A stretch of 64,000 nt of DNA from Cycas panzhihuaensis. Its lineage: Eukaryota; Plantae; Cycadophyta. A model generated the notes under the pieces. It searched no databases, was not told the origin of the DNA, and saw only the letters and a program-made list of their open reading frames with translations. Numbering within the stretch: the stretch's first letter is position 1; each line of letters begins with the position of its first letter. The stretch lies in the NCBI GenBank assembly GCA_023213395.1, contig CM041465.1, positions 162,261,741-162,325,740 of the forward strand, given 5' to 3'. Positions 1-64,000 of this stretch are shown here, piece by piece. Position numbers and translations under genes: made by a program.

Positions 1-81
1 ACTTTTGCTGTCTTGTTTTTTGTGCATACTTTGTGTGATTGGAACCTTGGTGGAAGCTGGCTTGAAAGCCACTTCTCTTCG
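1..81 (+). repeat. 3' end of the 5' LTR of Copia A
   Basis: tttgtgcatactttgtgtgattggaaccttggtggaagctggcttgaaagccacttctcttcg aligns with the end of the 3' LTR (...aaaagccacttcccttca, 6789). Confidence 0.9.
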
Positions 82-83
82 CT

Positions 84-95
84 TGGTATTAGAAC
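84..95 (+). promoter_or_regulatory. Primer-binding site (tRNA-iMet type, degenerate)
   Basis: TGGTATTAGAAC vs canonical TGGTATCAGAGC, 2 nt after the LTR end. Confidence 0.8.
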
Positions 96-119
96 AAGGT
101 TGTAACCTTCATTGCAGGC

Positions 120-530
120 CTACAATTTAAGCCTTTCCATGTATGCCAGTCTTGTATCTTTATTTGTCTTATTGACTTTGTTCCATGTAAGGCAATTTAT
201 CGTTATCTAAAAGTCTATTCCACAAATCAATCACCATCCTATAAATTTCATGATCTGTTTGTGTGTGAATCTTTTTTAACCTAGCACGTTGCTCAACATA
301 GAAGAAGTTGTAACAATTTCTTGTTGATTGGGGACCATTTGGATCTCTCTTATGTATTTGTTTCTTCTTTTTAGCGACTTGCACCTCAAACCCAAGTAGC
401 CATTATCAAATTTACAATTAATTGCTCCTATCATAATCTACCCAATAGATGCACCGGGATCCACTCCAAACAATTGACTTGGATCAATTCTCTTTTTCCT
501 TCTCTTTATACTGTGCTCATAGATCTCCTA
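120..530 (-). pseudogene. Captured fragment of a plant ARID-HMG (HMGB9/10/11/15-like) gene: linker motif plus HMG box
   Basis: ORF 169-384 KRDPNGPQSTRNCYNFFYVEQRARLKKIH...EIYRMVIDLWNRLLDNDKLPY resembles RDPxHPKPNRSGYNFFFAEQHARLK...REISRMIGELWNKL. It continues DK*RYKT..AYMERLKL. Upstream KRRKKRIDPSQLFGVDPGASIG*IMIGAINCKFDNGYL resembles the GVIDGKFxxGYL linker motif. Confidence 0.8.
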
Positions 531-1880
531 GGAATTGAATTATGTGAGTGGGAAACACTAACACCCACCTTGTGGTGAGAGTACATTCACCATTTAAGTT
601 CTAGAATATCATATGTTTCAAAGATAGATGGGTTTGAAGCATTTATAGGGGCTATATGGAAATATCCAGTATTGCCTATAGGCTTCTCAAATGCAGCAGG
701 AAGTTGATTAGTGATTTCATTTTCCATGGACTTCATAGTCGGATGGGGAGCAAGCAATGGACCAGCAGGGGTGCAAGTTGTCCTTAAGCTCTCGTTAGAT
801 CTATGTCCTCCAAGCTATCCTATTCCACCGCAACAGAGCCTGCAATAATTGAGGCAACAAATTCCTCCAACCAACATTGCACCACATTTTTCACATCTCC
901 ATGCCCATTTGACAACCCAATTATAGGCATAAATAAGGGAGGCTTAACTGCATCTTATCATCCAAAAAGGATTCAAGCTCATTTAGTTCCCACGTAGTAC
1001 GAGATAGAGTGTGATTTGGCCAAAACTATAGAGATTTAGAGATTTTTCCTATTGGACTAACACACAGATCATTCAATGGAGGCTGGAGAATGAGCTGACT
1101 TGACGACTGTCTTCAAGTTTATATGCAGATTGGACAATAATTATTGAATTCCCAATCTGATCTTTATGCATTGATCTCGATCATTTGCAGGGTCGGCTGG
1201 TAATCATCTGCAAATTTCGAATCACTCTGGCCTTTTGCAAAAGCATTTGCAATAAACACATGACTTTCATGATTTCATGGTGATCAATAAGATTATTAGA
1301 GGCACAAAAAATTCTGGGCGATTGTTGAAGACAGTTGTTCGATCTTCAGTTAGAGGGGAAGTTGCAAAGATCGATTGATTGATTCAGTTGTAGAGAGAAA
1401 CTTGGACGACTTTCCATAGTTTCACTTGCTTGCCATTCTCTGTGCAATTGATGAAACCTATCAATGTGACCATTCATTGTGATCCTCATTGAGTCTAGAC
1501 CTCAGATATAGTGCCAGATTACAATTCTAGAGCTTTGTTGAAGAGAACTTCTTGCCTGTATCCTATTTTCATTGCTCTTTTTTTTAAACCTGTTGTTAAT
1601 TTTTTTTTTCTATAGTTTATAAAACCATAGGTTATATAATTTAGAATATTCATATAATATTCCCTTTTTAATATTAGCCTCCATGCTAAAGTTTCATTTT
1701 TTAATATTTTTTAATCATTTTTAGCCCATTTTAAGTCATTTTGAACCCCTTTTTTGATTTGTTTTAGACAATTTTTCAAATTTTCTACAGTTATTTTTAG
1801 TTTTTTATTATATTTCTCTCTAAAAATATAGAAAATTATAAATTTTAATATAAAAACTTGAAAGATTAAGAAAGACGAAA

Positions 1881-2363
1881 TCCTAAGTGAACCACCCTCA
1901 TTACCAGTCTTGCAAGGGAAACAGTTAGGACCCTTGAAGGTACCACTCCTGCACATGCTATTGTACTTTCTTGAACTCTACGGACCATAGGGGAGGCAAT
2001 AGATATTAGGTGTATTGAGTGGCAGACTGAGGTGTTTATCTGAAAACCTTGGAGTTTGAAAACTAGGCTAGACTCGAAGAGGGTGAGTTCTTTGGTTGTA
2101 AGTGTGCCCTTAGACGAGGATTTGTCGTTTAGGCCACAAATCTGACACAAATGGGTCAATAATGTCGAGGGGGACGATAGAGTCTTCAGTAGTGCCCACA
2201 TGCCTTCGAGTATATAGAATCCCAAAGTTGCCACTTGTGAGTAGGTACACCATCAGACATAATCGTCTCAACTACCAGGTGATATTAGGCATGGAGACAC
2301 TTAGACTATAGCCACTAGATTAGCAAACCTGTCTAGGTAGACAGGACATATATCTTAGACAAA
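1881..2363 (+). ncRNA. Conserved structured leader RNA immediately upstream of Copia gag (copy A; IRES or packaging candidate)
   Basis: Colinear sequence blocks are shared with 9180-9688. Pseudoknot 1881-1889/1922-1930 plus 1913-1918/1931-1936; long helix 2009-2025/2228-2251; several hairpins. Confidence 0.65.
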
Positions 2364-5300
2364 ATGGCACTTCAAATAGTCGCAACTAACACAATTAAAT
2401 TATCAAGCAGTGATCATTTCTTGGCTTGGAAGAAACAAGTCAAGAACATTCTGATAATAAACAAATTCTAGGCTTATGTTTCTAGTAAAATTTCCATGGC
2501 TAAAGACACCCTAGATCCTAATGATTCCAATGTTGTCATTCCTATTGATCTTGATGTTTTAGCCTGCTTTAAAAATTTTGATGAAATTGACTTTTCTTTC
2601 TTACACCTATCCTGCGAAGATAATGTTAACCAAAACATTGAACTTGCCTCCACTTCTGCTAAAGCTTGGGACATAATTTGTGCACTGTATGAAAGGAAGG
2701 ACAATGTGAGAGCTATCATGCTCAAAGTTCAACTCAATACCTTTTGTAGGATCAATAGTAGCCCACCTGACATAGATCAAATCAATGAAGAACCAATTGA
2801 GTGTTATGGGACAACCACCTGATGATAATGATCTTATATCTTGTATAGTCAATGTTTTGCCAGTTGGATATAATTCCCTTATATTCAACCTATCTCATAT
2901 TGATTGTCTTGCCACACTTGATTTCAACACCTTTGAAGGTCTTCTACTTCAAGAGGAATGCATATTGAACGGATTGGGAAATTCAGGTGCTTCCTCTTCA
3001 ACTCTAGCCTTTGCAGCATATCATAGAGGGAGACAACAATATCCATCCTTAATCAACAATTTAGTTCAATGAATTTGAACCAACATGCATATCAACAATG
3101 TCAACAATGGCCTCAATATCCTACTCAAGTTGTTTCTCACTACTGTGGAAAACCCGGTCACATTGTAGATGATTGTAGGAAAAAAAAAGTTGATCTACAA
3201 TAGCAACAACACTAGAATCGCCCTACCACTCGAGGCAATTAGAATCGTCTACATGGTAATTATCAAGGACCAAGGAGACAAAACCAAAATGACTATCAAG
3301 GACCAAGGATACAAAACCAAAATACCCCTTGGGGCAATCAATAGAATAGAAATCACAATCAGAGAGGAAATTAGAATCAAGGTGGCCAGATGGTCGATTC
3401 ACAAAACCTTTTCTTTGTTGCATCAACTGCACATCATTCTAACAAATCTTGGTTGATAGATTCTGGAGCCTCTCATCATATGACAAGTTCCAAAGATTTA
3501 CTTATAGATACAAGGCCAATATAAGACCAATCAGTTACATTTGGAGATGATGTCATTTTAGAGGTTTCCAAGATTGACAATGCTCTTATATATTTGAAGA
3601 ATTCTGACATTAGACATCACCTTAATAATGTCTTCTATGTCCCTAACATGACATGCAATCTATTATCAATTATCCAAATAAATAAACAAAACTTTAATAT
3701 TTTGTTTAGTCACCTTGGAAAATGTTTGATTAGAGATTTAAATGGTAATTTGATTGCCTCTAAATATGAAGACCAAGGCTTATATAAGCTTGATATAATC
3801 TCAAGACCTATGTTCTTGCAAAATGATATTGGCTCTTGTAGTGACACAACTTCCACTTCTTATACTTCTGCTTCCACTTCAAATACTAATGAACAATCTG
3901 CTTCAAAGGCACTTGTTTCTTAGAGACTACCAAAAGACTAATTGTGGCATTGAGTTGGGATCTGGAAAGCCAATCAAAATCCTTTGCTGTGATAATGGAG
4001 GTGAATACACTTATAGAGAATTCACCCAGTTTTACAAGGATAATGGTATTAAACGATAGTTTTCTGCCCCTTACACATCTTAGCAAAATGAAGTTGTTGA
4101 GCATATGAATTGGACCTTGGTTAGCAAAGGCAAAGCCATGCTTGCCACAAAAAATATGGGACTTCAATTTAGGGTTGAAGCCCTTAACACGACCGCCTGT
4201 CTCACAAATCGAAGTCCAACCAAGGTTGTTTTGAATATTACACCCGAGGAGGCCTTGCTAGGTTAAAAACCCACAGTTTCACATTTGCGCACCTTCGGTT
4301 GTACAACATATATGCTTATACCAAAAGAACAAAGAAAGAAGATGGATGACAAAAGTAGGAAATGTATTTTCATTGGCTACCAGTCGGGTTGCAAAGCCTA
4401 CAAACTTTATGATCTTGCCACTAAGCTAATGTATACATCTCAGATTGTCAACTCTTTAGAAGAGAACCTAGACTTGGACTTGACTCAGCTTTTATTTTTT
4501 GATGATCAAGTTGCAGTAATTTCTACTTTGCCTCCTGCTATAGAGAATGTTCCTGCAATTCAATTGCCTCCATCAACAAAATATACACTTGGTACTTCAT
4601 TTGTGCCTCCTACCTCTACTTCAATGATTCCTTCAAAAGATGTTCAAGAGGTCACTTCAAAGCAACTCCCTAAATGGTACTTGTAGATAATCTCTTCTAC
4701 TCTATCACCTCCATAACAAAATAAGAGGCAACCCAAATATAGGTCATCCACTAACTTTGCCTTAATAGCAGAAGTGTTATAAGCTCCTGAACCTACCACT
4801 TTTGAAGAAGTTGTTACAGATCAAAAGTGGCAAGCAACCATGAATGAGGAGATGGATTCCATTTTGTAAAACGACACTCGGGAGTTGGTTGAGTTTCCTG
4901 ATGGAAAGAAATCAATTGATTGCAAATGGATTTATAAAACAAAATTTCATGTAGATGGCTCCATTCAACATGACAAAGCACGATTGGTTGCCAAAGGTTT
5001 CAAATAAATTGAGGGCATCGGTTATGACGATACGTTTGCCCCTATTGCGAACATGACCATTGCCAGGCTTGTTTTGGCTTAGTAGCTCAATTTAATTGGC
5101 CTGTCTTTCAAATGGATGTGAAAAACACCTGCTTGAATGGTGACTTACAAGAAGAAGTGTACCTAAATCAACCTCCTAGCCATGTTGTTCATGGAAAAGA
5201 ACATCTTGTTTGCAAGTTGAAAAACACTCTTTGTGGTCTTAAGCAATCACCTCGCGCTTAGTATGCAAAGACAGATGAGTACTTTTAAAAGCATGGATTG

Positions 5301-6330
5301 TACGCTCATCCTCAGATCCAAATTTGTACATCAAAATTCAAGATAACTTGATCACTCTGGTTGTAGCATATGTTGATTATTTGCTAATAATAGGTAATGA
5401 TGCAAAGTGGATTTCATACCTCCAAGGAGAATTGTATAACAACTTTGAGATGACTGACCTTGGGTTGTTTCATTACTTTCTTGGCATAGAAGTTTGGCAG
5501 TAGCAAGGCCACATTTTTCTTTCTCAGTCTAAATATGCAAGAGAGATCCTTCAAAAGCTTAGAATGGAGGAATGTAAGCTATCACCAACTCCTATGGAGA
5601 CTGGACTAAAGTTGGATATTGAAGAGCATAGTAAAACCGGCGATCCCACTTTGTATAGGTAGCTTATGGGGAAATTAATTTACCTCACACATACTTGACC
5701 TGATATTTCATATGTTGTTAGGATCTGCTTTAGGTTTATGACACAACCCAAGATTTCACACTGGAAAGCAGTTATGAGAATCCTAAGATATATTCATAAT
5801 TCATTTCAATTTGGACTTAATCATTGCCAAGTGGACAATCCTTCTTTGCCAGACTACACAAATGCTAATTGGGTTGGTTACAAAAATAGCCATAGATCAA
5901 CCTCAAGCTATTGCTTTAACCTGGGTTTTGCCTCTATTTTTGGAGTTGTAAAAAGCAACCAAATGTCACTTAATCCTCCATTGAAATAAAGTACAAAGCT
6001 ATTGTCAGTGTAGCTATAAAGGCTATCTAGCTTAGAAAGATTCTTGAAGAGCTTGGTATTGATTAGACACAAGCTACTACTCTTTTTTGTGACAAGCAGA
6101 GTGTTCTCAAATTGACCAAGAATCCTATGTTCTATGCGAGAACAAAACATATCAAGGTTTACCATCACTTTATGAGGGAGCAGGTTCTGGATGGTAAGAT
6201 TGATTTGGTTTACAAGTTGACCGATGAACAGATTGTTGATATCTTCACGAAAGCACTTCATCGTGACAAATTAGAATGGTTTTGGCATGGTCTTAGTATC
6301 AGAATTAATAAACTCATCATTAAGGGAGGG
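2364..6330 (+). pseudogene. gag-pol: Copia A gag-pol, with stops, frameshifts and an internal deletion near 3950
   Basis: MALQIVATNTIKLSSSDHFLAWKKQVKNIL start; knuckle (S)HYCGKPGHIVDDC; protease WLIDSGASHHM; integrase DNGGEY; KMDDKSRKCIFIGY; RT QMDVK and YVDY; RNase H ARTKHIKVYHHFMRE. Confidence 0.93.
3261..3326 (+). repeat. 33-bp tandem duplication in the gag C-terminus
   Basis: tatcaaggaccaaggagacaaaaccaaaatgac followed by tatcaaggaccaaggatacaaaaccaaaatacc. Confidence 0.9.
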
Positions 6331-6789
6331 TGATAGAAGAATTAATGTTGAATTCATTAATTCGCCTTAGCCTTTTTTAAATGTATTGTACATTTGTAAT
6401 TTAAAGTTGTGTTAGTAAAGTTAGTACATTGTTAAGGGTAATTTTGTCATGTTAGTGGTTAGTTACAACTTGAGGTTGTGAGCTTAAGTACATGGGGTCA
6501 TATTTGCTCACACCTCATTGTAACACACATGTAAGTTGATCATACAAGGTCCCAAATGTCACCTTGCATGATCAGCTCTTCATATTCCTTTGCCTCTCTC
6601 ATAATTGTTAATATTTTGTATATACAAGGCATAACTCCATGTAATATAATATGTGTGATGAATGAAGGTTATAATGTTGGATTTGGAGGATTGGGGAATT
6701 TAACCTCACTTTTTTTTGTCTTATTTTTTGTGCATACTTTGTGTGATTGGAGCCTTGGTGGAAGCTAGCCTAAAAGCCACTTCCCTTCA
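6331..6789 (+). repeat. 3' LTR of Copia A
   Basis: Starts with TGATAG directly after PPT AGGGAGGG, ends CCTTCA, and matches 1-81. Confidence 0.9.
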
Positions 6790-7658
6790 CCATAGTCAAA
6801 TTTAGGTCTATCTTTTTTTTCTCTTTCCTCATTGTTGTGGTGAGAATTTTCCCTGTGGTGAAACTCTTTGTCCTTATTATTGTCCTTAGGCTTCATAGTT
6901 TCTATTAATCCTCTTGTTTACAAGGCCTTATTTATGGCAGCGAGTTGCTTTGTAAATTCCTCAAATTCTTTTGTTACTGCTTTGCGTAGTTGATTGTGCC
7001 TTTGAATGATTTGGTCATTATGTTAGTGACTCTTCTATTGACGTCCTATACTATGACTGATTGCTAGTTCACCATTTTTCTAGTTGCTACTGTTTTCTCA
7101 AATCTTAATTCAGCTATTAGGAAAAAAAATTAGCAATTTTTTTAAGCACTATAATGTCTCATTTCTCTCTCTACTTGGTTTCTTGGTAGTTGAAAAAGGT
7201 TCTCTATTGTTGTTCTTTTCTTATTTGTTGGCTGGAATTTGCTTTTGGATTGCAAAAGCCAAGTTTGATTGATTGCTGAAAATATAATTTTATTAATAAT
7301 TTTTGAAGTTTTGATAATAGAAATTTCTCTTTTGATAGTAGAAATCCAAATTTTTTATCACAAAAATTAACCTTTTGGTTGATAATCTTTGATGTATGAG
7401 TGCAAAATGCTATCTTTTGATGGAAGAATTTAGAATTCTTGAATGTAGAAAACTGATTTCTATAGTTGAAATGAAGTGTTTGACTACTGAAACTAAATCC
7501 TTCATAATTGAATGTCCTTGATTATGAGGTTTTGATTCCACTAATGGGAACTCCAACCAGAACGTTACACCAAATCAATGAAAATAATCCAGTACTTGTA
7601 CTATTTTCAAATAAGACAATATTTTTTGATAGAAAAGAATCATTAATTATGGACCATA

Positions 7659-8061
7659 TGTTAAAACATAATGTTTAATGTATATATGGTGTACACATGC
7701 ACTTCCCACCATTCACCTACTTCAAGATATGTAAGATGCATACATATCCATGCTATCTCACTATTGGATGATGTAAAGGTTCATTGTATGTGATAGGCTA
7801 CTCATGAGGTGATTATCACTATATATTTATACTCTCACCACTTGAGAACTTGAGAAAGGAGAGGGGAGAAAGATGTAATTCTAATGATCATAAGTGGAGT
7901 CCTAACTCCACCTTCTCCCGTGTTTTTTTCCACATTGAGTTTTCTACGTATAAATCTTGCTGTCTATCTTATGGTGATGATTATGTTTGATGATGTTTAC
8001 TTTACATGTTTGATATTTTATACTCATGAATTAATATTATTGCATCTTCATACTTTTAACA
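7659..8061 (+). repeat. 5' LTR of Copia B
   Basis: TGTTAAAA...TTTTAACA terminal inverted repeat, followed directly by TGGTATCAGAGCC. Confidence 0.85.
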
Positions 8062-8108
8062 TGGTATCAGAGCCATGCATGCATATTTTTTAACATGGTA
8101 TCAAAGCT
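8062..8108 (+). promoter_or_regulatory. tRNA-iMet PBS, tandemly duplicated together with the LTR end
   Basis: TTTTAACA-TGGTATCAGAGCC at 8054-8074 and TTTTAACA-TGGTATCAAAGC at 8088-8107. Confidence 0.85.
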
Positions 8109-9179
8109 TGTATGTGCCTGATTTAAAAGTATTTTGGTGATTTTAGTTGATTTTGCTCTATTCCTTTACATTCTTTGGCAAATCTAAGTTTTGTACAACG
8201 TTGAAGCTAAGAGCAATTGGTTCCAGTCATTTACAACCTCTTATAATAGTTTGTTCATTTGTTTGCACTCATTTAGGGTTTGGATCTACGTTTTCTGAAG
8301 AAAACGAATGAAAAATCACGTTTTTCATTCGCTACAACCCTAATATTGATTAGTCCTTCTTGTTGGAGCTTCATTTATCCTTTTGGCAGCCCTAAACCCA
8401 TTCTTACTTATTGTTAGAAAATATTTGAGATGGTTTAAGGTTTTATTTTGCTTAGTTTTGCTTATTTAGGCTCCCATAGCCCCCTAGACTTCTATAGCTC
8501 CATTCTCCTCAATACAAGCTTCTTTTTCAAAAATTCCATTTCCATTGAGTGCCTCTCATCATTGCATCCCTTTCTCTAAAATTTTGTCTCATTCCGAGGC
8601 CATTTGATCTTCCTTTAGGGCTCCACACTTTTGCTTTGGTTTGTCGTTTTTGCATGCAGGTCACACAAGCCTCAAGAAAGGTACCTGCGCTATTTCTACG
8701 ATATCCTTGTAACCGTTTATTCGATTTGTGAACCGTCTAAAGCATTGGAAAGCTGATTCACAACTCTACAGTTTAGAATCAAATTTAGCTAGATTTGGAG
8801 TTGATTTGAAGGAGATATTAACTGCTCAAGTTGACCCTTATGTTTGAGCTATTTGAGCCTTACGTTTCAAGATTTGAAGGCATTTTTCAGTTTTCTTGAG
8901 GTTCTTTTGCTAGATTAGGTTGTGCCTTATCATTTTTAGCTGTTCAATTCTAATTTTTAAGGCTAATTAAGTGCATTATGATGTTTCATATGTAGGTGTT
9001 GCTTTTAGAAGGTTGAAAATGTTAACTCTCAAAGCTTGGTCCATCAAGAGCATTCTAAACCTACCCTTATCATTTCAATTTGTTCTATTTCCTTTTCATT
9101 TCATTTATTGATTTAAAAGGAACCTCTTGTGTGTAAGAAATTCACTCAAAAATTAAATTTTCACATTAAAAAATATAAC

Positions 9180-9688
9180 TCCCGAATTGAACCCCCATTT
9201 CCAGCAGTGCAAGGGGAACAATTAGGACCCCTTAAGTTACCACCACGCACACGCCCTTGGCCTACTCATATTGGATGAGGAATATCATTGGCTATAAGGT
9301 GTAATAGGTGGCAGGCTAAGAAGAGATCTTATCTTTTGGAGTTTGGAGACTAGGCTAGACCCAGGGGAGTGAGTGTCTTGGTTGGTAAGTTGTCACCGCT
9401 AGATCTGTTATTCGGCATAAGACCGATGCAGGTGGGGAAACAAATCAGGGGGGTCTTAGGACCTTTTTAGCACCCAACGTATTGAGGTATATCAAGCCTT
9501 TGAGCTCATGTACTAGTATATCAGGTCCCTGGTTTGCCACTTGTGGGCAGGCACCATTAGACAGGATAACAACCAAGAGATTTCTTGGAGACCCTTTGCC
9601 TTAAAATTCCATATTAGAAGCCACTTAGGTAGATTAGTACCTCATCACACAAAAATTTAAAGACATCAAACATGGAAACCTTTCAAAC
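9180..9688 (+). ncRNA. Conserved structured leader RNA immediately upstream of Copia gag (copy B)
   Basis: Homologous to 1881-2363. Pseudoknot 9180-9189/9219-9227 plus 9211-9216/9228-9233; helix 9306-9316/9532-9542. Confidence 0.65.
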
Positions 9689-9709
9689 ATGGCATTACAA
9701 ATACTGTTT
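9689..9709 (+). pseudogene. gag: First codons of Copia B gag (MALQILF), truncated at a junction
   Basis: ATGGCATTACAAATA = MALQI, the same N-terminus as Copia A gag (MALQIV), at the equivalent position after the leader. Confidence 0.65.
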
Positions 9710-11999
9710 CCCCATCAACAATCACCTTCGGAAATGTTTCTCCCAATACTGTAATCGTCACCGTAGGATCCACATCAAATGATGGCATAACTTTCTTCAA
9801 ACTTTTTGTAAACCCTTGCTGTAGTATACCTCCCTTGATCCAATCGATCACTTGGTGTAACGGGATGGTTAGTTGTAATTGTTTTACCAAATTCTCTATT
9901 AACAACAACATCCTTGGGATATCTTCCACGGGCAATCCTTTAAACAATTCCTCGATTTACACCATTTGAGGACGATTCTCTGGTTCCTCCAATATCTTTT
10001 CTTTTTCCTTCTGCTTGTTTTTCCTTACATACACCTTTGTAACTTCTGGTTTTCCCATTGGCAACATAGCTTCTTCCCAAGCTAGTTCCTCCACTACTTG
10101 CTTAGCTTGTCGAAATCTATTAATTTTTGTTTGTGGGTTTGGATACCCATCTTCCTCAACTTCTATTTGCTTCCTTTGCAATTTTATATTCTTATTTTCA
10201 GGTATGATCATCATCAAATTGGTGCCTTTTGCTTTTCCCTTACAATCTTCCGTTTTGTGCTCACTTGGTCCACAATTGCTGCACACAAACGGTTTCTGCT
10301 CATACTCCTGTTTAATTGGACATTCTGATTTCCAATGTCCAAACTGTAAACATATTAAACATCTCCCCATTGGCTGTCTCTTTTTGGATGACTCTGGTGT
10401 ACTCCTTGTCGTATACCCATTCTGGGGTGGGTTGCCTCCTCTTCCCCTACCTTGTCCTCTGTATGCGCTTCCTCGTGGATTATAAAAGCAACTTTTAGTT
10501 GTATGGTTATCCACATCACATATGTGGCACTATTTCTTTGATTGGTGTAACACATTATTTTTGGGATTAATGGCACATTCTTTCGTCGTATGTGAACTCT
10601 CTTCGCAAATATGACACCATTTTTCCACATGATCCTTCTTTTTCTTTGTTGTTTCTTCTTCCCTACTGTTTCTCGTTTTTAGCCTTGCTACCTCTTTTCT
10701 TAAGGCTTCAACTTCTGATTCCTCTTCTGATACTCCTACTTGAAAGAAGGGTCGATTATGTTGATTTTGTTTTATTTCCCTAATTTCTACCTGCAACCTC
10801 AATAGGAGAGGGTCGTGTCCTCTCGCCTGGGCATCCATTTCCATTTCGAAGTCAAATGCCAAATCCTGAGCATTCTTAAAAGACTTCAATGGGTGTGCTT
10901 GTATCATAGACCTTAGTTTCTCTTTTAGCCCTTTGACGAAATAATTCTTCATATTGTGATCCGTCACTATTTCGTTTATCATGTTCGTTGCAATAAATTT
11001 CATTCTACTGATATAGGTCAGTACTGATTCACCAGGTCTTTGCTTTATCTCCCTCAAAGCAATTTCCACTGCCTCATTGCTTCTAAATTTCTGAAATCTT
11101 TCCTCAAAAGATTTCTTGATCTTAGCCCATGATTCATTCTTGTCTATTTCTTTGTACCATGCCAATCGTACTCCCCTCAATGTACATGCAAATCTCGCTT
11201 TGATCTCATCTTCATTCGTAATCTTCTTCACGTCAATCAAATTCTGAAATAGGTATGCATGCTCTATCTCGCAAGTGTCATTGAAGATCAGCTTCCCAAA
11301 ATCTCTATAGTCGTCCATCCTTGGCGACTGCACTAGCGTTCCACTTGCTAGAGATTCCCTGCTTTGTTTTTCCTCCAAAGATTTTGTCTCTTCTTCTTCA
11401 CCCTTTCCTTCTGGGGGTGTGTTTGGAGTACTTCCAGCGATATTATCTTTTCCAAATAATGGATTCTGAAAAGTTGTTTTCAGGTGTATAGGTTTCAACA
11501 CACGTGGCACTTGTATCGTTACAAATGATTGATTAGACCCTTTGTCTGTCAAATCCTCAAAAAGCTGCCTTGTTAATTTGTTTATCCAATATGCCGAGGG
11601 ACCTTCCTCTACCTTCTTTTCGTTATCACTTAGGTCCTTCGAGGTGTGCTCCTTTGGTATACTCTCCTTTTCCCTTAGGGTATCCTTATGTTCCTTACTT
11701 ATTTTTGGTTTTTGTTCCCATTCTGGGCTAAACAAATCATCCTTAATTGGGGCTGGTGTTAATAGCATTTGTTCGCCCTTATTCTCCTCATTCTCCTCCT
11801 GAGATGTCTGGGCTCCACTTGCCTCAGCTTCTTCAACGGACTGTCCTCTAGTGTCGTTGTTTTGCGAACTTAATCTCCTCGCCCTCCTTAATTTTGACTC
11901 CTTTGCCCAACGTAATGCTCTTTGTCTACTGGTTTCTTTCCCCTTTGGTGAAGTATCCTTTTGAAGCTCCTCCGTCCTGGAAGGCCTTTTTGGTGGCAT
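9710..11999 (-). pseudogene. gag: Gypsy Gag (Retrotrans_gag core, four CCHC knuckles) plus N-terminus of an aspartic protease (VIVDG); one frame with two in-frame stops
   Basis: ORFs 10530-11999, 9957-10514 and 9666-9947 are all in one frame. Motifs: LREIKQRPGESVLTYISRM; CHICEESSHTTKEC, CHICDVDNHTTKSC, CLICLQFGHWKSEC, CSNCGPSEHKTEDC. Confidence 0.88.
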
Positions 12000-12121
12000 T
12001 GGAAGGTCCCCTGGCTGCCGGAGGCTTAGTTCTGACCGCCATCACGACCTTGATCGGGGTCCTCGCCCTTTACACATTCCTCTTTTTGAGACTCACAGGC
12101 CTGTCCTCCTCAATGGACGTG

Positions 12122-12133
12122 AGCAATGAACCA
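12122..12133 (-). promoter_or_regulatory. Non-Met PBS (TGGTTCATTGCT, resembles the tRNA-Glu complement)
   Basis: 1 nt after the LTR end TCAACA on minus. A near-identical motif lies at 43456-43468. Confidence 0.55.
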
Positions 12134-12134
12134 A

Positions 12135-12930
12135 TGTTGACTTGGGAGATTATCTTATTACACTTATGAGATAAACACACTTGTCAATTGCAGTTATAGT
12201 CTAGTTAAGGATACAACAACATATCATCACAAAAGTACACATGCTCCTTTTTCACTTCATACCACATAACATAATCATGCAATAACACGGAATTCAGTAC
12301 ACATTCAGCCATATAACACATACAATATCAATTCCACGTAACTCTTCTTTCCATTAAGTAATAAGTTTGATTACACAGAGGGCTGGAATGCATTCCTGTG
12401 CATTCCAGCAGCATACACACTTCTGTTACATGCGTACCCAGGTGGTACTCGTCATTATACACGGCTCTAATTGGCTGTCATACGTACTGGCATGCGCACC
12501 ATTGTGTACCCTGAATATTCAGCTCTCACCCTAACCGAATGGTCCTTGCAAGCGTCCTTAAATGTGCCTCTTTGTACCTTTTTGGCTGAAGGGTTATGAC
12601 TGTCTGTCATAACCGTACCCCTCCAATCAAGCGTACCTTTTCATTAATCATTGGTTACACCTTAACCAATGCCTTAATCCTGTCTGTACATCCGTACGTA
12701 CGTCTGGCAACTCCCCAGGCTCCCACTGGTCCCATACTGTCATGCGTACCGCTTCTGTCTATTTTCATTCTGCCGATGGTACGTATCTGTGTTGCGTACC
12801 CGTTCTAGGTACGCACCTATCATACATACCCAGAATGCTAGTTTTTTCCACTGTTTTGCCTCGTGCGTACCTCTGTACGGTCCGTACCTGCACATCCAGG
12901 GTTATCCAGCCTACCTCTGGTCTTCTAACA
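12135..12930 (-). repeat. 5' LTR of Gypsy G1
   Basis: TG...CA ends with a short terminal inverted repeat; adjacent to the PBS; Copia RT resumes right after 12930. Confidence 0.8.
12434..12887. promoter_or_regulatory. Homotypic cluster of 17 GTAC motifs (13 in CGTAC context) in the G1 LTR
   Basis: GTAC at 12434, 12445, 12484, 12506, 12574, 12615, 12633, 12686, 12694, 12698, 12746, 12779, 12796, 12809, 12867, 12875 and 12884. Confidence 0.6.
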
Positions 12931-14096
12931 GCCATATGATTCAAAATATACCCCAACAAGGGGCACTTGGTTTGTCGCTTGAAAAAGGCTTTGTATGGCT
13001 TGAAACAAGCTCCTCAGGCATGGTACTCCAAAATTGATGATTATTTTTTGAGACATGGTTTTCATCGATCCACATCAGACCCTAACTTATACATCAAAGT
13101 TGAGAAAGACCATGCTATCTTTATTGTCTTGTATGTTGATGGCTTAGTTATCATTGGTAATGACACTAAGATGATACACATTCTTTAGGATGATTTGAAG
13201 AGAACTTTTGAGATGATAGATCTTGGACTACTACATTAGTTTCTAGGTTTTGAGGTATGGCAACAGCTTGGCTCTATCTTCATATCCCAAGCAAAATATT
13301 CTTGGGACATTTTGCAGTGGTTCAGGATGTATGACTACAAACCAGCACCAACGCCTATGGAGAATGGAACAAAGCTTACTCTTAATGAGGAAGCTGAACT
13401 TGCAGATTCCACTCTTTACTGACAGTTGATTGGTAGCCTCATTTATCTCACCAACACTCGACTGGATATTTCATTTGTAGTTGGGATTTGCTCTAGATAT
13501 ATGTCTCAACCCAATCAGAAACATTGGAATGCAGCAAAATGCATACTTAAATACATCAAAGAAACATTGCAGCATGGATTCAGTATGCACATAATGAGGA
13601 CTTCATCTTAAAAGGATTCTTAGATTCTGATTGGGCAAGTTGTTAGGATAGCCGGAGATCCACCTCAAGTTACTGTTTTACTCTTGGTTCAGGAGTTGTT
13701 TCGTGGAGTTTCAAGAAGCAACCCAATGTTACCTTGTCCTCCACTGAAGCAGAATACAAAGTTGTTGTTAGCGCAGCTTGTGAGACTATATGGCTACGGC
13801 AGATTCTTGAAGAGCTTAGACTTGAGCAAAATCACCCCACTAGGATATATTGTGACAATCAAAGTGTACTCAAGTTGGCCAAGAATCTAGTCATTCATGC
13901 ACGGACCAAACACATCGAGGTTCATCATCACTTCATCAGAGAGCATGTGCAGAATGGTGAGATCAACCTCTAGTGCAAACCCTCTGAGAGGAGCGGGGCA
14001 ATAGATATCTTTACCAAGCCTCTTGTTAGAGAAAAATTTGTAAAATTCAGAGATGGTCTTGGCGTCCGACTTAACATTGTAAACAGTAAGGGTGGG
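12931..14096 (+). pseudogene. pol: Copia D RT (C-terminal part) and RNase H, ending in a PPT
   Basis: LVCRLKKALYGLKQAPQAWY, LYVDG, SSTEAEY, CDNQS, ARTKHIEVHHHFIRE; PPT AAGGGTGGG. Confidence 0.92.
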
Positions 14097-14644
14097 TGTT
14101 AAACCTAATGTTTACATGTTAAGTATGTACTTTATTCTTTTATTCTTTCATTCATTATTTTGTACTTTATGGGGTGACTAATCACTTAAGTGATAAAGTG
14201 CACACCCACTTTCATCCTAGTGACATAACATTGTAACTAAAGGGTCAAATAGACCCTCATGCATCTTTGCTCACTTGAGAGCCTAATGGACACATGTCCT
14301 TCATGCATGACATGCAAGCCATGCATTGCATGTACCTTGGATGTTTGCCACTTGTCAAATATCCAACAGTGTTAGGTAACCTCAATTACTCTATATATTG
14401 AGACCTCTCTTCATGTCTCACATGTAAAGTTGAAGTGTAATGTTATGCTACCAATTTGCTAATCAATTGGTATTCTTTGGAGTAAGACTAATTCCTCCTC
14501 ACACTTTGGTATCATCTTGCTCCCTTGATCTTGGTCTTGTTTATCTTAGTTTTGTTCTTATGTTTTTTAGAACTGGAGGAAAACTATCTTCATGATCTTG
14601 TTTTTATAGGTCTTAGGCATTCTAATCCTTTGGCCTTCTCAACA
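14097..14644 (+). repeat. 3' LTR of Copia D
   Basis: TGTTAA after the PPT through ...CTCAACA. Coding sequence of another Copia resumes at 14645. Confidence 0.8.
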
Positions 14645-16373
14645 GAGTCCCCTTGCATATATGAACCAGGAGAATGCTCCCACTCAAAAGATGAAGTGAC
14701 CACAAATAGATCCAAAGACCACCTATGGCATCAACGCCTAGGTCATTTGAATATGCAAAGCTTGAACCTCATGTCTAGGCTCAAAATGGTTTATGACCTA
14801 CCCAAAATCAAGAGATATCAGAACATATGTGAGGCCTGCCTAAAGGGAAAGCAATCAAGAGAAAAATTCCCTTCCAAGAATGCATAGAGAGCTTCATGAC
14901 CATTAGAGTTGGTACATTTTGACATTTGTGGCCCTATGTCCACCCAATCTCTTAATGGTAGCTGGTACTTCATTACCTTCATAGGTGACTTCTTATAAAA
15001 AGTATGGGTCTACTTCTTGAGAAACAAATATCAAGCCCTGGATAGATTCAAAGAGTTCAAAGTTACTGCTGAAAACGAAAGTGGGATGAGAATCAAGACC
15101 CTTAGATCTGATAATGGTGGTGAATATATTTCAAATCAGTTCAATAATGTTTGCAAATAACATGGCATCTTGCATTAATTTTTTGCTCATCACACAACCC
15201 AGCAGAACGGTGTAGTTGAAATGATGAATCAGACTTTGATCAATAAAGGAAAAGCCATGCTTAGTGCAGCTAACCTTGCCACTAGATTTTGGGTTGATGC
15301 CATTGCCACAACTGCTTACCTAACCAACATAAGTTCCACAGTTGCAGTTAGAAACATTACTCTCAAAAAGCTTGGTCAGGTCAGAAACCATCTGTAGCTC
15401 ACTTACGGATCTTTGGATGCACGACATACAAACATGTCCCAAAGGATAATAGGAAGAAGCTTGATGATAAGAGCCTTAAGTGCATCTTCCTTGGCTATGT
15501 ACTTGGTTGCAAAGCCTATAAAGTCTTTGACACAGTTGGTAACCAAGCTTACATAACTCAGGACGTAATCTTTGCTGAAGAACCACAGAAACTGACACCT
15601 CCTCCACATTAGATTGTAGTAGAAGATGAAGTTCATGTGTCACAAGTGACCCTTGGACAAACTTTGGAGCCACCTGTACCAACTTACTCCTATTCTCCTG
15701 GTCCATCATCAATTCCTACAGCTTCTTTGTCATCCACTCAAGTGAGCACAAATTTGCCTCCCATATCAATTGATGACCTTTGGGTAGAAGCCACCAGCTT
15801 TCAGCCACCTCCTAAGTTGGTACAACAACTTTTAAAGGATGCTCCTCTTCCTCCCATAACTATAAAGAGGTCTTCCAAGATGAGACACTCTGTAAATTTT
15901 GCCCTCATGGCACGTGTCCTTGAAGATCCTGAGCCTTTCGTGTTTGAGGAGGAATCAAAGACCAAATGTGGAAAGCAACTATGGATGAAGGGATGAATTC
16001 TATCTTAAAAAATGACACTTGGGGGTTGACTGAATTGCCACTTGGGAAGAAAGCAATTGACTATAGATGGCTATATAAGACAAAGTTTCATGTAGATGGC
16101 ACCATAGAGTATTACAAAGCTCGACTTGTTGCAAGAGGTTTCAAACAACAGGAAGGAATTGACTATGATGAGACCTTTGCACTGGTTGCCAACATTGAGA
16201 TCCACCATCACTTCATCTGTGGGCATATCCAAAACAGAGAAGTTGATCTCATCTACCATCCTACTGAAGACTAGGTTGCAAACATCTTCACTAAAGCACT
16301 TGGTAAACTAAACTTTGAATGGTTTAGATTTGACCTTGGCATCCAAAGAAATGAAGTTGTTATTAAGGGAGGG
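14645..16373 (+). pseudogene. pol: Copia C pol fragment (GAG-pre-integrase, integrase, RT N-terminus fused by deletion to RNase H end)
   Basis: LWHQRLGHLN...CEACLKGKQ, DICGP, LRSDNGGEY, KARLVARGFKQQEGIDYDETFA|NIEIHHHFI. Confidence 0.9.
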
Positions 16374-16729
16374 TGTTAAAACTTTCTAATATCTCTTTCA
16401 TTTCTTCATACCTTTGTATGCTAACGTTTATATTGTACAAAAGGACCCTTTTATGTAATTAAATCACATTGGATAGTGAGGTCAGGTCCAACTCTTGTGC
16501 CGCTAAGTTGGCTTATCCCAATGCATTGTAATCTTGGCTGACGGCTATAAATATTGCCCCGCACCTTTGTACTTTATGTTGGATTGTGATTAATGCGGAA
16601 GCTCTACTCGAGAGAGAGCCTATGGTGTGGCAAATTCACCTGTACCATTGCATGCTCATATGTTTTGCTTATTTGCTTGATTTGTTGAATATTTGTCAAT
16701 ATTTTGCTCATTATACTTGAATCAGGGTA
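16374..16729 (+). repeat. 3' LTR of Copia C, truncated about 28 nt before its end
   Basis: Follows PPT AAGGGAGGG. It is the reverse complement of 19625-19980. Confidence 0.88.
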
Positions 16730-19700
16730 ACTATCTACTTGTCTCCATCAACCTATATAAACTAACATATATGAAGTATTTTATGCACATCTTCATATCT
16801 TCACCTGTGTGGTGGCTGCTTTCAATCTCTATTAAGTTGTCCATCAAATCAAGCAAAATGATATCTGAGTCCATATAAAATAATATCCATCTACTGAAAT
16901 ACATGGGTGACTAATCATTGTAATCGCCAGTTTACTAGGAAATTGCTTCAAATACATGGTTCATCATCTTTCCAAATTGCTTGTAGGATTGTGTCAAAGT
17001 TTTATCAGCTGGATTAAGTCGACAGCTAGATCATCTTGAACAATCAACTCTAGGACCATGCCGAACTACATAGCCATGGTAAGTTAATCGTAATAAGGCA
17101 ATTGTACTAACTAAATAACATAAACTGCTTTAATAACTAGGTGATTTGTATGTTTGGTTAGGGTTTTTGTCATCCGCTAAACCAAATGTGATGTTGCCAA
17201 GGGGGAAATGAAAGACCAACATATCAAGGATGTCTCATATGATAAATCCATCAAATATTTCTCACTTAATAAGAGTTTTTCAACTGAAATGGGCCTCAAA
17301 ATGTCATAAATGGACCTCAAAATGCTTGATTTTAAAACAAACTATAATAATTATCCACCATTCCTCAAAAATAAGTTCACCATCATGTTCAGAGCCATGA
17401 AAAATATTGAAATTGACTGAATTTTTTTATGAACTGATATGAAATTCATCAAAAATGAGATTTGGAGCCTTCGCATCAATTTTACCTTGATTTTTTTCTA
17501 TCTTCTGCTATCCAAAGCAGGTCGTGTGACCACTCCCTGTGACCGTCTCAAAGTCTTCTTTCCAACACAACTAATGACACCTAATTCTGATATACGAGTG
17601 ATGAGATATGCTGCAAAACGTGCCATATGGCATGAAAAAGTGTGTTATCCTTTAGAAAATGAAAGCGGATCTGAAAATTCAATCAAATTTCAAATATTAT
17701 TTTTGAAAAAACAAAAACTATCCAATTCAATTTATTGAGATTTGAAGTCTTCCCCCTAATAGCATAGCCCCAAGTCATATTGACATTCTATGTAACCCTC
17801 TATAAACGGATTTGAAAATTTTATATAATCCAATTAAATTAAACAAACCAAACGCAAAAAAAATTTTTTAGGGTTATGAAAATTCGTCTTCTACAAATTC
17901 GATGGTCTATGTTTCTCCAACTCCAAATCTCAAATCTGTGCGTCCGGATCTCAAATCTGTGTCTCCAAGTATGTGTGATGAAGGTCGATATCAATCGTGT
18001 GCAGAGATCGAGTATACAACAATCTGTTCAAATTGTCGTCAACTCTGGGCATAATTCTTCTCACAGGTGCACCTCTGTTTAACTGTGTAGGGTGTGGACA
18101 TCTATATTAATTTTCGTAGGGTTATCTGAACCTATATGCTTGACGGGCAGCTGGTTATTGAAATGAACCTTACAATCGATTGATGGAGAGAAAGGAGAGA
18201 GGACACGATAAAGTGTTTGGCAATGTTTGTCCGTGGTGACCCATATTTAGTTCTCGTGATCCACGTGACCATTGGTTCCTATTTTCACATGAGGTTTCTC
18301 TCTCTAATTTCTTCTGGTAGCTCTTACAGTGAACCAGAACGATCTGTTGGTGTTGAGCAAGGAAGAAGAATGATCTTTGAAACCCTAGGGTAACTAATGT
18401 TGTTGGAAAATGCAAGGGATGAGCTCAACATTTTGGGTTTCAGAGCAAATGAGACTATACCTTGTGTCGAATCCATAGATTTCACCATCAATGATGGAAC
18501 CATCGGTGTCGCTGATATTCCATCGTAATTGCCATTTCTTCTCTGTTAAAACTGCCTCTTCTCAAAATTCGCCGACTCAAACATCTCCAGATCTGCAACT
18601 CAAAGAGGGCGTCGATCTCCATAGCCGTGTGTGGGGCCATGGCAAGGCAATAGGCATTCAAACGCAGGTCTTGAGTGGTATGTGAGCCACTTGTCTTCGA
18701 TTTGAATGGCGAGTATCAATAGCATTTATCTAGCAGTTATTTATTCTTATGTTGTGTGGCTATGGAGGGCGCTGAATAAATTGGACAGGCAGCTCAATGT
18801 GGAGGTCTGTTGTCTCACATTTTTTGGGTGTAAAGGTCTGAAGAGTAAGGCATGCTTATTGTTGTGAAAGCGAGAGCTCCTATATAGGGCATCCATTAAT
18901 CAAACCAAGGGTGTTGGGCATAATCATCCTCCATCCTTGACTTAGGGTTTCAATTAAACTGTAAAAAAATTTCAACCATATATCATATATCACTCATATA
19001 GAGTGCTCTTAATATCTCAATATATCACATACTACTGTAGTTCTTTTATCTCAAGTTATCATATAACCATAGCCACCATAATAAATTCATACTATAATAA
19101 AATAAACATGCCTCCAATGCTAACCTTAAATATAATCATGTCCTTATATGTCTCAATCATTTCATGTTGCAATAAAATCTTGTCCTTATATGTCTCAAGC
19201 ATTTCATGTTGCAATAAAATCTGCCACATACCTTTTATATTGTCATTAAAATACGTGTCAACAGGATGTTATATAGGCCTACTTCCTGTTACCGATGGGT
19301 TTTCCTCATATGGATTGATTTGAGTACCTGCATGCTTCAAATATAGGCCTACATGCATGAATGATTGTCCACAATAAAATCACATATTAACATACCATCA
19401 GTATCGGTTGTATCTCCTGTATGTGGCTTGATTGACTTCATCCATCCTATAAATGGTCGTGCATTTCACTAGCATATGCATATAATTGGCTCATTGAAAA
19501 CTTCTTCATGAATGACTCCTGTCATAGACTCAATAGGCTTAAAGTAGGATCTTCACCTCACCATAGCAGCTTGGATGCAACACTGCTCTGATACCATGTG
19601 AAAACGTCAGGATCTAAATACATGTACCTTGATTCAAGTATAATGAGCAAAATATTGACAAATATTCAACAAATCAAGCAAATAAGCAAAACATATGAGC

Positions 19701-19980
19701 ATGCAATGGTACGGGTGAATTCGCCACATTGTAGGCTCTCTCTCGGGTAGAGCTTCTACATTAATCACAATCTAACATAAAGTTCAAAGGTGCATAGCAA
19801 TATTTATAGCCATCCGCCAAGATTATAATGCATTGGGATAGGCCAACTTAACGGCACAAGAGGTGGACTCGACCTCACTATACAATGTGATTTAATTACA
19901 TAAAAGAGTCCTTTTATACAATGTAAACATTAGCATACAATGGTGCAAAGAAATGAAGGAGATATTAGAAAGTTTTAACA
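16730..19980 (-). mobile_element. Inverted 5' part (LTR 19597-19980, PBS 19585-19596, ~2.85 kb leader) of a Copia C-family element
   Basis: The minus-strand LTR TGTTAAAACTTTC...TTTTCACA is followed by TGGTATCAGAGC and is homologous to 16374-16729. Confidence 0.85.
19134..19222 (+). repeat. 42-bp tandem duplication
   Basis: aatc(a/t)tgtccttatatgtctcaa(t/g)catttcatgttgcaataa, two copies. Confidence 0.9.
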
Positions 19981-20309
19981 CCATATAGAGTTATGCACTG
20001 AATATATGTATCAACTAGAATAGCAATAAATGATACAACCAATATGGATTTTATAGCAATTAACCTCCTCAAGGCAAGGTGTCCTCCTAATAACCATCCC
20101 AACCAGGAACACAACTTCTAAAGTTGAGTACTCATAGACATTGTTGATGTACAAAATGAGGGAAAGACACCCTATTTATAGGAATAATGAATGATATAGA
20201 TAAAAGTCAGTCTTAGAGAGGAGAAAAGTCAGTTTTCATTAGGAGGGAATAAATAGAGAATTGAGAGAAATCAACCCTATATATATAGAGAGAAGAATTG
20301 CTACAAAGT

Positions 20310-21580
20310 TATTAAAGTTGTATTGAAGCAATAAGGATGAATGGTGGCCCATTAAAGTAAAAAATGAATCTAATGAAACAAATGTGTTTCATTTTTGGCA
20401 AAGAATTGTTGGTAGTGATTCAGGCTATGAAGACCTGGAAATACAATTTGAAGGGTAATGAGTTTGAGGTCTATACAAATCACAAACCTTTATTTCACTT
20501 TGCTTTGAAAGGAGAGCTATATTCTCGACAATACCAATGGGTAGTCTTATTGCAGGAATAACACCCAAAGATTATGTACAAGCCAAGGAAGCATAATGAG
20601 GATGTTGATGTTTTCTCTCTAGTTTGCTTTGCTAGTGCCATATTTGTTCAACATGCTACTTTGGAAGGACAAATGTAATAGGCACATCGCTTTGATCCTT
20701 GATGTAAGGATATTTTATTATCGCTCAAATAGTTGCCAATGTATCTAGGGAATTTCTTGGTGAGAAATGATTGCCTATGAAATAAAGACAAGTTTGCAAT
20801 TCCTAATATTTATGAACTATGTGGACTTGTTCTTTATGAAATACATGATAGTCCAATTCATGCTAGTGGGGAAAAGACCTACTAGATGGTTGAGAGGTAA
20901 GTATATTAGAAGGTTATAAAAAAAGACAATATGGATTATGTCAACACTTATTTGAAATGTCAAGTTAATAAGGCAAAGGATGAAAAGCCAATTTATTACC
21001 GGCTTTGACAATACTTGTGTGAAAATAGCATAGCATTTTTATGGACTTTATAACCCATTTGCCCAAAATACAAAAGTGACATGATCAAATCCTAGTTACA
21101 ACAGATCAACTCATAAACTTGATAAGTGCTTTGGATAGAATTCTTTAAGGATTTGGAGAGTCAGTTATGTTTCACTTATGGGGATCATCTTCAAAGTGAT
21201 GGCTAAATAATATGAGTTAATCAAGTATTGGAGGACATGTTAAAGGCACATGTTGTGGAACATTAGATTGCTTGGGAGGAGAGGTTATCTGTAGTGGAGT
21301 TCTCCAACAACAATAATGTGCAATCGTCCTTGAAATTTTTTCCATTCAAGTCAATATTGGGTCATGATTTAACAACTCCTCTTATTCTTGATAGTTCAAA
21401 CCAAGGTGCAGTCAGCTAATGAAATGTAAGAAGATGTGGAAGATATAATAACTAGCTACAAGGAAATTTTGAAATAGGCCTAGGGGTCTACATAACGAAA
21501 TTTATGTAGACCTACACTAGACACTACGAGTTTTTGAAGTGGATGAATATATTTTTCTAAGTGTCACAAGAGGGAACTCC
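20310..21580 (+). pseudogene. pol: Highly decayed Gypsy RNase H-integrase fragment
   Basis: KELLVVIQAMKTWKYNLKGNEFEVYTNHKPL, EIHDSPIHASG, MDFITHLPK, H(L)QSDG, NQVLEDML motifs. Confidence 0.75.
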
Positions 21581-23415
21581 CCTTTAGTGTCTAAGACTCT
21601 AAACTTAACTTCAAAACACTAACTACAAAGAGTCATAGGGACACCATGAAAAGTTGTGCATAAGAGGTAGTTATGAAAAGTGATGCCAAAAATGTGGCTT
21701 CTCATTGGAGAAATAAGCGACTACCTTATCAAAGAAGACTCCACCACATTCCAAGAAGTGGCTCCTTTACAGCTTCTTTCTATATAAGGACATGATGAGA
21801 AGAGCAAATCATCATGCTCTCTCTGACAAATGGAGAATATCGAGCTAAGGACATGGAGAGCATGTGAAGATATTGGGAGTTCTGGAGGTCTCCATCATTG
21901 ACATCACCATCATCCATTCATGGAAGGCCCTATAGTTTACATGAGGAGGAAGGTACCTCTTTGTATACATTACTTATTGTGTTAAATTTCTCTTTTCTTC
22001 CATTAGAATGTCACAAAAGGAAGGGCTTATGTAAATTTCTCTTTAAACATCAATAAAAGATATTTGTTTTGGTGTGAGGGTTATGTTGACTAGCATTTGG
22101 GATTGTATGACCTTGGTACAATTGTATGACTGCCATTAGGGCCATACAAAACACTGCCTAACCACATTAATATCTCAAGTATGTTGTGATTGAAATTTCA
22201 TTAGGTTTTATGGTGAAAATTGGCATTTTTTAAAGTATTTATGGGGCATACTAATGTGTACATAGGGGTCATATGTCCTACTATGCATACAAACAATATG
22301 ACCCTCATAAATATAGTGAAGAAGTCATTTATAGAAGTTTTATAAGCATTAGAATACATTTTATGAAATTTAGCTAGGGCTTCATGATAAAAAATGGTGC
22401 ATATGCATTAAAAAATCACCCAAAGGGGTACATTCATGACTATCCCAAGCTATAGATAGTGGTCATATGGCCTATTGTGTATATACACAATATCACAACA
22501 ATTTAAAGCACCCAATAGTTTGGTTTTGCATAGTTATGGTCATTAAAATTGGGTTTTGTGTGAAAATTGTAGGTTGCATGTCTAATAACGAAATAACGAT
22601 AGTGTTATGCATGCATCCATGTCCATTTTGGGGCAACAATAAATGAAAGTATTGTGGCTGGAAATAAAGTGCAGCCAATACTTCAAAAAATTAATGCAAT
22701 TAGAAACTGATTTATGCATAAGTTTGAGAGAATGTCACATAAGTGAATTATTATGTGATGGCCTAGTTGATCAAAACATATGCAATTAATGGCTAATATT
22801 GATTGTCAATTTTACTGAGTAAAATTAGAATATATACTGGCTAGAAATTGGGTACAACAATACAATTATAATGATGGATAGTGTGGTGAAAGAAATATGT
22901 ATGTAAAACGAGGGTTTTGGTTGCATTTATGCATGTTGCAATGTTGCGATGTTTAAAAAGTTAATGGAATGTTGTGTATAACCCATTAACAATGCTAAAT
23001 GTATATTAAATAATATTTGTGACAATTTCGTGAATTTGTGATATGATTAATATTTTGTCGTCCTTGCTTTGTGCACAAAAATTTCCTTGGAAAGATAAGA
23101 ACCTTCAGGCCTCAGAGTTTTCTCAAGAAGTTAGGACCTGAATTAGGCAAGAAGTGGTAAGAAGGAATGTCTTCTCCTCTTTTTCATTGATTTCTTTGAA
23201 AAGTTGTACATATTTATATAAACTCAAGTTAGTTTGTATGCGGGACATTCTGGTGTTCTATGCAGGACATGTCTCACCTGTGTACCGAATTAATAATTAG
23301 GTACTCTAAGTATCTTTACAATGTTATGTATGCCTAATTGATAATTAGGTACCTTAAGTACTCTTTTTATAATAAGACTAGGACTATACATAAATACTCA
23401 TCATTTCCTCCCTGC

Positions 23416-26400
23416 TTAAAAAGAAATTGGCCCCAATTTCTGTTGAAGATGGGAAAAATGGTCCTTGAGTGTTGATTCAGAGATCCATTTGGCTTTGGTG
23501 ATTAGAGTCCCTTTTTGACCAATGAGATATGTGGGTGTTGTGCGTTGTCGCGTCCATCGATGTCGAGTGTCAAGAATGGTGTCTTCAGAAAGAAAAGACT
23601 GGAAATTTGGAATTGTATTAATAGGATGAGCAAGAGGAGGTTCAACTTCCAAGTGCGGTGGCTCATATAACTTGAGTTGATTAATATTAACATCATGAAT
23701 ACCCATATGGGTAGGTAGATCAAGGTGAAAAGTGTTTGGTCCTATTACTTGAAGGATAGTATATGGACCAAACTGAATAGGTTTAAGCTTATGGTGATGC
23801 TTAAACTGTTTGCGATCAAGGTGAAGCCAAACTTTATCGCCAACTTTAAAGGAACCTGTAGAACAATGCTCATCCTGAGCAGATTTATATTTGACTTATG
23901 TTTGATGAAGTATCTGGCTAATCATGGAATGCAGTTTGGTCATATGATCAATAAAGGAAACAACTTTCTGTTGTTCTTTTTGTTCATGTTGTGTCACAGA
24001 AGAAGGTATGACAAGGGAGAGTTCATAAGGAGCAAGTGGTTGATACCCATAGCAAACTTCGAAGGGAGACTGTCCAAGAGAAACATGAGTTGCTTGATTA
24101 TAACTGTGCTGGATGTGATAAAGATGCGTGTCCTCCTGTTTATTGCTATGTTGGTAAATGTGAAGCGCATGTACCAAGGTGCAATTAACCACTTTTGTTT
24201 GTCCATCCGTCTGAGGATGGAACGATGTTGAAAACTTTAGTTGACAACCAAGCATCTTCCATAGAGATTTCCAAAAATAGCTGAGAAATCAACTATCCCT
24301 ATCGGAAATTATAGAAGGGGTAAGTCCATAATGAGTCCGAACATGTTGAAAAAACAAGTTTGTAGTGTGAGAAGCAAAAATGTTTTTTGTGCAGGGAATA
24401 AAAATCACCATATTGGAAAACTGACAAATGATGACAAATATGCAGTCGTGACCATGTTGAGTTGTAGGAAGTTCACTGACGAAGTGGCTGATAAAGTCCA
24501 AGTTTGCAATTAGATGGTTTTGACTGACTGCAGAGAGCAGCGTCGTACATAGTCTTCAACTGTCTTTTGCATAGAAGGCCAGTAAAAATATCGTTGAAGA
24601 TGCTGAAGAGTTTTATGTGTTCCAAAGTGTCCACCACAAGTCAAAGAATGAGCCTCCTTAAGTATCTGTTATCGCGGAGTACTCATAGGAACACACAGAC
24701 AATTCACTTTGTAGAGGAGTCCATTTTTGAGATGATAATCTAAAAAAGGCTCAAGATTGGTTTGTGTGGGTTGAGACAAAGCAGTAAGGATAGGACCAAA
24801 TTGGGGATTAGAAGGAAGAAAGTGTTGCCATTCAGAATATGGGCTGAGTGTGGTATTGAGGAAGGTGGCCAAAGCTAGGGTGGGAGGCTGACTAAGGAAA
24901 TCAGCTACTTTGTTAGAAACTCCTTTTTTATATTTAATGACTAGTTGGAATTGTTGAATATAAAAAGCCCACTTAAGATGTCTATGTTCTTGGATTTTGG
25001 ATTGGGAGTTAAGAAACTGTAGGGGTTGGTGATCATTGTGAACAATGATTTCATTGCCAAGGAGAAAGTGTCTCCAATGACATAAGGCTTGTACAAGGGC
25101 ATAAAATTCTTTGTCATAAGTACTGTAGTTGAGTTTGGCTTGGGAGAAGGTTTCATAATAATAAGCAATGGGATGTCCTCCCTGTTTAAGAATAACACCA
25201 AGGGCAAATTGGGAAGCATCAGTTTCTAGTTCAAAGGGTTGAGTGAGATATGGAAGACGAAGAACAAGTGTAGTATAGAGGGCAACTTTGAGTTTTTGGA
25301 AAGCTGATTCAGCAAAAGAGTTCTAGACAAAACTTGTGGAATTTTTGGTAAGAATATTGAGTGGATGTGCAATGCTAGAAAAGTGAGAAATGAATTTCTT
25401 ATAAAAGTTGACAAAACTAAGAAAACTTTTGAGCTCAATTAGAATAGAAGGGGTTGGCCATTGCTAAATTATTTGCACCTTTTCTGGATCAACATGGATG
25501 CCATCCTTGTCCATGATGAATCCCGGATAAGAGATAGAGTTCTGTGCGAAGAAACATTTCTTGAATTTAGCTTTGAGATGATGTTGTCATAATAAAGCCA
25601 TGGCCGTATCGACATGATGTAGATGTGCTTCTAAATTGTCGCTGAAGACCAAGATATCATCAAGATAGGCAATGATGAATTTACACAAATGAGGGCGAAA
25701 AATATCATTGATAAGTCGCATAAAGTAGTAGGAGCATTAGTCAAACCAAAAGGCATGACTAACCACTCATAAAGGCCATATTGAGTCTTGAAGGCTATTT
25801 CCCATGTGTCCTGAGTGTCGAATCGAACTTGATGGTATCCAGAGGCCAAGTCAATTTTAGTAAAATATTTGGCTCCCTTGAGATGATCTAATAAATCATC
25901 AATGTGCGGCAGTGCATACTGATTTTTAATAGTGATTTTGTTAAGAGCTCTATAGTCAATACACAAATGCCATTCTTTATCCTTTTTTGGAATGAGAATT
26001 GCAGTTGAACCACAAGGAGAACAACTGGGTTGAATTTTACATTTATCAATCAACTGAGCCAATTGGCGCTCCAATCAACATGAGTGAGAGGAGTAGTGTG
26101 ATATGGAGCTTGATTGGGAAGTGGAGAACTTGGAACAAGATTAATAGAATGTTGCACAACATGTATGGGAGGTAGTCCCTTAGGTTCTACAAAAACATCA
26201 GAGTATACATCCAAAAGAGATTTTACTGTTTTAGGAGGCATTTTAATACAATTTTCCTTTTCTACTTGTTGGATTACACAAAGTACCATTTGCTTAGAGG
26301 TGCTAGCAAGTTTGATTGCAGGATTGCTTGTGATGACAGCCAAGGATGGAGAAGCACTATCTGCAGAAGTTAGTTTATATGCCTTCCCATTTTTATGTAG

Positions 26401-27682
26401 CATATAGGTGTTATGATATCCATCATATAATGCCCATCGATCATGTTCATAAGGGCGTCCCAAGAGAATGTCGTTGCAATCCATAGGAGTCACATCACAA
26501 TCGACTATATGCAAAAACGGTGGAATAGCAAAAGTAACATGTACATGTTGTTGACCACCATTATATGACCATTGGCTTTTACCCACTCGAGAGTATAAGG
26601 TTAGGGTGTGGCTTGGTCACCAATTATAAAGAATCCATTAATGTTTAGGAGACCAAGTTCTTCATGCTTCCATTATCAATGATACAAAGAGACAAGTGGT
26701 CCTTAATTTGACAATTTTGTGTGAAAAGTCTCTCTTTGAGAAGCAGGATATTCAGTGGTCATCAGCACAAGATGTGGATTTGGAGCTTGCAAATTAGGGA
26801 CCTCTATGATGTCAGTGGATTCTGTTGGTGCCTGATGTTCAGTGATCAAAATGTGAGATTTATGTTGTGCTCGACATTCAGCATCTGTATGGCCTTGGCT
26901 CTTGTGAAAAGAACAATATTTTTTTGTATTAACCATCTGCAACACATTAATTGCTTTGGAAGTTGAGGCTGATGCTGGAGATGGCCATGCTCTTTGTTGC
27001 AACTTGTTTTCAATTTTGAGAGCAAATTGATAAGTAGCTTCAAGTGTAGGAATCTAAAGAAGAGCCATTTCACATTACAAAGATGAAAAGAGTCCTCCAA
27101 TAAATTTCAATTTGAGAATGTGGTCAGGGTCAGAGACTTTTAACTGGATAGAAAGCTTGACGAACTCATCAATGTATTGTTGAACTGTTTGGCCTACAAT
27201 TTGTCGGAGATGAAGCGATCGTGTAGTGAGTCGATCAATGTATCCCAAAGGATAGAATCAACTATGAACAACATTTTTAAATTTTGCCCATGAAATAAGT
27301 AGTTTATGACAGGAGTATGCCTGCCACTATGCTAAGGCCTGTTCTGCCATATGTACTTCACCAACCATTATTTTTTGTGCTTCTATGAATTGCTGTGTCT
27401 TGAAATAGGCTTCCAGACTTCGAAGCCATGCATCTAATTTATCTGCATTCATCGTGCCTTCAAAAAGTGAAATACTAATTTAACATCCAATTTGAATGGA
27501 GATGATTGAATTAGAACGGTTGTTGGGATTTTCTATTGATGCAAGATTTGTTGAAATATGGTCATCATGTTGGTGACCAAATTTTGCTGAAAAGTTTGAG
27601 CATCCTGACGTTGATCATGAAGCTCTTGGCTTAAGAGTTTAGTGATGTCCAGATGTGATTGGTCCTCTTGATCAAGAGACAT
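23416..27682 (-). pseudogene. gag-pol: G2 gag-pol (Gag, PR, RT, RH, INT, chromodomain-like tail), decayed
   Basis: [87 protein letters not shown]. Confidence 0.9.
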
Positions 27683-27684
27683 GA

Positions 27685-27870
27685 TTTTATGTAGGGTACA
27701 CCTGCCCATGAAAAGGGCTTATGGCAATATGCCCGAAAAATTACAAATGTAAATTTGTACAGGGTATGCCTGCTTGTGGAGAGAGTTTATGGCAATATTC
27801 CTGATTAAGTACAAATGAGAATTTGTATGGGGTACGCTTGCCTGTGGAGAGGGCTTATGGCAATATACTT
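27685..27870. repeat. ~68-bp tandem repeat (about 2.7 copies) directly upstream of the G2 gag ATG
   Basis: Recurring gggta..cctg...tggagagggcttatggcaatat units, with tacaaat...atttgta inverted repeats. Confidence 0.8.
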
Positions 27871-30101
27871 GCCTTTTTTTGTTTTTTTCAATATTTATGT
27901 ATGTATATAGATGTGTGGAGCTCAAAAGACCTGAGAATATGAAAGGAAAAGTTTTTGTTTTCCTGGAAAAAAAAACCATAATGTCTAAAAGTACAGTTCC
28001 GTACGACTACAGTTGTATGGAAATGTATGGTAAAAAATGAAAGTATGTCTCAAATGAAAGGTTGTTTAGATGCCTATCCAAATCTGCAGTCAGTATTTTA
28101 TTCAACTGTCTTGTTTTACAGATATTCACATTTGAAGGAATTTCGGCGACTAGGTTTTCAAAGCTATTTTTGCTCGTTTCAAAAAAAAATACCAAATTTA
28201 ATGTGGCAAATCTATATTCAAAAGAGAGATATGTTCATTACGAAGGTTTTAAGACCAGTTTGAAGGAATTTGCATAAGTTTTTGAAGAGTAATCTGCATT
28301 TAAATCCTTAAACCTGCGCCCTTTGTTTTTCTTCAATTTCTCAAATTTTGAGCAAGATTCTGGCTTCGGTCCTTTGAGGAAGTTTGTTGTCCATACTATT
28401 ATGCACTTACTGGTGAAATTTCATTAGTTTCTGAGCACTTTGATTTTTTGTCTATACGATTGTTCGTACTCTTCTGCAACATCTGAAAAAAAAAATTCTG
28501 GGTCTTCTTTAGGCAACTAATTTGGCTCTAATACCAAAATTGATATGATTAATGTTTTTCCCTCCTTGCTTTGTGCACAAAAATTTTGCTGGAAAGATAA
28601 GAACCTTCGGGCCTTAGAGTTTTCTCAAGAAGTCAGAACCTGAATTAGGCCATAGGAAGTGGTAAGAAGGAATGTCTTCTCCTCTTTTCCATTGACTCCT
28701 TTGAAAAGTTCGACATATTTATACAAACTCAAGTTAGTTTGTATGTGGGACATTCTAGTGTTCTATGTAGGACATGTGTCACTCATGTACCTAATTAATA
28801 ATTAGGTACCCTAAGTATCTTTACAATGTTATGTATGCCTAATTGATAATTAGGTACCTTAAGTACCCTTTTTACAATAAGACTAGGACTATACATAAAT
28901 ACTCATCAATTTGGTGGGTGCCATAACAGATTAATGTTCAATGGCTTTTAAACCCCAACACTATGTGATGCTAATTTATGAGCAATGCAAGTTATTATAT
29001 TGTACTTGCATGATTGTAATAACATATTTAAGTTGTTCAAATGTTTTCCATGGTTAATTAAGAGGGGACCAATGTTACATAACCACACTTGTAAATTAAA
29101 AGTCAAACCTCCAACATTAAAAACGAAAACTATGGGTTAGTCCCAACTACTCCAATGATTATGTATCTAAGTGGATTGAGTACTTGGAGACCAAATGCAT
29201 AGAGTATTTGGTGAAGTAGGCCACAAGCAAATGTGCTAGGCATTTGTTGCCAAGTGGCTTTATAGGCATATGTTACAATGAAGTGGGAAAAACCTTTAAG
29301 GAATGGAATGAGTTGAGTTGCCATGATATATCCAGAGACCAATGTGACCAAAGTACAAATATGGTTAACTATCTTGATAAGTGGTATAGAGAGATTGTCA
29401 ATCTGCACTAGTGGATTGCACTCACTTGATAGGTCAAGGAGTGGACAACTCCCTTGAAGATAGGTCTTTTCAATTAGATAACTGGTTATTCCCCTAAATG
29501 GTGCAATTAATAAATGGGAAACAAGTGCCATTGTGTTTTCCCAAAATAAAACCATGTAACACAAGTTTCTTTGCTATGTTTGGAATTTAATTAGAATCAC
29601 CATTAATATTGTGGAATCCCCTTGTGTGTTGAGAGGGGTTGTTAAGACCCGTTTCTTAGGCAATGGCCAAAGAAGGATTTTAAGGCATTAAAGGATAACA
29701 ATGACCATTTGTTAGTATTGCCTTAGTGTCCAAAATTGAGATCAAGATACCATTTCTATATTTGGTGTGTGGGAACACCACATCAAGATGGGCATTGCAG
29801 AGGGAGGGCATGCTAAGGTGTAGTTCTAGCCTTGGGCTAAGGGCAATGCATATGGAAATGCTTCATGTGGAGTTATGCCACATGGAACTTTCATTCCAAA
29901 CTTTAACATGAATTTAACCTTCTTAAACTTGGTAAATGAAACTAACTGAATCTTTTTCATGTCTGTTTACAAAATAATGAGGGAGAAGTTCCTAGGGAAG
30001 TGGCGATTTGCGATAGCATGTAAAACCAAGATGTAATTCATTGTCCATAGAGAAGTGTTCTAAGTTATCTCATAGTATTGTCGACCATTTGAGGTCTCAT
30101 A

Positions 30102-33100
30102 TGTAGTGAAAGCTTTTATCTTATTTTAGAAATAACCTAGAGATTCATAGATACCGATCTAATATATACTCAAACAAATCTCATCAATCTCAAATAATAA
30201 CAAATGTTGGAATTACACCATAAACACGAGAGTAAAGTAATGGAAATAGTACAAATAAAAGGTAAATATATTGTCCAGAAATAATACTGTAAAGTACAAA
30301 AATATACAATAGAATGTCCTTACTGAATGCTTGTCCCTTTGAGGAGGGAATCCTCCAAATATCTTAGACCAAAAGGCCGAGCCAGTTGTAGCCCTAAAGC
30401 TAAAAATATGGAAGAGATCAACTGAAAATGATATGATAGAATAAGGGCTTTGATCCCTATATATAATGGTCAATTATTATCTAGCTTGAAGTCGTCTAGA
30501 ACTAGGATAGTTCACTGGAAGTGAAGCATGAATGAAGTCGTCCAGAAGACAGGCTTATAGGTCAGCCAACACTCCCAATCTTGCGCTCATTTCTAGGGGT
30601 TAAGTCGACTGATAGCCCCCTAAAGGGAGGGGTCATCCAGAACACAACAAGCCCCCCCCCTTGAAAGCATGCTTTTCCCTCAAAGCATCGGTACTTTTGG
30701 AAATTGTTGTATCCACTCGTCTGACTCCCATGTCGCGTATTCTGCATCCAACATCTGCCACTTTATGAGGTATTCTTTGATTTGTCTTGTTTGAAGTTGC
30801 CTAGTGCGAGTTTGGAGTATCCCCTCTGGTTCTAGTATAATCTTTCCTTCTCCATTGAGTTTTGGCAAGGATGTTTGTGGTACTACCTTGTCGCCAATCT
30901 TTTTCTTTAGGCATGAAACATGAAAAGTGTCATGGATCTTGCTTGTTGTCGGCGACTTAAGTTTGTAGGCTACTTTCCCAATTCTGTCCAGTACTTGATA
31001 TGGTCCAAAATATTGAGGAGCGAGCTTTTGTGTATTCATCTTGCTCAATGATGTTTGTTTGTATGGTTGCAACTAGACGAAAACCTAGTCGTCCTTCTGG
31101 AAGCTCTTTTCGGATCGTTGCACATCTGCTTACTGCTTCATTCTATTCCTTGCCATCGCCAAATTATCCTTAAGAATTCTAACCGTGTCTTCCATCTGCT
31201 TTTGGTGTTCTTGGACAACTTAAACATGGGACGATCTATTCCATGTCAATAGAGATGACAGTTGGTATCCGTAAAGAGCCTGGAATGGTGTCATCCTGAT
31301 GGAAGAGTAGTATGTTATATTATACCAATAGTTGGCTAAATGCAGCTACTTGTGCCACTGATTTTATTTATCCAAGCAGGAATTCCTCAAATAGCCTTCC
31401 AGACATTTGTTGACTCTTTATCTGTCCATCCGTTTGAGGATGATAAGCTATGCTCCTATTCAATTTTGTACCTACAATTTTGAATGTCCTTCCAAAATTT
31501 ACTAGTGAACTTTGGGTCCCTAGCACTAACAATAGTTTTAAGAAACCCATATAATCTATGGATTTCTTTCATATATAGTTCTGCAACATCACTTGCCATT
31601 GTTGTTGACTGTAGCCCTCGAAAATGACTATATTTTGTTAATCTATCGACCGTGACAAAGATGGCATCTTTACCTTCTAATTTTAGGAGACTTGTAATAA
31701 AATCCATTAAAATTTCTTCCCACTTTTGGTTGGGAATATGTAGGGGTTGTAGTAGACCGGGGTCTTTACACGTTCTACCTTGTTTCGTTGATAAGTATTG
31801 CATTCTGTCACGAATTTTTGGACGTCTGATTTCAAGCCCTTCCAAAAGTAAGATACTTTTATCTTCCGATATGTCTTGTCTATACCAGTGTGGCTTGCTT
31901 CTAGGACTGAATGTGCTTCTTGCAATATAATTCCTTTTAATTTGGAATTTTTAGGAATACATATTTTGTTGTTCCTAAGAATCATATTGCCCTTTTGCTG
32001 GTATCTATCTGAATCACTTCCCTTGATGTTATCTAAGAGTTTTTGGTACCTTGGATCTGTGATATATTTAGTTCTGATGGATTTTAACTATGAGGGCATA
32101 ATTGTTGATATCAACTGCAATTAAGGACCTTCCTTTGTTTCATCTGGGATTCGTGATAATGCGTCTACTATAATATTCTCTTTTACTTTCTTATATACTG
32201 TCATGAAGTCAAAATTCTGTAATTTACTAATCCATTTTTGTTGCTCATTAGACAATGTCTTCTGTTTGAGGAAGTATTTCAAACTATCATGATCCATGTG
32301 CACTTGAAATGAATTTCCCATTAGATATTGTCACCATTGTTGGATGGCGTGCATGATTGTGAGCATCTCCTTATCATAAATTGGTTTGAGTTTTTCTCTC
32401 TTATTCAACTTTTGACTCTCATAAGCTATTGGTCGTTCATCTTGGAGTAAGATTGCCCCTATTCCAAATCCTGATGCATCACACTCCAGTACAAACGGTT
32501 TTGAAAAATTGGATGTTGCTAAGATTGGAACTGTTACCATGGCTTTCTTGAGATCACCAAATGCTTCTTCTGCTTTCGGGTTCCAAGCAAACACGTTTTT
32601 CTTGGTTAAGTCTATGAGTGGAGCTGCTAGGTGCGCAGAACCCTTTATGAACTTCTTAACAAATCCTGCTATCCCCAAGAACCATTGAACTGCTATAACA
32701 CTTGCTGGGGTTGGCCAATTAACAATTGCTTGTATCTTCTTTGGGTCAATCCTTATGCCTTCTCTAGTTATGATGTGGCCTAAGTATTCTAGTTTCTCCT
32801 TTGCAAACGAACATTTCTTCTTGTTGGTAAAGAATTGATTATTACATAGAATTTCGAAAACAATTCTTAGGTTTTTTAAATGCTCCTCCCATGTTTTACT
32901 ATAGATTAAAATATCATCTAAGAAGATTAACACAAATTTGTGTAACACTTGCTTGAAGGTATTGTTCATGGTGCTTTGAAAAGTTGTCAGTGCGTTCGTT
33001 AATCCAAACAACATTACCCTAAATTCGAATAGGCCTTCATGTGTTCTGAATGCTATCTTGTACACGTCTTCTTCCCTTATCTGGATTTGATGATATCCTC

Positions 33101-35910
33101 AGCGTAAGTCAATTTTTGAGAAGTACTTTGCTCCATGGATTTCGTCTACTAAATTGTTAATGCACGGGATCGAATACTTGTTATTGACTGTTAGTTGATT
33201 GAGACTGCAGTAATCTACACACATTCTATATGAGTCATCCTTCTTTGAGTTAATAATAATTAGGGATGCAAATGGGCTTGCGTTGGTTGTAATACTTCCT
33301 TGCTATAGTCATTCCCTTGAAATTTTCTTGATTCCCTTGTGATTTTCTTGATTTCTTTCCATAAATGATACAGATGCCTATAGGGCCGAATGTTGATAGG
33401 CACTGCACCTGGTACAAGTTCAATTGCGTGTCGATTTTGTCGAAGAGCCGATAATCCTTTTGGTTTCTTGAAAAATGTCTTGTACTCTTCTATAATTTGT
33501 TGAACCCCTGGTGGAATATCCTCGATTTCGACCTTATAGCATGTCATAATGTATGCTGATGTGTTTTTTCTGAGGAGCTTTGCTATTCAATGTGATGAAA
33601 CCAATTGTACTGGTGGTGTTACCGGTGCCTGTAATCTGTATTTATGCCCTCCCTGGCGAAAGCACATAAATTTGGTCATATAATTAGTGACTACATTACC
33701 CAATGTTTGAAGCCACTAAATTCCCAATACTACGTCCATGCCGGCAATTTGCCTTGCAAACATGCATATGCTTGTGGAATATTCCTCTATTTATAAGTTG
33801 ATTTTTCTGTAGAAACCTCTACACAGTACTGTTTTCCCATTGGCAATTGATACTTGGAATGTGTTTATTGGTTCTATTTTAATTCCAAGCTTCTTTGTAG
33901 TTGTCGTGTTTATAAAATTGGTGTACTGCCACTATCGACTAGTATTATGATAGGCGCCCCTTTAATCATCCCTTGGAACTAGAGTGTCTGCAGGTTGACA
34001 CTTTGTCCTATAATTGCTTGTAGTGAAATGTGTATGTTTTCTGTATCTAGTTTTAATAGTTCATTGACTTCATGTTCTTTTGGCTTTTCTTCGACTTCTC
34101 ATGAATTTCTTTGGTTGCTTATTCTTGCTCTGATATTGTCGTGTCTTCGGTATTGATCATGTATACCTTTTGCCAGTGTATTGATGTTCGCAATTCTACT
34201 TTGAACTAGATTTGAAACAAGTTCCTTTCTTCATATGTTCTTCTTTCATTGTTGTCTCTTGATTATTTCTAATCGCTAATGGAGCCTCGACTTTAGTTCT
34301 TGACCTGTTCCAATTTGGGTTAAATCCCTACGAGCTTTCCGTTTTGCATGTGAATGTAGGTCTAGTCTCCCGCAATTTTGCTTCCACACATCGTGTTGTC
34401 TCGATTGTTGAATCTAATGTAGGTACCTCCATTGCTTTTAGACGATATCTTATTGGAGGTTTCAATCCACTAATGTACATTTCTAGAAGGAGTTCTAGTA
34501 ACATTGTTAATTGAATTAGACATTGTAACACTTGAAACTATTTGGTAAACTCTTGGACTAAGCTTGTTTGCTGTAATCTTGTCAACTGGGCGAAATAGTC
34601 TGTACTCCATGAATCTTCATATTGGGTTACAAGCCCATGTTTCATGTTGTGTTAGCTTTCTGCTTGTTTCCCACTTGTTTGAAGCCACCATGAATACCAT
34701 TTCAAAGCTCGACTGTATAAATGTAGTGATGCCAAGGATACTTGCTCATTTTCTAGTATTGCGTAGATTGAGAAATAGGTCTCCATTTGTAAAATCCATC
34801 CGCTTATATTTCTTGATTTATCGAGGTCAAACTTTTCCAAGGTGATCTTTGCCATTGTTGCCCGATTGTTACTTTTGAGATTTCTTCTTTAATATTCTCC
34901 TCCTATTTTAAATCTTCCTTGTTCTATTTTGCCTTGGGGATCTGAGTTTTCACCTTCCTTTTCCTGTTTGGCCCATATTGGTTTTTCTTGTGGTCTGTCC
35001 AGCTTGAGGTTAATTTTGTCCATGAGGGCCGTGAGGGTCGCTAAAGAAGATAGGATTTCCTTCCCTACCTCGTCTGAAGCGGTTTGATCCTGACCGGATT
35101 GGCCTTGGGTGGTTGACATCTTCTTTCGTTGTATAATCTTCTTAGAGCATAACTCCGTTTGTGCTCTTCTCAAGGTCCACCGGTGGGGTGGGTGGGAAAA
35201 TTTTTCACTTCCTTCTCACCAAACTATCACCTTCCTTCCTTGAAGGGCTGACTGCTGCGAACGTGAATAGACTATCTTGATCCCCCTCCAGAAAAAAATT
35301 TGACTATATTCTTAGAAGGTACGCTTCCACACGATAGCTTCAACAAAGCTCTGATACCACTTGTAGCGAACGCTTTTATCTTATTTTAGAAATAACTTGG
35401 AGATTCACAGATACTAATCTAATATATGCTTAAACAGATCTCATCAATCTCAAATAATAATAAATATTGGAATTACACCATAAACACCGAAGTAAAGTAA
35501 TGGAAACAATACAAACAAAAGGTAAATATATTGTCCAAAAATAATACTGGAAAGTACAAAAATATACAACAAAATGTCCTTACTAAATGCTTGTCCCTTC
35601 AAGGCGGGAATCCTCCAAATATCTTAGACCAAAAGGCTAAGCCAATTGCAGCCCTAAAGCTGAAAATATGGAAGAGATCAACCGAAAATGATATGATAGA
35701 ATGAGGGCTTTTATCCCTATATATAATGATCAATTATTATGCTGTTTGAAGTCGGCTAGAACTGGGACAGTTCACTGGAAGTGAACCATGAATGAAGTTG
35801 GCCAGAAGACAAGCTTACAGGCTGACGAATACTCCCAATCCTGCGCTCATTTCTAGGGGTTTAAGTCAGATGATAGGCCCCTAAAGAGAGGGGTCATCCA
35901 GAATGCAACA
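30102..35910 (-). mobile_element. Full-length Gypsy chromovirus G3 (Reina-like, tentative) with both LTRs
   Basis: LTRs 30102-30649 and 35362-35910; PBS TGGTATCAGAGC 35348-35359; G-run PPT next to 30650; flanks tcata/tcgaa (degenerate TSD). Confidence 0.93.
30680..35173 (-). pseudogene. gag-pol: G3 gag-pol with a C-terminal chromodomain, decayed
   Basis: GWILQMETYF, RT FLDDILIYSK, RNase H LECDASGFGIGA, MDFITSL, YHPQTDGQ, GPY, chromodomain EPEGILQTR...EYLIKW...ATWE. Confidence 0.92.
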
Positions 35911-36521
35911 TCGAAAAAGGTTGGCGATTTGGCGTATTGTCTTTGGTTGCCATCACATGTGAGGGTACACTTAATCTTCCATGTTAATTATTTAGTGAAA
36001 GCCATATCGTGTTTTGACAACAAGATTCCTATGATAGTATATGTCTAAGATATTGATCTTGCAGTTCATGAACTACGAGTTTAGATACTTGAACCCAAAA
36101 ATTGCGAAGCAAATAAAATACTGAGTACTAGGTATAATGGATAGATCAACTAATTGAGGAGGTCACTTGGGCGTCTAAAGCCTTTGTAAAGGCAAACAAC
36201 TTGTCATCCATGGATCATTGAAGGCAATGATCTTGCAAAGGGAGGGATAATGTTACATACCAAAAGTACACCATGTATTATTATTATAACCTTAAGGAGG
36301 ACTTTGATGCATTGTTGAAGGAGAAGAAAGCATAGATTGAGAGCTCTTATCGAATAATAGATGACTAAATTGAATGAAACGTAGAACTAAGAAAGTTATA
36401 CCTAAAGGTCTCATTATGCCAACCATTCCTCCATTATCATAATCATTCCTCTTGGCACAAGCTGTTCCAAAGACTGATTCATTTTGCTACCACCGTTCCT
36501 GAACCTATCTAGAAGAGTTCT

Positions 36522-39500
36522 TGTTAGAATATAATGTTTAATGTATATGTGTTCTATGTAAAGCATGTCTTAGAGCCAATAGAGTTATAGTCCTAAGTAT
36601 TAGAGTCTAAGGGTCATACATTATAATAATGTTATGTGGGAAGTTAGAAGGTCATTAGTTAGTTAGTTGGTGAAGTGCCATTGGTTAGGTTAGAGGTATT
36701 TGTCCTACATATGTCCCACATCTTGTATGTACTCCCTCTTATGTTGTATAAATAGGTGGTTGAGGTAGAGTATGTAATCAAGTCATCATGGAGACTCATG
36801 TTGAGTCTATGGTGCATTAGTGTTCTTATGTAATCTGCTTATGTTGAGTTAACACAAGTTATGCTTTGTTCATTAATATTGTTGATTGTTGTTGGAGTTG
36901 AATGCTTCCCATGTTAAAATCTAACATGGTATCAGAGTAGGCCATCCTGCTATAAGAAGAAGATTGAGAAGACTGAGAGAGGAGAAGTTCAGTGAAGGAT
37001 AGAGCATTCAAAGCAAGGAGCTGGCTTCATTAAGCCGTTGCTGGATTGAGATCAAATTGAAGAAAAGTTCAAGGCCTTGTTGATACAAAGTGAGCCAATG
37101 TTGGTGTGAAACAAGAATTTTTACCAGGTAATATCACTCTTTTATTGTGTTGTATGAAGTGGCCATGTGTTAGGGTTTCCCTTGAAGTTGAGACCGATAT
37201 GTATGAGGGATGTTTGGAGACTGTTTGGTGGATCCATATTTTGACTACTACGTCATGTCTATAGATATCTGCTTGCCAGTGTTTATTAGTTGCTTGCATT
37301 GATTTAGGGTTTGGTGAAACCCTAACTCTAGGCCTATTACAAGTAAGTGTTGGCTTTGTGTGAAAGATTTACAATCATGGAAAAGGTGCTCAGCTATGTG
37401 AATGAAGTACAAAATCAAACCCTAGCCACAGAAGATTGACCTGCATATACAAGGAGAAGAGAAAGACATGCATTTGAGAGCCATGAGATGCTTGTCTTCA
37501 ATATCTTAAGCAAACTCAAGGTTTATCTCCTATGCAATTTTGTATTGTAACACTGAGAGAGCTGTAATCAACCATCCACCTGCCTTACTTGTTTCATGAG
37601 AGTCAAGAACCTTCTAGAGAGGGCGATGGGAGTCAAGGACCTAATAGCACCAAGGGCTGACTAATAACAGAGCACAAACATCTCGTTGAGGAAGTCTAGT
37701 ACTGATTATTTGAACCCCTTGGGGTACTATTACCTTGCACCAATGTAAGTGCTCCATATCCTCATCTGGGTTCCTCGAATTCTCCTCCATATCATATTCA
37801 TATAGTGTTGCCCTCTATTATACCAACTGAACATGTTTTTCTCCTCTTCGCCACTTATGCTATAAAAGATCGAAGTAGAAAGTCCCCTTCTGCGTTTTCC
37901 TCTATCAGTATTCAACCTTCAGAAAGTATACCCGTATTAGGAGAATTAAATTCCCAAAGTGTTTTAAGCGGAACTGGGGGGTTGACGCTTCCATAGTCTT
38001 TGGAGGAGCACCAGAAGAGCAGGGAATGGCCCACTGATCTGCCATCACCCAGTCGCAACCAATATTACATGCATTTGAGAACCTTGAGGCAAAGCAAGAA
38101 TGGAAGAGGGTGCAACCCTGTGACACAAGCCTTGAAAAGTCGACTCTGCGTGGCACTCCTCTGCACATCCCTGCTGATTCTCGATCTACCTCCTGTTCTG
38201 TGGCTCCTCGTTCTCGTGTAATCTCCGTCGGGATTCTTGGCTGCCGCCTCACCTACACAGAATTGTGTGAACGGGTGCTCACATTCCGTCAAGCCTGGTG
38301 ATCTCCTGAACCTATAAATTGATTGAGAATATTGTCGTTGCCTCGCCTAGTGTTCTGGCCTAAATGCCCTTTTGTGTTCATTCATTCTTAGAATTAAATT
38401 AAATCAATGTGTATAAGGTTGGTTGGGTTCGTTGGTATGTTAGGGTATTGATATTTGATATATCAATTTAACCCATTGCAAGCTCCCATTTTGGTTAAAG
38501 ATTATTATCCTTGGTGTTGTTCCATCAAGTGTTCTTTTATGAGTACTCTTTCAAGTTAATGGATGTGATCTTTTTGTGGGTGATGAACTAATGTCTCAAT
38601 GGTGATATAAAGTGATTTTAGTTCTGCATGTAAGAATTTAATAGGCGAGTAAGGGCAAAGGGGACAAGTTATTGGGTGGAGATATTTGAATTGCAGGAAA
38701 GGAAGCAAACCTTGTTAAGTGGCTTTAACGTAGCCATGTGATTTGAGGCATTCTTCTACTGATTTGACGGATTTATTTCAGGTTGAAGTTAATTCTAAGT
38801 AATGTGTTTTTAATCAACTCTCTCTCAAATCATGGAATTGTAAGATATTATTGTCTTTGTATTAGATAAAAATGAATACTGGTTGACAGATCTTCCTTTC
38901 TCTTTACCTAAGTATATGGGAACAAATTTCCGTTTTTGGGCAATTAAAATGGAAAGCATATTTATGATTAAAGGATTGTGGAAAATCATTCTTGGTATTA
39001 AAGTGGCTAATGAAGAAGGGGAGGAAACCTTCAAGCAGAAAAATAGAATAGCCATTGACATAATGCTTGCAGTCTTTGACAAGGAAAATCTTCCTTCTTC
39101 TTATCACTTTCTCCTTCATGCACTTCAATGTATTGATTCTGACGCATATGAAAAGAGCCCCCAAGAGGTGTAAGAGGCTCTTGAAAAGACAAATGAATTT
39201 TGTGATACAGGTAGCAAGGACCAAGCAGGAGAAAAGGACATTCTTGGACAGACTGGATGCAGTAACTTGATCAAGAACCAAAAAAAGAAACTAAAGAGGA
39301 AAGTGAAAAGAGAAAAACAAGTTGATTCTAATAAGACTAATTCTCATATAGATTCATTTGTCACTCATAAAGGAGATGAAGAATTGCATGAACCTATTTC
39401 TGAATATAAGACAGATGAGCACTATTTGAAATCTAAAGACATGATCTCACCAATCACCTTGAGCCCCAACATGATGACAAGAAAGCCTGCATTGGAAATT

Positions 39501-40903
39501 GCTGAAAGTATGGAGGTTGAAAAATCCAGAAGTGACTTCAAACATCAACCAACCTTTACAGCTGGTACTTCATGGAGACACAGGCACCTCAATGGAAAAT
39601 GTGGGTAATATTATCTTAATTTGTGGTGATAGATTTGTTGTCAGGGTTCAAATGATTTTAGGGCATATGGTTATTCGCACATGTATGAGACTCTCTATGA
39701 TTACATTCAACTCAGTTGCATTTTCTGTTCTTATCTTTGAAAGAATCCAAATTGTGATAGCATACCCTACAAAGACTTTAGAAGATTCATTCAAAGAAAG
39801 AAAGAACATAGCCAGAATATCATTTGATCAAAATCTTGTCCACCAAGATCATTGTATGTTTTGGGTAGCCACTTAAGTATGAAATTCAATCATGACAAAG
39901 TGAAGTTCTATCTTTATGTAACCATAATCGGGAAACATGTGCATGTAGTCATAATAGAAATTCTCATCATATTTGGCACAAAGAATTTCTTAAATGATAT
40001 AGAGAAAACAAAGTATCTTATTGGTTCTGAACATGTACCTGCACAGGTGGAGTTAAGAAAGGAATCATTGTTCCTCTTTTCCTTTCAAGGAAGTGCTTAT
40101 TGGCTCAAGAAGTTGATCGTCCTAGTAGACTTGGAGACAAACAAGGAGTCCATTCTCTTCATGGAGTTGAAATCATATGTCATCATACTTGATCCAACAG
40201 ACAAAAATCAAAGGAGACCATACCTACAGCTGGAATACATAGGAAGAGTCATCAAATAGGAAGCAAGAGGTGACATAACAAACACAACATACAAATTTTG
40301 TAGCATTTTAGTTGAAGATCAAATTTATGACATCATCTTCAAAAAAGTTTTAAAACTCGGGCATTGAAAATTCAAACAACACTTCAAGTCAAGTCTTATG
40401 TCAGTTTGTGTCAGTCATGTTGTCAGTTCTTAGAAGTAGGTGTCACAATGTCCTTGTTCAGTGTTCTTGTAGTCATAACATTAAACATTAAGGGGAGGTG
40501 TTAGAATATAATGTTTAATGTGTATGTGTTCTATATAAAGTGTGTCTTAGAGTCAATAGAGTTATAGTCCTAAGTATTAAAGTCTAAGGATCATACATTA
40601 TAATAATGTTATGTGGGAAGTTAGAAGATCATTGGTTAGTTAGTTGGTGAAGTATCATTGGTTAGGTTAGAGGTATTTGTCCCACATGTGTCCCACATCT
40701 TGTATGCACTCCCTTGTATGTTGTATAAATAGGTGGTTGAGGTAGAGTATGTAATCAAGTCATCACGGAGACTCATGTTGAGTCTATGGTGCATTAGTGT
40801 TCTGATGTAATTTGCTTATGTTGAGTTAATACAAGTTATGCTTTGTTCATTGATTTTGTTGATTGTTGTTGGAGTTGAATGCTTCCCATGTTAAAATCTA
40901 ACA
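36522..40903 (+). mobile_element. Non-autonomous Copia-derived element F (gag N-terminus only, no pol; TR-GAG/LARD-like)
   Basis: Highly similar 405-bp LTRs 36522-36926 and 40499-40903; TSD gttct/gttcc; PBS TGGTATCAGAGT 36927-36938; PPT AAGGGGAGG. Confidence 0.93.
38832..39170 (+). pseudogene. gag: Copia Gag N-terminal domain of element F
   Basis: LPKYMGTNFRFWAIKMESIFMIKGLWKIILG...KNRIAIDIMLAV resembles 47888 NYSIWKLKMQGLLMAKNAWAIVTG...KNRIALVVIMLS. Confidence 0.8.
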
Positions 40904-41145
40904 GTTCCTCTTTATTCCAAGTGTTTTGTATGGATGTTCCATGTAATTATTGCAATTCTCTAGAGTGGAAATTCAAATTTGTAGATCCAAGGAGATGGAT
41001 TATGTTCCTTTGAGTATATTTCCCTCCTCTAAGAGCATAAAGAACTATGAAGAAGCAAAAGGAGAGAGCTAGTGATGTTTGGGTACTTACCTAGCATAGA
41101 TGAGCACTTAAGAAAAAAGTTGAGAAGGTTTAAAGAAGTAGTCTA

Positions 41146-42860
41146 TGTTGAAATAGAATTTTTCCATCACTTCCAATAGAATCAATCAATTATAAAATCA
41201 TGTACAATAGGACTGCACCTCTCTATTTAAGATGAGGATAGTTGAACAACTCAAAATTGAAAATTATTTTAACAACTGACTTAGTTATCTTAGCAAAGTC
41301 AGCTAATTTTTCCATAACTTAACCATAATTTAACTAAACATGAGTTACTTTGTAACCTTAGTGAACTCAGTGTAACAAATATAATAAAGTACATTACATA
41401 ATGTTACAATACATGGATGAGTGATATTATTACTCATCATTCTTCCTTACTTAGGAGGAAATTGTCCCCAATTTTGCCAACTATTGCAAATGTGGAAAGT
41501 CTCAGTCAAATGTTGCTTGTACTACACAGGAAGGCCATCATTCTTGCTCATCGGGTATGTGACAATTTGTTTGCAATGTGTAGTGTATGTCATGGCATTC
41601 AAAAGAATGCCAATTGGAAGTGGAGGCTAAAAATTAGGTATCATGTCCTTTGGATGTTGCACTTCAACTTCATCTTCCAACATAGGTGGCTCATGCCACT
41701 TGAGATTGTTGATGTTGAAGACATCGTGCATCCCAAGATGAGGTGGTAGCTCAAGGTTGAAATCATTGATTATTATAGCCTCAATGATCTTGTATTATCC
41801 TAAACCAATTGGATTTAAGATTATGGTGAGCCTAATATTTAAATCGTTGCTTGTTGACGTGGAGCTAAGCTCTGTCACCCACTTGGAGTCATGTGGAACC
41901 CTACATTGATCATGTTCAACTTTGTATTCTACCTAGGATTGAATATGTATCTCTTGGATTCTAGCTTGCATTCTCTAGAGGTGCTCTGCAAACACAACTA
42001 TTTTCCACTACTTTGTTAGCTCATGCCATGTAGTGACTAAAGTGCAACTAGAAGCTCATAGGGATTTACAAACTAAAGCCCATAACACACCTCAAAGGGA
42101 GTGTGTTTCGTGATACAATGCATTACATAGTTGTATTGATGTTAAATGGTTGTAAGAGATTGATCCCATGGAGTAGTTTCATGTTGATGTAAGCAAAGGG
42201 AGTGAACTAGGGCATTGGAGCTTGCATCCCTGAAGTTTCCATAGTGTGTGCCAAAAGTGGCTAACGAAACTTGCATCTTGGTTTGAAATGATAATAAGCA
42301 ACAACCTATAATTGACCTAGATGTAGTCAAAGAAAAGTTAGCCAGTATGTGATGAATCAATTGTTTTATCGCACAAAATGACTACTACCATCTTCGAATA
42401 CATGTAAACCATGACCAAGATGAAGTTGTGTTTATGTTGAGCTATTGGAAATTCATTGGCGAAATCCATGGAGATGGACTCCCAATCACAAGATGGTATC
42501 AATAGGCACTGATATAAACTTGCCTTCCAATTGGAGGGCTTATATCGGTTTCACAAAGCACAATGCTTCATGAATTACTCTATGTGCTTCTGCATAGATT
42601 TTTAATAAAATACTTATACAAATTTTGTAGGGTCTTCAAAATCCCAAAATCTTCCCTATAGTTGGAAGCATGTTCTTCCTTCAATAGCTAGTCTGTGTGA
42701 CCTCATGGCACACAGTTGATGGTGATAACATAGTAAGCCATCTTGCAAATGGTTGTTGATTAACTTAATTGGGCTACTAGATTTAAGCGAAGGTAGTGTC
42801 GAAGTCAGGGTCAGCGCTATAGGAATTCTACCACTCGAGATAACCAACACGTCTTTGTAG
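41146..42860 (-). mobile_element. 3' part (integrase, chromodomain-like tail, PPT, LTR 41146-41439) of a G2-related Gypsy element
   Basis: The minus strand gives WESISMDF and LPPHLGMHDVFNINNLKWHEPP...HPKDMIPNF, homologous to the G2 tail. The LTR starts TGATGAGTA, as in G2. Confidence 0.75.
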
Positions 42861-42899
42861 TGTCTTCAAATAAGTTGTGGTGTCCACACTTGATATCTA

Positions 42900-43900
42900 G
42901 ATTTCTAATGGTGTTGCTATTAAGAATGTATTGTACACTAGCTCTAGAGGGGTGTCAAAGAACTTTCTTTTGAAGTAATTCTCCCATTGTACCTTATGAC
43001 TTTCCATTGCTTTACCCTTGTTTCAACCTGTGTCCTTTAAGTCTCCTCCTAGTTATGGTTTCCATTTACTTTTGTTGTTGCCTTGCCAAGGTTTGATAGA
43101 TGGGCCTCTAATGTTTTTGGGCTTGCTTCTAACACTCATTCATTTTTTGAGATTAAGGTTGTCCATAATCCATCGTCTTCTAACTTATTGGCAGCCTTGT
43201 CCCTTCTTTTGCTTGATGACAATGTGCTTCTTTTAAACTTTCATTGCTTACACTCCTTGGCCCATTGTATTACCCTTTGTCTAATTAACCCTATTATTCC
43301 TTTGTTTGGAGACTACCTTAGTGGCATTGGAAGGCCCCCTCATTGTTGAGGGTTTAGTTAGAACCACCATAATGATGATAGCTAGAGTCCTTGATATTTT
43401 GGGCATATGGTCACCCTTGGCAAGACTTTGGTTTGTTTCTTTAGTTGAAAATTTTAGCAATGAAACCAATGTTGACAATGACTCTAGACACCAATTGTCC
43501 AAGGCTACCCATTCGTGCCAAGGTCATGCATCTTGTTCAATTTGGCATTGATATCTTCATAGCTCCATGTTTTGTGTCTCTAATATTTTTGCTTGGTGCA
43601 TGTTAGTCTTCATATGTGCATATTACAAATGGAAACATTCACACAAGCATACTCATGATCATAACAAATTGCACATATTTGCCACGTAACTCATGTATTC
43701 ATTAAATGATGACCAAGTACAATACATAGGATACCTATTGCTTCGATATACTTGAATGGTTTTGCTTTGGCATTGAAATTGAGTGAGAAAAGGCCTATAA
43801 ATACCCAAATAGGTGACCTATTTACCCATAAGGTACAACCATTCCGAATGTTCATTGACTTTTCATAACAACTTGTCATTATTACACAACATATCATTAA
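42900..43900 (-). mobile_element. 5' fragment (LTR end at 43470, PBS, leader, gag start) of a G1-related Gypsy element; outer limits uncertain
   Basis: TCAACA-T-TGGTTTCATTGCT; leader 43320-43392 homologous to 11990-12062; gag frame RQRVIQWAKECK vs G1 RQRALRWAKESK. Confidence 0.7.
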
Positions 43901-44199
43901 CAAAAGGTGTTGGTCCATACTTTTGTGCATATGTATGGTCGCACTGCACCATCTCCATTGTAGCTATGCATGTTTTACTTCCAACCATTCATGTTCAATA
44001 CTGACCATTCTTGTTCTATACTAGTTATTTTGTTCCAACTATTTCCATCTTATCCGAGTTTTACAACCATTCTCAAAGAGTCAACTCTCAGTGTTGCAAC
44101 CGTTCTAGCAATTCTTGCAACCTTTCTAGCCCTTCTTTGAATAGTTTCTCATTGTCATTTTATTGTTCCCATCTATTAGTGCCATTTCTATCCACCTCA

Positions 44200-44640
44200 A
44201 GTGCCTATATGCTAGATTTTTTCCATATAGCTACATCAAGGTAGTAGCACTCCTATTGGCTCTCTTTGGTTTAGTTCTCCTCACAAGCTCACATATATAA
44301 GAAATCATCAAAGAATTTGTTATCACAATTGCTACTTGTTTTTGCTTAAATATTATATGCAAAGTCCCCATGAAATATCATGGATAGTGAAGTTAAAAGA
44401 CACCTAGGGTAACGAGTCCATAGTCATCTTAAGGAACTTAAGCGATGATAGCGTCCATTAGAGATTATGTTTTTACCACATCCAACAAAACATTCTTAGG
44501 GTTATAATAATAATGCATGATCATTTTTGGTTTGTCAGTCCAATGTTATTCTTTCCAATAGCTCATGTTGATATGAGATAAACACAATTTTTTAAAGTTG
44601 TTGATTGGCTTGCCAATATCTTATGATATCTACCTAATAA
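44200..44640 (+). pseudogene. Possible very decayed RNase H (RVT_3 / plant LINE-type) remnant
   Basis: Fragments IRNHQ, *GNESIVILRNL....*RL and KVVDWLAN occur in the expected order. Confidence 0.35.
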
Positions 44641-45500
44641 TTATAGTGGATGACCCTATAAACTGGGAGACCTGTATTATCAATAATAATAAGCATATAT
44701 TCCAATAGCTTGTATGGAAAATCAAAATAAAAGAGAAAAAACTAGCAATGTGTGCAAAGGCATGGAAAATTAACTTTGAGATGTGCATTGTCAAATAGAA
44801 TATGATCATAAGATTACAATAGCATCAAAGTAAGTTAGGTAAAGAAGTTATTTTTTAAAGTTTAATGCTAATTCTAGTATTGATTTTACATTCATAGGAT
44901 TCATCAAGTTTTTGGAGCCTCACTACATGATTCTCATCACAAAACGGAGACAAATAGGAAATATATGTGGCCATGTCATATATGGAATAACAAAGAGTCG
45001 GATAATTTTGGTTCCACATCCTTCTGTACGATCAAATTTGGCATATTCTAAAGATGAGCAAAGGTATTTACTATTTAGGTCCTTCCTTTTATAGCTAGAA
45101 AGTACTTATGTTGAAATGTAATTTTGGAAGATTCAAAATATAACATGTTAAGCTCTCATTCTTTTCCTACTTTTAAAAATATAGAATTCAAATAATGTGA
45201 TCTTGGATAACGGAGTTTGTCATACTATGTTTCCCAACCTTCACAAAATCCAAGGAAATTTATTTTGAAGCTACTTTGAGAGTTCAAGGGGTATGCTTTG
45301 GTTGTTATAAGTAGGTCATCTTTCTCCACTATTAGCCTAATCTATAGGGGCTTATATGTTTGATTCATGTGATGAAGTATATTTAAGAAGGTAATCTAAA
45401 ATATGTCTAGTTAATTTGTTAGAGGTCCTAAAACTATTATATGCTTGACAAGTTACATAAAATTTAGTCAAATGTCAATATACATATCATGACTCATCAA

Positions 45501-45860
45501 AGATCATGTTGGGTCTATTATCTATAAACCCTTGGAATATTATGAGAGAGTATGTCTTACACATCACCTAATTATGCTAAATTGTGATGAATTTAAACAT
45601 GGAGATAATATAAGATTGAGCTAAAGGTAATTATGTTATTGTGTTCTAGGATTAGGCAATTTTCTATGGTTCTCCTTAATAGATCATGGTTTGGTCTATT
45701 AGTTATAAATCCTTTGGAATATTATTTGAGAGTATGCTTTGCACATCACCTAATTATTTTAAATTGTGATGAATTTAAAGATGGAGACAATATAAGATTG
45801 AGTTGAAAATAATTTAAATATTGTGTTATAAAATTAGGGAATTTTCTATGGTTCTTCTCA
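45501..45860. repeat. 180-bp tandem duplication (two diverged copies)
   Basis: Units 45501-45680 and 45681-45860 both start agatcatg and share cacatcacctaattat...aaattgtgatgaatttaaa...aattttctatggttct. Confidence 0.9.
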
Positions 45861-46035
45861 TCACCAATTTAGTTTCTTTGGCCTTGTATTTGTTTTTGTT
45901 GTAAATTTGATTCCATTGAGATTAAAAATTACATATCATTGCAATGAAAAAGTGGATCAAAATTGGCTCCCCACCACCCCAATAAGTGAGCCATACCTCA
46001 TAAGTAAGACAAAATTAAAGATGTACATAACCATG

Positions 46036-47830
46036 TGTAAGGTCCCAAAAATGTACAAAAATGAAGCCGAAGACAAACATTGATTGACTAATAGGCCAAT
46101 AGACCCAACATTGATTAACTAATAGACTAATAGACCCAATAGCCAATGGACAATGTCATTGAATCAAAAGTGGACTAGTTGAATTACTTCATCTAGTAAC
46201 ACCATGATACCAATGGGCATTCTGCAAGGCATACTATAGCAACTACAAGGACCATTTTGTTGTGGCATCCAAACATTATATCTCCATGTTCACTTTGAAC
46301 ATCACAAGTGTAGGTAATACAATGAAAACTATAGGGAGCATTTCATAGGGCATTTAAGTAATAGGTCAACTTCAATACAAAGGGCACACCAATAGTAGGT
46401 TGGCATAGTATACCAATGGTAGGTAGGCTTGGCATTCCTATAGAAGGTCAAATGTGAGATTATGAGCATTCCAACAGAAGGTTGGATGCAGCATATTATG
46501 TATCCAAGCAGGCATAACACAAGGCACACAAGCATATGAAGGGTTGAAATATGAAATATTTATGGTCACCATAAATAGTTAGTGTCTATAATTATAACTA
46601 TTTGGAGTTGTGAAAATTAATGTTGCATTCCTACATCCCAAGACGAATACTAATTTCAAATGGAATTTAAAAAAGATTAAAATAGTTAAGATAAGGTTGC
46701 ATTCGCATAACCCAAGAAAAATATAGACTTCAAATATAATTAAAAATTATTAAAATAATCAAAGTAAGCCACTATATAAAGGCTTGCTTATTAGACTTTA
46801 GAATCATGAGTTTATTTTGATTTGGAATTTAATCCTTTAGGTACATTTGGGGCCAAAGATGTTTCTACTGTAAGTTTCTATTGTAATTTAAGAATTTCCT
46901 TTCTATTTTAGTTTTGGATTCATCACAAGTGGTATCAGAGCACGATTTTAGCCAATTAGGGTTTTATCAAAATCTACAAATTTGGAGGTATAAATGACTA
47001 AATTTAGAAAAAGCAATGATATATTTGAAATAATCAAATTTGTGCTATAAATTTTGAGTGGTTATACTACAAGCTTTAGTATAGAGTTGCAAGAGTTATA
47101 AAGGTTTCAATCATGGCCTACTGTTTATCACCATTTATAAGGTAGGAAATCTACTACAATAGCTTCCAATGACTATAAGTTTTGCCACAGGTATTTGATT
47201 GATCTTTTTCTTTTTTCTTTTTTTCTTTTTTTTTCGAATAGGTGTGTCTTGAAATATACTTTCTGATAAAAGTGGTTTCAACTCAATTGGATGTTAAAAT
47301 CAAAAGTTATCAAGATTTTAGTAAGAGGTATTATTGTAGTCCCCAAAAATCTTAAATTTTGATCAACTTCAAAAGGTTATTACATGAGCTACAGGTCTCC
47401 AAATAACCTCAAATTAGATTCATTGAATTTTTTTCTTTTTTGCTATCTTTCCATAAAAAAGTATTCCATTCAATTTTTATGGTTATAATATAATTTATTT
47501 TAAGGTTGGTGATGGAAATTTTATTTTCTCTCCTATGTAATTTTTCCCACTTGTAGCAAGCTTTGAGCCACTTGATGTTTAAGAAAATTAAGTTTGTTGA
47601 CTTTCATCCAAGATTTGAGAAATTTTAAACATTCATTCCTCAAAAACCTTATTTGGTCATACCATTTTCGGGTTATTTTTTGAAGAATCCAAAAGGAATT
47701 TTCAAAAAAAATTTACACATTTAAGAAGAGCATAACCACACCTTTCTTTTAAGGCCATTTTTTTCTGATTTTGTATATTTGTACTTTTCTATACAAACCC
47801 CATACAATTGTACAGTCATATGGCCTGCTC
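46036..47830 (+). mobile_element. Gypsy 5' LTR (~46036-46927), iMet PBS (46930-46941) and G2-like leader
   Basis: TGTAAGG...TCACA followed by TGGTATCAGAGC. 47730-47825 aligns with the reverse complement of ~28000-28080 (G2 leader). Confidence 0.7.
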
Positions 47831-47887
47831 ATAGTCTCATACCTTTATTTGACATTTCTTCTCAATAAACAATGAATCAACTCAAAA

Positions 47888-50800
47888 ATGGCTTCAATGT
47901 TTTCTCTTGGGGATTCTAATAAACTTACAAGGCAAAACTATAGCATTTGGAAGTTGAAAATGCAAGGGCTTTTAATGGCCAAAAATGCATGGGCTATAGT
48001 CACAGGGAAGGAAGCCAAACCCATTGACATAGTGGATGTAATTAGTTGGGAAGAGAAGAATAGAATTGCACTAGTTGTAATAATGTTATCTATGGGAGAC
48101 TCCTTGCTAAGCCACATAGGTATAGCTATCTCTTCCCCAGAGGCTTGGAGAATTTTAGTCTCACTTCATCGTTAAAAAAATAAAGCCTAAATAATATCTC
48201 TTCGAGAGCAATTATACAAGGTTCATCTCAAAGAAGGAGAAAGTATCTCAAATTTCATAACTAAAATTGTTGAGATTAAGAATAGCTTAGTCTTTGTAGG
48301 AGAGACTATAGCTGACTTTGAGCTTGTTTGCTTGACAATCAATAAATTGCCAAAATCATTTGATAGTATGGTAAACCACTTACCATAGGAGGACATACAA
48401 CTAACATGTCTTTTAAGACCTTGACAGGGCACATGCTGCAGCAAGAACAAAGAAATAAAAGGTATGAAGAGGAAATTGACATTAAAGAAGCCTTTCTCTC
48501 AAAAGTAAATTTGGAAAATAGGGGCCGATTTAGAAGCACAATGAGAGGAAGAAGCAAATCTGCTAGAGATTCGACAAGGACTGCAACTAAAAATCGAAAT
48601 AGATCCACTTGGTCTCCTGAAGGATGAAGAAGAACCACATGGATGTCAGAAGGAAGATGAAGATCTTTATTTCAAGAATTTAGATTATGTTTCCACTGTG
48701 GAAGGCATGAACATCTTGCTAGTGATTATAGAGTGTATAATTTGCCAAATTGTTACTATCGTGGGAGAACAGGACACTTCCAATCATTGTCCACAAATAT
48801 AGGTTGACATTCAAAGAGGGAAGAGAGTTGAAGGAAATTACAACAATGAACAAGTAGAAGATGAAGATGAAGAAATTACTTTTATCACTACCTTGGCTAT
48901 GCATACTTGCAAAAATGAAGATTAGTACATGAGCTTTGGAGCATCTAATCATATGGCAAGGAGAAGAGATTGGTTTGAAATGTTGAGACCATACTTCATC
49001 AACAAAATTGTTGAACTTGGTATTACTTTCCTTTACAAATTAAAAGGAAAGGGACAATTGCTATCTCAATCAATGATAAAATTAAAAAAATTAGAGAAGT
49101 CTTTTATGTTACTAGCCTAAAAAGGAACCTTTTATCTATGTCCCAGTTAAGAAAAAAGGGACTTAGGGTTATCTTTAATGAAGATGGAAGATGTCCCATC
49201 TATGACATGAAAAATAATGACATTGTAATTGCAAAAAGAGTTGAAATTGACAATCTCTATAAATTGGTTTCCACTCCTATTCTGCTTAATCCATTTGTAA
49301 AATCCCTTGTTAAAAACTCCATTAATGAAATTTGGCATTCAAAAAATGGACACATTGCAAACAAATGATTAGAATTATTAAAAATTTCTAATATGGTGAA
49401 TGGTCTTCCTGAGATGTTTTTTGATTTATTTATATGCAAAAGTTGTATGACTGGCAAATAGCACTGAGCTCCTTTCTAAAAGAGCACATGGAGAGCACAT
49501 AGAAGGTTAAAATTGGTCCATACTGACTTATGTGGACCAATAACACCAAATTCAATTAATGGTGCAAGGTATTTTTTTACCTTCATTGATGATTTTTCCA
49601 GGAGAACCTGGGTGTATTTTCTTTTTAGCAAATCAGAAGTTTTAGATTACTTCAAAGAATTTAAAGCATAAGTTAAATTGGAAAGAGAATGCAAAATTAA
49701 AATTCTTCAATCTAATATAGGAGGAGAATACATATCAAACGACTTTTGTTACTTCTACAAGATGAATGGGATACAAAAACATGACACTGCTCCATATATG
49801 CCACAGTCAAATGGAATAGCCGAATGAATGAACAGGACAACAATGGGAATGGCTCGAAGCATGATAAGTGAAAAAGCAGTAACAAAGGTGTACTAGGATG
49901 AAGCAATCAACACTGCAGTATATCTCATCAATCAAAGTCCTACATAAGCTCTGGACAAGATAACTCCTTAAAAGGCCCGAACTAAAAGAAAACCAAATGT
50001 GAGTCATCTTAAAATCTTAAGTAGTAAAGCTTATGTTCATATTCCTGACAAAAAGGGAACTAAGCTAGATGATAAAAGCATTGAATACATTATGATTGGG
50101 TATAACAACAAATCTAAGGTGTATAGATGCATAGATCCAAAGACAAATAGGATCTATGTTAGTAGAGATGTAACTTTTGATAAACAGACAAATCAAAAGG
50201 ATAAAATAGTACATAGATAGGCTGAAGGAAATACACAAATGAATGTGTCAATTGAAGAAATTTTTAAAGTCACTACAGCAGAAAAAGATACATTAGAAAG
50301 TGAACTTCAGAAAGAAAGTAAGCAAGATCTCTTTGAACAACAACAACAAATCTTATCTGAAGCTAAGCAAAATTTCTCTGAATGAAGCAGTGATGAAGCA
50401 CCAAAAAAAATATCCAAGTGGTACATCAAGACCCTTGAAGAATCAAAAGATAATGTTTTTAAACAAAGAACTAGATCACAAAAACGCCAAAGCTTAATGT
50501 GCTCTTTTGAACCACAAAATCATTCTAAAGCATATGATCATCCAAAATGATAGAAGGCTATGGATGCTGAAATGAATGCCATTAAGAAAAATAAAACCTA
50601 GGAATTGGTTGATGCTCCGAGAGATAAACCCATTGTTGGTTGTAAATGGGTATACAAAATAAAAGTAAAGTCTGACGAGACGGTTGAAAAATATAAGGCA
50701 AGACTGGTAGCAAAAGGTTATATTCAAATAGAAGGAATTGATTAGGAGGAAACCTTTTCACTAGTAGCAAAGTTGATAACTGTGAGAACAATCATAGCCA

Positions 50801-52053
50801 TGGCAGCACAATTCAAATAGAACATCATACAATTCAATGTTAAAAATGCCTTTCTAAATGGTGACCTGACTAAAGAAGCATACATGCAACAACCAACAAG
50901 ATACACAAAAAAAGATGATGAACATCTTGTTTGCAAGTTGAAAAAGGCTGTGTATGGATTAAAATAGGCACCCAAAGCTTGGTATGTAAAATTAGATCAG
51001 CATCTATATCGAACAAGTTTCTGCACATTTGATTCAAATCCTAGTCCATACATTAAAACAAACAAAGATAATTTAATAGCTATCATTGTAGTTTATATAG
51101 ATGACATGATAGTTATAGGAAATGATGATAATACAATTTATAAAATCAAGCTACAAATAGAAAAAGAGTTTGAAATGACAAATATGGGTCTACTTCATTA
51201 CTATCTAGGTATTGAAGTTAGTCAAAAAATGATTCCATCTTCATATCCCAGTGAAAATATAGAAAAAATCTTCTTGAAAATTTTAGAATGGAGGATTGCA
51301 ATAGTTGTGCCACTCCAATGGAAACTAGATGTGTTTTGAATGTTGATGATGATAGACAATCAATAGATGGAACCTTGTATAGACAATTAGTAGGTAGTCT
51401 TATTTGCCTTACAGTGACTAGACCTGATATTTCATATTCAGTCGGAATTGTCTCTAGGTATATGTAACATCCAAAACTCTCATTGGAATGTTGCTAAGAG
51501 AATTCTCAGATACACTAAAGGAATTTCAATAATGGATCTTAACTATACCCAAGCTTCAAATCTTCAGCTACTTGGTTATAGTGACTTAGATTGGGTTGGA
51601 GATAGACAAGAAAGGAAATCAACAACAGGATATTACTTCTCACTTGGATCTATTATTACATCCAAAAGCAGCAAGAAACAACCCACTATAGCTTTATCAT
51701 TCACCAAAGCAAAGTGCAAAGTAGCTGTTAGTGCCACATGTGAAGAAGTGTGGATTAGACAACTGCCCAAGGATTTAAAACAAGAACAAAGCCAATCTAC
51801 CTCCATTTTTTGCAACAACCTAGGTGTTATCAAAAGGACAAAGAATTCAATGTTTCATGCTAGAAAAAAACACGTTGAAGTCCATCATCACTTTATCAGA
51901 GAAAAAATACAAACCAAAGACATAGATCTGTTATACTATAATGGTGAAGAACAACTTATTGACATTCTCACAAAGCCACTTTTAAAAGACAAATTTCAAC
52001 ACTTCATGCATCTACATGGTGTTAAAGACAAAAGATAAAACATTAAGAGAGGG
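47888..52053 (+). pseudogene. gag-pol: Copia G gag-pol, complete domain set but decayed; no cognate 5' LTR or PBS found
   Basis: KLTRQNYSIWKLKMQGLL, CFHCGRHEH, GASNHM, DLCGP, GGEY, KLDDKS, YIDDMI, ARKKHVEVHHHFIRE; PPT AAGAGAGGG. Confidence 0.92.
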
Positions 52054-52315
52054 TGTTAGAGAAATAATGTTCTATCTTTTGCATGTATCATCTATGTATA
52101 TGTGTCCAACCCCTCTTTAATGTACTATTGACACTTGGCCTATATGCATAAGCCTTCTTATGTACACATGATGTATTTATACAAGAGATTTTCTCTCTCA
52201 TTAATGCATTGAAGTATTCTCTTCATCATTTCATCTCTCGCTCTTACAAAATATGATGACAATGTTTTAGTAGACAATGCTCTGGTAGACCTAGCAAAAT
52301 TATATTACCATAACA
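52054..52315 (+). repeat. 3' LTR of Copia G
   Basis: TGTTAG after the PPT through ...ATAACA. Gypsy gag-like sequence follows. Confidence 0.7.
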
Positions 52316-52570
52316 ACTCCTTTACAACAATCGCAATTCAAATTGGATACATGGATCATTATTTCCAAGTTTCACAATGCCACAAATGTTGAAGATTTGG
52401 ATAGTTGGATTTGAAGTTTAGAAGTCTACTTTAAATGGCAAAGCTTGTCCAATGAACAAAAGATTGTTGTGAAGGTAATACATAGGTTGGAGTAGGCCTC
52501 GGTTTAGTAACAAACATATGTAAACAGCCATGGCATAGCTAATATGTCAATCTCATTGGACTATTTTGTG
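52316..52570 (+). pseudogene. gag: G2-like Gypsy gag remnant (the element hosting Copia G)
   Basis: EDLDSWI*SLEVYFKWQSLSNEQKI vs G2 DKLDAWLRSLEAYFKTQQFIEAQKI. Confidence 0.75.
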
Positions 52571-53725
52571 TCAACCACATGTTTATTAATGTGTCAATCT
52601 TATTGAACTATTTTGATGGTGCTAAATTTTAAATCAATATGTGTGGTTTGGGTTGAGTAGGTATCTATTCTCTAAGATTTGAGCAAGTCCCCTCTGTGAT
52701 TTGAAAGAAATTTGGGTTGAGCTAGTCCTCTATTCCTCTGTTCTTCAAGGTTGTGACAGGAACTTGGGTTGAGTCCCCCTTCCTGTGAGGGTTGAATGAG
52801 TCCCCTCGAGGGTTGAGCGAGTTCCCTCCTTGTTATTGTTCGTGAGGGCATGGGTAATGCATGTAGGGTATGGATGCATAACCTCATTTTGGTGTGTTGT
52901 GTCATATGAAACACACAATCCATTGAGATGATATCCAATGATGATACATTCAAGGTTATCTATCATGTGTTGCATGCTATAGGGCATGCGGGTCACTCAA
53001 AAAGAGAGTCCAAAGAGATTGATTCAGTAATGATCCATATGTCGTATGGCATTTTCAATTGTTGTTGAGTAAGTTGAAGTGCATTAAGAAGGCTCAAATA
53101 TATTTCAGTAATGTATGGTTGTAGATTTGTGACCAAAGAAGTCAATTGGGTATGTTTGGGGTTGAGTGCATAGTGGAATACCAGTACTCTAGCATTCGTA
53201 CCATGTGCTCTAGCTTGAGGGTGTTTTCCTCTTTAGGAATTCAGTTGGGTGGACAGTGGATTCTTTTGAGTAATCTAGTTGGCCCCTTTTATAGCCAAGT
53301 GTATGAATGATGATTTAATGGAGAAACATGTTGCGTAATACTTACACTTCTTTTCGAAATACTACTATTTGGAAAATGTGTTCTTCGTATATTTGAGTGG
53401 AACCTCTATTCTCTTAAACGAGTTGCTTTTTTTGGGCATATGTTTTCCATTGTGCAATTGCACTATACTCTGTTTTTAGCTTTTGCAATTCAAGTAAATC
53501 ATTTGGTGTTGGCTTAGTTGATAGACTTAGGTAAGTTACAACTAAGTAGAATCATAACTAACACTAGGTAGAAACAGGGGTCATGATAGAGGTGGGAGCT
53601 TTAAGGTGAAAACTTGCAAAGGAACTGTTAGAGTTTCATAGTTGAAGCTTAAGTAATCAACAAGGACTTGATAGATTACTCAACTCTGAGAAAAGCAAAC
53701 CCCATTTAGGTGAGCAAGAGATACC

Positions 53726-56700
53726 ATGAGGATAGGAGGAGAATTTTATAGGGATGATGCTTGGGTAGGTCATGGAGATCAAGAAGAACCCAACTTTGAA
53801 AACATAAACATTGAAGAGATTCCAAGGCACAAAGGAAGCTCACATAATGATATTTCAATTGCCTTAGTAAAAATTGTTTGTGGTTTGCAACAGCAACTAA
53901 AGAGCCACAAGGAAGACAATGAAAAGCTCTTAAGAAGCCATGAGTTGATGCTCCATAATATCCAACAAACAATTGAGTATGAGATGACTTAAAGAGCTTC
54001 AAACACTAGGAGTAATGGAAGAAGAGGTAGACCTCGAGAGCCATTGACTCATGAGTGCCCGAGCAGGTAAAACAAGAGGAGGGTTTGAGAGTGTGATGAA
54101 GAGCAACATGCGTCAAACACTGAATCGTTTAATGAAATCCCCAGGAGAGGAGAGCATAGAGGCAAGAAGAGTGCACTCTAGTTTGAGATGAGAAAGGTGA
54201 GGCCACCCACTTTCAATGGAGAAATCAAGAGTGAAACAGAAGTAGAAGCATGGTTGCTCAACATTGAGAAATATTTCAGACTACATGATTTTAGCTCCAA
54301 TGAGAAGGTAAGGATTGTTGTTTACAATTTAATAGGAAAAGCATCCTTATGGTGGGAACATCACAAAAAAGTCAAAGAGATTCAAGAGAGAGACATAAGG
54401 TAGAGTAAGTTTGTCAAATATTTCAAGTAGAAATATCTTTCAAAATAATATTATAACCAAAAGGCAACAACCTTCCATTGGCTAAAGCAAGGGAGAATGA
54501 CAATGGACGAATATGAAAAAGAATTCACAAAGCTTCTCCAATATACTCCCTACATTCAAGAAGAAAATGTAAAGACTCATAGATTCATTAATGGATTGAA
54601 TGAAAATATTCAAAACAGAATAAAGATTTATGAGCCTAAAACCTTGGAAGAGGCAATTTGAAAGGCTAGGTGTTGTGAAGAATGATGGACAATACCACAA
54701 GACAAGCAAGTTAGTTGGAATGAAAAATGGCAGCCGAGGTGAGGACCACCTAGGAGGAATTTTAGATCATAGAGCTATAATCAAGGTGGAACAAATTTCA
54801 ACCATCCACTAGGTAGTCCAAGGCCAAATCCATTACCCATGAATATTTCCAGAAAGTTGGGAGAAGGAAGATGTTATCGATGCAATATGATCCAAATTGT
54901 ACACAAAGGTTGGAAGCAAGTGGGGGAGCTCATAACATAGAGCTTCAACCCACTATAGCAGATGAAGCCCAAGAAATAGAATACATGCATGTGTGTGCAA
55001 CAATTGAGGAAAAACAAACAGACTACCATGTCATTATGGTGCAGGCAATTATTAAGAGTGTAGAGCAAGATCTCATCATACTTATTGACTCATGGACTAG
55101 TCATAACGTCTTGCATCCCAGAATTGTAGAAAAATGCAAGCTTAAGGTCCAAACTCATAAGGATAAGTGGATTGCAGATATGGCAAATGGTAACAAAAGA
55201 AAGGTGACAAAATATGTGCCTTTCTATCCTTTAGAGTAGGAATCATGGTCCACTTTTACAACATTTCAGATCCTACCATTTGGGAATTATGATGCCATCA
55301 TTGGTTTGGAATGGTTGGTAAAACACCAAGCAAAGATTAATTGCTACAACAAGTTAGTTGAGTGCTTAAATGATAATAGAGAGCCCACTATCATTCAAGG
55401 AAAGAAACTTTCAACTAATATTCAACAAATTTTAGCCACACTGGTAAAGAAATGCATAAGGAAATACTGTCAAGCCTACACAATCCATGTAAATGAAGAA
55501 GGGGCCCTTGTAGAACCTCACGAAGTGAATTATCTAATAATACAAGAGTTTAGAGATATATTTCAAATTGAGTTGCCAGACTACAACCTAGGCGGGATGT
55601 GGAGTATGCAATCGAACTTGTGTCAGGAGTAGAACTACCCTCTAAGGCACCATATTGCCTAGCCACACCAGAATTAGTTGAATTCAAAATGCAATTGCAA
55701 GATGTACTTGACAAAAGATGCATTGGAGCCAATGTTTTGCTAGGGAGAGCACCGATCTTATTTGTGAAAAAGAAAGATGGAACTCTAAGATTGTGCATAG
55801 ATTACTGACAACTAAACAAGGCAATAGTCAAGAATAAATACCTCTTGCCCCAAATTGAGGACTTGTTTGATCAAATGATGGGAGCCAAATTCTTCACAAA
55901 GATAGGCTTGAGATCAAGATCTTATCAAATCAAAATCAATGAGGATGATGTTTTTAAGACTGCCATTAGGACTATTTCTGGTAATGCCATTTGGATTGAC
56001 CAATGCACTTATAACATTCATGTGCCTAATGAATAGTGTGTTAAAAAAATATTTAGATAAATTTGTCATTGTGTTCATATATGACATTTTGACCTATCCA
56101 AAATCTGTGCGTAGATAGTGGCTGACTATTGTTTATGCACTACGCCACATCCACCTTATAACAGCCAAGGCCATCCACTTTATATGTCATTGCATGCTCC
56201 ACTATTCTAGTATGATCCCCACTCGAAATTTTCAAGGAGACTAGGCCTTTGATAAACAATTAAATATTGTCAATGTGCTTGAAAGACCTAAATTTTTTTT
56301 CATCGAGCTAAAAAAATCAAGGTCACATTGTGAAATCCTAGCTCTTAAATAACTTCGTTAATAAAATATGTTCCTGGAATCCCAAATTAACAAATAACTT
56401 GGTTGTATAAGAAGAGAAATCAAAGAGTTAATCATGAAACAATAAATGTGACAATATTTAATGTGAAAAACCCATGATGGAAAAAACCACCTTCAAAATC
56501 TTATAAAGTAGAGATCCAGTTACAGTGTCGTTGGCCTTTATTAAGAAGATTTCACGCTACAGTGTGATCTTGCTTTTTTTAGCTGCTGCTTGTTTTTTTT
56601 TTAATCTCTTTTTTTTTCATAGCATTCTCTTTCTTTTCCTAGCTCATAATAGATTGCCCCTTTTCTAGTGCATAGTGTTTTATCTTTGTCAATGCTGCCT

Positions 56701-59080
56701 ATGAAAGAAAGAATAACCAGAACTAGGCCGAACATCTGGAAGGAATTACTAGATTCATGGCCAACTACTCTCCCTATTCATTAGTAGGGGTGCATATTAT
56801 CATCGCCTATAGCCCTTTACTCTGCCAAGCACCTCCACGAAATGAAAATGGGTAGTATTGTCATATGCTCAACATTTGTTGCCCTAGTGTATATATTGGA
56901 GTACATTTATTACAATTGATTAGAGAGCACAAGCTATATGCCAAGCTAAGCAAATGTGAAATCTACAAAGAAGAGGTACATTATTTGGTCAATGTCATCT
57001 CAGAAGCAAGAATTTTAATTGATCCTAAAAAGATCATAGCTATCATGGAATGGCTATCGCGTGAGAATGTGCATGAGTTAAGGAGTTTCATGGGACTTGT
57101 AGGTTACTATAGAAGGTACATGGAGAATTTTTCTAGAATTGCAGATCCAATCACCTCTCTATAGAAGAAGGGAGCTAAATTCATATGGACAGATCTATGT
57201 CAAAAGATGTTTCAACTGTTGAAACATTTACTCACTGTAGCTCCAATTCTCATAGTACCTAATTCAAACTCAGACTTCTTAATCTACATAGATTCTTGCA
57301 TTGAAGGATTGGAAGCAGTGTGTATGTAGGATGGCTAAGTGGTTTCTTATGAGTCCAGGAAATTAAAAGATTGTGAAAGGAATTATTTCACTCATGGTTT
57401 AGGGCTAGCAACATTGGTGCATTAGCTTCAAGCATGGAGGCATTATTTACTTGGGAAAAGCTTTGAGCTTTGCATAGACCATGACAACCTCAAATACATA
57501 TTCACATAGCCACATCTAAATGCAAGGAAGTGTTGGTGGATGGAGCATTTGTGTGAGTTTGATTTTCAACCATAATACATCAAAGGAAAGGAGAATAAGG
57601 TAGTTGATTCTCTAAGTTGACATCGATACATGCTATAATGGGTATGCAACAATCTAGTTTGATGGATTATATCCTAAAAGTTTGTGCATATGATGAGTAT
57701 TACAAACAAGCAAAAGAAGGCATCCAAAATCAAGAAGATATTAGACTTGTGCAAAAATATGTAGGCCACCAAGTGCTAGAGAATGGTTTACTAACCTACC
57801 AACAAAGAATCTATGTGTCACAAGATCCCGATATTTAGGAATTGATCATCCAAAAAGCTCATGCTATACCATATGCAGGCCATTTGAGTTACCACAAGAC
57901 TTATGTAGCAGTGAAGAAACAATTTTATTAGCCTAAGATAAAGAATGATGTTATGCGCTATGTAACGAAATCCTTAATATGTCAAAAGGTTAAGGCTAAA
58001 CATAGACATCCTATAGGCTTATTACAACCATTAGACATTCCATAATGGAAATGGGAAACAATTACCATGGACTTCATCAAAGGATTATCCAAGAGTTCTT
58101 AGTAGCATGAGGCCATTTTGGTTGTAGTAGACAAGTTGACCAAGTTAGCACATTTCATCCCAATTCACACTACTTACACTACTTTAGATGTTGTTTCCAT
58201 ATTCATGAAGGACATAATAAGATTGTAAGGTGTACTCAAGGCCATTGTGCCAAATAGGGATGCTAAATTCACTTCGAAGTTTTGGATATCCATGTTCCAA
58301 AAATTAGGCACAATATTAAAATTTAGTACAACTTATCATCCTGAAACCAATGGATGAACACAGAGAATGAACCAAGCACTTGAAGATTTTCTTTAGATGT
58401 ACATTATGGAACAGCCAACTAGCTGGAAAACTATCTTCATTTGGCTGAATTTGCCTATAATAATACAGCCCATTCTTCTAGAGGTATGAGTCCTTTTGAG
58501 GCACTATATGGCAAAAAATGTAACACACCCCTTAGCTAGGAGAATCTATTGCTACAAGAAATGGAAATGCAAGTAGTCAATCTTAGAAACTAGTTGAAGG
58601 GAGCCCAAGATAGGTAGAAGAGTTATGCAGACTTAAAGAGAACAACAAGGGAATTTCAAATTGGAGAACATGTATTCCTATGGGTAGGACCCAAGCACAA
58701 CTCACTTAGCTTAGGCATGTGTAAGAAGCTTTCACCAAGATTCTATGGCCCATTCAAGATCTTAGAACAAATTGGATAAGTAGCCTATAAGCTTTCCTTG
58801 CCAGTGAATATACAAATTCATGATGTGTTCTATGTTTTATTACTGAAAAAGTATGTGCCAGATTCAAAGCATGTGTTTGAATGGGCTAATCTAATAACTA
58901 GACCAAGTACTGATTTTAAGTAAGAACCCTTGGGAATATTAGATTAAAGGGAGAGAATGTTGCATAATAGGAGTTTTAGACAAGTGAAAGTGTAATGGAA
59001 GCACTTGACACTAGATGAGGCAACATGGGAGTTGGAGAGTGACATGTAGTAGCAATACCATCGTTTGTTTGTAGCAGGAT
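53726..59080 (+). pseudogene. gag-pol: G4 gag-pol with chromodomain, decayed and interrupted in RT
   Basis: RKVRPPTFNGE..EVEAWLLNIEKYF, LIDSWTSHN, KKKDGTLRLCIDY, LYAKLSKC, WETITMDFI, YHPETNG, chromodomain EPLGILD...DEATWE. Confidence 0.9.
56106..56900. mobile_element. ~0.8-kb non-coding insertion in the G4 RT (solo-LTR-like); boundaries approximate
   Basis: RT stops after [11 protein letters not shown] and resumes at LQLIREHKLYAK. The insert has an LTR-like gaaaaacccatgatggaaaaaaccacc segment. Confidence 0.55.
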
Positions 59081-62000
59081 AAAGCCACATTGAGGATGAT
59101 GCTTTTGTGAAGGGGAGAGGGATGTAAGGTCCCGACTCTTTAACTAACCATGGTCAGGTCATAACACTAGCAAATATGTAAAGTATTACATTTCCTTTCT
59201 AGTTTTGTTCATCCTATGCTTAGCAAGTAGTTTTGTGTTTAGGTTGTAGTCCACGTAGACTTAAGATTAATTATCACTTCTTTTCCAACACCTCATTCAA
59301 TGTTAAAAATTGTTCTTTGTTTGTTGCTTGCATAATACAAAAGCTTTTAGATTTCTCAGATGGGCAATATAAATGGGGGACCACATGATATGAATGAGGG
59401 AATAATAGAGGGGAAAAACAAATGTAAGGGTAAATGCTAGATATAGAGGCCCACTTGACTTCTTTGGGAAACAAAATTCAATTGATCAACACATATTTTA
59501 CTAAGGATGAATCCACCAAGTGAAAAAATAGGGTTTCTACTTTCCAATGAGTGGTGGAACATTGAAAATGGACATCGGAGTTAGAAGTTATGAAAATTTG
59601 AAGTAGACCTCCAAGTTGAATTTTTCTGAATAAAAGGTTTTCCACAAATTCACACTTGAGATATTGAGTGAAGACTTAGATAAACTGGATTGCGAAATTA
59701 CGAAGACAAGTTGCAAGTATAAGGTTTCTTACAAGTTTGCAAGTGGGCCACCGAGCGCAGAAACCTATAGATCGAGTTTCAAAATTACAAAGCAAAGAAT
59801 GGCAAATGAAGAAACACTTCACAAACTTGCATGCGTACTATTAAGTGATAAAGTTCATGCGATCAAGCGCAAATTTGCAAAGTAAGGGATGCAATGAAAA
59901 GAATGTCCTTTGCATTTTTGCAAATAAACCTATAAGATCAAACACCTACATGAAAGGTCACAAAAACATGAAGGTAAAGGATTACAAGGGAAATCTTGAT
60001 TCTCGGGCTTCATAAGATTGACTATAACTTAGTCATTAGAGGACGGATTCGATTGATTTTGGAGGCATTAGAAGCTTCAATTTTAGACAAACATTCTCAG
60101 ACAAGAATAACAAATCCTCCTTGCAAATGTGACATGAACAATTGGGCTAACTACCGAGGGTATAGTGAAATTGAGCAAAGTCTCAACTAGAAAGCACTTA
60201 CATATTTAGTCAAAAAAAGAAGAGAAAAAAGGGATCTCTTCCCTCATCTTGAGGCATCTCCTTTTCATTCTCTTCGATCATTTTCATTCATCCTCTTCCA
60301 TCTCAAGGTATCATTAGTTTTTAAGAGAAAAAGTTGGGAGTGTGATGAAGGCAGTACTAAGAAGATTTGAACAGAGGAAATAATCTTTGAGTGACTAAGA
60401 TTGGGTCATTGAGGCTATTATCTATGGGAATGATGTAGGGATAAATTTTGAAGTTCACAATGGAACTTTCTCAAATATCTTACGATGGAATTTCACATAA
60501 GTGGGCTTGAGTGAGTTAAACATGATTGTACTCTGAGGTAGAATCCCAAAATAGATAGGTCAACTCACATTGGAATCTCTTTGAGATTAATTAAACCATT
60601 TGAAAGGGCAAAGTTTTGTAATTGACATGAATTTATGTGTTTATTACTGTGTCAATTCCATTGGATAGTTTTGATGGTGCTAGATTTTAGATCAGTATGT
60701 GGGCTTGAGTTGAGTGAGTCTCCATTTCCTGAGAGTTGAGCGAGTACCCTCTGTGATTTGAAAGGAATTTGGCTTGAGTGAGTCCCCTTTCCTCTAAGTT
60801 TGCGATAGGAATTTGGGTTAAGTGAGTCCCCTCGAGTATTGAGCAAGTCCCTCCTTGTTATTGTTCTTGAGGGCATGCGTAATACCTATAGGGTATGGAT
60901 TCACAACCTCATTTCAGTGAGTTGTGTGGTATAAAACACACAAACCATTGAGATGAGACCCAATGATGATACATGCAGGCTTATCTTTCATGTGTTGTGC
61001 AATATGGGACACGGGTCACTCTGAGAGATAGTCCAAAGAGATTGATTCAATAATAATCCATATGTGGTATGGCATTTCCAATTATTATTAAGTTGAAGTG
61101 CAATAAGAAGGCTCAAATATATTTTAACAGTGTATGGGTGCAGATTTGTGACTGAAGAAGTCAATTGGGTATGTTTGGGGTTGAGTGTAGAGTGAAATAC
61201 TAGTACTCCAATGTTCATATCATGTGCTCTAGTTCGGGGGTGTTTTCCTCTTTAGAAATTCAGTTGGTTGGGTGGTAAATCTGTTTGAGCAATCTAGTCG
61301 ACCCCTTTTATAGCCAAGTGTATGAATGATGACTTAATGGAGAAATGCGTTATGTAATGCTTATACTTCCTTCCGAAATACTACCATGTGGAAAATGTGT
61401 TTTAAGTATATTTAAGTGGCACCTCTATTCTATTGAACTAGTTGCATCTTTTGGAGCATATATTTTCCATTGTGCACTTGCACTATCCTCTATTTTTAGC
61501 ATCCGCAGTTCAAGTAGATCGTTTGGTATTGGCTTAGTTGATAGGCTTAGGTGAGTTATGACTAAGCAAAGTCACAACTAGCCCTAGGTAGAGATAGTGG
61601 TTGTGACATCATGCATGCTACAACTTTCCTCTTCATCTCAACGGATGTGACATCATATGGGAATGCACACATTGACTAGTGCATGGCTAGGGTATTTCGT
61701 GTGTTTCCCACTTGAGGTGGTTGTGCTACCAAACTTCACAAAAACAATAATCCAAGCAATAAAGAGGGGAGATGAAAGATTTGTTTAGCTTCCCTCAATT
61801 CTTGTAGTTGTTGCTTAATCAAAATGGCTATGTATTCGCTCCAATTGAGCATTTATAGTAGGAACACCTAGTGTAATACTTAAATCATACTTGCCTAGAA
61901 ATAGGTAAATTTTTTTCTTACCCAGAATTTTTGTAACCAACACTTTGGCTATGCACTTTAGCTACCCATCCATCATATTTTTGATTTTCAATTCCCCCAA

Positions 62001-62509
62001 GAATAATGGCGTGTTAGGTACATAGATTTCTTGGGTAATTATAGCATGATCTATGTGCCCTTTCTTGTTAACATATGACACTTTCTTGGTTTTTGGCAAT
62101 TTGGTTACTCTCCACACCATATCTGCTATAATTTCTTGCATTAGTCTTTTATCCTAACATAGTGGAGATAGTTGGATGAACTTACTCCAACAATCTGTAA
62201 TTAATATAGTTTTAAAGTTCACCATCATTTGCACATATTTGACTTTGAGAGTTGCCAACTACATTCTTAAATGTTGATTGCCATACTAAAATGCTGTGTT
62301 AATGTCTATTGGAAATACTCTAGCTCTTATTAGTAACATTATTGAAAGTCAAAAAGCAAAATACAAACAGACAAACAAACAATAAACAAGAGGATGAACA
62401 AGTAACTGACAGGGTGGTGGTGTTGATGAACAGTAGGGTCTTTAAACCCCATAGATAAATAGGCGGAACCAAGAGTGTTTGGCACACCTTTCAAGGTCCA
62501 TTGCCGCCT

Positions 62510-63100
62510 GGCATTGATAAATGTCAGAGAAGTGCTCTAATGAAATGATGTTATGTTTCTATGTGCTTTGTCCTGCCATGAAACACTAGATTCCTCATCA
62601 TTTGAATTATACTTTGGTTATCACAAAACAACAGTGTGGGATCGATTTGTACCTCTTGTAAATCTTGAAGCAATCTCCTAAGCCAAATTGTCTCACAAGC
62701 TCCTACTATAGTTGCCTTATACTCTACTTTTTTGCAGTAGATAGAGATATTGTTGTTTGTTTCTTTGAACTCCATGCTACTGTTGTTGAACCCAAACTAA
62801 ATGCATAACCTAAAGTAGACTTCCTATCATCTACACAACCTGCCCAGTTTGAGTTTGTATAACCTACCAACCTGTAATCCCTTAATGACCTATAATGTAG
62901 ACCATACCCAATAGTTCCTCTAAGATATCTAAGAATCCTTTGGCTGCTTGCCAATGTTTTACCTTAGGCTCATGCATAAACTTGGAAACCACACTGACTA
63001 CATACATAATGTCTAGTCGAGTTGAAGTCAAGTAGATAAGACTCCCAATCAATTGCTTGTAAGTGTAGGGTCAATTAATTCAAGCTCCTCAAACTTTGAC
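62510..63100 (-). pseudogene. pol: Copia RT C-terminus / RNase H fragment
   Basis: RILRYLRGT, WAGCVDDRKST, WSSKKQ, CDNQS, FHGRTKHIE. Confidence 0.88.
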
Positions 63101-64000
63101 GATTAGACATGTATTTCAATTTTCTACAAAGTGAATGGTCATTAGAATTTTTTAAAAATTATTTGGTGTATTATTTTTATGTTCAAAGTTGATGCAAGTT
63201 TGTGGGCATCTTGTGAGTTGATCTCTTAAACAAACTTGGCAAAAATTTCACTTTGTAATCACAATTTAATACAAAATTCTTTATCTTGAATAAAGTTGAG
63301 TCTCAATTGAGACACTTGTGCATGTCCTGAAGTTGAAGGGGGAAAATTTGGCTCGAGTTTGAGTGCATTTTATTGCTTTGTTTAGTGCATTTTTTAGCCT
63401 TTCATTAAAACACTTTATTTTTCAAAGCAATTTATCTTTCAAGGCAATTTCATTTTATCTAATCCTAGGCACACACAAAGACTTGAATGCAAATATGATA
63501 CTAGCTTGTTTGTAAACCTTAAAATGATCGTAAATATGGATGGACCCAAATGCGGACTGCCAAATATGCAATAGACACAGACATGCAGAAATAATGGGAC
63601 GCAATACCATAGATTACAAGTTCAAAATTGCAAGTTTGAATACTAATCCTGTGGGTGACAGTTAACAGAAATGGCCAGTCAAATCAAATGCAGACAGGCG
63701 TAGATTCCTTTAAAAATACATAGGACACAACTATGAAACGGATAGACTAGATGTTGGCACACTACAAATAGTAAATGCAATAGACCATAATATTCAAAAG
63801 CAATTATATGTAGGTTTAGATTTGAATGTCTAGATTTGAAAAGTGACCTTCAAACACAGATGTGAGTGGAGACTTTAAAGATGAATGCCAAACAAAGTAA
63901 ACAGGCTAGAAATCTCAGATATGCTTTGATAGCAAATGAAGGTCAAAGAGCAAAATGAAAACATACGAACAAACAATAAGCAAGAGGTTGAACGAGTAAT

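Follow-up and report, generated by a model that had tools for sequence, protein, structure and literature searches.

A conserved non-coding leader block abutting gag in two Ty1/Copia elements of Cycas panzhihuaensis

LTR retrotransposons make up most of many plant genomes, and we know of hardly any cis-acting RNA signals described in them beyond those of BARE. In retroviruses, packaging and dimerisation signals lie in the interval between the PBS and gag, and the packaging regions are structured. IRES activity has also been reported for the retroviral leader (HIV-1, MoMLV), and a single region could therefore serve both packaging and translation. The 5' RNA domain of Ty1 contains palindromic PAL sequences and a long-range pseudoknot. 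Ribosome shunting, a further way of translating an ORF behind a long leader, depends on a short ORF near the 5' end that terminates immediately ahead of a large, stable stem. Among plant elements, the accepted reading of the BARE1 and BARE2 leaders is that they carry conserved dimerisation and packaging signals (PMC3735527; PSI and DIS are also discussed in PMC4350172), and BARE translates capped RNA, with cap-independent translation apparently not used (PMC3735527).

Here we describe a leader block of about 480-510 nt that is shared by two Ty1/Copia elements, A and B, of the cycad Cycas panzhihuaensis. The window, that is, the whole stretch of DNA analysed, comprises 64,000 nt (assembly GCA_023213395.1, contig CM041465.1, positions 162,261,741-162,325,740, forward strand) and is plant DNA dense in LTR retrotransposons; all coordinates below refer to it. 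The block resembles the PSI/DIS region of BARE1 and BARE2 in that both are parts of a plant Ty1/Copia leader, between PBS and gag, which are conserved among elements differing elsewhere, a pattern read in BARE as a Gag packaging signal (PMC3735527, PMC4350172); it differs in its length, in directly abutting the AUG and in that its role in packaging or dimerisation is putative. With the leader (Psi) of HIV-1 and MoMLV, the block shares its position between PBS and gag AUG and a candidate stem-loop with a palindromic, DIS-like loop, although the retroviral structures are proven with covariation, whereas the block folds like its controls and its palindrome is 4 nt rather than 6 nt long. Ty1 of yeast belongs to the same Ty1/Copia superfamily and likewise carries dimerisation and packaging determinants in its 5' RNA, but these signals lie mostly within the gag coding region and a short leader and have no sequence similarity to the block; moreover, unlike the Ty1 pseudoknot, the one proposed for the block is sterically implausible. 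The shunt leaders of CaMV and RTBV are comparable in that they, too, are long and precede the first large ORF of a plant element that uses tRNA-Met to prime reverse transcription (PMC5902531). The block, in contrast, has neither a conserved upstream ORF nor an exceptional stem, and no upstream ATG is aligned in A and B; in these respects it does not fit a ribosome-shunt leader.

We consider it somewhat better than an even chance (roughly 0.55) that the block is a conserved, gag-proximal, cis-acting part of the leader of an abundant plant Ty1/Copia lineage, with packaging and dimerisation as its most likely function. A non-coding block of approximately 500 nt, rich in exact motifs and abutting gag, is a concrete candidate in which packaging, dimerisation or translation signals could be mapped.

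The shared block and its two elements

The elements and the block are represented by the following features.

3 to 95, plus strand: end of the 5' LTR of A and its decayed tRNA-iMet PBS; positions 3-80 of the LTR match 6711-6788 in the 3' LTR at 90%, and the PBS (84-95) has 2 mismatches
121 to 1440, no strand assigned: copy-specific insert in the leader of A, with low contig depth and near-identical contigs, outside the repeat family
1881 to 2363, plus strand: leader block, copy A; non-coding, with its 3' end at the gag AUG, and colinear with 9180-9688
2364 to 3072, plus strand: decayed gag of A, interrupted by a stop (2469-2471) and by a frameshift near 2785-2822; Pfam Retrotran_gag_2
8062 to 8107, plus strand: duplicated PBS of B, exact at 8062-8073, the second at 8096-8107 with 1 mismatch
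9180 to 9688, plus strand: leader block, copy B; aligns with copy A and is the sole other match in the window to an nhmmer profile built from A and B
9689 to 9703, plus strand: remnant of the gag start of B (MALQI), where homology to A breaks off after some 5 codons

The initial annotation had reported two colinear blocks, each ending at an AUG that opens MALQI, in elements whose LTRs and other leader parts do not align, and the alignments bear this out in all respects. The two blocks are colinear homologues with 291 of 463 aligned columns identical (63%) and 92 gap columns (MAFFT L-INS-i), the best BLAST segment, which covers only the core, reaching 67.6% over 219 nt; both finish at ATG GCA YTW CAA ATA, which encodes MALQI. 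A third copy of the block was found in the 64-kb window neither by blastn nor with the A/B nhmmer profile, and every comparison of the block reported here rests on two sequences, both of them decayed. Outside the block, A and B are alignable in pol only; no alignment was found between their LTRs or the remaining parts of their leaders. The pol DNA of the pair is 64-72% identical and the block 63-68%. Judged from these identities, the block has been preserved to much the same degree as pol DNA, whereas the LTRs and the other leader parts diverged past alignment or were replaced by inserts.

Conservation is concentrated in short motifs. Six stretches of 8-12 columns contain no mismatch at all, where 1.4 would be expected (P=0.0014); along the block, local identity is more variable than in any of 5000 column shuffles. 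The motifs quoted in the initial annotation are all present: a hairpin of the CAAGGG/CCCTTG type, GTGGCAG and TTGCCACTT, GTGAG, and AGCCAC followed by TAGATTAG. GAGTTTG and TAGACYC flank a loop containing ACTAGGC in both blocks. Further motifs of the block are ACTAGGCTAGAC and TTGCCACTTGTG, and a TATA-like AGTATAT is conserved approximately 140-170 nt upstream of the gag AUG.

Downstream of the block, the gag translation of A starts with MALQIVATN..KLSSSDHFLAWKK, and Pfam places Retrotran_gag_2 at 2472-2822 (E 4e-6) and at 2785-3072; SH3_retrovirus is also recognised in A. Beyond the gag start of B, pieces of Copia integrase and RT with homology to A occupy 12979-16381, with the Pfam domains gag_pre-integrs and RVT_2. 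Both copies are dead.

Conservation through a shared reading frame, an explanation that the initial annotation had itself named, was checked and does not apply. Each frame of both copies holds 4-16 stops and no frame is shared; tblastx matches between the blocks are short, jump frames and run through stops. As all six frames carry stops and A and B agree on none of them, a coding explanation is ruled out, and the claim of a large non-coding block directly 5' of gag and common to two Copia elements holds. The block is also, as had been supposed, not a described family: Rfam 15 gave nothing at gathering scores for the whole window, and for the two block regions it gave no known IRES, ribozyme, retroviral element or anything else at E up to 10. 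These empty searches rule out a known RNA family or a known self-cleaving ribozyme motif.

Tests for a conserved RNA structure

The initial annotation saw in the block a conserved structured RNA with a pseudoknot, a long-range helix and several hairpins. Folded as single sequences and compared with dinucleotide shuffles, the two copies have no excess stability (z -0.61 for A and -0.34 for B). RNAalifold on the A/B alignment gave -48.5 kcal/mol with an SCI of 0.35; compared with 200 column shuffles, this amounts to z -1.6 (p 0.055). On its reverse strand the block scored z -1.24, and in sliding windows the SCI ranged from 0.08 to 0.44. Four control alignments of pol coding DNA from the same element pair spanned z +0.4 to -2.6 and SCI 0.27-0.47, and the consensus fold of the block lies within this control range. 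The strongest consensus-fold score was that of a pol control (5701-6200 against 13463-13963), with z -2.6 forward and -2.5 reverse. Because such a score arises on coding DNA, the column-shuffle test alone yields seemingly significant values in this material.

Individual helices were assessed by counting pairs; the candidate elements are as follows.

2017 to 2025, plus strand: 5' strand of a candidate long-range helix, whose partner in A is 2228-2236; the corresponding strands of B are 9296-9306 and 9532-9542
2052 to 2075, plus strand (9329-9352 in B): candidate hairpin with a 7-bp stem and a 10-nt loop containing a CUAG palindrome, found in the MFE folds of both copies
2228 to 2236, plus strand: 3' strand of the candidate long-range helix, the TTGCCACTT motif, from the alignment and pair counts

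The six proposed helices comprise 43 pairs. More than half (29) are invariant and hence uninformative for covariation; 3 are kept through a one-sided change and 1 through a double change, 6 are broken in B, 1 is mismatched in A itself and 3 meet gaps. Where a pair had changed, pairing survived at a rate of 0.40; the 240 stems of 6 bp or more that A could form give 0.38, in a comparison of two sequences with low power. The candidate long-range helix consists of 7 invariant pairs and 2 one-sided changes, and both of its strands are themselves conserved motifs, so that the counts speak neither for nor against this pairing. The CAAGGG/CCCTTG helix and the stem with the GTGAG loop can be restored in B by slipping the register by one base, which is suggestive, although such slips also raise the rate at which pairing is kept by chance. 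In the candidate hairpin at 2052-2075, the stem is invariant save for one pair, which is broken in B, and the CUAG, a palindrome of only 4 nt, sits inside the invariant 12-mer ACTAGGCTAGAC.

As drawn, the H-type pseudoknot was rejected. The 3' strand of its stem 1 (1922-1930) abuts the 3' strand of its stem 2 (1931-1936), leaving a loop 3 of 0 nt, and a loop of 0 nt cannot span a 9-bp helix; with no spacer between the 3' strands, both stems cannot form in full together. Local MFE folds of both copies contain stem 1 alone. Two further hairpins, which had been described as kept in position with different sequence, do exist, but whereas the versions in A score z near -2, those in B score -0.6, and there is no sign of selection on them.

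Taken together, folding that equals shuffles, a consensus fold that equals controls and 4 pairs kept against 6 broken through change mean that a conserved structured RNA is not demonstrated, which is not to say that it is absent: beyond the complementarity of invariant motifs, the structural reading is not supported by these two sequences, which give low power.

The repeat family and the length of its leader

DNA contigs from four runs of four related species were placed on positions 1-3600 at 80% likeness, and approximately 11,000-13,000 contigs matched per large run, mostly 80-95% alike. Summed contig depth, which is no copy number and served for coarse contrast alone, was 0.5-25 in most bins of 121-1440 (one run reached 95 in a few of them) and 10^2-10^4 from about 1560 on, across the block and gag. 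Since thousands of contigs that are 80-95% alike lie on block and gag, the block is part of an abundant Copia family, and it travels with gag in many family copies. Beyond this plant group, the block has no detectable sequence relation: exact-pattern scans gave 0 matches in metagenome contigs (two scans), viral contigs and bacterial or archaeal genome contigs. A scan of viral contigs based on gag found no relative either, and among 1.84 billion protein representatives the gag piece has 6 relatives.

The contigs listed within 121-1440 match almost perfectly (3-5 differences over 242-345 nt), and this stretch fits a single-copy locus. It contains an antisense HMG-box fragment (169-384, minus strand; Pfam HMG_box_2 at 22.5 bits with a cut-off of 22.4, and HMG_box at 23.3 bits). 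Given the single-copy depth and this foreign fragment, the 2.3 kb leader is a feature of this copy rather than of the family, for which a leader nearer 0.5-1 kb is probable. The insert of approximately 1.3 kb looks like a captured or inserted piece of a host gene in a dead element. No convincing terminal inverted repeats of a DNA transposon were found inside either leader.

Differences between the family contigs and the window are dominated in all four runs by C>T (150-229 places) and G>A (144-199 places). Such changes are the usual decay of methylated repeats, through deamination of methylated cytosines, and they yield ATG from ACG. These results bear on the proposal that leaders of 1.6-2.3 kb with many upstream AUGs make scanning unlikely. 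Upstream AUGs are indeed present (5 in A and 4 in B), but none are at aligned positions, and most of the leader of A is the copy-specific insert. The insert, the lack of alignment among the upstream ATGs and a decay that creates ATGs together much weaken the argument against scanning, and we infer that leaders of 1.6-2.3 kb belong to these dead copies, at least to A, rather than to the family.

Other copies differ from A in the leader as well. Two of the runs contain a contig that matches 1600-1701 and 1923-2070, with 144 other letters replacing the 221 of 1702-1922. In at least one other copy, then, roughly the first 40 nt of the block have been exchanged or have diverged strongly, and with them the 5' strands of the pseudoknot that had been proposed.

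Proposed function of the block, and neighbouring elements

The block lies between the tRNA-iMet PBS (84-95 in A, 8062 in B) and the gag AUG (2364 and 9689, respectively), in the setting of a Ty1/Copia leader: an LTR end and PBS upstream, Copia gag-pol downstream, non-coding, and shared with gag across family copies. We favour packaging and dimerisation because such signals occupy the same position in retroviruses and in the PSI/DIS of BARE; packaging or dimerisation, which the initial annotation itself offered as an alternative, is also a better prior than an IRES. We propose that the block acts in cis on the full-length RNA, most likely as a packaging and dimerisation region that would be recognised by Gag. 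In this model, the CUAG hairpin (2052-2075 in A, 9329-9352 in B) may provide a dimer contact as a putative dimerisation loop, and the motifs closest to the AUG might set the context for gag translation. Against the packaging reading stands the fact that the block has no structural signal above controls, unlike the structured packaging regions of retroviruses; the shortness of the CUAG palindrome and the stem pair broken in B count against it as well.

Translation control would give the block a different task, as an IRES, or as the structure that a shunting ribosome bypasses together with the site where it lands, for a gag placed behind a long leader. In its favour, the block lies directly 5' of the gag AUG in A and B alike. 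Leaving the insert aside, the leader of the family would probably still measure 0.5-1 kb, and that of a further Copia in the window runs to about 950 nt. IRES activity has been reported for retroviral leaders at this position, and shunting over long structured leaders is used by plant pararetroviruses (PMC5902531). However, the conserved upstream ORF or AUG that a shunt would require is absent, the fold is neither unusually stable nor conserved, Rfam offers no IRES family at E up to 10, the long-leader premise fails in A, and BARE, the only plant Copia studied in this respect, translates capped RNA (PMC3735527), so that we regard translation control as quite improbable. One form of it, a translation-control RNA (an IRES or a shunt-type landing structure) kept across divergent plant Copia families with unrelated LTRs, with a fold conserved too loosely or too differently for a two-sequence comparison, we consider more improbable still; if true, it would be the first translation-control RNA of that kind described for a plant LTR retrotransposon. 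The same motifs could alternatively be read at the DNA level, as protein-binding sites in a regulatory module downstream of the LTR (an internal promoter, an enhancer or a chromatin-targeting element). Discrete motifs of 8-12 nt separated by unalignable spacers with indels are what binding sites would produce, the TATA-like AGTATAT is conserved before the AUG, and the consensus-fold score is nearly independent of strand. We know of no internal leader promoter in any plant Copia, and this want of precedent counts against a DNA module, to which we give a low probability.

The block might also have no function of its own, having decayed less by chance or having been exchanged between lineages by template switching, in which case its conservation would reflect ancestry and low-complexity anchors. 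That two decayed copies were compared, that their identity is modest (63%, with 92 gap columns) and that the structure tests are negative all suit this explanation. The LTRs and upstream leader of the same elements are nevertheless unalignable while the block stands at pol-level identity, and rate heterogeneity within the block is significant; we therefore think an absence of function unlikely. A conserved leader region with a packaging and dimerisation role thus remains our preferred reading. For now the block counts as a common type of feature, the conserved leader of a retroelement, and nothing in the analysis supports the unusual role first proposed.

Several features around the two elements deserve mention. 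In B, the LTR end and PBS are doubled 34 nt apart within 8050-8110, with TGGTATCAGAGC at 8062, TGGTATCAAAGC at 8096 and TTTTAACA before each. Right where the gag of B breaks off, a stretch (9704-11999) with Gypsy gag ORFs on the minus strand begins; the ORFs themselves, of 489 and 185 aa with zinc knuckles, lie at 9957-11999 and match Retrotrans_gag and Ty3_capsid. In between, that Gypsy has neither RT nor integrase, and for this reason the junction resembles a rearrangement or truncation more than a clean nested insertion. For a third Copia element of the window, the exact PBS is at 46930 and the gag AUG at 47888 (MASMFSLGDSNKLTRQNYSIWKLKMQG). The leader of this element, about 950 nt long, is AT-rich and without similarity to the block of A and B. 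Long leaders seem to be common among the Copia elements here, with differing content.
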